DNA of 64,000 nucleotides from positions 26,102,001 to 26,166,000 of the forward strand of contig OX597829.1 in assembly GCA_951406725.2 (NCBI GenBank), read 5' to 3'. This stretch comes from Octopus vulgaris (Eukaryota). Below, one piece after another: positions 1-64,000 of the stretch; position 1 is the stretch's first letter, and every line of letters starts with the position of its first letter. The position numbers were made by a program, and so were the translations under genes. The notes beneath the pieces were generated by a model. That model was given only the letters and a program-made list of their open reading frames with translations. It was not told the DNA's origin and did no database searches.

Positions 1-17
1 TGATACACACTTCACAT

Positions 18-290
18 GATGACTCCCCTTCACAAATACTGAGAGGACACAGATAGCCAGCTGGAGGAGATATCTTCCTGGGGCTACAAACTACAGTAGC
101 ATCCACCCTTATGGGTAAGCCATATTCAAATGGCAAATATGCGTCACGATGTGTTACCGCTACTGTTTATGACTCGCTCTGAGATTTATCATTGTTTGAT
201 TTCACTTTTTCGATATCAGTGTCAATCGACACTGGAAAAAGTATATGTATTTGTGAGGGGATCTGACTTCTCGTCGACAACTATGATTGT
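18..290 (+). repeat. Copy 1 of a ~340-350 bp hairpin-rich repeat unit, interrupted by the Tx1 element
   Basis: 18-193 aligns almost perfectly with 5717-5903 apart from one ~11-bp indel. It ends in the left TSD at 271-290. Confidence 0.85.
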
Positions 291-517
291 TATTCGTCTA
301 GGGACCCCTCTTTCATCTGCGTTTTGAGAATTTTGCTGCCTTTTTGTTGAGTGAGTTCGTATTTTTGTTCGTCGTTGTTTGTGTTTACTCGTGAATTGAA
401 CAGTTGTCCGTTGTGTAACAGTAATTTTCGCCCTACGGGGCGGAAAATTCTGTGTTTAAACATTGTCATTACCTTCGAGGTAATTTTTTTGAAACATTTG
501 TTCTCATAATTTGAGAA

Positions 518-1953
518 ATGGAGTTCGACTTGGCGTCGAGGAGCGACTTTCCCGTGATGGGAAAAGGCGAACAAAAGGATACCGAAGTCAAAAAACAGTC
601 TTTTTCGGCCGCAGTGGGCGGAACTGTAACGGATGTAGAATTTAAGATTGAACAGTTATTCGAATACCGGAACTTGGTAAAAACGGAAGGCAATGAAATT
701 AAACTGGTACCGCCGCAAGCGAAGGTACAGGAAATAAAGGCAAAGACAGTTGTATACAAAGTTTATAGCAACAAAGAAAAAAAAATAATGGATGTCAAGA
801 ACGAGATAGTAGAAAAGTGCTTGTCCCCGGTGTGGAACAAAATTCGCCACGTTGTTCGAGGTGCTCGCAGCGCTACCGTTGAAGCACATTTCGACTCGGC
901 TGATGTGGCAAGAGAGGTGTCATCAATGACCTTGAAAAATGAGGATATCATGTTGCTACCTTCGTATATGGGGAAAAGAACAGCCAAACTATATGTAGAG
1001 GATATACCAAGAGGGTATGATATAATGTGGGTAGCAGCGGCAGTCCTGCACAACGTAGAGCGGGAAGTTTCAATTCTGCAGATGAGAAGGAAAGAGGAGG
1101 TGCACTGGAAAGGACAAGTGCTAGAACTCCTCGTTCAAGCAGAAAATAAGATATTAGAAAACTTACCCGATAGGGTATTCAATGAGGAGGGGACTTCAAT
1201 GAGAGTGTCAGTGGAGGGGCGCAGACCTAGGTGCTTCAAATGTGGCGAAAAGGGTCACGTCCGGTCAAACTGCATAAAAAAAAGAGAATCAACGAAGCCC
1301 CTCCTCAAAGTGCTTCAAACACTGAAAAAGAAAAGGCGGAAAAGGAACCCAAGACTGCGACAAGGAAAGGAACCGAAACGGAAGATGAAAACGAACAAAT
1401 GGAATATACACAGGTGACACACAAAAGAAAAAAAGATAACACCCTGAACTCCCCTCCCCAAACAAAGAAAAAATCAGCAAACACCGCAGAGATACATACA
1501 AAACAAATTCCCCAGCCCTACCCCCACGGCACTGTATTCATTGGAACACAGTTCGCCAAGCCCCTCCCCATAAAACAAGATTTGAAAAAATTGATAAAAA
1601 AAAATGAAAAGATTATAGCATTTGACGAGAAGAACGATAGGGTGTACAAGTATTTCAAATTTTCAAAATTTAAACTATTCAGTAAGTCTACAGACACAAA
1701 ATCAACCACTCGCTTTGCAAAAATAAAGGAAGACGAGTGGAAGGAAAAAACACTACAAGAACATTTAAAGAATAATCTTATCAGAGATGTAACGAATGAA
1801 ATACTGGAGGGTAAACTTATTATAACCCCGGCAACCACACCTACCCAGAGCCCGATGGCAACGCCGGTTAAGAGCCCTGCAGCTACGACCACAAGGGAGG
1901 AAGAAGGGGAAGCAGGCAGATTTAAACTGTCATGCTCCCTGTCCCAACCGTAA
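518..1953 (+). CDS. Tx1 ORF1 (gag-like zinc-knuckle protein), frameshifted at the A8 run 1276-1283
   Basis: ORF 518-1417 contains CFKCGEKGHVRSNC (CX2CX4HX4C) preceded by an L1-like 'RVSVEGRRPRC'. The -1 frame ORF 1231-1953 continues to a stop just before ORF2. Confidence 0.8.
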
Positions 1954-1980
1954 GTTTATTTATTTTTTCTCTCTCCGACA

Positions 1981-4900
1981 ATGGCAAAGCTGGGTTGTGT
2001 GAATGTGCGTGGAATGGGGTCGAAATGGAAACAAATTTGTTTCCTGAACGACCTCACGACACACGGAGTGGACGTAGCTATTGTAACCGAGTCCAAGATG
2101 AACGGGGCCCAAGCGTTCTCGCCTCTTCTAAATGGTTTCGAGAAATTTATTTCTCCTAGCCGAGGAAGAGGAAGAGGCGTGGCAGTCCTTATCAGGAAGA
2201 GCTTGGACTTGCAGGTAAGTACTGTCTTTCTGGACCCAGAAGGCAGGCTGGTCGTTCTGGATGTGACCCACGTAAGTAAACAGTCCTTCAGGTTGATAGC
2301 TGTCTACGCTCCGAATGAGTGTAGGCAGGCGGGTTTTTTTCGGAATCTGGAGCACTTTTTAGCGACGTCGAAAACGGTAGTCTTAGTAGGGGACTTTAAC
2401 ACTGTCCTTGAAGCGCGGGTCGACAGTGTTGGCTCAACCAATAGGAAGGGGAACCCTAGCCTCAAGGGTCTACTAGAGAGCTTTGATCTAGTGGACCGTT
2501 ATCGACTGGATGAGCCGAGCGTTCCCCAGTGGACGTGGAGTAACAACGACGGCTCACACAGATCGTATATAGATAGGATATTCGTTAGGAAAAGAGATAA
2601 GGATACATTTAGTTGTCCACAGTTTCACATTGTGCTTTACACGGATCACAAATTTGTGACTTGTAGGGTGCAATTAGATAAGTGCCATAGGCAGGGACCC
2701 GGGTACTGGAAGCTGAACAAGTCTATTTTGAATTGTGAAGACTTCCGTACCCGGATTAAGGTATTAGTACAGAGGGCATTGTGTGGCACCCTCATTAACA
2801 ATAGATGGTGGCACTCCCTCAAAAGAGCCATTCGTTCAGAGTCCATTAGATTTAGCAATCAGCTAAGGTTAGATAGGTCTAGGATAGAGGACGATTTAAT
2901 TAAGAATCTAAACAAGGCAATGGAAGCTGGCTCTGCATCCGGAGTGATGGCGGCAAGGACGGTATTGTATCGTCACCTTAACTCCAAACACGAAGGTTGC
3001 AGAGTTAGAGCTAAGCTACGCGCTGGGAAACGAGAAGGTATTAACGTTGCCGGATGGGCCCGTCGAGTGGAGAGTCAGAGAGGTAACAAAGCTTCAATCA
3101 AATCTTTAACTGACGAACAGGGACAAAAGATCTATGGACAGGAGGAGATGCAAAAGTTTCTTCACCAGCATTTCGCCCGCGCGTTCGGGGGTGGTGTGGC
3201 GCCGGAGCGGGGGAGGGCCTTAAAGGACTTCCTAGCCGGCGGACCGCGGCTCTCGGGGCGTGAGGTGGAGTGCTGTGAAGGAGCGATCACTCCCGCGGAG
3301 ATAGAGGGGGTACTAGCCTGATGCGCCGGGGAGAAGTCGCCGGGGTTGGATGGTCTGCCCTACGAGTTTTACCAAAGTATGCCGGACTTGTTCGGGGGAA
3401 TATTGGCAGGCGTCTACGCGAACTGGCAGCAGAATGGGAGAATTCCCAGTTCTGTAAGCCGGGGAGTGGTGACGCTAATCCAGAAAGACCCGAGCAAGGG
3501 GGATAACATTAGTAATTACAGGCCCATAACTCTACTTAATGTAGAGTTAAAGATTTTGGCCAAGGTGTTGGCAAAAAGGTTGACGATTGTCGTGGAGAAA
3601 CTTGTAGGGAAAGCACAGACATGTGCAATTCCAGGCAGGTCGATCCAGGACAATCTTCACCTTATACGCTACACCTTAGATAGGGTGGGTAAATTAACCG
3701 GCAAGGGTGGGGTAATGGTCCATTTAGACCAAAGTAAAGCGTTCGATAGGGTAGACCATAAGTACCTGGCGACGGTCCTCGAAGCGGCTGGACTGGGCCC
3801 TGAATTTAGCGGGTGGATCTCCGCTATGTATAGCGGCATCAAGTCCACCGTCCAGATAAACGGTTACCTAACGGAACCGTTTTCGATCGAATGTTCAGTT
3901 CGTCAAGGGTGCCCCTTGTCACCACTTTTGTACGTGTTGGCTCTCGAGCCATTGCTGCGAAAGTTGGAGAGGCTGGGAAGTAACCCGGATGAGATCGGAG
4001 GTGGGAGGACGGTTACTGCTTATGCGGATGACGTCACCCTCATCGTGTCCAATGAGGCCCAGCTACCTTGTGTAGAAGATGCTATCAGAGGATACGAGGC
4101 GGTGGCAGGAGCAAGGGTTAACAAGGACAAGTCGGTTGGCTTGCGCCTCGGCACCTGGAGGAGCAAGTCGATATCGTCCAGTGTCGTGGGACACTGGACG
4201 GATGGTCCTGTTAAGTTGCTAGGAGTTTGATTTGGGTCAGACTCCCAAACGGAGAGGAATTGGAGTGAGGTGACAGACAAGGTGGAGGCCATAGTACGGA
4301 CCTGGTCCGGAAGGTCTCTGTCCTTGAAAGGAAGGGCGGAGGTGGCACAGATGTTCATTGCATCTGTAATCACTTACCGCCTGACCGCTGTCCCTTGCCC
4401 CGATTCATGGCTTAGCAAGTTGGAGCGAATCCTTTTCCGCTTTTTGTGGAAGGGAGGAAAGCCACTTGTGAGGCGCTCCGTTTGCTGCCAGGAACCGTTA
4501 AAGGGTGGGTTAGGAATGCCTTGGTTGATGATGCGCAGGCATGCGTTGAGGCTGAAGCATCTCTGGCACCACCTGGAGGGTGATAAGGTGTGGAGTCCGC
4601 TGGCAGGGGAATTTTTCCCGAGACCGGCTTCCTTAGTGAATTTTAAACCCGGTCGCATCAAAAGACGGAATCTGACTTTATGGCAAAAGGAGTGCCGACA
4701 GGCACTCACGCTGATCCACAAGGCGGGCAAGGCCGGCTGCGGAAATACCACATCGGTATTTTATAGCAGGCTGGTAGAGGCAAAGAACGACGACGTCCTA
4801 GGAGGGGCTCTGGGGTTTGACGAAGACCAGCTTACCAACCTGTTTAAAAAGACTTTCAGGACGGGGTATTTGGATAATTTCCAAAGATCCCTGGCCTGGC

Positions 4901-5370
4901 AGTGTTATAGGAATGCTTTACCTGTTCGCGAGAAGTTATCGCGGCACGGAATTTCAGTGCCACCGACGTGTCCAAGATGCGGGTTGGACGATGAAACCGT
5001 CCAGCACGCTTTTGTACACTGTCGGAAGTTGTCAGACTTGATAAGTTACGCAGAACACGTGTTATCGCATCTGGGACGAGTACAGCTGTCGGCTGAGTCT
5101 ATGATTAAGATGATACCGCCAACTGGACTCTCGAAGGAAGGTGAGGCATGTTTTCACTGCACGGTTGCAGTAGTAAAAGAATGCATGTGGCGTACAAGAA
5201 TGGAAGGAGTCGCAATAGGATCCTTTGTCTCAGGCCCCGGCTTGCTCACTTACTTCAGATATCATCTGAAGAGCAAAATGGGGCTGGAAAAGAAGATCTT
5301 ACCACGAGGTGTGTATGAAAAAAGATGGAAGGAAGTGGCAAAAAAGGTGGGTGTCAGAAACACAGCTTAA
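1981..5370 (+). pseudogene. Tx1 ORF2 polyprotein (APE endonuclease, reverse transcriptase, C-terminal zf-RVT) with two in-frame TGA stops
   Basis: Three ORF pieces share one frame. Motifs: NVRG, GDFN, YIDRIF, TDH (APE); KSPGLDGLP, YRPITLLN, DQSKAFDRVDH, VRQGCPLSP, YADD (RT); GGLG; CPRC...HAFVHC. Stops at 3319-3321 and 4228-4230. Confidence 0.92.
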
Positions 5371-5628
5371 CTATGGATGGAGGAGAGGAAAGAAAAGCTG
5401 CTGGGCCTTATAGGTTGCCGGGGTTTAAAATATATCGGTAAGATCGCAAGTTAATGTAATGTTGTAATGTTCTATTAGTCAATGCAAAGGACAATTTAAA
5501 TACAAATTTTGTATAAGGAATAATCCAAATATTATGGAAAATTTTTAATCGAACCACTTAACTGTTTTTTGTATGTATGTCCTGTATTGTCCTTCTATGT
5601 AATGATTTTATAATCGTAATAAAGAAAT

Positions 5629-5900
5629 TCGTCGACAACCATGATTGTCACACGCTGATAAAAGGTAAACACCTTGAAACTCGGGTACGTGTGTATCATG
5701 TGTTGAAGACGGGGAGGATGACTCCCCTTCACATATACTGAGAGGACACAGATAGTGTGTCTATAGCCAGCTGGAGGAGATATCTTCCTGGGGCTACAAA
5801 CTGCAGTAGCATCCACCCTTATGGGTAAGCCATATTCAAATGGCAAATATGCGTCACGATGTGATACCGCTACTGTTTATAACTCGCTCTGAGATTTATC

Positions 5901-5903
<3 letters not shown>
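5629..5903 (+). repeat. Continuation of the hammerhead-bearing repeat plus copy 2 of the unit
   Basis: 5717-5903 matches 18-193 and ends in (TA)n. Confidence 0.85.
5636..5706 (+). ncRNA. Type I hammerhead ribozyme motif (G8->A variant)
   Basis: CACACG-CTGATAA-AAGGT-AAAC-ACCTT-GAAA-C-TCGG-G-TA-CGTGTG. Stem I is 6 bp, extended by CATGAT/ATCATG; stem II is 5 bp; stem III is minimal. Confidence 0.7.
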
Positions 5904-5954
<51 letters not shown>

Positions 5955-5955
<1 letters not shown>

Positions 5956-6072
5956 TTTATTTAAAGCAGCAGAAAATTCTACAAAACCTGTTGCTCTGAG
6001 TATCACGTTGCCGTTCATCGGACAGTTTTGTGTGTGTCAGTTTCTATAAATACGTCTAATTTGGATTATATT

Positions 6073-6124
<52 letters not shown>

Positions 6125-6255
6125 GAGAGAGAGAGAGAAATAAAATACGCTTCATTGAAATAAGAAGTTTCCCCAAAATTAAACATATATATACATCCAC
6201 CCATCCATACAAACATACATACATACATACATACATACATACATACATACATACA

Positions 6256-6291
<36 letters not shown>

Positions 6292-6350
6292 TATATAAAA
6301 TATATTCTACTGAAATTAAACATTTCCCCAAAATTAAATATATACAAAGA

Positions 6351-6402
<52 letters not shown>

Positions 6403-6516
6403 TAATCCAAATTAGACGTATTTATAGAAACTGACACACACAAAACTGTCCAATGAACGGCAACGTGAAACTCAGAGTAACAGGTTTTGTAGAATTTTCT
6501 GCTGCTTTAAATAAAG
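5955..6516. repeat. Inverted repeat (arms 5955-6074 and 6397-6516) with a hammerhead-like motif in each arm; Penelope pLTR-like
   Basis: The ~120-bp arms are reverse complements. Consensus of the two copies is CTGT-CCGATGA-ACG-GCAA-CGT-GAAA-CTCAGAG-TA-ACAG (6446-6483 on +, 5988-6025 on -). Confidence 0.75.
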
Positions 6517-6639
6517 CATATTACTCTACCACTGGTATTTGAGTACTTTTTTTCCACCTTTTTTTCCATTATGTGTTTACTCCGGTATATATATATACTC
6601 CGGTATATGTGTTTACTCCGGTATAATATATATATTTTC

Positions 6640-8320
6640 CTGTACTATCCATGACCTCATCTCCTCCTCTCGTCTCCCCCTACAGCTTCCAACCTCATTG
6701 TCCGCACCCCTCGCACCCCCACAATTTACTTCCCCCAAATCCACAAACCTAACAACCCTGGCCGCCCCATCGTCTTCGCCTGCAACTGCCCCACCGTACT
6801 CATCTCCAGATATCTTGACCGTGTACTTGCCCCCCTAGTGGCTTCCCTCCCCTCTCACATCCATGACACGAACCATGCACTTCGTTTGTTCAACTCTTTC
6901 TCATTCCCTCTAAACTTCTCTTCGCTCTCAACATCCATAGCCTCACCACGAGGGGCTGCGTGCACTCCAAAATTTCCTTCACCTTCGACTCAACCCTTAA
7001 CCTGACACATCCACACTCGTTCGTCTGGCCTCTCACTCAACTGCTTCTCGTTCGCTGGTGATTTTTACCAGCAGATCTCGGAATGAGCATGGGAACGAGA
7101 ATGGGCCTCAACTTTGCGGACCTGTCCGTTGGTTACGCTGAGGCCCAGATATTCTCAAATTTTACTGGTCCAACTCCCGAACTATACGGCCGTTATATTG
7201 ACGACTGTATCGATGCGACCTCACTCTCCCGTGAACATCTAGACTCCTTCCTCTCTTTTGTCAAATCTTTCCATCCTGCACCCAACTTTTCCTGCACTAT
7301 CTCTGACACTTCTGTCTCCTTTCTTGACATTTCGGTCCGCATTCATCACTCCACTCCCACCACCTCCATCCACTACAAACACACAGACTCACACCCATAC
7401 CTCAATTTCTCTTTCTCCCTCCCTTAACACACCAAAATTTCCATCCCCTATTCCCAATTCCTCCGTCTACGTAGGCTCTGCAGTGACGACCACAACTTTG
7501 AAACTCAGTCTCAACCCATGGCTCGCCATTTCATCCTACGTGGAAATCCCCTCACCACTATCCACACTGCTCTTGCCAGAGCACGTTCCGTGGACCGTGC
7601 ATCTGCTCCCCCCGCACCCTCACCTATCACCCCTCCATCCTACCTCCAACGCACCATTCTCCGAGCCTTCCGGCGACTCCAGTCCGACCCCTCCACTTCG
7701 CACATCTTCTCTAACCGATCCCTCCTCTCCTTCAAACGAGCCCACAACCTACGAGACCTCTAGGTCCACAGCTTCTTCCTTAACCCAACCTCCCAACCCG
7801 GCTCGCTCCCCTACTCCCGCCCACGCTGCCGCACTTGCCCTTACCTCTCCAACACCACCCTCCTCATCGGCACCCATCATCGACCCTATCATATCACCTA
7901 CTCCACCTGCACTTCTACCAATGTCATCTATTGCATCTCCTGCTCTCTCTGCCCTTCTCTATACATCGGGCAAACGGGATGCTGATTGGCTGACCAGTTC
8001 GCGGAATACCTCCGAGACACCCGACTCGGCAATGACACCCCGGTCTCGTGCCATTTCCGCTCTACCGGTTACTCTTTGCAACACTTGTCTGTGTTCGGAT
8101 TGTCCTTGCACAGGGGCCATCTGGACTCCCATCTTCGCGTGAACAGGGATTAATCTTCTCTCTTCGCTCCTTTGCGCCACATGGGTTCTCCTCTCCTCTT
8201 CATCTAACCCTCCTCCCCTCTCTTCTCTTCCTCTCACGACCCGATCGTTAAACTAATACATATTTGTGTTGTCAACACCCCCTGTCTTCGTCCTTTGTTT
8301 TTTTTTTTGTGAATTCTTCC
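6640..8320 (+). mobile_element. 5'-truncated, decayed Penelope-like element (RT + GIY-YIG endonuclease)
   Basis: RT motifs MGTRMG.NFADL, YGRYIDD, VSFLDI, YKHTDSH; linker PRCRTC; GIY-YIG 'NVIYCISCSLCPSLYIGQTG'. Multiple frameshifts and stops. Confidence 0.88.
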
Positions 8321-8338
8321 TATATATATATATATATA

Positions 8339-8660
8339 AAGTCAAGGTAGAAAATGCTAAAATAATTTTATAAAAAAACATTTCAGTACCAGTTTCAGTC
8401 ATTGAGTCTTTTTAATTGGAAAACAATTAAATTTTTGAAAAGTTAAAAGAAAAGTTTTTAAAAGAATATTTGCATAGTATTCAAAAGCAAGGAACATGCC
8501 CCTTGTATTTGAACACTATGCAAATATTCTTTTAAAAAACTTTTCTTTTAGGTTTTCCAAAAGTTTAATTGTTTTCCATACTTACAGTTGAAAAAGTCTC
8601 AATGACTGAAACCGGTACTGAAATGTTTTTTATGAAATTATTTTAGCATTTTCTACCTTG

Positions 8661-8664
<4 letters not shown>
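8339..8664. repeat. ~325-bp foldback element carrying a minimal hammerhead
   Basis: The whole segment is an imperfect palindrome centred near 8497, flanked by (TA)n and (TG)n. Confidence 0.8.
8585..8620 (+). ncRNA. Minimal hammerhead ribozyme with U3-A8 compensatory core
   Basis: CAG-TTGAAAA-AGTC-TCAAT-GACT-GAAA-CCGG-TA-CTG. A degenerate antisense copy lies at ~8384-8418. Confidence 0.65.
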
Positions 8665-8693
<29 letters not shown>

Positions 8694-9427
8694 CTGTGTG
8701 TGTGTGTGTGTGCGTGTGTGTGTGTGTGTTTGTATTTTATATATATCCACCAAATGCCACATATTAGAGGAGGTTCTCCATAATAACAGGGTAGTAAAAC
8801 GACGGTACCCAGCATAGCTGCAGCTTTCAGCTGAAACTGGAATATATATGTGTATGTATGTATGTATGTATGTATGTATGTATGTATGTATGTATTAAAG
8901 AAAGGAAAAATGTTTTTTAAATGATAAAAGCGAAAGACGAAATGGATGTGTATGTGTAAAAGAATTCAGTACTGAATGGCTACAATAGTTAAAGGTTAAA
9001 AGTTCAATTATTTTTGATAGTGGTTTGGTTGAGGTCTTTGTATTTATATGTATGATTGTATGTATATGTATTTTTATTTTGTGGGGGAATTGTATGCATA
9101 CACACACGCGTGCGCGTGATTGTCTGTGTGTACATAGTGGGAGATAGAAAGACGGGGGAGGTGAGATAAAATTTCTTGTCCCTTGTTCAAAAGAGAAAAT
9201 CTCTTTGCATTGGCACCCATTCAGGTTTTGGACAAGCACAAGCACACAGTCACACACGCGCGCGCGCGCACACACACACACATCTATATATAATGGAGAA
9301 ATTATACAAACTGTATACATAGATGATGAGTAAAGCACCTGTACAGTTTCAATTACCTGTTATTATCCGTAGATTTATTGCAGGAACTTCGTAGTGGCTG
9401 TTGGGGTAACAATATTAATAAAATAGA

Positions 9428-10028
9428 AGGCGGCGAGCTGACAGAAACGTTAGCACGCCGGGTGAAATGCTTAGCGGTATTTCGTCTGCGTTACGTTGTG
9501 AGTTCAAATTCCGCCGAGGTCGACTTTGCCTTTCATCCTTTCGGGGTCGATAAATTAAGTACCAGTTACGCACTGGGGGTCGATGTGATCGACTTAATTA
9601 CCTATGTCTGTCCTTGTTTGTCCCCTCTGTGTTTAGCCCCTTGTGGGTAATAAAGAAATAGGTATTTCGTCTGCCGTTACGTTCTGAGTTCAAATTCCGC
9701 TGAGGTCGACTTTGCCTTTCATCCTTTCAGGGTCGATAAATTAAGTACCAGTTACGCACTGGGGTCGATGTAATCAACTCAATTCCTTTGTCTGTCTTTG
9801 TTTGTCCCCTCTGTGTTTAGCCCCTTGTGGGTAGTAAAGAAATAGGTATTTCGTCTGCCGTTACGTTCTGAGTTCAAATTCCGCTGAGGTCGACTTTGCC
9901 TTTCATCCTTTCAGGGTCGATAAATTAAGTACCAGTTACGCACTGGGGTCGATGTAATCAACTCAATTCCTTTGTCTGTCTTTGTTTGTCCCCTCTATGT
10001 TTAGCCCCTTGTGGGTAATAAAGAAATA
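9428..10028 (+). mobile_element. SINE with a head plus three tandem ~185-bp body units
   Basis: Units start at 9476, 9661 and 9845 and share the core GCCTTTCATCCTTTC(G/A)GGGTCGATAAATTAAGTACCAG. A 17-bp TSD AATATTAATAAAATAGA lies at 9411-9427 and 10029-10045. Confidence 0.85.
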
Positions 10029-10060
10029 AATATTAATAAAATAGATGGAAGGAGAAAAGA

Positions 10061-10121
10061 TTTTATTGGGTATGACACGTGTTTCGACCCGTTCTGGGTC
10101 TCTTCGGGTACATCAATAAAA
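10061..10121 (-). ncRNA. Type I hammerhead motif (U4C core)
   Basis: Minus strand reads TTTTATTG-ATGTAC-CCGAAGA-GACCC-AGAAC-GGGTC-GAAA-CACGTG-TC-ATACC-CAATAAAA. The stem III region is palindromic. Confidence 0.65.
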
Positions 10122-10417
10122 GGTTTTACGAGAGATTTCCTGATTCGATTTTACGTACCGCTATATGTCCATCAAATTCGAGAATGAGTAAAATCAGAGA
10201 AAAATTATTGAAACGCAAAAAAAATTAAATATGAACGTGGAAAGTATACGTTCTAATTTTGAGAAAATGACGTAATGATCTTTCGCTGTTGTAACTGTTA
10301 AGAGAAAGAAAAAGAACTAGAAGTTGAAAGGAAGATAATGCTTAGACGAATTTTTTTTTTTTCCGTGTTCGTGCTTAGATGCGCATATACATACACAGAT
10401 ACATATATATACGCACA

Positions 10418-10562
10418 TGGTAAGTAGCTTGCTAACCAACCACATGGCTCCGGGTTCAGTCCCACTCCGTGGCATCTTGGGCAAGTGTCTTCTGCTATAG
10501 CCCCGGGCCGACCAATGCCTTGTGAGTGGATTTGGTAGACGGAAACTGAAAGAAGCCCGTCG

Positions 10563-10618
<56 letters not shown>

Positions 10619-10820
10619 TCCCCCTAGCATTGCTTGACAACCGATGCTGGTGTGTTTACGTCCCCGTCACTTAGCGGTTCGGCAAAAGAAACCGATAGAA
10701 TAAGTACTGGGCTTACAAACAATAAGTCCCGGGGTCGATTTGCTCGACTAAAGGCGGTGTTCCAGCATGGCCGCAGTCAAATGACTGAAACAAGTAAAAG
10801 AGAGAAAAGAGTAAAAGAGT
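10418..10820 (+). mobile_element. tRNA-derived SINE family A with internal (TA)/(TG) microsatellite
   Basis: Pol III A/B-box-like head (TGGTAAGTAG...GGGTTCAGTCCC), then TTGGGCAAGTG, and 3' CAGTCAAATGACTGAAACAAGTAAAAG. Many copies occur in the window. Confidence 0.85.
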
Positions 10821-11240
10821 ATATACATACGCGCTCACACACGCACATCCAAGTATATGGGTATATACATACAACTAGATACACGCACATACACACACGT
10901 ATGAACGAATACATACATATATATGCAGGTAGACACGCGTATAGAAGTATAAATATACGTACTTAGCATAGATAAATATGTGCATATATATTCGTACATA
11001 AAACGGGGTACAGACGTCAGTACAAAGTTTGACACACACATACACACGCGTTAGTACACTCGCGTATACATAAAAGTAAATATATACACGCATATACATA
11101 CACATACACATACAAACATATACATATATGTATGCATATACACGTATAAACCTGCGCCCGTGTACACATATACACAAATTCACACAAATATATACATACA
11201 CCAACAAAAAACGCAAATGCGCACAGATGAATATGTAGAC

Positions 11241-11329
<89 letters not shown>

Positions 11330-11344
11330 ACATATACACGCATG

Positions 11345-11396
<52 letters not shown>

Positions 11397-11515
11397 CATA
11401 TATGCACATACACACATACACGTACACATATATGCATATACACACATATATACACACATACATATACATATATAAATATATATATCTACTCACATATATA
11501 TATGCATACATATAC

Positions 11516-11576
<61 letters not shown>

Positions 11577-11660
11577 TTTATATACATACATACCTACATA
11601 CATACATACCTACATACATACATACATACATATATATGTGTGTGTGTGTGTGTTGTTGTT
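10820..11660. repeat. Compound (TA)/(CA)/(TACA) microsatellite
   Basis: Direct inspection. Confidence 0.9.
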
Positions 11661-11774
11661 GTATTTAGGAATGGTCATTTTGCCAATTTAGCCAATAAAA
11701 GCACACGCACTATATATTTGGTGTTACTTTGCTTCAGCGTTATTTATTTTTTACATTAATCTTAATCTTATTTC

Positions 11775-11819
11775 GGCCAGAGTTCTTTCGTCACACTTCT
11801 GTGACCTCATCAGTGGTCC
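11775..11819 (-). ncRNA. Minimal hammerhead motif (Penelope-type)
   Basis: Minus strand reads GGACCA-CTGATGA-G-GTCAC-AGAAGT-GTGAC-GAAA-GAAC-TC-TGGCC. Confidence 0.65.
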
Positions 11820-12827
11820 TTTGCTTTCTTCTTTCTTATTTGTGTGTCTCTCCTTACTAACGGTCAGCCATTTTGTATTTTGTATTCCTATTGTATGTGT
11901 CTTCATTTGCACATGCGTATACCTCTATGTGTATCTATGTTTAGTTAGTGTGTGTGTAGGGGAATGCCTGTAATATTTGTATTAATAAGATACAAAGTCC
12001 CTATCAACGAAACTAAGAAAAATCTTAACTACTCAGGTTTAAACATTTAAAGAGAAGGGTTGTTGGAATCACTTTTCGGTGATTCGACAGTATGTATATA
12101 TATATACATACACACTATTCGTTCGTTGATGGCTTCATCAAATTAAATCATACGGTATATATGATAGCAATTAATATTTAATGTACAGTATTTTAAGAAT
12201 TTGGAGACAGTAATTTAAGTCTCATATTCAGAGAAGGATATGTCATTAAGCTGTCACCGTTCTCAGTCCCAATCTTCAGATTGCTTTCAATTATGCCTCC
12301 TAAAATTTCTTAACTTTGCACGTACTTTCTTAAGTAAAATTACTTAAGTGTTTAAGATTACTTGTATTTTGCTGTCACCTACATAAAGCTAGCAACGGTA
12401 CAAATCCACACGCTATAATGTTAAACACGACTTTCTTTTCTCTCATTTAAGAAACTTTAAGAAACTCATACCATTTACACTCTTCTATACACAAGGAACA
12501 AACGCATTGTACGTATTAACATTTTTTTCTGAATGCATATCCACCAGATCCCTCATCAAATCTATTTCGACATCCCAACCGCCTACAACAAACGTTCTAA
12601 AAATTATTTTAAACACAAAAACAGACATGCACTTATAGACATTTTTCCCTAAAAAATGATGTTTTGTCTCACAAAATCTCGTGGTATCGCCGTACATCTT
12701 GAGATATAGATTAATACAACTTGAAGATAGGAAGAGAAAACAGTGACAGCTTTGACTAAACCCAGTGGAATATCCGCTTCTGAACATGAAACTTAAGTTG
12801 TTTCGCTAGATTAAGCTACTGTGTATA

Positions 12828-12906
<79 letters not shown>

Positions 12907-13072
12907 CACACGAATGAATTAATTAATCATGCATTAAAACAGAATAACTTACCCTCGACACAATGAAATATGCTTCAACACAGGATATCACATAAAGAAT
13001 CTTGCAAACCAAATACAAAAACGAAATATATATATGTGTGTATATATATCTATATCTATATATATACACATA

Positions 13073-13137
<65 letters not shown>

Positions 13138-13299
13138 ATACCTATGTATACACATGCACACACACATTACTTTTGTTTTCAGTCCCAAATAACAATGTCA
13201 TGTTTGCACTTTGTAGAAGAATTGAAGGAAATGTTCTACCAATATTCCTTGTGTTGATATGTATGTATATACTCCATAAATCTATACGCATGTATGTAT

Positions 13300-13865
13300 T
13301 CCATGCCACCTATGCACAACCTTTGTGTAAATTAATACGCAGCGTCTCTTCCAGCTCTTGTAGAGGAACACAGATCCAATAATTTTGATGTCACATGGAA
13401 GGTCATCTAAAACTGAATGTTTCTTGAGAAGTTCACGGCAGACTCGCAAGATGTCATTCACTTCATTTTTTCAGCATTTGGTCCATATATTTATTTTTGC
13501 TGCCATTGTTCAATAGGTGATGACCAAGCGACATTGTACAGCAATCAGAGGTTGTCTATACCGACAATTAGCATCTCCCTTCCTTTTTTCCCTCCAAAGA
13601 TGGAGTCTGTCAATATCATCTTTCCTATGGATATTTACTTACGCAAAACTTTCTGCTCGTATGATGAATATTTCCCTTCCAAGTTTCTTTTGCTCACACT
13701 CAGCAGCTGTACACTCGGAAATGTTCAAACATTCTTGAGGGTTTTAATATCTATGAAGTGGATTTCCTCCAAAGGCCAGTTAAGTACCCCAGGTGTTGGT
13801 TTCAGTACTCGTAGTGCAAGTGCATTGTGGGACATTGTTTCGTTGCAAGAAGAAGGTTCTGAATT
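13300..13865 (-). mobile_element. Decayed R4/Dong-like LINE fragment (end of RT)
   Basis: Minus-strand remnants 'NALALRVLKPTPGVLNWPLEEIHFIDIKTLK' and 'DIDRLHLWREK.GR', similar to the copy at 17900-19130. Confidence 0.65.
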
Positions 13866-13880
13866 ACATATTTTAGAAAA

Positions 13881-14274
13881 TCTTTATATATAAAAGTGAA
13901 GTTGTGTGTCTGTCTCCTACGATTTAGATTCCTAACTACTCCCACATTTTGCGGTGCAGTTTAACCAAAACCGGTATCTTATAGTCGTGATTCATATCGA
14001 GCCCTTCTGGGTATTAGCACGCGTCTACGATGAGTCTACGATTTTAAAAAAAATTTACCATCATTTTTTCCATTTTAATACATTTTTCGCTATTATATAA
14101 GGGAAGTAACTCTCTAAAAATGTCTGATGAGTCAACGATCTTTAAAAAAATTTACCATCATTTTTTTTTCCACTTTTAATGCATTTTTTTGCTATTTTTT
14201 TGCTATAACTCTCTAAAAATGCTTATATAGTTATTTCCCTTACAAACCCGAGCAACGCCGGGCGATACTGCTAG
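13881..14274 (+). mobile_element. Non-autonomous Helitron
   Basis: Starts with TC, ends with CTAG, has a subterminal hairpin CCCG-AGCAACGC-CGGG, and is inserted between A and T with no TSD. Has an internal ~100-bp duplication. Confidence 0.85.
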
Positions 14275-14497
14275 TTTAGTATAATAGTATTTGCGTATCA
14301 CTCATTCTTCACAGCACAATTATATAATATGTCTTCATCAAAAGCAATGTATTTATGGTACTCATACGTACGTACGCATGTATGTATGTACGTACGTATG
14401 TATATATGTATGTACGTACGTACGTATATATGTATGTACGTAAGTATGTATGTATGCATGTATGTATGTATGCATGTATGATAATTTAGTTAGGACC

Positions 14498-14940
14498 TGT
14501 AAGGATTCGAACCCCAACCGCAAGATATTCAGTTAGGAATCGCGAGGAAGCCACCACAGTTTCACGTGATTGATCTATAAAATCGACTAATCAACGAGAA
14601 GCTGTGGCGTGGTATGACTTCTCTGATGATTTAAAATTTGTCCCCTTTGCACCCTATAAGAATCGTTCGGCACCAAAGACCAGACGTCCCCTGGCATTCG
14701 AGTAAGTTAAACTACCTTGGGCATTCATAGACGAGAAACCACCTTGAACAAGAAACTAGTTCGAACACTCGCATAAAATGTACCACAGCTAGCCTTCTAC
14801 AAGGCACAGTACAATTTTGACTTCCCAGTCAGCGGTTATATTACCAGTATCTTTCTTTTGTAAACAGCCAACACAGTAAATCATGTCCATCAATAAATAT
14901 GTTAAAAGTTAAAAGTTCGTGTGTTGCTTCGTTTATTACA
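14498..14940 (+). mobile_element. Candidate solo LTR
   Basis: TGTAA...TTACA termini, with TATA-like motifs and AATAAA (~14892). No clear TSD. Confidence 0.45.
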
Positions 14941-15807
14941 CACGCAGCCAGCCAAACCAAACAATTGTGTCATCAACACAATACACATAAAAACACCGCA
15001 AAGCAGCAAGAAGTGATTTTCTCACACACACATGATAAATAATAAAAAATATATCACAGTACATTTAATATGAATGTTAAGAGTAGAAGGAAAAGCTGCA
15101 ACTATAAATTTATGCAGTTTAATACTCTGATCAAAGACATCGAAAAGGAGAACTAATTGAAAAGATACTTAATTGCGTAATAGATAGCGCTGACGTAATA
15201 AAAATAAACATGTTAACAACAGATATACAGGTGTCAGTAGATTATTATTCAGTTGCCACAACGGATGTAGCTCAAACATGAAAACAGCGCGCCGTAATGG
15301 ACAATTGAACATTAAACACTTTCAGCATTTAACTAAGAGATGTAATGAAGCAGTAAAACAAAACAAAAAACAAAAAAAAACACGATTTGGGTAGACGAAA
15401 GCCAAAAGACTGTAGCTTGGTTAATTGGACAATGGATATTTGGTTAAACTGCGTATCGTTCCTATATATAATCAAGTCACCAAATTTACTTTTCAGTGAA
15501 CCTGTTACTTGGGTCACACCAATGTTGCTGGGGTGTCTTGTTATTGTGATGGTTGCTAGTTTGTTTGCGGAAGCTGCGTGTAAATGATTTAACAACACCA
15601 AGCGTACAGTTAAATATGACTTATTATCGCTGCAGAAGTCACATTGAAGTAGGTGATGCATTACAAACGTATGCGGAGAGTCAACAAAATGGAAGAAATA
15701 GAATACAAATTGCAAATAGCTGGATATCAAAATTTACCACTGGGTCTGGATTAAACACAAGGAATAGATTTATAAATGCGCTGCTTCGTTGTCTTCTACT
15801 ACAATTG

Positions 15808-16305
15808 TATTGGGTTGTCCGGAAAGTTCGTGCCGATTTTTTAAGGAAAGAAAAAGGTCAATAAATATTTGCCACTACATTTTTAATCAACCAAATACGA
15901 ACCATTTTGTTGCACAATGCGTCTCCATCTTTCCTTTAACTTGAAAATACCCTCTTCCCAGAAATGAGATGGTTTCATGGCAAACAATTCATCAAGGTAT
16001 CTTTTTACGTCATCCAAAGAATTGAAATTTTTACCATTAAGACTATTCTGCAGAGACCTGAATAAGTGGAAATCCGAAGGAGCAATATCTGGTGAATATG
16101 GAGGGTGGGGGTAACACATCCCAGCCGAGCTGTAGCAATTTTTGTCTGGTTCTCAAAGCATCAAGTGCCGAAAATGAACTTTCTTATTTTCCATTTTAAA
16201 GGGTTACAGAATTAACACAGGTTATAGGAACATAAACCCGCCTCCACGAAAAGATAGCTTAAACTGAGCTCTAAATGGTGGTGTAGTCAAATCCTATTTT
16301 ATGGA
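15808..16305 (-). mobile_element. Internally deleted mariner transposon
   Basis: C-terminal 'HPPYSPDIAPSDFHLFRSLQN...WRRIVQQNGSY' is joined directly to the N-terminal 'MENKKVHFRHLML' (~16194-16157). A TIR-like end TATTGGGTTGTCCGGAAAGTTCG lies at 15808. Confidence 0.88.
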
Positions 16306-16307
16306 CT

Positions 16308-16593
16308 TGTGTATTTCGTACTGCGACCAAGGACACACAGAGTTTTGGCAACGAAAAGGACTCTATTTATAAGCCTTGTAGGGGAATGTTCTGGGCCCTT
16401 CCAGAATCATCTTTCACGTGATGCCTGGCTTCTAATTGGACAATAACTTGGCAGTACACATGATCAAGCCGTTACTATGTCATGACTTGAAACCTGCAAT
16501 GTGACAACGCGAGTTCGCGTCCTACTATAACTGCATACTGTATATAGATGTGTCCAGTATAGCTTAATAGAAAGTTTAATATGTTATTGACCA
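16308..16593 (-). mobile_element. Possible solo LTR truncating the mariner element
   Basis: TGT...ACA boundaries and an abrupt interruption of the mariner 5' end. No TSD confirmed. Confidence 0.3.
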
Positions 16594-17091
16594 CAGATCT
16601 TAGCATACAGGAAAGTTTACATATAAGTGTATTCCTGCACATCCACACATACTTATATTTTAATAATCAATTATATATTTATCTAAGCAAATAATTAATG
16701 ACATGTTTATGGAAGCAAATATGTGCGTTTACTGAGGTAAGAAAGCCAAGAATCTCAAAAATTGCGGCGCGCATCCCCGCTCACACACACATACACATAC
16801 ACACACATACAAATGTGTGTGCGTGTGTGTCTAGGTATATTGCTCTAAAACAATTTTGAAGTGCAACCCTTAAAGAGGTATGCGTGCTAACAAGATTTCA
16901 ACCTGGTTAAAACTCGTCATCTCTTCATAAGTTAGAATTGTTTTCCCATTCACACAGCATATATATATATATGCATACATGCATAGATACATACATACAT
17001 GCATACATACATACATACAGACAGACAGACGACAGACAGACATGATTATTGCCACATTTTGTCAGATGATAACCGCCTCACCTTCAGCCTA

Positions 17092-17504
17092 ATTCTTTCA
17101 TTCTTTTATTTGTTTCAGTCATTTGACTGCAGCCATACTGGAGCACAGCCTTTACTCGAACAAATCGACCCCATGACTTACTCTTTGCAAGCCTAGTACT
17201 TATTCTATCGGTGTTTTTTTGCCGAACTGCAATGTTACAGGGACGTAAACATACCAGCATCGGTTGTCAAGCGAGGTTGGGACGGACACACACACACACA
17301 CACACTCACATACACGCACACACATACACACACACACATATACGACAAGCTTCTTTCAGTTTCCGCCTACTAAATCCACTGACAAGGTTTGGTTGGCCTG
17401 AGGCTATAGTAGAAGACACTCGCCCAAGATACCACGCAGTGGGACAGCACCCGGAACCATGTGGTTGGTAAGCAAGCTATTTACCTCACAGCCACTCCTG
17501 CGCC
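17092..17504 (-). mobile_element. SINE family A
   Basis: Reverse complement of the 10418/38342 consensus. Confidence 0.85.
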
Positions 17505-17899
17505 ATATAATTGTTCTGATTTACTTCTATCCTTGCATGTATGCGGATATGACTTTTCATGTCAACGCATTCATTGCCATATGATTTAACAAAATACATA
17601 CAAAACGGATCAAGAAATAAAATGATAGTGAGATATCTGTTCATCGTTAGGTTTAAGTGACAAGAGCTTGTACAATACTTTTTCCACACTCTGGGTCACC
17701 ATACTAGGTTTCAGTAACAAGCATTACAAGATGGCTAATACTTTTTTGATTGCAAGTTTTAAGTCAGAGTATCTTTCTCCTAAAAGAGCTGCCTTGCTCT
17801 CACGGCTTTGTCAAAAATAACGGGAGACTCCTCTAGAAAATTTGTTTAACCCAAAAACGGGACCCTGATAGGTACTACCATTCCGGGTCAGAACGAACC

Positions 17900-19127
17900 T
17901 GGAAGTTATGTATGTATCCGAGCCATTGATGTAAAAACCCGGAAGATACTAACAAGTACACGTAATTTCCACATCATAAGTAACGTAGACTGCCTCTGCC
18001 TAAAACGAAATGAAGGCGGAAGAGGCTTAACATTGATCCAAACTGCCTTTGAATGTGGTATCATATCCTTTCGGTAACATCTTTTAACCATTAAGTGTCA
18101 AAGTGTATCCCTTGGCGAAGTTTTCATAGATGAGCTGATAACATCATAAGACTTGGAAGGCAGCTACTAGAGCAACATTCCATGTCTGATAACCTTAAAT
18201 ACATGCCCAAAGAAGTCGCACGACTTTACCGCAACGTATCATCAGATGAGAGGATGAGTGTATATGAGCAGAAGACCATACATGGGTATGTTAGTAGAAA
18301 GCTATGAGATGATAGTAGCATTGATCATCAAAGCAGTCTATCATGGACCAACAACTGGATTACTACCTCCCATTTTGAAGCGTATGCGTTCGCAATCCAG
18401 GAACAGGGAATATCAACCAGTACCTGATGCGCAAAAGGGACAGAGATGCTGGAAAAGCAGTAAAATGTGACAACCGAAGATATCATTCACATCATAAGTG
18501 TTTGTCTGAGAATGTCATCACGGTATTATTTACCAATGAGACATGATGTATTATTTACCAATGAGACACTATATAATGAAATTTGTCGGAAGGATAATCC
18601 CAAGGACAAACAAATAAGAACTACAGTATGGTAGAAGTCATAACCACTATTAATAAAAAGGAATACTGGTGGAAAGTCCCAGTGAAGACCTCAATAAAAT
18701 GTAAACACAATAGACCTGATATAATGATTTTGAATAAAGAAGAGAAATTGTGTACCGTTGTGGAAATCAGCTGCCCAGTGGATGTTAACAAAGCTGAAAA
18801 TCAATGAAAAAAGGAATACCTACGCAGAACTATTGAGAAAAATGTAGTTTCTCTATCCAGATTACAAGATTAGGTTTGTGTCTGTATTTATTGGGGCCCT
18901 GGGATACATAACACACTGTCTAAACACCAATTTTGAGAAATTAGGCTTCTCAAAACCAGAATGGAGAAATCTGATTCGAAGACTAAAGATCCAGTCCATC
19001 ACCGAAACTATAAAAATTTGTGAAACTATCCAGAAGTTTATCAATTAAGTATATATGAGCATGTCTAAATATGCAAGTACACGCATAGGAATACATACAT
19101 TAAACAAAACATATAAATATGCACGTA
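17900..19127 (+). mobile_element. Decayed 3' half of an R4/Dong-like (restriction-like endonuclease) LINE
   Basis: 'VDCLCLKRNEGGRGL'; RLE-type 'HNRPDIMILNKEEKLCTVVEISCP'; 'FIGALGY...KICETIQKFIN*'. The 3' UTR runs into (TACA)n. Confidence 0.8.
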
Positions 19128-19199
19128 TACATACATACATACATACATACATACATACATACATACATACATACATACATACATACATACATACATACA

Positions 19200-19344
19200 G
19201 GCGCAGGAGTGGCTGTGTGGTAAGTAGCTTGTTTACCAACCACATGGTTGCGTGGCAACTTGGGCAAGTGTCTTTTGCTATAGCCTCGGGTCGACCAAAG
19301 CCTTGTGAGTGGATTTGGTAGACGGAAACTGAAAAAAGCCCGTT

Positions 19345-19384
<40 letters not shown>

Positions 19385-19610
19385 GTGTGTATATATGGTT
19401 GTGTGTCTGTGTTTGTCTCCCCCCCCCCCCAACAACGTTTGACAACCGATGCTGGTGCGTTTACATCCCTGTAACATAGCGGTTCGGCAAAACAGACCGA
19501 CAGAATAAGCAACAGGCTTCGAAAGAATAAGTCTTGGAGTCGATTTGCTCGACTAAAGGCAGTGCTCCAGCATGGCCACAGTCAAATGACAGAAACAAGT
19601 AAAAAAAGAA
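19200..19610 (+). mobile_element. SINE family A
   Basis: Full head GGCGCAGGAGTGGCTGTGTGGTAAG through to the 3' tail. Confidence 0.85.
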
Positions 19611-20558
19611 AACATACAGCATCGTCAACATCAGTCGTACAGGCTTAAAGAACCATTTAAAATGTGTTTTAGAAAGTTTTCTCCTACAATTATGCTGACC
19701 CCTCCAGCCCAAGTCAGTTTATTTTTTCTGTTATAAATAAATGAAACTTCTTTTTTTTTTTATTACGAACGTAGCGTTATTCAGGCCGTATAACAAAATA
19801 CATCTTGCACCGCGTGGAATTTCACTAGCAACGATCATAGTTGAAATTGGTAACAATACTAACGCTAGTTCCAACGCAAGCAGTACTCTATCTCCTGTAA
19901 GTTATTTAAGAACCTTCTCACTTTACTTAGTCTTCACATTTAAATCAAGATCTAATTCGGTGCCACGAAAAACACCACGACAATGCTTCTCTCGGCTATA
20001 TGAAGCGGCTGAAAAAATACTAGGGCGAAGCTCATTAAGACTTAAACTATTTTACAGCAGAGTTGCGAAAATAAAATGGCTGCTACCGATAATAATCGCA
20101 ATTGCAACCCTCGTGATGCTAATCGGACTTCTCAAAATACCGAGAACCGGCCAATATTTGCCTTAAAAGAAATCGAAAATAATGTAAACAAACAGCTACT
20201 GTCATCATTAAACTCCCGCATGTAACTGACTTGACAGAGACGATTCTGATTTGAGACCACAGTTCGTAAAAAAACTTTTCCAATTTTTCTAAGCTGTTAT
20301 AGTGACTTCATTTAGGCATTGGGTAGATTCGAACCTTAATCAGCAATATTCTTTTAACATTTCAACAGCAATTTTCTCATTGAAAAACAATAGTGACAGC
20401 AGTTACATTTAACATATGGCTTTGCCAAGCCGATTTATGTCTTTACCACTTGACCCATCAAACCTCTGGTATGCACTGGAGAGTTGAATTGAGATAATAG
20501 TGGACTCCCAAAGAATACCTTTTGTTCCCTGCAATATACCTATTTTCCAACTTGTTTT

Positions 20559-20979
20559 GTATAGTTATATATACAAGAACTCCGTAAACCAAGGTCAGTT
20601 TGTGAGAACCGAGTTGGCTGACCGGCTGAAGGACCCACCGCCGTCTCTGAATAAAAAGGCACTGAGGGACAACTATGGTAATTCACCAACGAATAAGTTG
20701 TTTCGTCCCACCACTCTCACTTTCACTAGCTCACCTTCTCTTCTCTACAACATCGCTCTATCTTTTACCCTGTTGCTAGAATGACGAAAACACAAACACA
20801 CCTATACAAGAAAAATCTACGATACCTCTCTTTACTTCGCATGCTTTACGAATTATATTATACATACCAGCCCGCCGTGGTTTGGCTATATACAAAGTAA
20901 CGGTAATAAATATTTGTTTACAAATTCGATCACTGTTCTTCTTTAATCTTACACATCTGCAACATCAACACCCGTTACA
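20559..20979 (+). mobile_element. Candidate LTR
   Basis: TGT start, TATA and AATAAA near 20885-20910, ends ...GTTACA followed by ATTGGTAAC (PBS-like). Boundaries are uncertain. Confidence 0.35.
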
Positions 20980-21009
20980 ATTGGTAACTGCCGATTCCAA
21001 CGTATACCA

Positions 21010-22110
21010 TTACATTAACCGTTACAGTGTCGTTGAGCTACAGGCCATTGTTAACAAGATTAAACAAAAAGCCAACTGCTCTAATGTTGAAAGTTATCGA
21101 TGATGTTGCTAGAGAACACCTATAATCATGCGATGTTTATTACCGGACAATACCATCATATGTTCAGCTACTACCACTCTCGAAGAACCACTCAAAAAAA
21201 CCTGCAGTACACGTGCTAATGAAATCATTAGACGGATGCGGCCTAGATGGAAAGCAAAACTTGAAGAAAACATCAGCAACCTGAGCGGTGGTACTGGATG
21301 GTTAACTACGATAATAAAATGGAAGAAAAATAACGAGTACACACCTCACGATTTACATGTAATGCACATAATCACAAAAATTCTACAGCAACTCTTCACG
21401 CTAAGACCTTGAAGGAAAGCTAAATTATTTAAAGCACGAGTTTAGGACGCTGAGCAAAAAAGTTCATTATCGCAGAAAATCTTTTGAATCAGTAAGTATA
21501 AAACACAAATCTGCTTCCAATCCACAGGCATTATATCAAAAGTTGAGAAATGAAAACACTACCCTTAAGAATGTGCCTTCTCTAGAGGATTTTGAATAAT
21601 TCTAGTCTAAAAGCTGGAACGAAAGATAAATTTTAACTAGAATGCTTCGTAACTAAATTCTGTTAGGAAAAAATACAGTACCATCATCGACAGTAAAACA
21701 CAATCAACCCTGGAGCTTTCACTACAGCTGTGGGCAAAATGCATTATGAGAAAGAACCAGTATGAGATCTAATGGTTGGATACTAGGATAAGAACTGACT
21801 TTCTACAGAAAGCCATCAACGTGTGTGTTCAAAAAAACTATGGAAAGCTAGACTGACATAGCAAACAGATGAATTTTGTAGCCAAGGATGAAATCAAATA
21901 GTTGGCAAAAATTATAGACGTCTTGCTTTCTTAAACATTATGTATACGCTTTACACAAACTGTATCAACCAATTCTTCCAGGATCGTTGTGAATCCAACG
22001 ACAGTGATTGATAAACATGCTGGTGAAAAGCCGAGATTGTGAGGATGTGCCACACAATCTTTGATAAATAATACTATACTGTTTTAAGTTAGAAAACATA
22101 CTGCAGATGC
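21010..22110 (+). mobile_element. Highly decayed R4/Dong-like LINE, N-terminal and RT-start region
   Basis: Remnants 'RPRWKAKLEENISNL' and an 'LNIMYTLYTNCINQFFQD'-type RT domain 1-2 sequence. Many stops. Confidence 0.5.
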
Positions 22111-22299
22111 CTTGTGACAGTATGATTTGATTACAGAAATGCATTCAATTGTATTCCCATTCATAGCTGCTAAAATATCTACATTTGACAAAAGTGCCCA
22201 CTACCACAGTTGCTGCAACTGAAAGGCTCACACCTGCCTGGACAACAATTCTTACACTTAAGACGATAGAAAAATTATTCTGAACGCGAGGGAGACGAG

Positions 22300-22637
<338 letters not shown>

Positions 22638-22768
22638 CGCGCGCACACACACAATACATATATAATCTCATGCAGGTTCGAGCGATATGCCTTAAATAAG
22701 AGATAAAATTCTGAAACTATATTATGTGTATTGAACAAATTAAGCGATGATATTACTATATATATATA

Positions 22769-23513
22769 GGATCTTTTCCTTTTGAACGGCAGTTTTCAAC
22801 ACAATTTCTAGTTAACTAAACACTTTTAAACTTCGTATACTGGTAGAATGTGTCAAAATAAAACATTTTTTTCTCTTAGCTTTCTTGAAAAAAATGTAAT
22901 TTGTAAGTTTAACATAGTTTAATTTTTCGAATTTTAACCAATCAATGGCCTCTATTGAGCTAAAATCATTTGCTGCATCTAAAACTGAGACAACATCCTG
23001 TCACTGCTATGTTTACGTACGGAAAGCGTGTGTATAAAATTATAGAATTATTTTGTTTGTTAATTGTTTAAATTATTTTCCATTGCTTTCGTTTTAGCCT
23101 TTCGTTGTTTTTTTTCTTAATCAATGGAAAATAGTTTAAACAATACACGTGCATTTCAAAACAAAAACAAAACGAATAATTTTAGATACACGCGTAACAA
23201 TTAAATTAATTTAACAATTAAGAAAAAAAACGAAAGGCTAAAATTTAGGGTTAGGGTTAGTGTTAGGGTTAGGGTCAGTGACAGGATGTTGTCTCAGTTT
23301 TAGACGCAGCAAATGATTTTAGCTCAATAGAGGCCATTGATTGGTTAAAATTCGAAAAATTAAACTACGTTAAACTTACAAATTACAATTTTCTCAAGAA
23401 AGCCAAGAGAAAAAAATGTTTTATTTTGACACATTCTACCAGTATACGAAGTTTAAAAGTGTTTAGTTAACTAGAAATTGTGTTGAAAACTGCCGTTCAA
23501 AAGGAAAAGATCC
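22769..23513. mobile_element. Foldback non-autonomous DNA transposon (MULE-like) with ~240-bp TIRs and internal TTAGGG repeats
   Basis: GGATCTTTTCCTTTTGAACGGCAGTTTT...AAAACTGCCGTTCAAAAGGAAAAGATCC. Arms 22769-23006 and 23276-23513 are near-perfect. (TTAGGG)n lies at ~23245-23274. Confidence 0.85.
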
Positions 23514-23823
23514 TATATGGCAAAATATTATAAGTGTATGAAAAAGAAAGAATCAAGGAATAAGAGGAGGACGGGGAAGGATGGAAAATGTGGTGCAGGA
23601 AAAGGGAATAAATGAGGGACTGAAATATTAAAAGATGAAAGACAGATTGGAAACAGTGATGGTGGAAAAGTGGCAATGATGTAATTTCCCTAAAACGGTA
23701 TGGACGAGTATTTTAGAATGTTCTTTCGCTCGTGTAAAAAAGTTGTACCCATTGGTTATTTAGGTACGTTCCGAGCGCGAGGCAACCCTTAAGTGCCCAT
23801 CACAAGTTATGGAAAAAGAGAAA

Positions 23824-24643
23824 GGATCTTTTCGCTTTGAACGGCAGTTTTTAACATAATTTCTAGGTAACTAAAAAATTTTAAACTTCGTTTACTGGTA
23901 GAATGTGTTTATAAAACATCATTTTCTCTTGGCTTTCTTGAGAAAATTCTGTAGTTTGTAACATATTTCGTCTTTAATTTCTTGCATTTCGGCAATTTTA
24001 ACCAATCACTGGCGTCTATTGAGTTAAAAAGCATTCTGTGCCGTATGAATATGTCCCTCGTTTAAGAAACAGATTGGGCTTATTTACATTTGTGAAGAAA
24101 AAAAGATACCCTTCCCCAACCCCTAAACCTAACTAACCCTAAATCTAAAAGAGATTGAAATGCAATAGATCGATACTAGGGTCATAATTATGGGTGACAA
24201 TTTCATATGACACCGCTAGAAAAAAAACTGCCATTTTCTCTAGCGGTGTCATATGAAATTGTCACCCATAATTATGACCCTAGTATCGATCTATTGCATT
24301 TCAATCTCTTTTAGGGTTAGGGTTAGGGTTGGGGTTAGAGGTGGTGTTAGGGTTAGGGTATCTTTTTTTCTTCACAAATGTAAATAAACCCAATCTGTTT
24401 CTTAAACGAGGGACATATTCATACGGCACAGAATGCTTATTAACTCAACAGACGCCAATGATTGGTTAAAATTGCCGAAATGCAAGAAATTAAAGACGAA
24501 ATATGTTACAAACTACAGAATTTTCTCAAGTAAGCCAAGAGAAAATGATGTTTTATAAATACATTCTATCAGTATACGAAGTTTAAAATTTTTTAGTTAC
24601 CTAGAAATTATGTTAAAAACTGCCGTTCAAACCGAAAAGATCC
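23824..24643. mobile_element. Related foldback element: ~820-bp palindrome with 8-bp TSD
   Basis: GGATC...GATCC ends and TSD AAGAGAAA (23816-23823 and 24644-24651). The arms are inverted about ~24230, with CCCTAA/TTAGGG tracts in each arm. Confidence 0.88.
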
Positions 24644-25109
24644 AAGAGAAAACCTATGGTGAATTAATGTATAAATTGCGGTTTTTGTGTCGTGATTATA
24701 GATTCTTAGCTGACTTCTTATAATAGGTGCACAGGGTTATCAACTAGCAAATTTCTATAAAAGTCAAAAAATACCGGGGTTCTTCAAGAAAAAAGGAAAG
24801 CAAATTAACAGCCACCAAATCTAGTTGATTAAAGATAGAGTGAAGATTTGTAAAACGTTTACATATTCTCCAGCTCACAGTTTCCTAGAATGAACACAAT
24901 CACATTTGTGTTGAAAGTCAACCACACTCAAGCACATTGACTAATCACAGACATACATGAAATTACAATTACATAAAAATCACTCGAGATTTCTTGACAT
25001 AAAATGTCCTATCTTTTTGTTTGTAACCAACTTGAATTCTGTTGAGAACAAATAAATCACAAAAAGTATACAAGCGTACATAAATGCATGCATAAGTACA
25101 TCGTATATA

Positions 25110-25183
<74 letters not shown>

Positions 25184-25259
25184 CATTTATATATGCTTAC
25201 ATACATATATTCATGCATATGTCCAAACATAAATACGCGCGCGCGCACACAGAGATACA

Positions 25260-25490
25260 GCTTATATTTGACTATAATATCTGATGGTCAACATCTCCTT
25301 GAGTTATGGATACTTTTATGACCATACGCCAAAATCTTTGATAAACAAATACGTCTATCTTTGGTGCCATACACCCCAATCAATGGTAACCATACCCTCT
25401 AACCTTTGATGGCCTTATAATTCAATCTTTAACCATCGTACTTCTCAATCTTTGATGACCATACATTTCAATCTTTGATAAACAGCTTCG
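25260..25490. repeat. Degenerate ~22-bp minisatellite
   Basis: Recurring AATCTTTGAT(G/A)(A/G)CCATAC-like motif. Confidence 0.5.
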
Positions 25491-25844
25491 ATCATAGACT
25501 GGACATGGTGAATAATCAGTTAGAGAAGTATTTTATTAGAGTGATCATTTATATATTTGTATACACAACTGTTTTCTCACTTCTGGTTGTGTTAATTGTG
25601 CTTCTTTGCACCTTCAATCCTACTCCAACAGTGAAACTGCCACCCAAATGAACGGTGAATAGCAATACACGAAAGGCTGATGTTTTTCCTGTTCAAAGGG
25701 TTCTTCCATTGGTCTTTGACTAAATTCTTTGGTCCTTTAAACATATTGTAGCTGGACGTAGTCTAGTCTACAGTCAGATATGCGCACTACCTTCCAAACA
25801 TCAAGTTGATGGTTCTAAAATTTGCTGATGATGGTTCTATGGAA

Positions 25845-26098
25845 GGTCTATTTTTCCGAACCGCAAAGTTACGGGGACGTAAACACACCAACATCGCTTG
25901 TCAAGTGATGATTGGACACACACACACACATATACAACGGGCTTCATTCAGTTTCCGTCTACCAAATCCACTCACAAGGCTTTGGTCAGCTCAGGGCTAT
26001 TGTAGAAGACACTTGCCCAAGGTGACACGCAGTGGGACTGAACCCGGAACCATGTGGTTATGAAGCAAGCTTTTTACCACACAGCTACTCCTGCGCCT
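25845..26098 (-). mobile_element. SINE family A (partial)
   Basis: Reverse complement of the family A head and body. Confidence 0.8.
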
Positions 26099-26172
26099 GC
26101 TGGATTAAAAAATTTTTTTTTTTATAATATGAGTTGTTTCTAATATTGCGGAGACTCACCGGGTATCTTGAG

Positions 26173-26496
26173 AAGGCGCGCGGATTAGTGGTAAAGGTAT
26201 TCGACACACTATCGTAAGGTCGTGAGTTCGATTGCTGGCGTTGTGTAGTGTCCTTGAACAAAACACTTTATTTTCACGTTGCTCCAGTGGACTCAGCTGG
26301 CAAAAATGAGTTGTACATATATTTCAAAGGGCCACTCTTGTTACATTCTGCCTCACACTGAACCTCCCCTAGAACTACGTTAAGGGTACACGTGCCTGTG
26401 GAATGCTCGGCCACTTGTATGATAATTTCACGAGCAGGCTGTTTCCGTTCATAGGATCAAGTGGAACTCTTGTCGTCGTAACTGACGGAGTGTCAG
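26173..26496 (+). mobile_element. tRNA-derived SINE sharing its 3' module with the SINE at 53599
   Basis: tRNA-like head (TAGTGG...GAGTTCGATT) and 3' module TTTCAAAGGGCC...GACGGAGTG. Confidence 0.75.
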
Positions 26497-26934
26497 TTGG
26501 TTTTTTTTTTTTATCTTACCAAAGTATCTGAAATGAATTTGTGATTAGTTTTTATTGCTGTTGTTGTCTACTGAGAAAGTAGAGAGAAGGGTGTGTGGTG
26601 CGGTGTCTGGCATTGACAGATGACCTCAGTTTTCTGACAACTGTCAGCTCCGTTATTTCGTAATAAAAGGCAGGTATGGTTTCCAGAATGAGACCTACCA
26701 GTTCTCAATAGTTGGCTATCTGATATAGGAAATGGTGGTTGTAGTGCAACCTTCTGGTGTTGGAAAGATTCCTGTTGAGTCTAACCTTAATTCTAACTAC
26801 TGTCTCTCTTCTGTCGTTTTTGCTTAACTGCGTAGTCACGCAGATGGGAGATTTTAAGCAGTACAAGAGACAGCACGCAAGATTCTGCCGTTTTTACAGA
26901 AAAAAAAACCCCAGGTTTTTCCTCTTCCAACAAA

Positions 26935-27140
26935 TCATAATATTGCTTTCAAATTTTGACAAAAGGCCACCAACATCGGGTAAGGGAGTAAGTCGATTAC
27001 ATTGACTCCAGTGCTCAACTGATATTTATCTTATCGACCCCGAAAGGATGAAAGGTAAGGTCAACTTTGGCGGAATCAGAATTTAGAACGTGGAGACGGA
27101 CAAAATATCGCTATGCATTTTGCCTGGCGTGCTAACGATT
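26935..27140 (-). mobile_element. SINE with the TTCATCCTTTCGGGGTCGATAA core
   Basis: Reverse complement of the core found in the 9428 element. A similar copy lies at 45530-45745. Confidence 0.7.
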
Positions 27141-27431
27141 AACAATGACGAAAATTTCCGAATTCAGTAACCCAACATTCAATTTCCTTACATACAGTGA
27201 CGAAAGCTGTATTGTTTCACTAGTGTGATGTTTCGTGATGAATATTTGGGTTCAATCTTTTGATCATGGTCTTGGCCAACACCTTCCCAGAAGTGAACCT
27301 GCAGACTGTAACGATGTTGACGATCCTGCCAGTGTTGCGGTATGACGTGTTCTTGATTGCTCTATGATGTAGAGATGAAACATTCTCGAACAAGTGTAAC
27401 AATCCTCCGTGGAATGAAGCAGTTACCAACC

Positions 27432-27489
27432 GCCACCACCACCACCACCACCACCACCACCATCACCACCACTACTACTGCTGCTGCTG

Positions 27490-27540
<51 letters not shown>

Positions 27541-27546
27541 TTATTA
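27432..27546. repeat. (ACC)/(GCT)/(ACT) trinucleotide tract
   Basis: Direct inspection. Confidence 0.9.
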
Positions 27547-27856
27547 TATACCATAAACATGTATCTATACACATATTTGGGAGAAAACGGATTTTCGCGT
27601 AAAGAGAGCGGCCAACACCAACTTTACAGACATATGTAAGTGTAACAGTAAACATGTGCAAGACTTTCTTGTAGGAAGAATACTCGTAAACAAAGAAACA
27701 TCCATCAGTCCGTCTATCCATCTATCCACTCACCCATCCATCCATCCATCCATCCATACATACATACATACATACATACATACATACATACATACATACA
27801 TACATACATACATACATACATACATACATACATACATACATACATACATACATACA

Positions 27857-28279
<423 letters not shown>

Positions 28280-28735
28280 TCAGCCAAAATACTTTGTGAT
28301 ATTTGATTACATCCCTTTACCATCTGACTGCTAATCCTGTTTGGATCAAGTATTTTCTTTCTTCCTTACTAGGTTGAAAGAACAAGGTATCAAAGCAAAG
28401 TTCCGGGGGTCGGTTTAATCCACTAAACCCTTTGAAAGTGTTGCCCCAGAATGGTCATACTGCACTGGTTTTTTTCAAAAAAAAAAAAAACAATTAAAAG
28501 GACTATATATTTATATATACAGACACATACATATACGCACACATTTTTGTTGGATGACCGTTGACTACTCGTGAGCTCCTCCGCCCTTTGACGAGTTCTT
28601 TTTCTTTTTGCCTCGCGGAGTGTCCAACAAACGCCTACCTCACAAAGCAAGCTCGATGGGGTTGCCAGTTAAGTCGCCGATGACCCGATCATGCAACAGG
28701 TTTATATATCTTACATATATTCATAAATTTCATAT

Positions 28736-28890
28736 GAGTGGCTGTGTGGTAAGTAGCTTGCTTACCAACTACATGGTTCCGGGTTCAGTTCCACTGCGTG
28801 GCACCTTGGGCAAGTGTCTTCTACTATAGCCTCGGGCCGACCAAAGCCTTGTGAGTCGATTTAGTAGACGGAAACTGAAAGAAGCCCGTC

Positions 28891-28954
<64 letters not shown>

Positions 28955-29153
28955 GTATATGTTTGTGTGTCTGTGTTTGTCCTTCCAACATCGCTTGACA
29001 ACCGATACGGGTGTGTTTACGTCCCCGTCAATTAGCGGTTCGGCTAGAGAGACTGATACAAAGAATAAGTCCTGGGGTCTATTTGCTCGATTAAAGGCGG
29101 TGCTCCAGCATGACCGCAGTCAAATGACTGAAATAAATAAAAAGAATAGAAAG
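28736..29153 (+). mobile_element. SINE family A
   Basis: Matches the family consensus. Confidence 0.85.
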
Positions 29154-29178
29154 AATATCTTTTACATTTTTGTGAGTG

Positions 29179-29243
<65 letters not shown>

Positions 29244-29269
29244 GTGTGTGTGTGTGTATGGAACAGATG

Positions 29270-31990
29270 GGGCCCTTTAGCCATAGTGAGGGCAACCCGT
29301 CTAGGTGAAGTTGAGGTTGCTGACAGTCACCTTATTTGATGTGCACAATCAGCATCTACTTACTCATAGGTCAGTCTAGGCTCCGTATCTTTTGAGCAAC
29401 TAGACTAGGCCACTCTGATCTCAAATCTGCGATCGATTTAGCATCTGACACGTGGCACATTGTGTGCCAGTGCAGGTAAATGCTTCTTTGATGGAGAGAG
29501 TGTACATTGTGCTCTACAAGCAATGACCACTATAAACAAAACAAACCATGTACAGGTAGTTTAGTAAAATACTATCAGCAAATACCACCATGTTTTTACA
29601 GCCCCACCCCCAAAAGAACTTGATGGTGGATGCACTATTTTCTGGATAGGCAAGACTCAAGAAGTAAAGAAAGAGTCAGGTATTGGGTTTGCTATTCGGA
29701 ATGACCTGGTGAAACATTTTGAATCTCTGCTTGTTGGCATTAGTAAGAGACTCATGTCATTGCATACCTGCACTGGTGAAAATAAATATGCAACTATTTT
29801 CAGCTGCTGTGCTCCAACCATGAACCCAAATGAAGTAGTCAAAGAGTAGTTCTACTCTGAGCCACGTAACCAGTTGAGAGGTGTCTTCATCCATAATAAG
29901 CTTCTTCTCCTTGGTGGTTTCAATGCACATGTAGGTTGTGATGCATCCATATGGGGCGACCTAAAAGGGAAGCATGGGGTTGGCAAGGCAAACTCAAACG
30001 GCCATCTGCTGCTATCATTTAGCAGTGAGTATGGGCATTTGATTACCAATATTTTTTTCTGACTCCCCAACCACCGCAAAATTACCTGGAAGCATCCCTG
30101 ATGAAACCATTGTCACCTCATTGATTGCATAATTGTGAGGTTTTCCATGAAGGAAGTAGTCCAAGTAACACTTTCTTTCTCCTTTGGGGAGTGTTGGTCA
30201 GACCATAGACTGATACGATCAAGGATGAATTTTACTATCCGCAGTCCTGTTTGTAACAATCGCTCTCGACCAATTCGAAAAGTGGTTGTGACAAAGCTGA
30301 GGTGCAATGACAATTTAACCTCATTTCAAACAACCTATGACAACAAACTTACTGTCATCTCAGACAACACAGATATTGAATTAGCGTGGTCTGCTTTTAA
30401 AAATGCAGTATTTGGGTCATCTTGTGAAATACTCTGGTATGTTAAGAGGAAGCACCAAGATTGGTTCGACTCACACGATCCAAATATCTCTCCTCTTTTG
30501 GACAATATGCACAAGTACCACTGTTAATGGATGTCAAATAAAAATAATGCCACGAAACGCAACGAAATATATGCCAATCTCAATTGAGGCAAATAAACTA
30601 GATTTGGCGGCAAAGGAAGGCACAAGAGTTGCAGGACTCCAGATGTGACTGTAGGTCATTCTATCAGAATTTAAAGGGTGTTTTTGGACCTGTGTCTGGT
30701 GGCTCAACTCCCTTACTTTCAGTTGAGAGTAATCTGACAAATAAAAAGGAGATCACGAAGCACTGGGCAGGGCGTTTTTCAAATATTCTGAATATGAACT
30801 CAAATGCTGATGAAGAACTGATCAACAACCAAACACAGACGCCTGTCCTTTAAAGACCATCAGTTGCTCCATCAAATGCTGAGATAAAAAAAAAAACGAC
30901 CACAAAACAGCTCACGAACGGAAAGTCGTCTGGGAACGATGGCATACCAGCCGAGACTTATAAATGTAGTTGCAGTCTCCAGCTGAACAAGTTATGTGAA
31001 CTCTTTAATCTGGGAATCAGGACGCTTCTATTGTCCATCTTTATAAGCACAAAAGCAACAAATGTGAATATGACAACCATAGAGGTATCTCCCTTTTGTG
31101 TATTGCTGGGAAGGTCCTTGAAAGGGTTATCTTAAACAGACTAAATTATGCCCTTGCCAGTTTAATGTTGCCTGCATCTCAGTGTGGATCCACTGGTAGA
31201 GACACAATGGATACGATTTTTTGCATAAGGCAGCTGCAAAATTTTTAGCCTTTTTTTGTCACTTTTATCACTTTTGTCACTTTTGTAGATCTAACTAAAG
31301 CTTTCGATACCTTATCTATGGATGCTCTTTGGGTTATCCTTAGAAAGCTAGGCGTTCCCGAAAAGATAATGTCATCATTTCTTTCCATCAAGTGATGATG
31401 GCCTCTGTCAGCTCTAGCGGGAAAGTGTCCGATTCATTCACAGTCTCAAATGGAACAAAACAATGATGCTAAAATGGATAAAGAAACCAAGACCATAATC
31501 AGGAAGGCTAGCTCCGCTTTCGGTAAGCTTTATCATAGGCTTTGCAACAGCCACGACGTATCGTTGAATGTGAAAATTAATGTGTATAAGTCGGTAGTCT
31601 TGACAACATTGCTTTATGGTGCTGAATCTTGGACTCTGTACCGAAAGCACATCTACCAGCTTGACGCTTTTTATATGCGATGCTTGCGTTCTATCTCCAA
31701 CATAAAACTGAGTTACCATATTCATAACAGTGAGGTACTAAAAAATGCAATATATCAGGTACTGAAGCCATCATCAAAATACAGTTTAGATGATCGAGTC
31801 ATTTCTCATGTATGAGTGATATCAGAATTCCGAAGCAACTTTTCTTTGGCCAATTCCCAACAGGAAGGTCAGCTGAAAAGCCACATGCGCTTCAAAGACA
31901 AACTAAAAGACAATCTGAAGCAATGTAACATTCTTTTTCTTCCTGAGAAAACAAGGCATCAGAACGCAACTTCTGAAGAATGGCTCAAAA
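29270..31990 (+). mobile_element. Decayed RTE-clade LINE with internal deletions
   Basis: APE remnants 'ESGIGFAIRN', 'LLGGFNAHVG', 'GVGKANSNGHLLL', 'WSDHRLIRS'; RT 'NHRGISLL', 'FVDLTKAFD'; C-terminal 'VYKSVVLTTLLYGAESWTLY'. Confidence 0.88.
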
Positions 31991-32847
31991 TATCCCTAAC
32001 AACTGTTAAAAACGTGCATGAATGAACTCCTCGGCATATTAAAGCTATGATTCATACCAAAGGAAGAATGATTCCATTTATATAATAAAACTTACATTTA
32101 ACTAGGTATTTCCTTTATCTTTTCCAACTCTTTACTGTACGCGCGCGCGCAGTTCATGGATACTCCTTATTACGTACTGCACTTGTGCATCTGCTGCACA
32201 ATCAAAGACCAGTAATCTATGTGCTATTTTACTTAGTTTCACAGAGGTCATACTCTGTTGTTCCCTCTCCTCACTCTCACCTGGCACCAATGAAGAGCCA
32301 GCTGTGACACTTTGCTTTCTGTCTGAGCTCTTACGTAATGCTAAGTTCATTGTACTGTCTCGATATAAACAGAATTGACTATCTCAAACAATAAGACATG
32401 TTAAACTAAGTGAGAAATCATTTGCAAGTTGCTATTTCTGCTAATTTAAAAGTACGATATCTATTTTTTCTTTTTAGAGCAAGCTGTTATCTAAATGTAC
32501 ACATTGATTTTATAAGTGAGAAAATGTGTATCAATACTTTCCACAAAACAAATTTGTAAAACATGAGAATTGTATGTGTTGTAGAACGACCGTGCGAAAG
32601 GAGAGGTGACGAATGAATGACTCCTTTAATAAACCGCACGGTTGCTTACAATAAGAGCAAAAATGGAATAAATGAGTGCCAGAAAGGAAAAGAAAGACGA
32701 CACAACCGTAAAATGTTAAGAGAAAGGTTTTATTTATGGTGTTAGCAGAGTGTGTGTCTGTGTGTGTGCCATAAGAACATATATAATAATAATAGACAGG
32801 CCGTCAGGCATACATAATGTGTATGTGTGTACAAACAAGGGTGTATT

Positions 32848-33505
32848 TGTGTGAGATAAAATACAGAGCATAGAAAGAGTCTATAACAGGACGCTAGAAG
32901 TTCAGACACAATGAAGATAAATACCAGTTCGTAGTCAGGTACACAATAGTTGAAAATCTGCAACAAGACGTTGTGACTACAATGCAGAGCCGGTTGAATC
33001 ACGTATCGTGTAAGAAGTTGTGGTTACTATGCTGTGCCGGTTACTTGGTACAGAAGGTTCTCGCAGGTTGAAGTAATTCACAAACAGCGAGAAGTTAAAC
33101 CTGAGCATATGTTGCTGTGTACGTAGAGATGTTGTTGGCGTCGTTAAGATGAAGGCGACGGTGATGGAGGGCGACGTTAAGATGAAGGCGACGGAGGTGG
33201 AGGGCCGGAATGCTGCTGGTGCTGTCTGTCGCTGGAACTGGCTGTGTGCTCTGTGGTCAGACCTCAGAAGGTCTAGAACTAAAGACGCTCGACTCGATGA
33301 ATCGCTGTGTTTTATAGCAAATTATAGGCTCAAACAGAGCTTTAGAAAAGCTATGTCACGGGACCTTATCAGAAGGTTGCGATTGGTTGGTAATAGAGCA
33401 AGAGAAAATTGCGCCAATACCAGCCAATCAGAGTAGTAGAGACAACAGGGTCTAAGTGGCCGAAGACTAGCTGCTATCTGCTACGTCCGTATTTATGTTA
33501 TATAT

Positions 33506-33509
<4 letters not shown>
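32848..33509 (-). mobile_element. Candidate solo LTR
   Basis: TGT...ACA limits, minus-strand TATA (GCTATAAAA near 33312), CCAAT motifs, and an internal 33-bp tandem duplication at ~33137-33202. Confidence 0.5.
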
Positions 33510-33560
<51 letters not shown>

Positions 33561-34843
33561 ACTAAGCGTACACTACAGTGTATTCTCATAACACATTGTG
33601 TACTCCGAACCTCTTATTGATATTGCACTGACAAACTGTTCTTTTTCACACTCAACTATTGAAATATTGTACTAATAAGACCAGAACAGGTCTATTTTTG
33701 TTTGTACATAGGAAATAAAAGAAAAAGTTATTTATAACTTTTAGGCCCATGATATAAAAAAAACTGTTATGTTTACGGAAGATCCCAAGGTCAACCTTGA
33801 ACTTTTTCTATTCAGAAGGGATCTTTATCTCACTATTTACATGCATTATTTAAAAACGAATTATTTCACTTTCTTTCGACGTTTCCAAGGTCTTATGACA
33901 ATACTCGCTGGCAGGAGCAAAGTTTCTAAAATAGATTGAGACTGCCTTGGTCCAATAGCAGAATGCCTATCATGATCCAAAACGTGAGAATTTCGTTGTT
34001 TTTTTTTCTGTCCAAAAGGGGGCTTTTAGTCTAATTTTTTATATGATATTATTTATAGTTTTATCTACATCGAATTCTACAGTCAAAAACGGATACACAC
34101 GTAACCCATTATTATTTTTGAAACTACGAACATTCTTTTAATTCCCTACTCGAAGTTTTTATGTTCTGAGCATATATCACATTGAGGTTAGGGTTAGGGT
34201 TAACTTAGTTTTTAATCCTTCGTGGGGTGGGGTGGGGTCAATAAAATAAAGTACCAGTCAACAACTGATGTCAATTTAAACGATTCACCCTCGCCTCAAA
34301 TTTTATGGCCTTGTGCCTTATATTAGTTATCGATATTTTTTTTTCCTTCGGCAAATATGGGCGATAACTCCATTATTTCAGTCTTGTTAAAATCATTAAC
34401 AGAGATATAATCTCGTTAAACCTGCCAAATCACTCAGTAATCATACAATAATGTATATGTGTTGCGAGAGAAGAAGAGAGAGACAGAGGGAGGGAGAGAG
34501 GAATAGAAAGAGAGAGGGAGACGGAGAGAAAGAGAGAGAGTTGTTTTCATAATTTATGTCATCTGCCTGATAAATGATAATTAAGTGAGAATATGTTTAA
34601 TGTTTGGAACATTAAAACAAGATAAAGAGAAAATACATGGGAAAAGCAGGCTAACATTTATACAGTCATCTTCAGCTTCTCAAAAAGAGTTTGAATGTGT
34701 GTGTGTGGTTGGGTGGGGGGAGAATTACTCCGTGCGTGTTCTGTGGATGTCCAAGTGTATGCGTGCATCTATATGTATATGTCTGTGCATGTGCATGTAT
34801 GAATATATGTGCTTGTGTCTGTGGGTATGTGTGCATGTATAAT

Positions 34844-34914
<71 letters not shown>

Positions 34915-35110
34915 TGTGTGTATGTGTGTAAGGGAGAATGTGGTCTTCAAAAATAAAATGATATTCTGTGGAAGTTCTCCTTCGCAGCAGACGTCACCAG
35001 GAGGAAAAGGTGTTTTTTCTTTTTTTTTTCTTTTTTTTGCAAACCAATTTTTAAGGTTTAACAGACAGGAGAGGTGGGGGAAGAAGAAAGGAGGTTTGAG
35101 AGAACGAGAA

Positions 35111-35155
<45 letters not shown>

Positions 35156-35570
35156 GACAGCCGGACAGACGGACAGACATACAGACAGAGATGGGGGGAA
35201 GGAAGATGAGAAAAAGAGTAAGTGGGATAATAATGCATCAAGGCAGAAAGTATACAAATGAACGTAGATAAACAAATAAAAATATGGTCACATATTACTA
35301 ACTCGGTGAGAGGAAGAGAAAAAGAGAGAGAGAGAGAAAGAACAAAAGAGGGACTGGTTTGTTTGTTTGTTTTGTTTTGTTTTTTTTTCCCTTTTTATTT
35401 CCTCCTACGCTTTCTGTTTCCTCTTATCTTTATCAGATGGTGGGAGGGCTGTCCCTTCAAATATTTTCTTTGTTCAACTTAAATGTTTTTAGCTAATTTT
35501 TTTGCTTTCTTTTTTCTATCTCACAAATTTTGTTACTCCCTAAGACTTGTCAATCTGCCACTGTAAGAAT

Positions 35571-35615
<45 letters not shown>

Positions 35616-35819
35616 TCTCACTCACTCACTCACTCGCTCTCTCTTTCTCTTATTCTCTCTCAGTGTGTGTGTTTGTATCTCGCTCAGAGATTTAATATAA
35701 CATTCTCTCCTTTTGTATATATATTGCACTTAAATGTGGTTTTGGTCGTTTTGACTGCTTCTTCTAGCGTGTAAAATTACCTGTTAAAGATAGTTTCTCT
35801 TGTGTTTAAATGTACACTA

Positions 35820-35917
<98 letters not shown>

Positions 35918-36225
35918 AAATCTTTAGTAAAATATATTCAATGAGAATATATACTGAATTTATATTGAGTGCTCTATTGTATCAAAGTATTAATACTATT
36001 AAAGTATTTATATATTTAATACAAGAGATTATATATATATTTTTTTTAATAATATATTATTATTAATATCAGGAAATCAATATTAGAAAATTCTGTAAAA
36101 TTGTGTAAAATAATTGTTGTATTAAAAATATATAAATATATATATAAAAATATATGTAAATATGTATAAGTATAAATATATAATGCATATGGCAGTTTAA
36201 AAGTTTTGAATTAAGTATTTAAAAC

Positions 36226-36315
36226 ATCTTACGATCGTTTCACAGAAGTGCTGTCCCTATAATGAAATCCTATATTGATAAGCATTTATAGACAACTCTT
36301 CTGCTCTTCAGAGAT
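36226..36315 (-). ncRNA. Hammerhead motif with an extended stem II (~50-nt insert)
   Basis: Minus strand reads ATCT-CTGAAGA-GCAGAAG-[~50 nt]-CTTCTGT-GAAA-CGATCG-TA-AGAT. The core is intact and stem III is palindromic. Confidence 0.7.
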
Positions 36316-36649
36316 ATAAAATTTGAATTTTGTATAACATATCGAATGGTAGTTTTTTTTTTTAAATTTGAAGTAATACTATGATATGGTGTTTATTTGA
36401 AAGATAAATTAAAAATTATTGCTTTTGATGAGAGTCTTTAAATCCATATATACTTCCTTGGTTAGTCTTCTGTAATAATCCATAATATTCATATGTAAAA
36501 TCCGTTATATTGTCTTGTATTCCAAATATAGTTCATATACTATGCTCATCAATACAGGATTCCATTATTCCATACTATCTAAGTATATGAACTATATTTG
36601 GAATACAAAACAATATAACGGATTCCGTATTTGATTCCAAGCAGTGACC

Positions 36650-36659
36650 TCAACAACAA

Positions 36660-36748
<89 letters not shown>

Positions 36749-36755
36749 GCAACAA

Positions 36756-36823
<68 letters not shown>

Positions 36824-36846
36824 TCATCATCATCATCATCATCATC
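36650..36846. repeat. (AAC)/(AGC)/(ATC) compound trinucleotide repeat
   Basis: Direct inspection. Confidence 0.95.
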
Positions 36847-36995
36847 AAAAAATACCTTGGGAATGAGAACCCAGGTTTGAAATTTCCCCAAGACACCTGA
36901 TGAAGACTGGAGGGTATATCAGCCAAAACGTTGTGTTAACATCAAACAAGATGAGGACAAATATCCATCAATTGTAAATAATGTAAATAATGTAC
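36847..36995 (+). mobile_element. Short repeat element containing a degenerate hammerhead (36893-36936)
   Basis: ACAC-CTGATGAA-GACTG-GAGGGTATAT-CAGCC-AAAA(GAAA mutated)-CG-TT-GTGT. Confidence 0.55.
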
Positions 36996-37274
36996 AGACA
37001 TTACCTTTTAAATGTGCACTTAGTATAAAGAAAATTTCAATAGATAGGTAGGATGTTTGTACTGAGGCAACACCATGTGTCCACTTGACAGCCAACACGA
37101 CAGAGAAACCATCAATTATGAGGTGGAGGTAGTGCCCAGCAGCAGACAGACAAACTGAAATATGTGGGCGCAACAGAAGGTCCCTCCAGGATCAAATTTA
37201 ACAACTAAATATCCTCCTTTGATATCTAGGAGAAGCAAAATGTCACAGCCTTAGTAAGGTATGTATAGTTGTTT

Positions 37275-37340
37275 ATGAAAAGCACAATGGATTACATCAA
37301 GCGGAGAGTATTGGAGAGGTGCAAACCTTACTTCAATAAC
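37275..37340 (+). mobile_element. Short Penelope GIY-YIG fragment, inverse copy of 39243-39308
   Basis: MKSTMDYIKRRVLERCKPYFNN. Confidence 0.65.
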
Positions 37341-37341
37341 A

Positions 37342-37560
37342 GTTGTTGTTGTTGTTTGTTCCTTCTTGAGCCATGCCTGGCCCATAAGGGCCGGTTTTCC
37401 GGTTTCCTTGGCATATAGGTTCCCCACCTGGATGGGATGCCAGTCCGTTGCAGGTGAGCTGCAAGATGCAGGAGGAAAGAGTGAGAGAAAGTTGTGATGA
37501 AAGAGTCAGCAGAAGTTTGCCATTACCTTCTTTCAGAGTCACGTGGAGCTTAGGTGTTTT
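37342..37560 (-). mobile_element. SINE fragment sharing the central module of the 53599 SINE but with a different 3' tail
   Basis: Minus strand reads AAAACACCTAAGCTCCACG...ACTCTTTCATCACAACTTTCTCTCACTCT, then GGACTGGCATCCCATCCAGG and an (AAC)n tail. Confidence 0.65.
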
Positions 37561-37877
37561 GCTTACTTCAATAACAATTGTTGTTGCTTCCCTATCATAC
37601 ACTAAAATATTCCACATCATCTTAAGAAACAACAGCAATCTCTGGTTGATAGACTGCCTGTGAAGCCTATGTAGCATCTGAAACTTCATGATTGGAGAAC
37701 CACAAGAATCTATCTCTTCAGCCAAAACTTCCCTTAACCTCAAAACTCAACCAGACGACATTACACTTACATTTTCCAGACATTGCTGCATTCTTCTACA
37801 ACCATTTCTAAGTTACCAAAAACTTCAACAAAGCAGGACATATACTACTTTGTGTTTCAGTGACCCAAAGTACACAT

Positions 37878-38197
37878 CTTTTATTTGTTTCAGTCATGCT
37901 GGGGTACTACCTTGAAGGGTTTAGTCGAATAAATCAACCTCAGTTGTTATTTAGAAATTTTATACTTATTCCATCAGTTTCTTATGTTGAACTGCTAAGT
38001 CATAGAGGCTGTAAAAAAGCCAACACTGGTTTTCAAGCAGTGGTGAGGGACAAACATAAAGACACAACAGGCTTCCACACAGTTTTCATCTATCAAATTC
38101 ACTCTTGTAAGGCATTGGGCAACCTGGAGATGTAGTAGAATCCCAAACCACAGGATTGTAAAGCAAGCTTTTTAACCACACAGCCACGCCTGCACCT
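37878..38197 (-). mobile_element. SINE family A (old, degenerate)
   Basis: Reverse complement of the family A consensus. Confidence 0.7.
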
Positions 38198-38341
38198 AAT
38201 GAATTTAGCTGATAAATTCACTAAAAACATTATGAAATTTTTCCATTAAATCAATACTAATAAAAACAACAAACTGCCTCTAACCCACAAATTCAGTGAA
38301 AATAAATGTTAGGTATCACCCAACCAAAAATAAATAAATAA

Positions 38342-38740
38342 AGGTGCAGGAGTGGCTGTGTGGTAAGTAGCTTGCTTACCAACCACATGGTTCCGGGTTC
38401 AGTCCCACTGTGTGGCACATTGAGCAAGTGTCTTCTACTATAGCCTCAGGCCGACCAAAGCCTTGTGAGTGGATTTGGTAGACGGAAACTGAAAGAAACC
38501 CGTCGTATATGTGTATATATATATGCATGTGTGTGTGTATGTTTGTGTGTCTATGTTTGTCCCCTTAACATTGCTTGACAACTGATGCTGGTGTGTTTAC
38601 GTCCCCGTAACTTAGTGGTTCAGCAAAAGTGACCGATAGAATAAGTACTAGGCTTACAAAGAATAAATCCTGGGGTCGATTTGCTTGACTAAAGGTGGTG
38701 CTCCAGTCAAATGACTGAAACAAGTAAAAGAGTAAAGATA
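38342..38740 (+). mobile_element. SINE family A
   Basis: Full-length match to the consensus. Confidence 0.87.
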
Positions 38741-39099
38741 AAAAAAGCACAACCAACCAGCAGATACATACAAAAAACTACACCCACATCAATTGATATG
38801 AACAGTCTCACTGGAATATAATTGTTGTCACCAGAAGACTGTAGTGGCATATACAATACAATATTATCAACATATTTCAGCTGATTTTATCAATTGGTTT
38901 AGTTCTCAAGATTTTGGGGAAACCAATCTCAGCACTCAACAAAAGGGCCTGTAGGAAAGTATAGCATGGGCTGTTCATCACTGTGAAGTGAAGATGATTG
39001 GATGAAGAAGGGTCATTCGTATTGTGGGTATTGCAAATCCTCAGATTATGGTGATGGGAAATACCATAGGTGGAAGCTCTAACATCTATAACCATGTTG

Positions 39100-39440
39100 C
39101 AGTCCACCAGTATCCAAGGGCATACCTGTGCTCATGAGGAGAGGATAAGGAAATACCGCTTTTATAGTTTTATAGGTGTCCAGCTGAAGAGAATTCTTTA
39201 GTATAATTTTTTTCTCTGCCAAGCAGAGCCTGCATTTCCTACTGTTATCGAAGTAAGGTTTGCACCTCTCCAATACTCTCCACTTGATGTAATCCATTGT
39301 GCTTTTCATAATGAAGCTAAAAGATTTACTGATGTTGATGATACGTAAACTGGTGGAAGTTCTTATGTTGGTGAAGCTGTTATATATTCTCTGTGTTGAC
39401 TTGTTTGATAGTTGTTTAGCCAGCCTCAGGTCAACCCTCA
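39100..39440 (-). mobile_element. Penelope-like GIY-YIG C-terminal remnant
   Basis: 'YIKWRVLERCKPYFDNSRKCRLCLAEKKIIL' fits the WxxL...PY...CxLCxxEK pattern of PLE endonucleases. Confidence 0.7.
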
Positions 39441-40699
39441 TTGAACAAATCTAGGATCAAAGGCAACAACTCATGACAATTCCATCATCTTTTTATATAT
39501 TTTAGACTATTAGTCATTATTTCCTTTCTTTAAAACGTTGGTAGGGTACAATTTGGATGCTATTTCTAGCAGGTGAAACGAATATACAGAAGCTGATAAT
39601 ATACCAAAGTTCATTATAATTTCATTATAAGCACTCATCTTCTTTGCTAATTGAACGTAATGGGTGCTAGTCCTCACAAATATATAAATGAAGATTATAA
39701 ACTATTGCAAAAAATTAGTTTGTCAGTTTAAAACAACCTTTTTTTTTTTTTAAGAAACATGACAAGTGGGGACCATATTTGTAAAACATCATTCAGTGAA
39801 AGCAGGCATTGGGCCAGAAATGGTTGAGAACTAATGCTAGAGATGGAAAATGAATGTTTTTTTTGTATTCCTACTTTTATTGTGGTTTTGATAGTTGATT
39901 TTTTCAGAAATATTGATGTTTCTTTTGTGATGGTATCAACTACAGGCATTCGGGTCCCCGTTGTAGTATGGGGCTGTAGCATCAAAATTTTTTTTACTTA
40001 AAGACAGGTTGAAGATTCTTTTACTGACCTGTTTGACCAGGTTCTTAAACACTATAGTTGAATGAGAGGAAGCTGTATTTTACAGTTAACTACCCTATAC
40101 ATGGGCTTACTGTTAGATAGATGTTTGCCAGTTTTCTTTGTACATTCAAAGTAAACTTGACCAAGAGGGTGAATGTAATAGACAGTGATCATCAAGAAGG
40201 TGAAAGAGAGAGTGTATATGTGATGATTGGAGTGAGGGGGTTTGTATGTGAGAAAGTAATAGATGAGAGATGATAGCTATATGGTGTTTGGTAGAGTTCT
40301 TTCTACTGTATGTTGCCACCATCAATTCCTTCTTTTTTGGCTGGTGTAACATCAGTTAAACCATTGGGTTTTCTTTTTAGCATTCATCTCAGCCTGAGAT
40401 TAATATCTACGATGAGGATGGGGGTGGGGACAGATGTGATGGTGGCCTATCTACATTCTGAAGTCAATAAGTATATAATATATATATATATACATATATA
40501 TATATACGTATGTATGTATCACATACACACACATATATTCTATATATATTAAATGTATAAAAAAAAAATTCTGTGCTTACCATCATATAAATGTCATATA
40601 ACCCAGGCAATAAATTTTCGTTTTAAAACATATTACAAAGAAAATCCTATCACATTTCGAGATGGAAAAAAAAAACTGTCTCTTTGATTTTAATTAATA

Positions 40700-41490
40700 T
40701 AATTTAATCAAGACAATATTTTCCCTCATTCTTCATAAAATAATCCCATCTTTTCCTGAGTGACTTGGGCAATATGTGATCTTGCATTACCATGTAAAAG
40801 TAATATCCCTTTCTGATTGACCAATGATGGGTGCTATTTCTGCAAATTTTTATGCAATGCTTCCAACTGACAACGATACTTCTCATTAACTGTTTCATGA
40901 TAGATGACACTCTTCATATCTTACCAAACACAGAACATAACTTTTAAATAGGTGTAGTTCTTGTTTGGGGACAGATTCTACTTTTGCATTGTTGTTTACA
41001 TTGGATATGATTAAAGAGACCCCACTTTTTATCACTCATCATGATTCTACCCAGGGAAGGTTTCACAGCAAGGCAATGCTTCAATGATAGGCAGAGGACA
41101 ATTCTTTGATTAAGCTGTGAAGCAATCAGATGATGAGGAGCCCATTGATCAAGTTTAGACATTTTTCCTAGTTCAGGAAGATCTTTTATGATCAAAATGT
41201 TTGAATTGAACAACGTTGCTAATTCTCCTGCAGTTTGCTTTAAGTTTTCTTCCACTATGATTTTCAGAAGCTTGATTTTAACAGGTCTTGGTTATCCAGC
41301 TCAAGGGGAAACTGCAGGATAAAAATTTCCTGAGAGAAACTAGCTAAAACATTATTGGCATGTTCAGACACTTAAAGCTTCATTTCCTTAGATAAAACAA
41401 TTATTTTTTTGCTGTTTCTATTGCTAAAAAGTCCCTTTTGAATCCATGCAACATGCAACGCTTGATAAGAATGTGATTAAAACTCATTTT
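40700..41490 (-). pseudogene. Decayed mariner transposase
   Basis: 'LGKMSKLDQWAPHHL' (WVPHEL-like) and 'RIMMSDKKWGLFNH' (TGDEKW-like). Frameshifted. Confidence 0.78.
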
Positions 41491-42348
41491 AAAAGGGTAA
41501 AATCAATAGGAATTTAAGCACCATAGAATAAATTAATCTGCAAAGTAAATAAAAAACATGAAAATATAAAAATGAAAGCTTATTTTACCATAAGTCAGAA
41601 AAGAAATACCATCATGTAAAATATGAAACATGACTTTCTTTCTAACTTATTGTTAAAAACACATTTAAATCAAACAGCTGTAAATATTATATAATATTCA
41701 ATGTTTCAGAGAAAGAAAGTTGTTACTCTACAAAGAACATATTGAAAACATTGCATTATGGGAATCTCAGAAATGATGTTAATGTCTTGACATATCTTGC
41801 TGAGTATTAACTTTTTGTCTATCTTGTTTATCACATGTGATATACAGGACATATTTCCCAGGTATCCATGCATCATACACAAAAAACAATTCCCAATTAT
41901 TTTTCAATCACAAGACTAACTTGGGACTTATGAAAGGAAACTGTATATTATTCAGAATATCAAACTATAAGTCTGATAACAAGTGTAGATGTTTAGGACA
42001 AACTTGCTTTGGACAGGCAAAGGGGTTAACGTTTTTCTCATATTCATTTATTTATTACTTACTAATGTATGTATTGATAAGTAAATGAAAAAAAAAAAAA
42101 GCAGTATCTGTAGTTCTTTACATTTTTCAAACTTGTTGTCAGTTACTGTTTTCCCTCCCTGAAGGACATGTACAAAGTAGATATTCTGAGTGAAATTGTA
42201 AAGACAAGGTAAACTAGCAGGGTTAAGCAGAGAGGATTTTATGGGTTAACAACAAAATATGTTTACATTAAGGCTTAAATATGTGTTTATTAGTGATGCA
42301 TTGTAGATCTATTTACAATTTGTGCATAAATATACTAACTACATTCGT

Positions 42349-43081
42349 CAACCTTTCAGTTACCATATCTCTGTTGAAATAGACTGCGTTTGTTTCAATT
42401 TTATTTTGAAAATAATGAAGAATTTAGTAAAATAAGTTTGTCATTAATTAATTTAGAATATAAATTAACATGAAATTTTGATAGGTTTTAATTTAGATCA
42501 CTTTAAACCTTGTTATCATATTTCTTTATTGCTCACAAGGGGCTAAACAAAGACAGACAAAGGGATTAAGTCGATTACATCGACACCAGGGAGTAACTGG
42601 TACTTAAGTTATCGAACCCGATAGGATGAAAGGCAAAGTCAACCTTGGCATAATTTGAACCCAGAACAGAAATAACGGCAGACGAAATACCTATTTCTTT
42701 ACTATCCACAAGAGGCTAAACACAGAGAGGACAAACAAGGACAGACAAATGGATTAAGCCAATTATATTGACCCCAGTGCGTAACTGGTACTTATTCAAT
42801 CGACCCCAAAAGGATGAAAGGCAAAGTCGACCTCGGCGGAATTTGAACTCAGAACGTAGCGGCAGACAAAATACTGCTCAGCATTTCGCCTGGTGTGCTA
42901 ACGTTTCTGCCAGCTCGCCGCCTTCCTTGTTATCATGTTTCTGTTGAAATACACTAACTTACTTTCAATTAATTTTGAGAAACATGAAATTTTGATGGAA
43001 GGCTTTATTTTTCATCAGGGGAAGTTTATATATCATAGGACCAGAAGTGGTACCAGGTCACATGGTATCAAAAAAGGTTAA
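42349..43081. mobile_element. piggyBac-like MITE with a nested SINE
   Basis: Degenerate T(C/T)AACCTTT...AAAGGTTAA ends. Confidence 0.45.
42520..42924 (-). mobile_element. Dimeric copy of the 9428 SINE family
   Basis: Head plus two tandem body units on the minus strand, with TSD CCTTGTTATCAT on both sides. Confidence 0.82.
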
Positions 43082-43761
43082 TACATGTATATGCATGTGT
43101 ATATAGTATGAGTCTACTTAAAGTTCCAATGATTGTTGTATGAATGCAATTTTAATCGAGAAAATAAAAATCAATATTTTGAAAATTTTTATTTGTCAAA
43201 AATATTACAATTTCACAAATATACAATAAAATTCTGTACACAGGAAAAGGGAGAAACAAAAAAAAAAAAAAACATTTACAAATCTTTAAAAGTATTTGAT
43301 ACCAGACACCCCTAAAGCACAGTGGAATGATCTCAGTGATCAGCTGGTGTCTTTTTTTTCCTCAGTAATGGATAAGATTCTTTCAGTCCTCCTTTTTACC
43401 ATTTTACGTTTTTTTTCCCTTTCTTTCAATAATTTTAAAATTTCTTCCTGAAAAATTGTTTATTTCACTTTATTCATTTATTAAACAAAAAATTTTTTTT
43501 TTTTTAAATTCCAGGAAATTGTCTTTATACTGCAAAACAGCATTTCCCATAATTGTCACCAGAACTTTCATTCAAATGGTTTGGCATTAAATATTCATTA
43601 ATGCATATAAATATATATATGTATTTTTTTTTAAATGCTTTATGGGTGTCTTTTGTAAGATTTTATTTCATATTTTTAAAAATCTAGTGAAATCCTTTTC
43701 CATTTTTTCTTTTCTTTATTTTCAATTTTAAAAAACAATATTTTTCAACAATTTGAAACTT

Positions 43762-43800
<39 letters not shown>

Positions 43801-44085
43801 TATTTTATTTATATATATATATATATATTATTTATATATATATACATATACAAATAAAATTTTTAAAAAAAACATTTTTTTTTAACTGATGATTTGTGCT
43901 TTTATATTTTTTATAATGTATATTGCTTATCTGAAATTCTTGTTTCTAACACCCCAAGAGATCGCACAAAAGATGGACAGATGTAGGTTGACAGCCCCAA
44001 ATCCCCTAGTGATATATATATATATATACATATAGGTGTATGAGCGTGCATATGCATGTATATGTGTACACACATACATATATAC

Positions 44086-44127
<42 letters not shown>

Positions 44128-44413
44128 TTGTAACAAAAATGGTTTCAGCAATTGCACAGAAATATATGAAACAAACAAGAAAATAATGATGATAATGATA
44201 ACAACAACAACAAAAATTAAATTTTTTTTTATCAATGATGCATATCCAGCATATGTGTTTGTTTCGTTCCAAACACACATACATTAAAAAAAAAAAAATC
44301 TTGACAGTCCCACCACCCTACTGTAACTTCAAATCAAATGTTGTGAGCTCCATAATTAGTCATTGAAAATTATTTTATTCATGAACACATACAACACATA
44401 AATGAATGCATGC

Positions 44414-44449
<36 letters not shown>

Positions 44450-45036
44450 TGCACGCACACACACACACATGCCATCATCATCATCATCAGTACTGGCATT
44501 TTGGCATCCATACTTCTGATTACTGGCATGGATTGGACAAGACGACTGGAGACAATGTTTTAACAGTGTATGCCCTACCTGATGAAAACCCTGACTTGTT
44601 TTTTTCTTTACTTGTTTTTCAAGTAAGATATTTTATTCCACTAATCTTCCTCTGTATGTCAAACTCCTGAGCTGTAGAATGCACTGTCTGTCTGGGACAT
44701 AAACAAATATCACCACTGTCTATGTGGTGTCAATGCAAAGACATACATTCCAATGTAGAGACAAATACACACACACACACATACTCACATGCATGCACAC
44801 AAAGCTTCTGTAGTTTCCACGTATCAAAATTTCAATCGCAAGGCATTAACCAACTTATGGTGCCAAGCATTGGGAATGAACCTGAAATCACATGGTTGCA
44901 AAACAAACTCTTAACCACACAGCCATGCCCGTGTCCCTACTATTCAGACTTTGGACGACAATTTCTGTTTTAAATCATTTACAATTAACAAGAGTGGTGA
45001 ATGCTAACTTCTTTCTTTTAATTTTTCATGTCTATC

Positions 45037-45366
45037 GTTTATTTGTTTCCGTCGTTAGACTGCGACCATGCTGGGGCACTGTTTTGAAGTCAAATTGACC
45101 TCAGCATTCATTTTCCTTTTTAAGCCCAGTAATTATTCCATCAGTCTCTTCAGCCGAACCCCTAAATTACAGGGTTGTAAACACACCAACACTTTACACA
45201 TACAATAGGTTTCTTTCAGTTTTCTGTCTACCAAATCCACTTACAAGGCTTTGGTTGGCTTGAGACTGTAGTAGAAGATACTTGCCCAAGGTGTCACACA
45301 TTGGGACAAAACTTAGAACCATGTGGTAAAGAAGCAAACTTCTTATCCCATAGCCACACCTGCGCC
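45037..45366 (-). mobile_element. SINE family A
   Basis: Reverse complement of the consensus. Further degenerate copies lie at ~44690-44930, 49758-50115, 52260-52590, 57320-57475, 60200-60390 and 61950-62215. Confidence 0.78.
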
Positions 45367-45760
45367 GATGAAGACATCTTAAAAATATTTTTGTTGGTAG
45401 CCAGCTTTCACCCAAAATATATTCAACACACAGACCCAGCAAGGAATATAAAACCTTAGTGTTCTTTTGACACATACACACAAAAAAAAAATAACCAAAC
45501 AAATAAATAACAACAACAACAACAATAATAATGGTTTCAAATTTCAGCACAAGGCCTGCAATTCAGGGGAGGAGGATAAGTCGACTATATCGACTCCAGT
45601 GTTCAACTGGTACTTATTTAATTGACCCCAAAAGGATGGAAGGCAAAGTCAATCTTTGTAGAATTTGAACTCAGAATGTAAAGATGGATGAAATGTCACT
45701 AAGCATTATTCCCGGCATGTTAATGTTTCAGCTAGCTCGCCATCTTATTGATAATAAATA

Positions 45761-46573
45761 CTGTATTTGCTAGCATATAAGATGTACCCCTATTTTACAA
45801 TAATATTTTGTGGAAGAAACAAATTTAGTGCACTTCTTCATATACTTATTGAAAGATATTTTTAAATGATTTTCCTGGGGAAAATGTATGATTCTGTGCA
45901 AGAAAATACAATATTCTGACAGTATATACTTGAATAAAATATGAAGCCTTTAATTTTGTCATATATAAACTGTTATGGGAGTACCATATTTCATTTTTAT
46001 CTTCTTTCAAATCTGCACATAATTTGATCGAGAGAACTGTCATACAAGATGTAAAACTTGCTGAGATGTTTAATGTGATTGACCACCAAGGTAGGAGACA
46101 ATTACTAAGGTGTCTTTTACCCACTGCAAATAGCTGATAGTTGGATGAAAGTTTGACATTTCTTTCACTTTTCAAGATTTTTCCATTTATACAATTAAAA
46201 TTGTTTTTTTTTTTTTTTGAGGTAAGATTCCTTAACCCTTTAGCATTCAGATTACTCTTGTCTGTCAAATGTAAGCTTTTTTATTCATATTGATTGAATT
46301 AATCGTGTATTATCTTGTAGTGAGATGCCTGATCTAGCTGGTTTGAACACAAACAGGTAGAAAATTGTGGCTGGATATGGTCAGTTTAAATGCTAAAGGG
46401 TAAATAATATAAGACATATATCAGGTGTTTTTTTATGTGTACTGAGAAAAGAGGTTCAATAAGACGTGACCTCTCCATTAAATTGCTGCACACTTGGTTG
46501 CCTTAGACACAAGGTAACTATTTTGATATATTTAAATATTGAAAAACTGCATCTTATATGCCAGCAAATACAG
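45761..46573. mobile_element. Non-autonomous Tc1/mariner-superfamily element (TA TSD)
   Basis: TIRs CTGTATTTGCTAGCATATAAGATG and CATCTTATATGCCAGCAAATACAG, flanked by TA. Diverged relatives lie at ~48358-49314 and ~56420-57026. Confidence 0.75.
46236..46400. mobile_element. piggyBac-like MITE nested in the previous element
   Basis: TTAA|CCCTTTAGCATT ... AATGCTAAAGGG|TAAA. Confidence 0.7.
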
Positions 46574-47061
46574 TAAATAAAAAAAAAAACATGGACATAA
46601 AAAAATAAAGATGAAAATTTAAGAAACATTAATGACTTGGTTAATAAGAACAACAACTGGTGATAATGGTGCACACACACACGCGCGCGCGCAACATGCA
46701 AAAGGGTTTAAATGTACGTTATTGAAAAAAAGTTACACAGCATGAATAGTTTTCATGAATGAGATTACAATACGGAGTTGTGCTAATAAACTGGGCAATT
46801 CTGTCTTAACAGGTTATACAAGAACATGTCGTTCCCTCTATGGAACAGCGGAAGGAAGCCTAGGCAGATTCATGGGATGTAAAGAATATTGGATGGTATG
46901 TACCATATTTAAAACTAATTGCGGGTTGAAAGCACAGATAAAGACATATGCTCATATGTTGGTCCCAAATATATATAAGGAGAAGCACAAGGAGGGACAG
47001 ATGTCTGCATTAAAAACATGAGTGACAACATCAACCTTTAGATTGCGGTCACTTTTATAAT

Positions 47062-47096
<35 letters not shown>

Positions 47097-47149
47097 CATA
47101 GATGAGATCCAAATGTTCTCTGTATAGTGCTCAAGAGATTTAAACTTGA

Positions 47150-47581
47150 GCAAGTATAGAAGCAAGTCACACAGACCAATATATAAAGTATATAAAATAC
47201 ATGAAATATATATATGTATATACATGAAATATGTATATACAAAAAATGTATATATATGTATACATATAAAGAGGTCTGACCTATACAGAATACAAATGAT
47301 ATGGAGAATTAAAGGGGATGAGGAACAGTATTACAAATCTAATAGCTGTTTCTGGGGTCTTGGTGGTCCGTAATAATGTTTGAAGATTGATTCCATCAAA
47401 GGATGAGATGAGCCTCTTTCTTCAGAGAAGTGATCTTACATTTCCCCTCATCCTCTTTAATTTTCTATATCATTTGTATTCTGTGTAAGTTGGACTATGT
47501 ACATATATACATTTTTTTGTATTTCATGTATTTAATATACTTTATATATTGATCTGTCTAACCTGCTTATCTCTACATTAA

Positions 47582-47585
<4 letters not shown>
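47150..47585. repeat. Imperfect inverted repeat with a degenerate hammerhead-like spacer
   Basis: Arms ~47160-47323 and ~47446-47570. The minus-strand spacer has CTGAAGA...GAAACAGCTATTAGA. Confidence 0.55.
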
Positions 47586-47629
<44 letters not shown>

Positions 47630-48477
47630 ATGCAGGCATAGCTATGTGGCTGAGAAGTTTGTTTTCCAACCAGATGGTTTCAGTTTCAATATCACTATGT
47701 GGAACTTTGGATGAGTATCATTTACTATAACCCTGAAATTGACTTGTCATGTGTGTGTGTGCATTCATGTGTTCACATGGATACTTGTCTCTCCTTGTCT
47801 TGACATCACACAGTAGATATAAATGAGCATCACCATCATACAAGCATTGTGAAAATGTGAACAACCATGGGGAAATATTACCTTGCTTAGAAACATGAGA
47901 GGGCTAATGAGAGGAAGGGCATTCAGTTGTAGAAAGTCTGGGTCAATGAATCTCTCTGAGCCATGCAAGCATAGGACAGCAAAGTAGATTTTTAAAAATG
48001 ATGATAATAATGACTTACACACATAGACGTATACATTCTTAGCTCAATCCTACAGCTGGCGCAAGCAAGCATTACCAGGTTTTCATTAATAGTTTTAGGT
48101 ATATGTACAGTCACAATTATACACACTTTCAGCCTTTCCACTTTTTGATAAATGAACTGCCTTGCAGAGCCTGGTCTCCAGTTCAAGAATTGAATGTTAT
48201 ATAATTGTGAAGCCACCACACTACCCATTAGACAACTACACACACACGTGTATGTGCCATGAAAATGGTAATGAATTATCTAATAGAAATTTCTCAAACC
48301 AAAACTCGACTACTTAATGATTCCATTAGAAAAGAGATACCATATTTGCTGGTATATAAAATGCACCCTCACAAAAGATGCACCCCTATTTCATAAGTAT
48401 ATTTTGTGGGGGGAAAAAAAACAAAACAAATGTAGTATGTTTGATCATACACTTATTGAGAGATATTTTAAAGTAGT

Positions 48478-48762
48478 TAAAGCACTGTCCGAATCGTGGC
48501 CGATGCCAGCGCCGGTGGCACGTAAAATGCACCAATCCGACCGTGGCCGTTGCCAGCCTCGCCTGGCACCTGTGCAGGTGGCACGTAAAAAGCACCCACT
48601 ACACTCACGGAGTGGTTGGCATTAGGAAGGGCATCCAGCTGTAGAAACACTGCCAGATCAGACTGGAGCCTGGTGCAGCCTTCTGGCTTCCCAGATCCCC
48701 GGTCGAACCGTCCAACCCATGCTAGCATGGAGAACGGACATTAAACGATGATGATGACGATG
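48478..48762 (+). mobile_element. Young SINE-like element with (GAT)n tail, nested in a DNA element
   Basis: GC-rich; contains TGGTTGGCATTAGGAAGGGCATCCAGCTGTAGAAAC. Older relatives lie at ~51590-51790 (-), 54275-54470 (-) and 61370-61585 (+). Confidence 0.72.
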
Positions 48763-50300
48763 AGTTATGTCAGGGAAAATGCATGATTCTGTGCAAGTAA
48801 ATACAATTTTGTGACACTATAACTGGGATAAAGAATGAGACCATAAATTAATCAGAAAAAGCTATGCTATAGGAGTACTGTATCTTAGTTTTATCATCTT
48901 TCAGATCAACCATATAATTGTTTATATTTTGGGTCAAGAAAACTGCCATATTAAAATGTAAAATTTGTATTTTTGGCTTTCATGATCTGTGTAACTGTGA
49001 CAGGCCAGTCATTAATGACCTAAGGGGGGGGGGGGGTACCCTTTTTTATCCTATGTGTGCTGAGGAAGAAGGTATAATGAGATGATGTGACCTTTCTACA
49101 TAACTTTTGACATGTTTTTGGTAAGCTTTGGTAAGTTTATGCTAACAAACTAATATTTTGGCTTGTTTGCAATATTTTACTATTAGTAACAAATATCATG
49201 TGAGCTCCCTACTCTACAATACTGTCTCTCATCTATAATACAGCAACACAAGATGTAATTTTTTGAAACTTTTAGAAAATAAAAGTGCACCTTAATATGC
49301 TGTTAAAAATGGTAAATGATAGTGTGGTCTTGCATGGTTCAGAAATGGAGGAAGTAATTTCAATTTTTGGGAACATGACTAAACATTTTAGAAAGAGGTA
49401 ACTTCTAATACTAACAATGGAAAACTCAATCATGTTTGTTTATAAAAAAAAACTCAGCAGAAACAGAACAATGGAATTTCAGCATCACTTTAGATTTGGA
49501 GTCACAAGTCGGGAGAAAAATTAGGTTATTGGAATTGGCAACTATGCACCAACTCTGATATTGACTGCAACTAAATGTAAGATGTAACATAATGCCTTAA
49601 AATTTTCAATTTTACTGATGTTAATTTGAAAACGGTAAGATCAGATTTAAGGGCTTCTACGGAAGAGTATTTGATAGAAGCATTTATATTTCTAAGAACA
49701 AGTTGTCAGTAGATTTCTAGATTAGGATTTTTGATTTAATCCCTTTTCCATCTTTAACTTGTTTCAGTCATTGAACTGAAGCCACACTGGGGCACCACCT
49801 TGAAAGGTTTTAATCAAACAAATCAACCTCAGTACCTATATTTTTTTCTTTCAAAAATATGGGGTTTATTCTCCCAAAACAAACCAGTACTATTTGTCAA
49901 TTGAGTGGATGGGGGGAAACACAAACAGAAGCATATACGAGAGAGAGAGAGAGACACACACACACACACACAATTTCTATCTACCAGATTCATTCATAAG
50001 GTATTGGTATATATGGGGCTTTAGTATATGATGCTAGAATACTACCCAAAATGCTGCTCAGCGAGACTGAACCTGAGACTATATGGTTGCAAAGTAGGCT
50101 TCTAACTACACAATCAAGTCTGAAGATTATTGAACTGATAACCAAATATCTTACTAACTTACTTTCACAGAATTCTTATACTTCATTACTTTTAGAGCTT
50201 TATACTTCTCTAGCCCTTTGATTTAAAAAGAAAAAAAAAAAAACAGCCTTTTATTTTATAAGCTTTGTCTTATACTTAATTGTCTATAAGCAATCTTTAA

Positions 50301-50630
50301 TAAGTTAGTTAGTTAGTTAGTTAATTTGGCTCAAAAGCAAATAGCAAGGCCATGTAGGGGGACATGGAGTTAAGTACAGGGTGGTGTTCATGTAAAGAGT
50401 TCAGGCCACTTGAGGTCCAGGGAGGCTTTGAACAAAGCGGTCGTCGGCATCTTCATCTCGTCTGGCAGCTTGTTCCACGGATCCGCAACCCGGACGGAGA
50501 AAGCTCCTCTCCTTCGATTGAGATGAAATTGTCGCAGATAGAGCTTTTCGGAATGACCCCGCAGCCGACGCACTGGAGCAGGAGTGAAGAACAGCTCTTT
50601 CGAAAAAGTAACCTGGTGATTCACATTGGC
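50301..50630 (-). mobile_element. 3' end of a CR1-group LINE with (TAAC)n tail
   Basis: 'LRGHSEKL...RRGAFSVRVADPWNKLPDE...FKASLD' is a typical CR1/L2 C-terminus. Confidence 0.85.
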
Positions 50631-50641
50631 CAAGCATGTTA

Positions 50642-51488
50642 CAGTCAACTCTCGCTACTATGCCACCTCGCTACTATGCCACTCTCGCTACTATGCCAGT
50701 TTTGCGCGGTCCCGGCCAAATAATAAACAAAAATTTTTTACTATGCCACCCTCAACTCTCGCTACTATGCCACTTGTAAACTGAAGCGCACGCAAATTTT
50801 CAAAATTTTGTACTCCTACATTTTGTACATTTCGTATTTGTAATCTTGTGGAAAAGTTCAGAAAGTAGCACACAATGTCAGCTCAGAAACGCAAGCGGAC
50901 TGAGTTTACGCTGAAGGAAAAGAAGGAGATTATCGATGCTGCGAAAAACGTTATTGTCGGGCCCCTCGTATCATTAGTAATATCTGATACAAGTTACCGC
51001 CCCTTATATTGTCCGACATGTTTCACTCTAGAAGAAATAGCAAAGGAGGTAATGCATAACGAAGAGCCGGTGGAAAGTGAAGACAACGAGCTAATTGTGG
51101 AAGAGGAATACGTTTCGTTTGCAGATGCCCAGAGAGCATGGAGCACTATCCGAAAGTTTATGCAGCAGCAGAGCAGTGGAAAACCCAGCATCATGCAGGT
51201 GTGTGATAGGCTAGACAACGAAATGAATTAAATCCGCCGAAAGAAGATGCGTCAGCCGACAATTTTTGAGAGCTTCGGGATTAACTAAAAGCAATCTGAA
51301 CTTAATAAACTTGGATGTCTTCTTTTTACCATTGCATTGAACTTCTTATTGGCCTTACTTCCTACCCTATGAATTTTTATTCGTATGTTCAGTACATTTT
51401 TGGTTATGTAGTGTTTAGATAACAGACCCTCGGTACTATGCCACTTTGGCTCAGTCCCGCAGGGTGGCATAGTAGCGAGAGTTGACTG
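50642..51488 (+). mobile_element. Internally deleted pogo/Tigger-like DNA transposon
   Basis: Perfect TIRs CAGTCAACTCTCGCTACTATGCCACC, TA TSDs and subterminal CTCGCTACTATGCCA repeats. ORF 50875-51231 has a CENP-B-type N-terminus 'KRKRTEFTLKEKKEIID' fused to an acidic C-terminus; the DDE domain is missing. Confidence 0.9.
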
Positions 51489-52355
51489 TATATAGTTTCA
51501 AACAAATATCAGAAATATATGATAAATTACAGCCAGAAGAGTTTCACTATGGGCTACCTAAAATGTAGAGTATGTACAGAAATTATCATCATCACCATCA
51601 TTAACACCCTTGTTATAATGGGCTGAGTAGTTTGACAGGATTTGATAGGTCCAAGGATTACATCATGCTCCAGTGTCTGCTGTGACATGGTTTCCACTGC
51701 TGAATACCCTTCCTAATACCAACCACATTACAGTATGTAATGGAAGATTTTTTTTTTTTTTTGTATCACCAGCACTAGTGCGGTTACCATACAAACTTGC
51801 AAGACTATGATCCAAGAATGTGCATGGGGACAACTTTATGCTTGGAGAATAAGGAGTAGAAAGGGGAGTAAAATATGAACAAAAAAGGGGCAGAGCAGGA
51901 CAGGTTCCTTGCTGTAGAGGAGCTTACATGTCTACACAAATTTTTGAAGAGAGGGCAAGGTAACTGGGTGGAACTGAAAAGAGAGGTAAAATAGTGATGA
52001 AGTATCAGAATGAATCTTCAAGCTATGAGGTGAATTGGGAAGAACGGGGTAGGTGTACCTGGAGTAGGTGGGGGGTGCTGATAGTGTGGAACAGCAGATT
52101 AGAAATGATGATACAGTAAATAGAAGGATGAAAGAGAGATAACATGTTAGTTACACATATGCACATACACACACACACATCCAATGTCATTAAGACATTG
52201 TCATTTCCCTCACGTGATGTCATGTGACATTACACAGAGTGGTATATAAATATTTACAGGTACAAGCATGGCTGAATGGTTAAGAAGTCTGCGTTCTAAG
52301 CACAGTTTGAGCCCCACAGCATATCACCTTAGACGAGTGCCTTCAAAGATTCTAG

Positions 52356-52512
52356 GTAAGTTCACCGCGAGGAAAGTTTACCGAGAAAATATATTCATAG
52401 TATCTCACTATTAACAGTTAAAAACTATTTTACTTAAAAAAAAAAAAAAAAAAAAAGGTGAATTGATGACGGTGAACTTTTCCTGTGGTGGATTGATGAC
52501 GATGAACTTACC
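52356..52512. mobile_element. Small MITE inserted in a SINE
   Basis: GGTAAGTTCACC ... GATGAACTTACC inverted ends with subterminal repeats. Confidence 0.5.
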
Positions 52513-52592
52513 GGACATAGTCTTCAACTGTAACTCTGGGAGAACCAAAGCCATATGGGTAAATTTGAAAGATGGAAACTGAAAGAAGTACA

Positions 52593-52639
<47 letters not shown>

Positions 52640-53179
52640 TCTAACCTTATGATATAAGCAGTGTCATTTAATTCCAATATTCTACAAGAACATCAGCAAT
52701 AGAGAGACTAATGCAAGCATTTCTTAGAGTGAAATCAGTTTAAGAAGTGCTTTTAGTGCTTTTACTTAGTCCACGAATCGACTTCCACTATATATATATA
52801 TATATATATATGTAAATAAATAATATATATATTGTTTTTATAGGTGGGTGCCTAAGCATGGTTATGTGTTGACATTTTCATGACTCTCCTAACTCATCAT
52901 CATAGCAGATCAGATCTTTACAAAGATTATTTGATTACTTTTTAAATTTCCACTAAATTTTCTTATCTACACAATATCATATGAAAATTAAAAATAAATG
53001 TATCAAGGGGTAACAAATGAATAAATATATATAAATACTTGGCACTTTTGAATAAGTCTTTTAGTCTAGCTGTCCCTATACTTTTATCTGTCTGAGCTGA
53101 TCTAGTTAAATGTATGTCCAGTTGTCTAATTTATATATTTTGCTTGTATCCCTATGTATGCACCTATAAATGAGCACTG

Positions 53180-53229
<50 letters not shown>

Positions 53230-53341
53230 TTAGAGATAAAACCACTATTATGCAACTGAAACAGTGATAGACATAAACCAAAACATAAATACTAAATTGA
53301 ATTTTTCCCTGTAAGTTTGGAGTTATACTCCCTAATATTAT

Positions 53342-53374
<33 letters not shown>

Positions 53375-53598
53375 CACCCAGTATATCTTTGCCCAGGGTT
53401 TTTCACCCTTAACCCATATATTATCATATATATAGTCCTTAATGTAACCAGCTCTAGATATTTAACTGCTTTGCAAAATATTATTGTTTTGCACAAACAC
53501 TCAGCTCTGAGTACAGTGCTTGTAATAGCAGAAACAGCTGTAAGTTAATGGAGATGATTATGCAACTTTTGTTCTTTTGCTGGTCATTAGATTCCATA

Positions 53599-53990
53599 GA
53601 GGAGGCGCAATGGCCCAGTGGTTAGGGCAGCGGACTCGCGGTCATAGGATCGCGGTTTCGATTCCCAGACCGGGCGTTGTGAGTGTTTATTGAGCGAAAA
53701 CACATAAAGCTCCACGAGGCTCCGGTAGGGGATGGTGGTGATCCCTGCTGTACTCTTTCACCACAACTTTCTCTCACTCTTATTTCCTGTTTCTGTTGTA
53801 CCTGTATTTCAAAGGGCCGGCCTTGTCACTCTCTGTGTCACGCTGAATATCCCCGAGAACTACGTTAAGGGTACACGTGTCTGTGGAGTGCTCAGCCACT
53901 TACACGTTAATTTCACGAGCAGGCTGTTCCGTTGATTCGGATTAACCGGGACCCTCGTTGTCGTAACCGACGGAGTGCTTCCATCCATCC
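53599..53990 (+). mobile_element. Full-length tRNA-derived SINE
   Basis: A box TGGCCCAGTGG, B box GGTTTCGATTCCC, (CCAT)n tail and 10-bp TSD AGATTCCATA. Confidence 0.9.
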
Positions 53991-54952
53991 AGATTCCATA
54001 AACACCTGATGCTTTATTCTAAAGCATATATACGTTATGTTAGGTTGTAAAAAAATGATTATTAGTATTGCAAAGTATGTAAGCGTATGTATGTATGAGT
54101 TTTTGTGCACCCTTGCCCAAACAACACATGATGTTTCAAGACTTCCTCAAAAAAGAAAAGAAAAGAATGTCTAGCTATACGTGAAGATTGACAAGAAGGG
54201 CATCTTATCCTACAAATGTGGAATAGTGGATGTTAAATGCTGATTGTGTGTGTGTGTGTATAATGTCATTGATACCATCATTTAATGTTCATATTCCATG
54301 CTGGCAAGTTAAAGGATTTGACAGGATCTGACACATTTGAAGACTGCATCATGCATCAATATCTGCTTTGGCAAGGTTACTAAAGGCTGGATGACCTTGC
54401 TAGACCAAATCACTTTAAAGAGTGCACTGGGTGACTTTTACAGGGCACCAGCACTAGTGAGGTTGCTATGCAACTTGCAAAACTAAGATCCCCATCAATT
54501 GAGTGGGGCTACAAAATCACACACACACACACACACACGTATACTAGACTGTATAGTTGAGAAGCTCATTTCTCAATCACACAGTTACAAGTTCAGTCCT
54601 TGGGCAAGTAATTTCAACAAGTCTAGAGACTGGGTTTGGTAACTACAACCTGAAAGTACATTTCATATTTATATATATATATATATATAATTACATACAA
54701 ACACACACATATATACGTGTGTGTGCACATGCACACATATTTCTCAAAGCCTTCTCACATGTGAAAATTATTGATGATCATGATCATCGTACAAGTGATG
54801 TCATTCATTTCCAGTCCCTGTGAAAAATATGTCAGGCAACAGGAAAATATTAACTTGCTTGGAAACAGGTGAGGGTTGTTGAGAGGAAGGATGTAGAAAA
54901 TCTACCTCAATAAAGTGATGACCACAAACATGTACATTAAAGGATACATATA

Positions 54953-54991
<39 letters not shown>

Positions 54992-55035
54992 TCATCATCA
55001 TATATATATGCATACATATATATATATATATATAC

Positions 55036-55070
<35 letters not shown>

Positions 55071-55567
55071 ATTAGAACAAGACAATTCGGTGCAGTTATT
55101 TGGACACAGATGATTTAGCACCAATTACTGGACAATCAGTTGGTTTTGGTAACAGTATTTTTGGGTACCGGAGGCAAAAAACACAGACACACATATGTAC
55201 ACAGGTGCAGACATACACACATACATGTAGAAAAAGAGTAAGAAAAAAAAGGGAGAGAGAAAGAGAAAGAGAAAAAGAGAGAGAAACATTAAAATGCCTG
55301 ATGTTAAATAGTCAGCATTGAATCAGCAGTGGCAAAAAAAAAAAAAAAAATCTCATGTCACATATGTATGTATGTATGTATGTTTGCATGCATAGGATTG
55401 CTAGAACAAACAAGACTCCATGCATGAAATATAGACTTTCAATCAATTTCAATCAGCAGAAGTTACAAAATGAATGAAAGGCTAAGAATTTCATGCCATG
55501 CAAGAAACTGTTGGCCCTTGGGCCACTTTGTAACTCAAATAATAACAATGTGTATGCATGAATATAC

Positions 55568-55622
<55 letters not shown>

Positions 55623-55627
<5 letters not shown>

Positions 55628-56395
55628 GGGACAATGAGTAAATTGTCACCATTTCATACTTTCAATTTCGTACGTGTGCATTGTTGTTTTTGATTTTGTT
55701 GGCTACACAGTATAGTAGGGTCAGTTGGGCACCATCTGTAAGAAAAACAGCACCATGATGCAATTCACTCTGCTAGAAATTCGGAAATGACAAGCAGTAT
55801 TGTTTGGCATTCGCACTAGAAACTCCAATACGAACATTTCAGAGTGTTTGGGTGTCAATCTGAGAACATGTACTGAGAGTGATAAAAATCAAACATCCAG
55901 TCAGTATCAATGCTGTTTGGAGTGATCACTAGTAATGGCAACATTATGCCTCTATTCATCTTCTCACATGGCCTCAGACTCAATACTGAGGCCAACATCA
56001 AATACCTGGAGGAGGTAGTGCTGCCATAAGTCAAGAGGGTGGCTGCTGGAAGACCCTATGTCTGGCAACAGGACTGTATCATGCCACACAAGCAGGAGAA
56101 CACAGTCATGGCTGCCAGACAATTTATGCAACCACATCACCCCTAACATCTGGCCACTTAACTCCCCAGACTGCAGCCCCCTTGATTATTATGTGTGGGG
56201 TGCAAGTGAGTGAGAAATCAGCAAAACTCCTTGTAACACCAAAGATGAACTGAAGGCAAGGATTATGGCAACATTCACCAACTTAAACAAAGAGACCATT
56301 CAAAAGAGTTATAAGAGATTCCTAAGTCATCTGGAAGCCGTGGTTAAAGCCAATGGCAATTTTATTAAATAAATTTACTCTTTAGTATTTCAAGA
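55623..56395 (+). mobile_element. Decayed, internally deleted Tc1/mariner-superfamily (maT-like) transposon
   Basis: 'YVWQQD..CHTSRRTQSWL', 'IWPLNSPDCSPLDYYVWG' and 'RFLSHLEAVVKANGNFIK*'. Starts TACAGGGG. Confidence 0.8.
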
Positions 56396-57043
56396 AGGAA
56401 ATAAATTTAATATGTTTCACCAAACACTTATTGAAAGATATTTTGAAATGGTTTTATGCAAAGGGGAATGTACGATTCTATACAAGTAAATGCAATGTTG
56501 TGCAAGTACACTAGAAAAAAATGTAGGAAACCATAAATTCATCATAAATAAGCTACATACCTTAGCATTATCTTCTTTCCAATCGGTCGAGAGAATTACC
56601 ATACAAGATGTAAAACTCATAGTTTTGGCTAATATGCTCTGTGAAACAGCATTTGGCCAAAAGAGTGGATGAAAGTTTTTCCCTTCATTTCATTTTCCCA
56701 GGAAAATTTTTATTTAAATAATTGAAGAAAAAAAAATGTTTCTTTAATGTAACATAATCATTAAATAATGTAAGACACATATCAGGGGTGGGTTATGAGT
56801 GCTGGGGAAGGAAGTATGTAATAATGTAACCTCACCATTTCACTGCTGGCAAACTGATATTATAGCTTGTTTTCAATGTCTCATTGTGTCCAGCAGACTT
56901 ATGCTTATTCCTCTCTTTAGTCTACAACACTCATTCCTCCACTTGTAACAGAGTTATGTTAGACACAGAGAAAATCGTTTTATACATGGAAATAAAAGCA
57001 TGCCTTATATGCCAGCAAATATAGTATGAGTGTGTGTCCATGT

Positions 57044-57074
<31 letters not shown>

Positions 57075-57864
57075 TCATCCTTATCATAATTTAATGACCA
57101 GTTTCCCGAGCTTGCCGCTGGCCTAAGTCAGACAGACTTTGTTGAGGCAGATTTTCAACAACTGGATGCCCTTACTGTTTCTAAGCAAGATAATATTTTC
57201 CCATGGTCAGGCATGTCTTCAATGGAAAACTGGAAATGAACAACACTGCTTGTAAGATAGTGATACTTATTTACAACCATTATGTGATATCAAGACAAAG
57301 GTAGAAACACACACACACACAATATGCTTCTTTCAGTTTCCGTCATTGAAATACACTCACATGGTGGTCAACATGGGACTATAGTAGAAAGCCCAAGATG
57401 CCACATAGTGGAACTGAATCCAACAACACATGGCCGGGAAGCAAGTTTATCAACCACACAGCCATGCCTGCACCTATATACATCTAGGCGTATGGGCATG
57501 GTTGTTAGATTATTGGTTAGAACACCTTATGTAATTTTCTCTGAATCTCCAAACTCTGAGTTCAAATTCTACTAAGATAAACCTCTCATGATATCAGGGT
57601 GGATAAAATAAGTACTGGACAATGGCTGTGGAACGGCAGAATTGTTTTAGCATCAGATGGGATATTTAGAGGAATTTTTTCCGGTACTTTTACATTCTGA
57701 GTTTAAATCCTGCCTCGTCACCAAGAAATGGTGACTTTTCAGTTAGGAGTTGCAAGAGACAGTATTAAAAATTTGAAAAACCAAAATGGAGACAAGTGTG
57801 TGTATGTGTGTGTCTGCGCACACGTATAAACACACATCACACACACACATACATACACATATAC

Positions 57865-57923
<59 letters not shown>

Positions 57924-58069
57924 TAGATATCTTCCTTTCTGCTTACATCACATCCCATTTTTTTCCATTTTCTGATATGAAAAAAACCCCAATGAAATCA
58001 CATGAATCTACAAAACCTTCTACAGAAAAAGACACATATCTTAAAATATTTCACTAATGTGGCTTTTTT

Positions 58070-58311
58070 TTTATACACACACATACATATAAATGTACGT
58101 ATTATGTATATTTACATACACACACGCACATATATATATATACACAAATATATATGCATATACACATATTTATGCAAATATATATACATATATACACACA
58201 CACACAAATACACATACACGTATATACATACACACACATAAACATATATATATATATATATACATACATACATATATACACATATACTCATAAACGCACA
58301 CACACACATAT

Positions 58312-58356
<45 letters not shown>

Positions 58357-58622
58357 TACATACACAAGTAAAAATTATACATAAATAACATACATACAAA
58401 ATTACAAATATATATATCCATACATCTATAGGCACATACACACACACAATGTATATTGCATATTATATATATATATATATGTATACATACATATATATAT
58501 ATATATGTATATATATATGTATACATATATATATATGTATATATATATAAATGTATATATACATATATATATATGTATACATATATATATATGTATATAT
58601 ATGTATATATACATACATATAC

Positions 58623-58656
<34 letters not shown>

Positions 58657-58754
58657 GTATATATACATACATATACATATATATATACATATATATACAT
58701 ACATATATACATATATATATACATATATATACATATATATATACATATATATAC

Positions 58755-58785
<31 letters not shown>

Positions 58786-58822
58786 CATATATATATATAC
58801 ATATATATATATACATATATAT

Positions 58823-58869
<47 letters not shown>

Positions 58870-58966
58870 TATATACATATATATATATACATATATATAT
58901 ACATACATATATATATACATACATATACATATACATACATATATATATACATACATATACATATAC

Positions 58967-58997
<31 letters not shown>

Positions 58998-59280
58998 CAT
59001 ATACATATATATATACATATACATATATATATATACATATACATGCATATACATATATATATACATATACATATATATATACATATACATACATATACAT
59101 ATATATACATATACATATATATACATATACATACATATACATATATATATACATATATATATACATATACATATATACATATACATATATACATATACAT
59201 ACATATATACATATATACATATAAACATACATATATACATATATATATACATATATATATATACATATATATATATATTA
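58070..59280. repeat. ~1.2-kb (TA)/(TACA)/(CATATA) microsatellite block
   Basis: Direct inspection. Confidence 0.95.
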
Positions 59281-59498
59281 TATGAGTGAATATTATTCCA
59301 AACTTATAGGGAAAAATTCAATTTAGAAATACTAAATCAAATTTCACAAAATATAATATATATATATTATATAATTCAATAATGAAAAATTTAATTTTTC
59401 ATTATTGAATTGATAAAAGGTGTTTTTTTTCTAATTTATATATATATATAGATAGATATGTAATGTACTATACACATATATAAACATACATGCCTGTA

Positions 59499-59572
<74 letters not shown>

Positions 59573-59661
59573 AACATACACTCAGATACATATACCCACA
59601 CACCTGAAAATACATAAAATCCCACCATATTTAAAATATATTCCAAATATTCTTAGCATAT

Positions 59662-59808
59662 TTATGCAAAATTTGTGTGCTGTGTAGCAGTCAGCAGCTC
59701 TGTGAACGCAGTTTCGAAGCTCTGTTTTAACTCTGCATAAGATACCACCAACATCGTCTGTTCGTCCCTGGACATCAAGGTCACCTTGTCCATCACACCT
59801 GCATCGAG
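59662..59808 (-). CDS. PAN3: PAN2-PAN3 deadenylation complex subunit PAN3, last coding exon
   Basis: Acceptor ttcttttcacag| followed by LDAGVMDKVTLMSRDEQTMLVVSYAELKQSFETAFTELLTATQHTNFA*. This matches the metazoan PAN3 C-terminal knob (LDAG..EK..L.SRDE...LVV.Y..LK..FE..F.EL). Confidence 0.93.
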   Translation of the reverse strand, partial: LDAGVMDKVTLMSRDEQTMLVVSYAELKQSFETAFTELLTATQHTNFA

Positions 59809-60674
59809 CTGTGAAAAGAATTAAAGAAAAAGATGGGTGTTTAGTTTTTGAAGTTTAATGTGTGAGGTGTGTGTAAGTTCATATGTTGGTATATGTGAAT
59901 GAATGAATGTACATGTAAAAATAAACACATATCACCACTATTATTCCTATCATTACTTCACATCCACTCTTCCATGCTTGCATTGGTTGGACAAAATTTG
60001 TTGAGGAGGATTTTGAATGACTGGATGCCTTTCCTGCCTCCAACCCTCGCCTATTTCCAAGTAAGGCAATATCTCCCCATGGCTAGACAGATTTTGTCTG
60101 GAAACTGAAGAACACTACTCATATAATGATGACCACTTGCTCACCACTATGACATGATGACAAGGAAAGGAAACTGTAATGCACACACAAATATGCAGAC
60201 ATCTATAACACACACACAGACACACACGCGACAAGCTTCTTTCGGTTTCTGTCAACCAAATCCATCCACAAAGCGTTGGTCAGCCTGGAACTATAGAAGA
60301 AGACAATTGCCTACGATGACACATGGTAGAACTGAACTTGGAAACATGTGGTTGGGAAGCAGACTTCTTGCCATGCAGCCACACTTGCGCCATGTGTATG
60401 TGTGTGTGTGTGTATCTAATATAGGATAAAAATTTTCGAAAAAATTTTATCAATGGCCAGCATATTAAAAAATACCTGTGTGTGCGTGTGTGTGTATATA
60501 TATATAAACACACACATATACATTGAACAGTAAGAATGAGTGCACAACACAGCATTGGTGGATAAATATTCTTCATTTCGGAGTAAACAGAGCTACAAAT
60601 GGTTCCATGTAGAGAGAAATCTCTCAATAATTATCAACACGGCATTATAAACAAACATCAAAGTGATGAGCAAG

Positions 60675-61061
60675 TTGGTATTTTTATTTTAGATATTAAG
60701 GAAATCTGAAATGCAGGCAAATAGCTGTGAAAGCAGCTTAGAAGATAGGGTAATAATACCCTTAAAAAATGGAAAAAAAAAGTGGCTACCAAGCCCACTA
60801 GAGAAAATCAAACAACGTACATCTCAAAATTTGGTTGAGCACTCTGTACCTTTAAGTTAAATGACCCGTGACAACAGATACTATTTTTTATAATGCTAAA
60901 TATTAACTTTTGGAATGTGAGAACATATAAAGAAACATTAAAGTGTTGAGTGAACTGGTATTTTTATTTTAGAAATAAAGGAAAGCTCAAATACAGGAGA
61001 ATAGCTGATAAAACAACTTAGAAGACTGAGTAAAAATACCCTGATAAGACAGAAAAAGTGG
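60675..61061 (+). repeat. Diverged direct duplication with ~280-bp spacing inside the PAN3 intron
   Basis: 60675-60785 resembles 60955-61061 (TGGTATTTTTATTTTAGA...CTTAGAAGA...AATACCCT...AAAAAGTGG). Confidence 0.6.
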
Positions 61062-63336
61062 GGATACAGTTCACATTGTATTCCTCCTGCTGTCTCTCAT
61101 CACCTTCTCTCTCCTCTATGACCCATTCCTATTCCCTTGACTTCACTCTACTCGCATCTGATATTTACTGTGCCCACATGTCACATTCTATCCACACTTT
61201 CGCAACCTTACATACCAACTTTTTCTATCTTTTATCCTTATTCTCTTTCTCACATTTATGTCGAGGATATGCTCTCATCATCATTCTCTTTCTAGCTGGG
61301 ACTGGAGAGCCTCTTTAGCAAGATACTTGACCCTGTTCCTCTATCATACTTTCCACATTACATGCTTTAGCTGAGGGTCTTGTCTTGCAAATTCTTGGTG
61401 ATTTCACCAGTGCTGATGCCATGAAAAAGTACACTTTGTGAAATGGTAGGCATTAGGGAGGGCATCCACATGTATAAACCATGCCAAAGCAAACATTGGA
61501 GCTTGGTACAGCCCTCTGGCTCATTGTTTACTGTCAAACCATCCTATCTATACCACTATGGAAAAAGGCATGTTAAATGATGACATGCTGAAATGGTGTG
61601 TACATATATAATTACACATGTGCAAATGACCTTCACCTGTAATTAACAAAAAAAAAATCAATGAGCCAAAGCACTGCCTAGAGCAGCACCCCTTCTCAAG
61701 GGCAATAACTACACAAGAGTCAGAAAACAGTACCTCCGGAACTGCATGAGGTCTCTTATTAATCAACAAGCCACTGAGGAAGATTGGGCTAATTGGAAAA
61801 ATTAGACACAATCCCAAGATCTATACTATCACAAAAAAAAAAAAGCATAGAACTATCTTTTCAGTCATAAGCCACTGACTCATCTATTGATCAATGAATA
61901 CTAATACTTTTATAAATTCTATAACGTTTGAGACAATACTTATTTCCAAGGCACAGGGTTGGCTGTATGGCTAAGAAGACCACTTCCCAACCACAGGGCT
62001 TTGGGTTCAATCCCACTGTGTGATAACTTAGGCCAGTGTTTTTTTTTACTCTATGTGTGTGGCACAGCTGTATAGTTAAGAATTTTGTTTCCCAAACACA
62101 TGGTTTTAGGTTTATTTTAACTGTGTGGCATCAAGCAAGTGCCTTCTACTATAGCTCTGGGCTGAACTGAAGCCTTTGAGCGGGTTTGGTAGAAGGGAAC
62201 TGAAAGAAGCCTGTTGTGTATATATATATATATATACATACACACATACCCATCTATCATTATTTTCATGTTCAACTTCTCATGCTTGCATGTGTCAGTT
62301 AAGAGTTTATCGAGGTGGATTTTCACTAACTCACTTTCCAAGGTAATACTTCCCCATAGCCAGATATATTTTCAGAGAATATTGGAAATGAATGACACTG
62401 TTTTTATGACGGTGACACTGACTTACAACTATCATGCAACATCAAACAAGATACAAACATACAAGCACACACAGAGTTTCAGTTGAATTTTTACATGACT
62501 CTTCTTCAACATATGTTCTGACTAGCTTGCTTGTTGTTTTCACTTTTTATCAATATTTTCTGTCTGGAAAGACCTTTAATTCACTTACATCGGAAATGTA
62601 AGTGAATTTTTATGAGCTAAGGGGATACTTACTAGTTAATTAATCAGTTATTATTTATTTTTGTGGTAAATGCAGCAAGTGTGAAAGATGGTAAATCAAA
62701 TGCAAGGACAAACCTACTAATACTAATAATAATGCATGTAAATCTGCCAACTGTTGGGAAACTGCCCCACAATCTTTCTTATCCCTCACAGGTGTGGACA
62801 CATTCATACAAATATGAACCAATCACTAAACCACCTTCCCACTAATGATACACCCTGACTTCTATGATACTCCGAAACTTTAGGGCTGCAACAATTAACG
62901 CAGGCAGATAAAAGGTAGGGCTGATGGGATTGTGGAAATGCAGGGGCAGAGACAAGTGGATGTATGCCATTTAGAAGAGTTAAGGTGAAACACATCCCCA
63001 GCTAAAAACCTCGTAAGTGAAAGATGGACGTACAAATTCTTCTGGGTGTGCAACAGTGGGAAATGAATAGAAAAAATGAATTGAGGTAGTCAGAGTTTGT
63101 GACAGAATAATCAAGATGAGACTAGTGATAGGCATCTCAACAAACAACAGTTACCTCAGCACATGCTTCAAATATAGGTTTAACGGAAGTACAGAAGGAT
63201 CATTTCTAAGAGATCTTCCTGCAGACAATTGGTAGTGACTTCATTATCATATCTGACAACATGCTAATGGTGTCCAGGACACCCATGGTCATAGTCCAAT
63301 GACTGAAACAAGTAAAAGATATATGTACAGACATAC

Positions 63337-63475
63337 CTTGTTTAATGAGTCCACGATATGTGCCATATCTACCCATGGTGTGCCATGTTCATCAACTTGG
63401 TGGAAGATGTAGTCACGGAAGAGTTTTAACATGTATCGATCTCCTGTTTCTGACCAGGAAGCATCAATTGAGAAT
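63337..63475 (-). CDS. PAN3: PAN3 penultimate coding exon
   Basis: ttcattacag|[47 protein letters not shown]|gtatgt. Contains the hallmark PAN3 motif [18 protein letters not shown] and splices in frame to the last exon. Confidence 0.95.
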
Positions 63476-64000
63476 CTGTAATGAAAAAGATTAATGACTT
63501 TGAATTATAATAACAAGTAAGTATAATACATATGCTTTTCAAAATATACACTGTATTTGTAAGAGTATAAAATGCATTTTTTAAATATTTTTAAACATAT
63601 CAAAAAATTTGCCCTTCTCTCATATTTGTTACTAATAATATGATATTGAAAACAAGCCAAAATATGAGTCTGCTACCATAAATTTACAAAAAATTACTCA
63701 CAATATGTCAGTAGCTATGTGAAAAAGTCATGCCATCTCATACCTCCTTCTTCACCATACATAACCATACTTGATATGACTTACATTATTTAATGTCTGT
63801 GCTACATTAAAGAAACATTTTTTTTAAACATCTAATTGAAAAATTCTCCTAGAAAGATGAAAGAAATGTTAAACTTTCATCCACCTGTCAGCTATAAGTA
63901 GATAACAACAATATCATAGTGGTGGCACATCACCCTGGTGATTAAATGAAGTTACATAAATATTATAGCTAGAAATATTAATTTCACATAGAGTATAACA

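Follow-up and report, generated by a model that had tools for sequence, protein, structure and literature searches.

The window, a stretch of 64,000 nucleotides of contig OX597829.1 from Octopus vulgaris, carries a full-length non-LTR retrotransposon that is embedded in a hammerhead-bearing repeat (Table 1). Besides the frameshift in ORF1, the window copy has in-frame stops of ORF2 at 3319-21 and 4228-30. The coding region has the Tx1 domain layout, namely an N-terminal APE endonuclease and RT in ORF2 and a CCHC knuckle in ORF1. Among solved structures, the best match to the ORF2 of an intact copy (L131) was human L1 ORF2p (E 5e-64), with R2 at 3e-25. Judged from these structure matches, the element is placed in the L1 superfamily only, and its Tx1 membership is putative. 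None of the 59 homologues or their clusters included a named Tx1 reference, the homologues being essentially without names, and the ORF1 matches in the protein-cluster Atlas were confined to CCHC/ZCCHC3-like clusters. The 5′ UTR is T-rich and could be the seat of a promoter of the element's own. An inverted 5′-truncated retrozyme copy lies directly ahead of the window start.

Table 1. Features of the retrotransposon and of the repeat around it, in window positions.
Feature	Position	Strand	Remarks
Host retrozyme, upstream half (unit 89-352)	18..270	+	by BLAST with the natural unit (352 bp) of L044
ATCAGT, predicted snRNA-type proximal sequence element	215..220	+	58 nt before predicted +1
TATA-like AT-rich box	242..253	+	at about -31
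Direct repeat, 5′ copy	271..290	+	predicted +1 = 273; 273-290 likely host-derived leader of element RNA
L1/Tx1-type APE non-LTR retrotransposon	291..5628	+	5.3 kb, full length; coding frames broken
ORF1, CCHC zinc knuckle (PF00098)	518..1953	+	frameshift near 1280
ORF2: APE endonuclease (PF03372), RT (PF00078), C-terminal zf-RVT (PF13966)	1981..5370	+	
3′ UTR	5371..5628	+	AATAAA at 5618-5623, without poly(A) tail
Direct repeat, 3′ copy	5629..5648	+	5′ arm of extended hammerhead stem I
Retrozyme copy downstream of element (unit 1-275)	5629..5903	+	ends in (TA)n
Type I hammerhead ribozyme fold	5631..5710	+	core 5655-5661, G8A at 5660; predicted cut after 5687

The direct repeats on the two sides of the element are equal in 19 of 20 bases, and the identity stops at both edges. 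The first-pass annotation took them for a 20-bp target site duplication. The repeat is indeed present, but as a cut stagger this length is probably overstated, since elsewhere (in insertions into U2 snRNA genes and in two 5′-truncated copies) the duplication ends at about +14/+15. Mismatches between 5′ and 3′ duplications in family A, found in about half of 13 pairs, were considered as evidence of an RNA leader and rejected, as they were near the expectation from copy divergence. The lack of a poly(A) tail was borne out beyond the window: no run of six or more A followed any of 30 ends from the family A search or the element ends at 30 pattern loci.

The target repeat was then characterized across the genome (2.8 Gb, 227 contigs). 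Its unit is 352 bp long, and it is a non-coding tandem repeat with a type I hammerhead that has a 2-bp helix III. This is the form of non-LTR retrozymes, which have a non-coding tandem unit of 150-450 bp and a type I hammerhead, and the repeat fits their description in the available parts of PMC7229834 and bioRxiv 10.64898/2026.07.22.740005. The exact 32-mer of the empty junction occurred 217 times genome-wide and its reversed control 0 times, and at none of 30 empty loci was element sequence found within 1.5 kb of the retrozyme. The repeat therefore predates the insertion, and the objection raised in the first-pass annotation, that the flanking repeat could belong to the element and have no empty sites, fails. 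In one sample obtained with a flank query, in which 17 nt of the element end introduced a bias, 6 of 30 retrozymes were occupied. Empty-site joints also appeared in contigs from sequencing runs of three other organisms, which does not amount to expression evidence; among the contigs listed in four contig sets, none spanned the 3′ junction of the element.

A complete hammerhead fold does lie behind the right-hand repeat, as first annotated, though its core carries G8A (CTGATAA). Stem II occupies 5662-5675 and GAAA 5676-5679. The fold had a z of -4.2, equally good folding was seen in 0 of 200 shuffles, and a motif scan for the hammerhead gave its sole window match at 5655. Rfam hammerhead models had no match at the gathering threshold within the window; the call is based on descriptor, fold and covariation. 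For 22 target variants, 90.9% of the cells were paired and 9 of 20 pairs showed two-sided change, which exceeded the slid controls, in a structure drawn from the same 22 sequences and with kinship among sequences that can beat shuffles. The core also covaried across variants, including a change from C3-G8 to U3-A8. Among family A sites, G8A was present in 1 of the 19 that were occupied and in none of the 30 empty ones. This substitution impairs hammerhead activity, and because of its G8A core the ribozyme of the window copy is probably impaired.

Tabulating the 3′ flanks of other copies confirmed the site specificity that had been conjectured from a single insertion. In family A, 20 of 21 ends shared the junction, 19 at the repeat and one at the duplication and another element, and one was off-target (sample: 30 of 40 scored loci, among 194 candidates). 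All 24 copies of family B were at the site, with 22 ends at retrozymes and two tandems; the sample, the first 30 of 50 pattern matches, further contained three distant relatives and three chance matches. For family H, 23 of 30 loci were at the site (20 retrozyme, 3 tandem), five were in U2 and two were elsewhere. The older families, whose ORF2 pieces show about 53-70% amino-acid identity, were sampled at 30 loci, two of them without a 3′ end; 25 of 28 were at the site (24 in hammerhead-type repeats and one tandem) and three were elsewhere. Of those 24, a strict descriptor (background 0/1054 and 11/1054 windows) passed nine, the others being assigned by eye via likeness to family members. Three repeat families occupied by the older families had no BLAST similarity to the repeat in the window. 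In one of these three, the one checked, 16 of 20 loci were empty and four were occupied at the identical base. As judged from these junctions, and for the oldest set mostly by eye, each related family enters hammerhead repeats of its own at the homologous position.

Elements 96-99% alike reside in repeat subfamilies that are about 85% alike, and each family lies mostly in retrozymes of its own subfamily group. The 5′-truncated copies retain the target on both sides and have their own duplications, and subfamily variants agreed between upstream and downstream flanks in most of 14 pairs. The copies are therefore independent insertions. A target shared by the flanks, including those of 5′-truncated copies, together with empty sites is what is found in a target-specific LINE, for which the available part of PMC4494074 asks for >20% of flanks. 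Overall, the lineage is confirmed as a parasite that enters a specific site of a hammerhead repeat already present in the genome.

The insertion point has a second coordinate besides the hammerhead. The motif ATCAG(T/C) at -57 to -62 was present in 19 of 19 distinct U1 upstreams, 12 of 13 for U2 and 4 of 6 for intact U4, and likewise in 24 of the 29 upstream regions of retrozymes that were chosen and in 22 of the 30 empty A sites, against a background of 0.3%. It was found in 0 of 15 U6 matches and 0 of 10 non-retrozyme insertion sites. A TATAWR starting at -31 was present in 26 of 30 empty A sites. A proximal element common to U1, U2 and U4 at an equal distance from +1 is the arrangement of a U1/U2-type promoter, and newt satellite 2, a hammerhead repeat, has been reported with an snRNA-type Pol II promoter (as cited in the available part of PMC2220036). 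These motif distances suggest that the insertion point is likely the transcription start of the retrozyme (+1 = 273 in the window), and that the element likely borrows the host promoter for its transcription. The earlier placement of the insertion in stem I stands as a statement on the fold, but it missed the better coordinate, the likely transcription start; the site looks like one in stem I because the retrozyme transcript would begin with the 5′ arm of this stem. The predicted promoter and the likely start of invertebrate retrozymes are thereby located, and the predicted transcript would begin directly with the hammerhead. Despite the promoter motif, 0 of 20 U1 loci and 0 of 6 intact U4 loci were occupied. 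The promoter alone would therefore be insufficient, and sequence plus RNA pairing is favoured over pure promoter tethering.

The U2 insertions of family H were examined for what they had brought along. The five ends abutted U2 snRNA genes, either at model position 1 or at the first 14 nt. Two U2 clusters, each on its own contig, had 20 U2 starts, of which 12 were those of empty genes. All four full-length insertions had the same order: U2 promoter, U2 +1 to +14, the first 14 nt of a retrozyme, the element and a full U2. The 14-nt leader had one mismatch to the retrozyme-resident copy L311, to which the U2 copies are 99.1-99.6% identical. Among themselves the U2 copies are 99.3-99.7% identical with a single leader variant, and because of this near-identity they may represent one switch event. 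Going by these identities, one subfamily has recently switched from the retrozyme to U2 +1, a target switch caught in the act with the donor leader still attached. This is most simply read as a donor RNA whose first bases were the retrozyme ATCG, and the leader thus suggests that element RNA likely starts at the +1 of its host. One further copy (L110), inserted outside retrozymes, had an 11-nt leader of retrozyme-like sequence, and no retrozyme leader was seen in four other foreign-site full-length copies (L129, L115, L104 and L106). At the 3′ side, the off-target copy L314 had seven retrozyme-like nucleotides, with one mismatch, between the element end and its own target duplication. This carry-over, for which L314 is the one copy, suggests that the RNA likely reads through into the retrozyme, and it provides one direct case of the read-through transcription proposed in the first-pass annotation.

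The history of the target was followed in sister families. Sister family C accounted for 22 of the 44 exact matches to the family end. Its ORF2 is about 92% identical to that of family A, its copies are about 100% alike, and it is the youngest family seen. Family C forms tandem arrays of up to 5 or more copies, mostly within a repeat of 1.2 kb whose ends are of Helitron type (a TC start, a hairpin and CTAG), which we take to be a Helitron from these recognised end features. Neither a hammerhead nor an ATCAG(T/C) motif was seen in this Helitron host. Two copies of another branch had a third repeat in common. In a comparison of two intact copies, families A and C differed at 95 of 1129 ORF2 residues, 22 of them within the first 230. 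The two families thus offer natural, nearly matched enzymes with different targets, and how APE LINEs gain or change specificity, by DNA sequence, RNA pairing or promoter factors, becomes testable. In a tree of 47 rows over the last 750 nt, with a midpoint root and several long branches, hammerhead targeting fell on both sides of the root and at least 5-6 label changes were needed. This suggests that hammerhead targeting is likely ancestral in the lineage.

The comparison group consists of target-specific Tx1 LINEs such as Tx1 in Tx1D, Tx1-Mar in Mariner-N4, Kibi and Koshi, as far as covered by the available part of PMC4494074. The octopus families share with them an ORF2 with APE and RT, an ORF1 with CCHC, a fixed point in another multicopy repeat, tandem copies with one duplication between, and target switching between sister families. 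They differ in having a hammerhead retrozyme as their target and a predicted promoter +1 as their site. The Tx1 targets in the Fig. 3 legend of the same source include unnamed "satellites", among which a hammerhead satellite is possible. On the target side, the available parts of PMC7229834 and PMC2220036 describe non-LTR retrozymes and newt satellite 2 with a tandem unit, a type I hammerhead and an snRNA-type promoter; a site-specific LINE inside retrozymes is not mentioned in those of PMC7229834 and bioRxiv 10.64898/2026.07.22.740005. The octopus repeat annotation of 2026 (PMC13282606) counts L1-Tx1 families, and the words "hammerhead", "ribozyme" and "nested" are absent from its accessible portion. 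In literature that comprised neither Repbase nor most subscription papers, no description of a LINE with hammerhead repeats or an snRNA +1 as its target came up. Ribozyme retroelements, entered at their likely start site, form a new target class for site-specific LINEs.

The site of Keno and Utopia is internal in U2. These elements also insert into U2 snRNA genes and share one U2 site (PMC4640811, available part), whereas here the insertion is at U2 +1 and a full U2 is regenerated downstream. Moreover, the main target here is the retrozyme and not that internal site; insertions into U2 occur at its model position 1, and U2 use is a recent side-branch of retrozyme targeting.

Taken together, we are fairly confident that the element is a target-specific L1/Tx1-type LINE inserting at a fixed point of retrozymes and some U2 genes, that this point is likely an snRNA-type +1 and that the host promoter likely transcribes it. 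The host promoter would start the RNA at +1, so that the RNA would open with 14-18 nt of target and continue into the duplicated target. The endonuclease would nick the bottom strand at about +1, in the preferred context YC/ATC (slash, nick), and the read-through tail would pair with the primer, giving a precise 3′ junction without poly(A). The top strand would be cut at about +14/+15; annealing of the copied leader to it would give uniform 5′ junctions. The duplication would then rebuild a complete, promoter-less ribozyme behind the element. R2 is alike in relying on host transcription: according to the available parts of PMC3774820 and PMC6530143, upstream target RNA yields its uniform 5′ junctions, and target RNA at the 3′ end aids priming, with R2Ol insertion raised by read-through pairing. 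Both also have a ribozyme near the junction. However, R2 encodes its own 5′ HDV-like ribozyme and uses an RLE nuclease, whereas the hammerhead here is host sequence, present at empty sites, and lies 3′; the 5′ end of the RNA is likely set where the promoter itself starts transcription.

How the RNA 3′ end is made separates several readings. We consider cleavage and polyadenylation inside the target most likely, downstream of AATAAA and with hammerhead cleavage optional. In every family seen, AATAAA lies 5-9 nt before the element end, and this conservation, together with the hammerhead-free residents of U2 and the Helitron, favours polyadenylation inside the target. The first-pass annotation had instead proposed that the ribozyme might define the end. 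That the element targets the ribozyme, its RNA 3′ end depending on hammerhead cleavage 59 nt past the element end, would agree with the restoration of the whole stem I by every duplication, with hammerhead targeting across 53-70% ORF2 identity and mutually non-BLAST-similar repeats, with the covarying core and with the absence of poly(A) at every junction checked. In its favour also counts that snRNA-type promoters are poorly coupled to polyadenylation. We rate it as unlikely, since besides the conserved AATAAA and the hammerhead-free copies in U2 and in family C, the single 3′ carry-over is 7 nt and not 59, the window core is mutated, and tandem copies insert where the shared sequence is the duplicated 14-20 nt only. 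Similarly limited credence goes to promoter-bound host factors (SNAPc/TBP) that would tether the RNP at +1 by position and not by DNA sequence. Dictyostelium TRE5-A and yeast Ty3 insert at a fixed position near the starts of Pol III small-RNA genes via TFIIIB, and the TFIIIB-dependent targeting of TRE5-A is the model for such tethering; here, in contrast, the promoter is of the U1/U2 type and the tethering factor hypothetical. The nearly constant motif distance in diverging target sequences and the confinement of each family mostly to its own retrozyme subfamily group speak for tethering, as does a TATAWA at -29 to -36 in 3 of 9 non-retrozyme sites (background 1.4-5.8%; a post hoc count). On the other hand, U1 and U4 loci are unoccupied while the ATCG-starting U2 is used, the proximal motif is missing from all 10 non-retrozyme sites, several off-target junctions still start with ATC or TCT, and both B/H tandem orders were found at one duplication. 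A composite of the two, in which snRNA factors guide an old LINE lineage to the retrozyme +1, the snRNA-type promoter makes the RNA 5′ end and the 3′ end is left to the rebuilt hammerhead or to the 3′ box of U2, seems to us more doubtful than either. If true, it would make the element a hyperparasite that tracks successive retrozyme families and occasionally jumps to real snRNA genes.

Two further readings concern how the repeat itself moves. That almost all insertions have one repeat on both sides would also be expected if the element were cargo, a single ancestral insertion that Penelope machinery multiplied together with the retrozyme, or if the repeat were the element's own terminal repeat. 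A mosaic 5′ flank at one locus (L045/L020) could be counted likewise; the L045 element showed no greater closeness to A2 residents. The 217 empty sites, the insertions in U2 genes and unrelated sites and the 5′-truncated copies with their own duplications largely refute this reading, the residence of near-identical elements in diverged repeat subfamilies also stands against it, and we give it almost no credence. It is somewhat less improbable, though still quite unlikely, that the RT of the element mobilises the retrozyme in a LINE-SINE-like partnership, which the first-pass annotation had raised as a possibility. The close physical association of the two is in line with it, and none of 30 GIY-YIG loci (30 of 148 scored matches) yielded a Penelope partner with a matching terminal repeat. 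The element RT is probably not the mobiliser because the insertion marks of the retrozyme are Penelope-like. According to the available part of PMC8557442, Penelope-type marks are partial tandems, an inverted 5′-truncated copy, a terminal tail (30-40 bp) and (TA)n sites, and the target repeat bears such marks: 23 of 24 distinct empty loci end in (TA)n, 12 of 24 have an inverted 5′-truncated partner, always with one end near unit 230 and the other near 275, and the terminal tail is about 45 bp long. The genome also contains GIY-YIG elements whose open frames are 781 aa long.

Family C, the sister of the L1/Tx1-type LINE family A that targets the hammerhead-bearing retrozyme, is a very young family: its ORFs are intact, and it forms head-to-tail arrays. 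The target of family C is a non-autonomous Helitron-like repeat of 1.2 kb. We also observed that the downstream half of this repeat looks like the 5' UTR and the beginning of ORF1 of a LINE, and that one locus (L102, C1:114.657 Mb) holds a 65-bp family C 3' fragment with a 78-bp target duplication. A further LINE branch inserts in a third repeat, which may represent the start of a multigene family. This repeat is 81% alike between the two loci, and L115 has a TATAAA box about 31-36 nt upstream.

Coordinates of the loci (C-numbers, contigs of genome G000) and of repeats in the window
Feature	Position
Family C, L092-L100	C5:29.18-29.21 Mb; C7:112.94 Mb; C9:58.63 Mb; C11:29.50 Mb
Further LINE branch, L113 and L115	C27:22.95 Mb; 23.38 Mb
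Mosaic 5' flank, L045/L020	C20:29.656-29.661 Mb
LINE copies at +1 of U2 snRNA genes, including L293 and L296	C3:20.78-20.84 Mb; C23:43.31 Mb
Inverted repeat arms, ~100 bp each	window ~5960-6065; 6405-6515
237-nt dispersed repeat, four copies	window 10563; 19368; 28906; 38504

At the L045/L020 locus, the 5' duplication and the last ~70 nt of the 5' flank belong to subfamily A2, while the remaining host retrozyme is of subfamily A1. Either gene conversion or read-in by a transcript that began farther upstream could account for this mosaic. Among the hammerhead cores, U3-A8 replaces C3-G8 at L133, L146, L155 and L156 and in the targets of family F; U4C variants also occur in this set, and both changes are fixed across whole subfamilies. 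The U2 genes that we read at L293, L296 and the other U2 copies carry, relative to the Rfam model, one additional A directly 5' of the branch-point-pairing GUGUAGUA.

A young GIY-YIG Penelope-like family has an open frame of 781 aa (L248, L253, L267 and many more loci). ATTGG and TGATGACGTC motifs are abundant in its 3' repeats, and our descriptor found no hammerhead in this family. In the window, a fragment at 6655-7005 is similar to the start of a Penelope-like RT, with the motif IHKPNNPGRPIV; a Pfam search of the fragment gave no match. The inverted repeat arms lie directly 3' of the retrozyme and flank microsatellites. The copies of the dispersed repeat, which is SINE-like, are 62-81% identical to the first.
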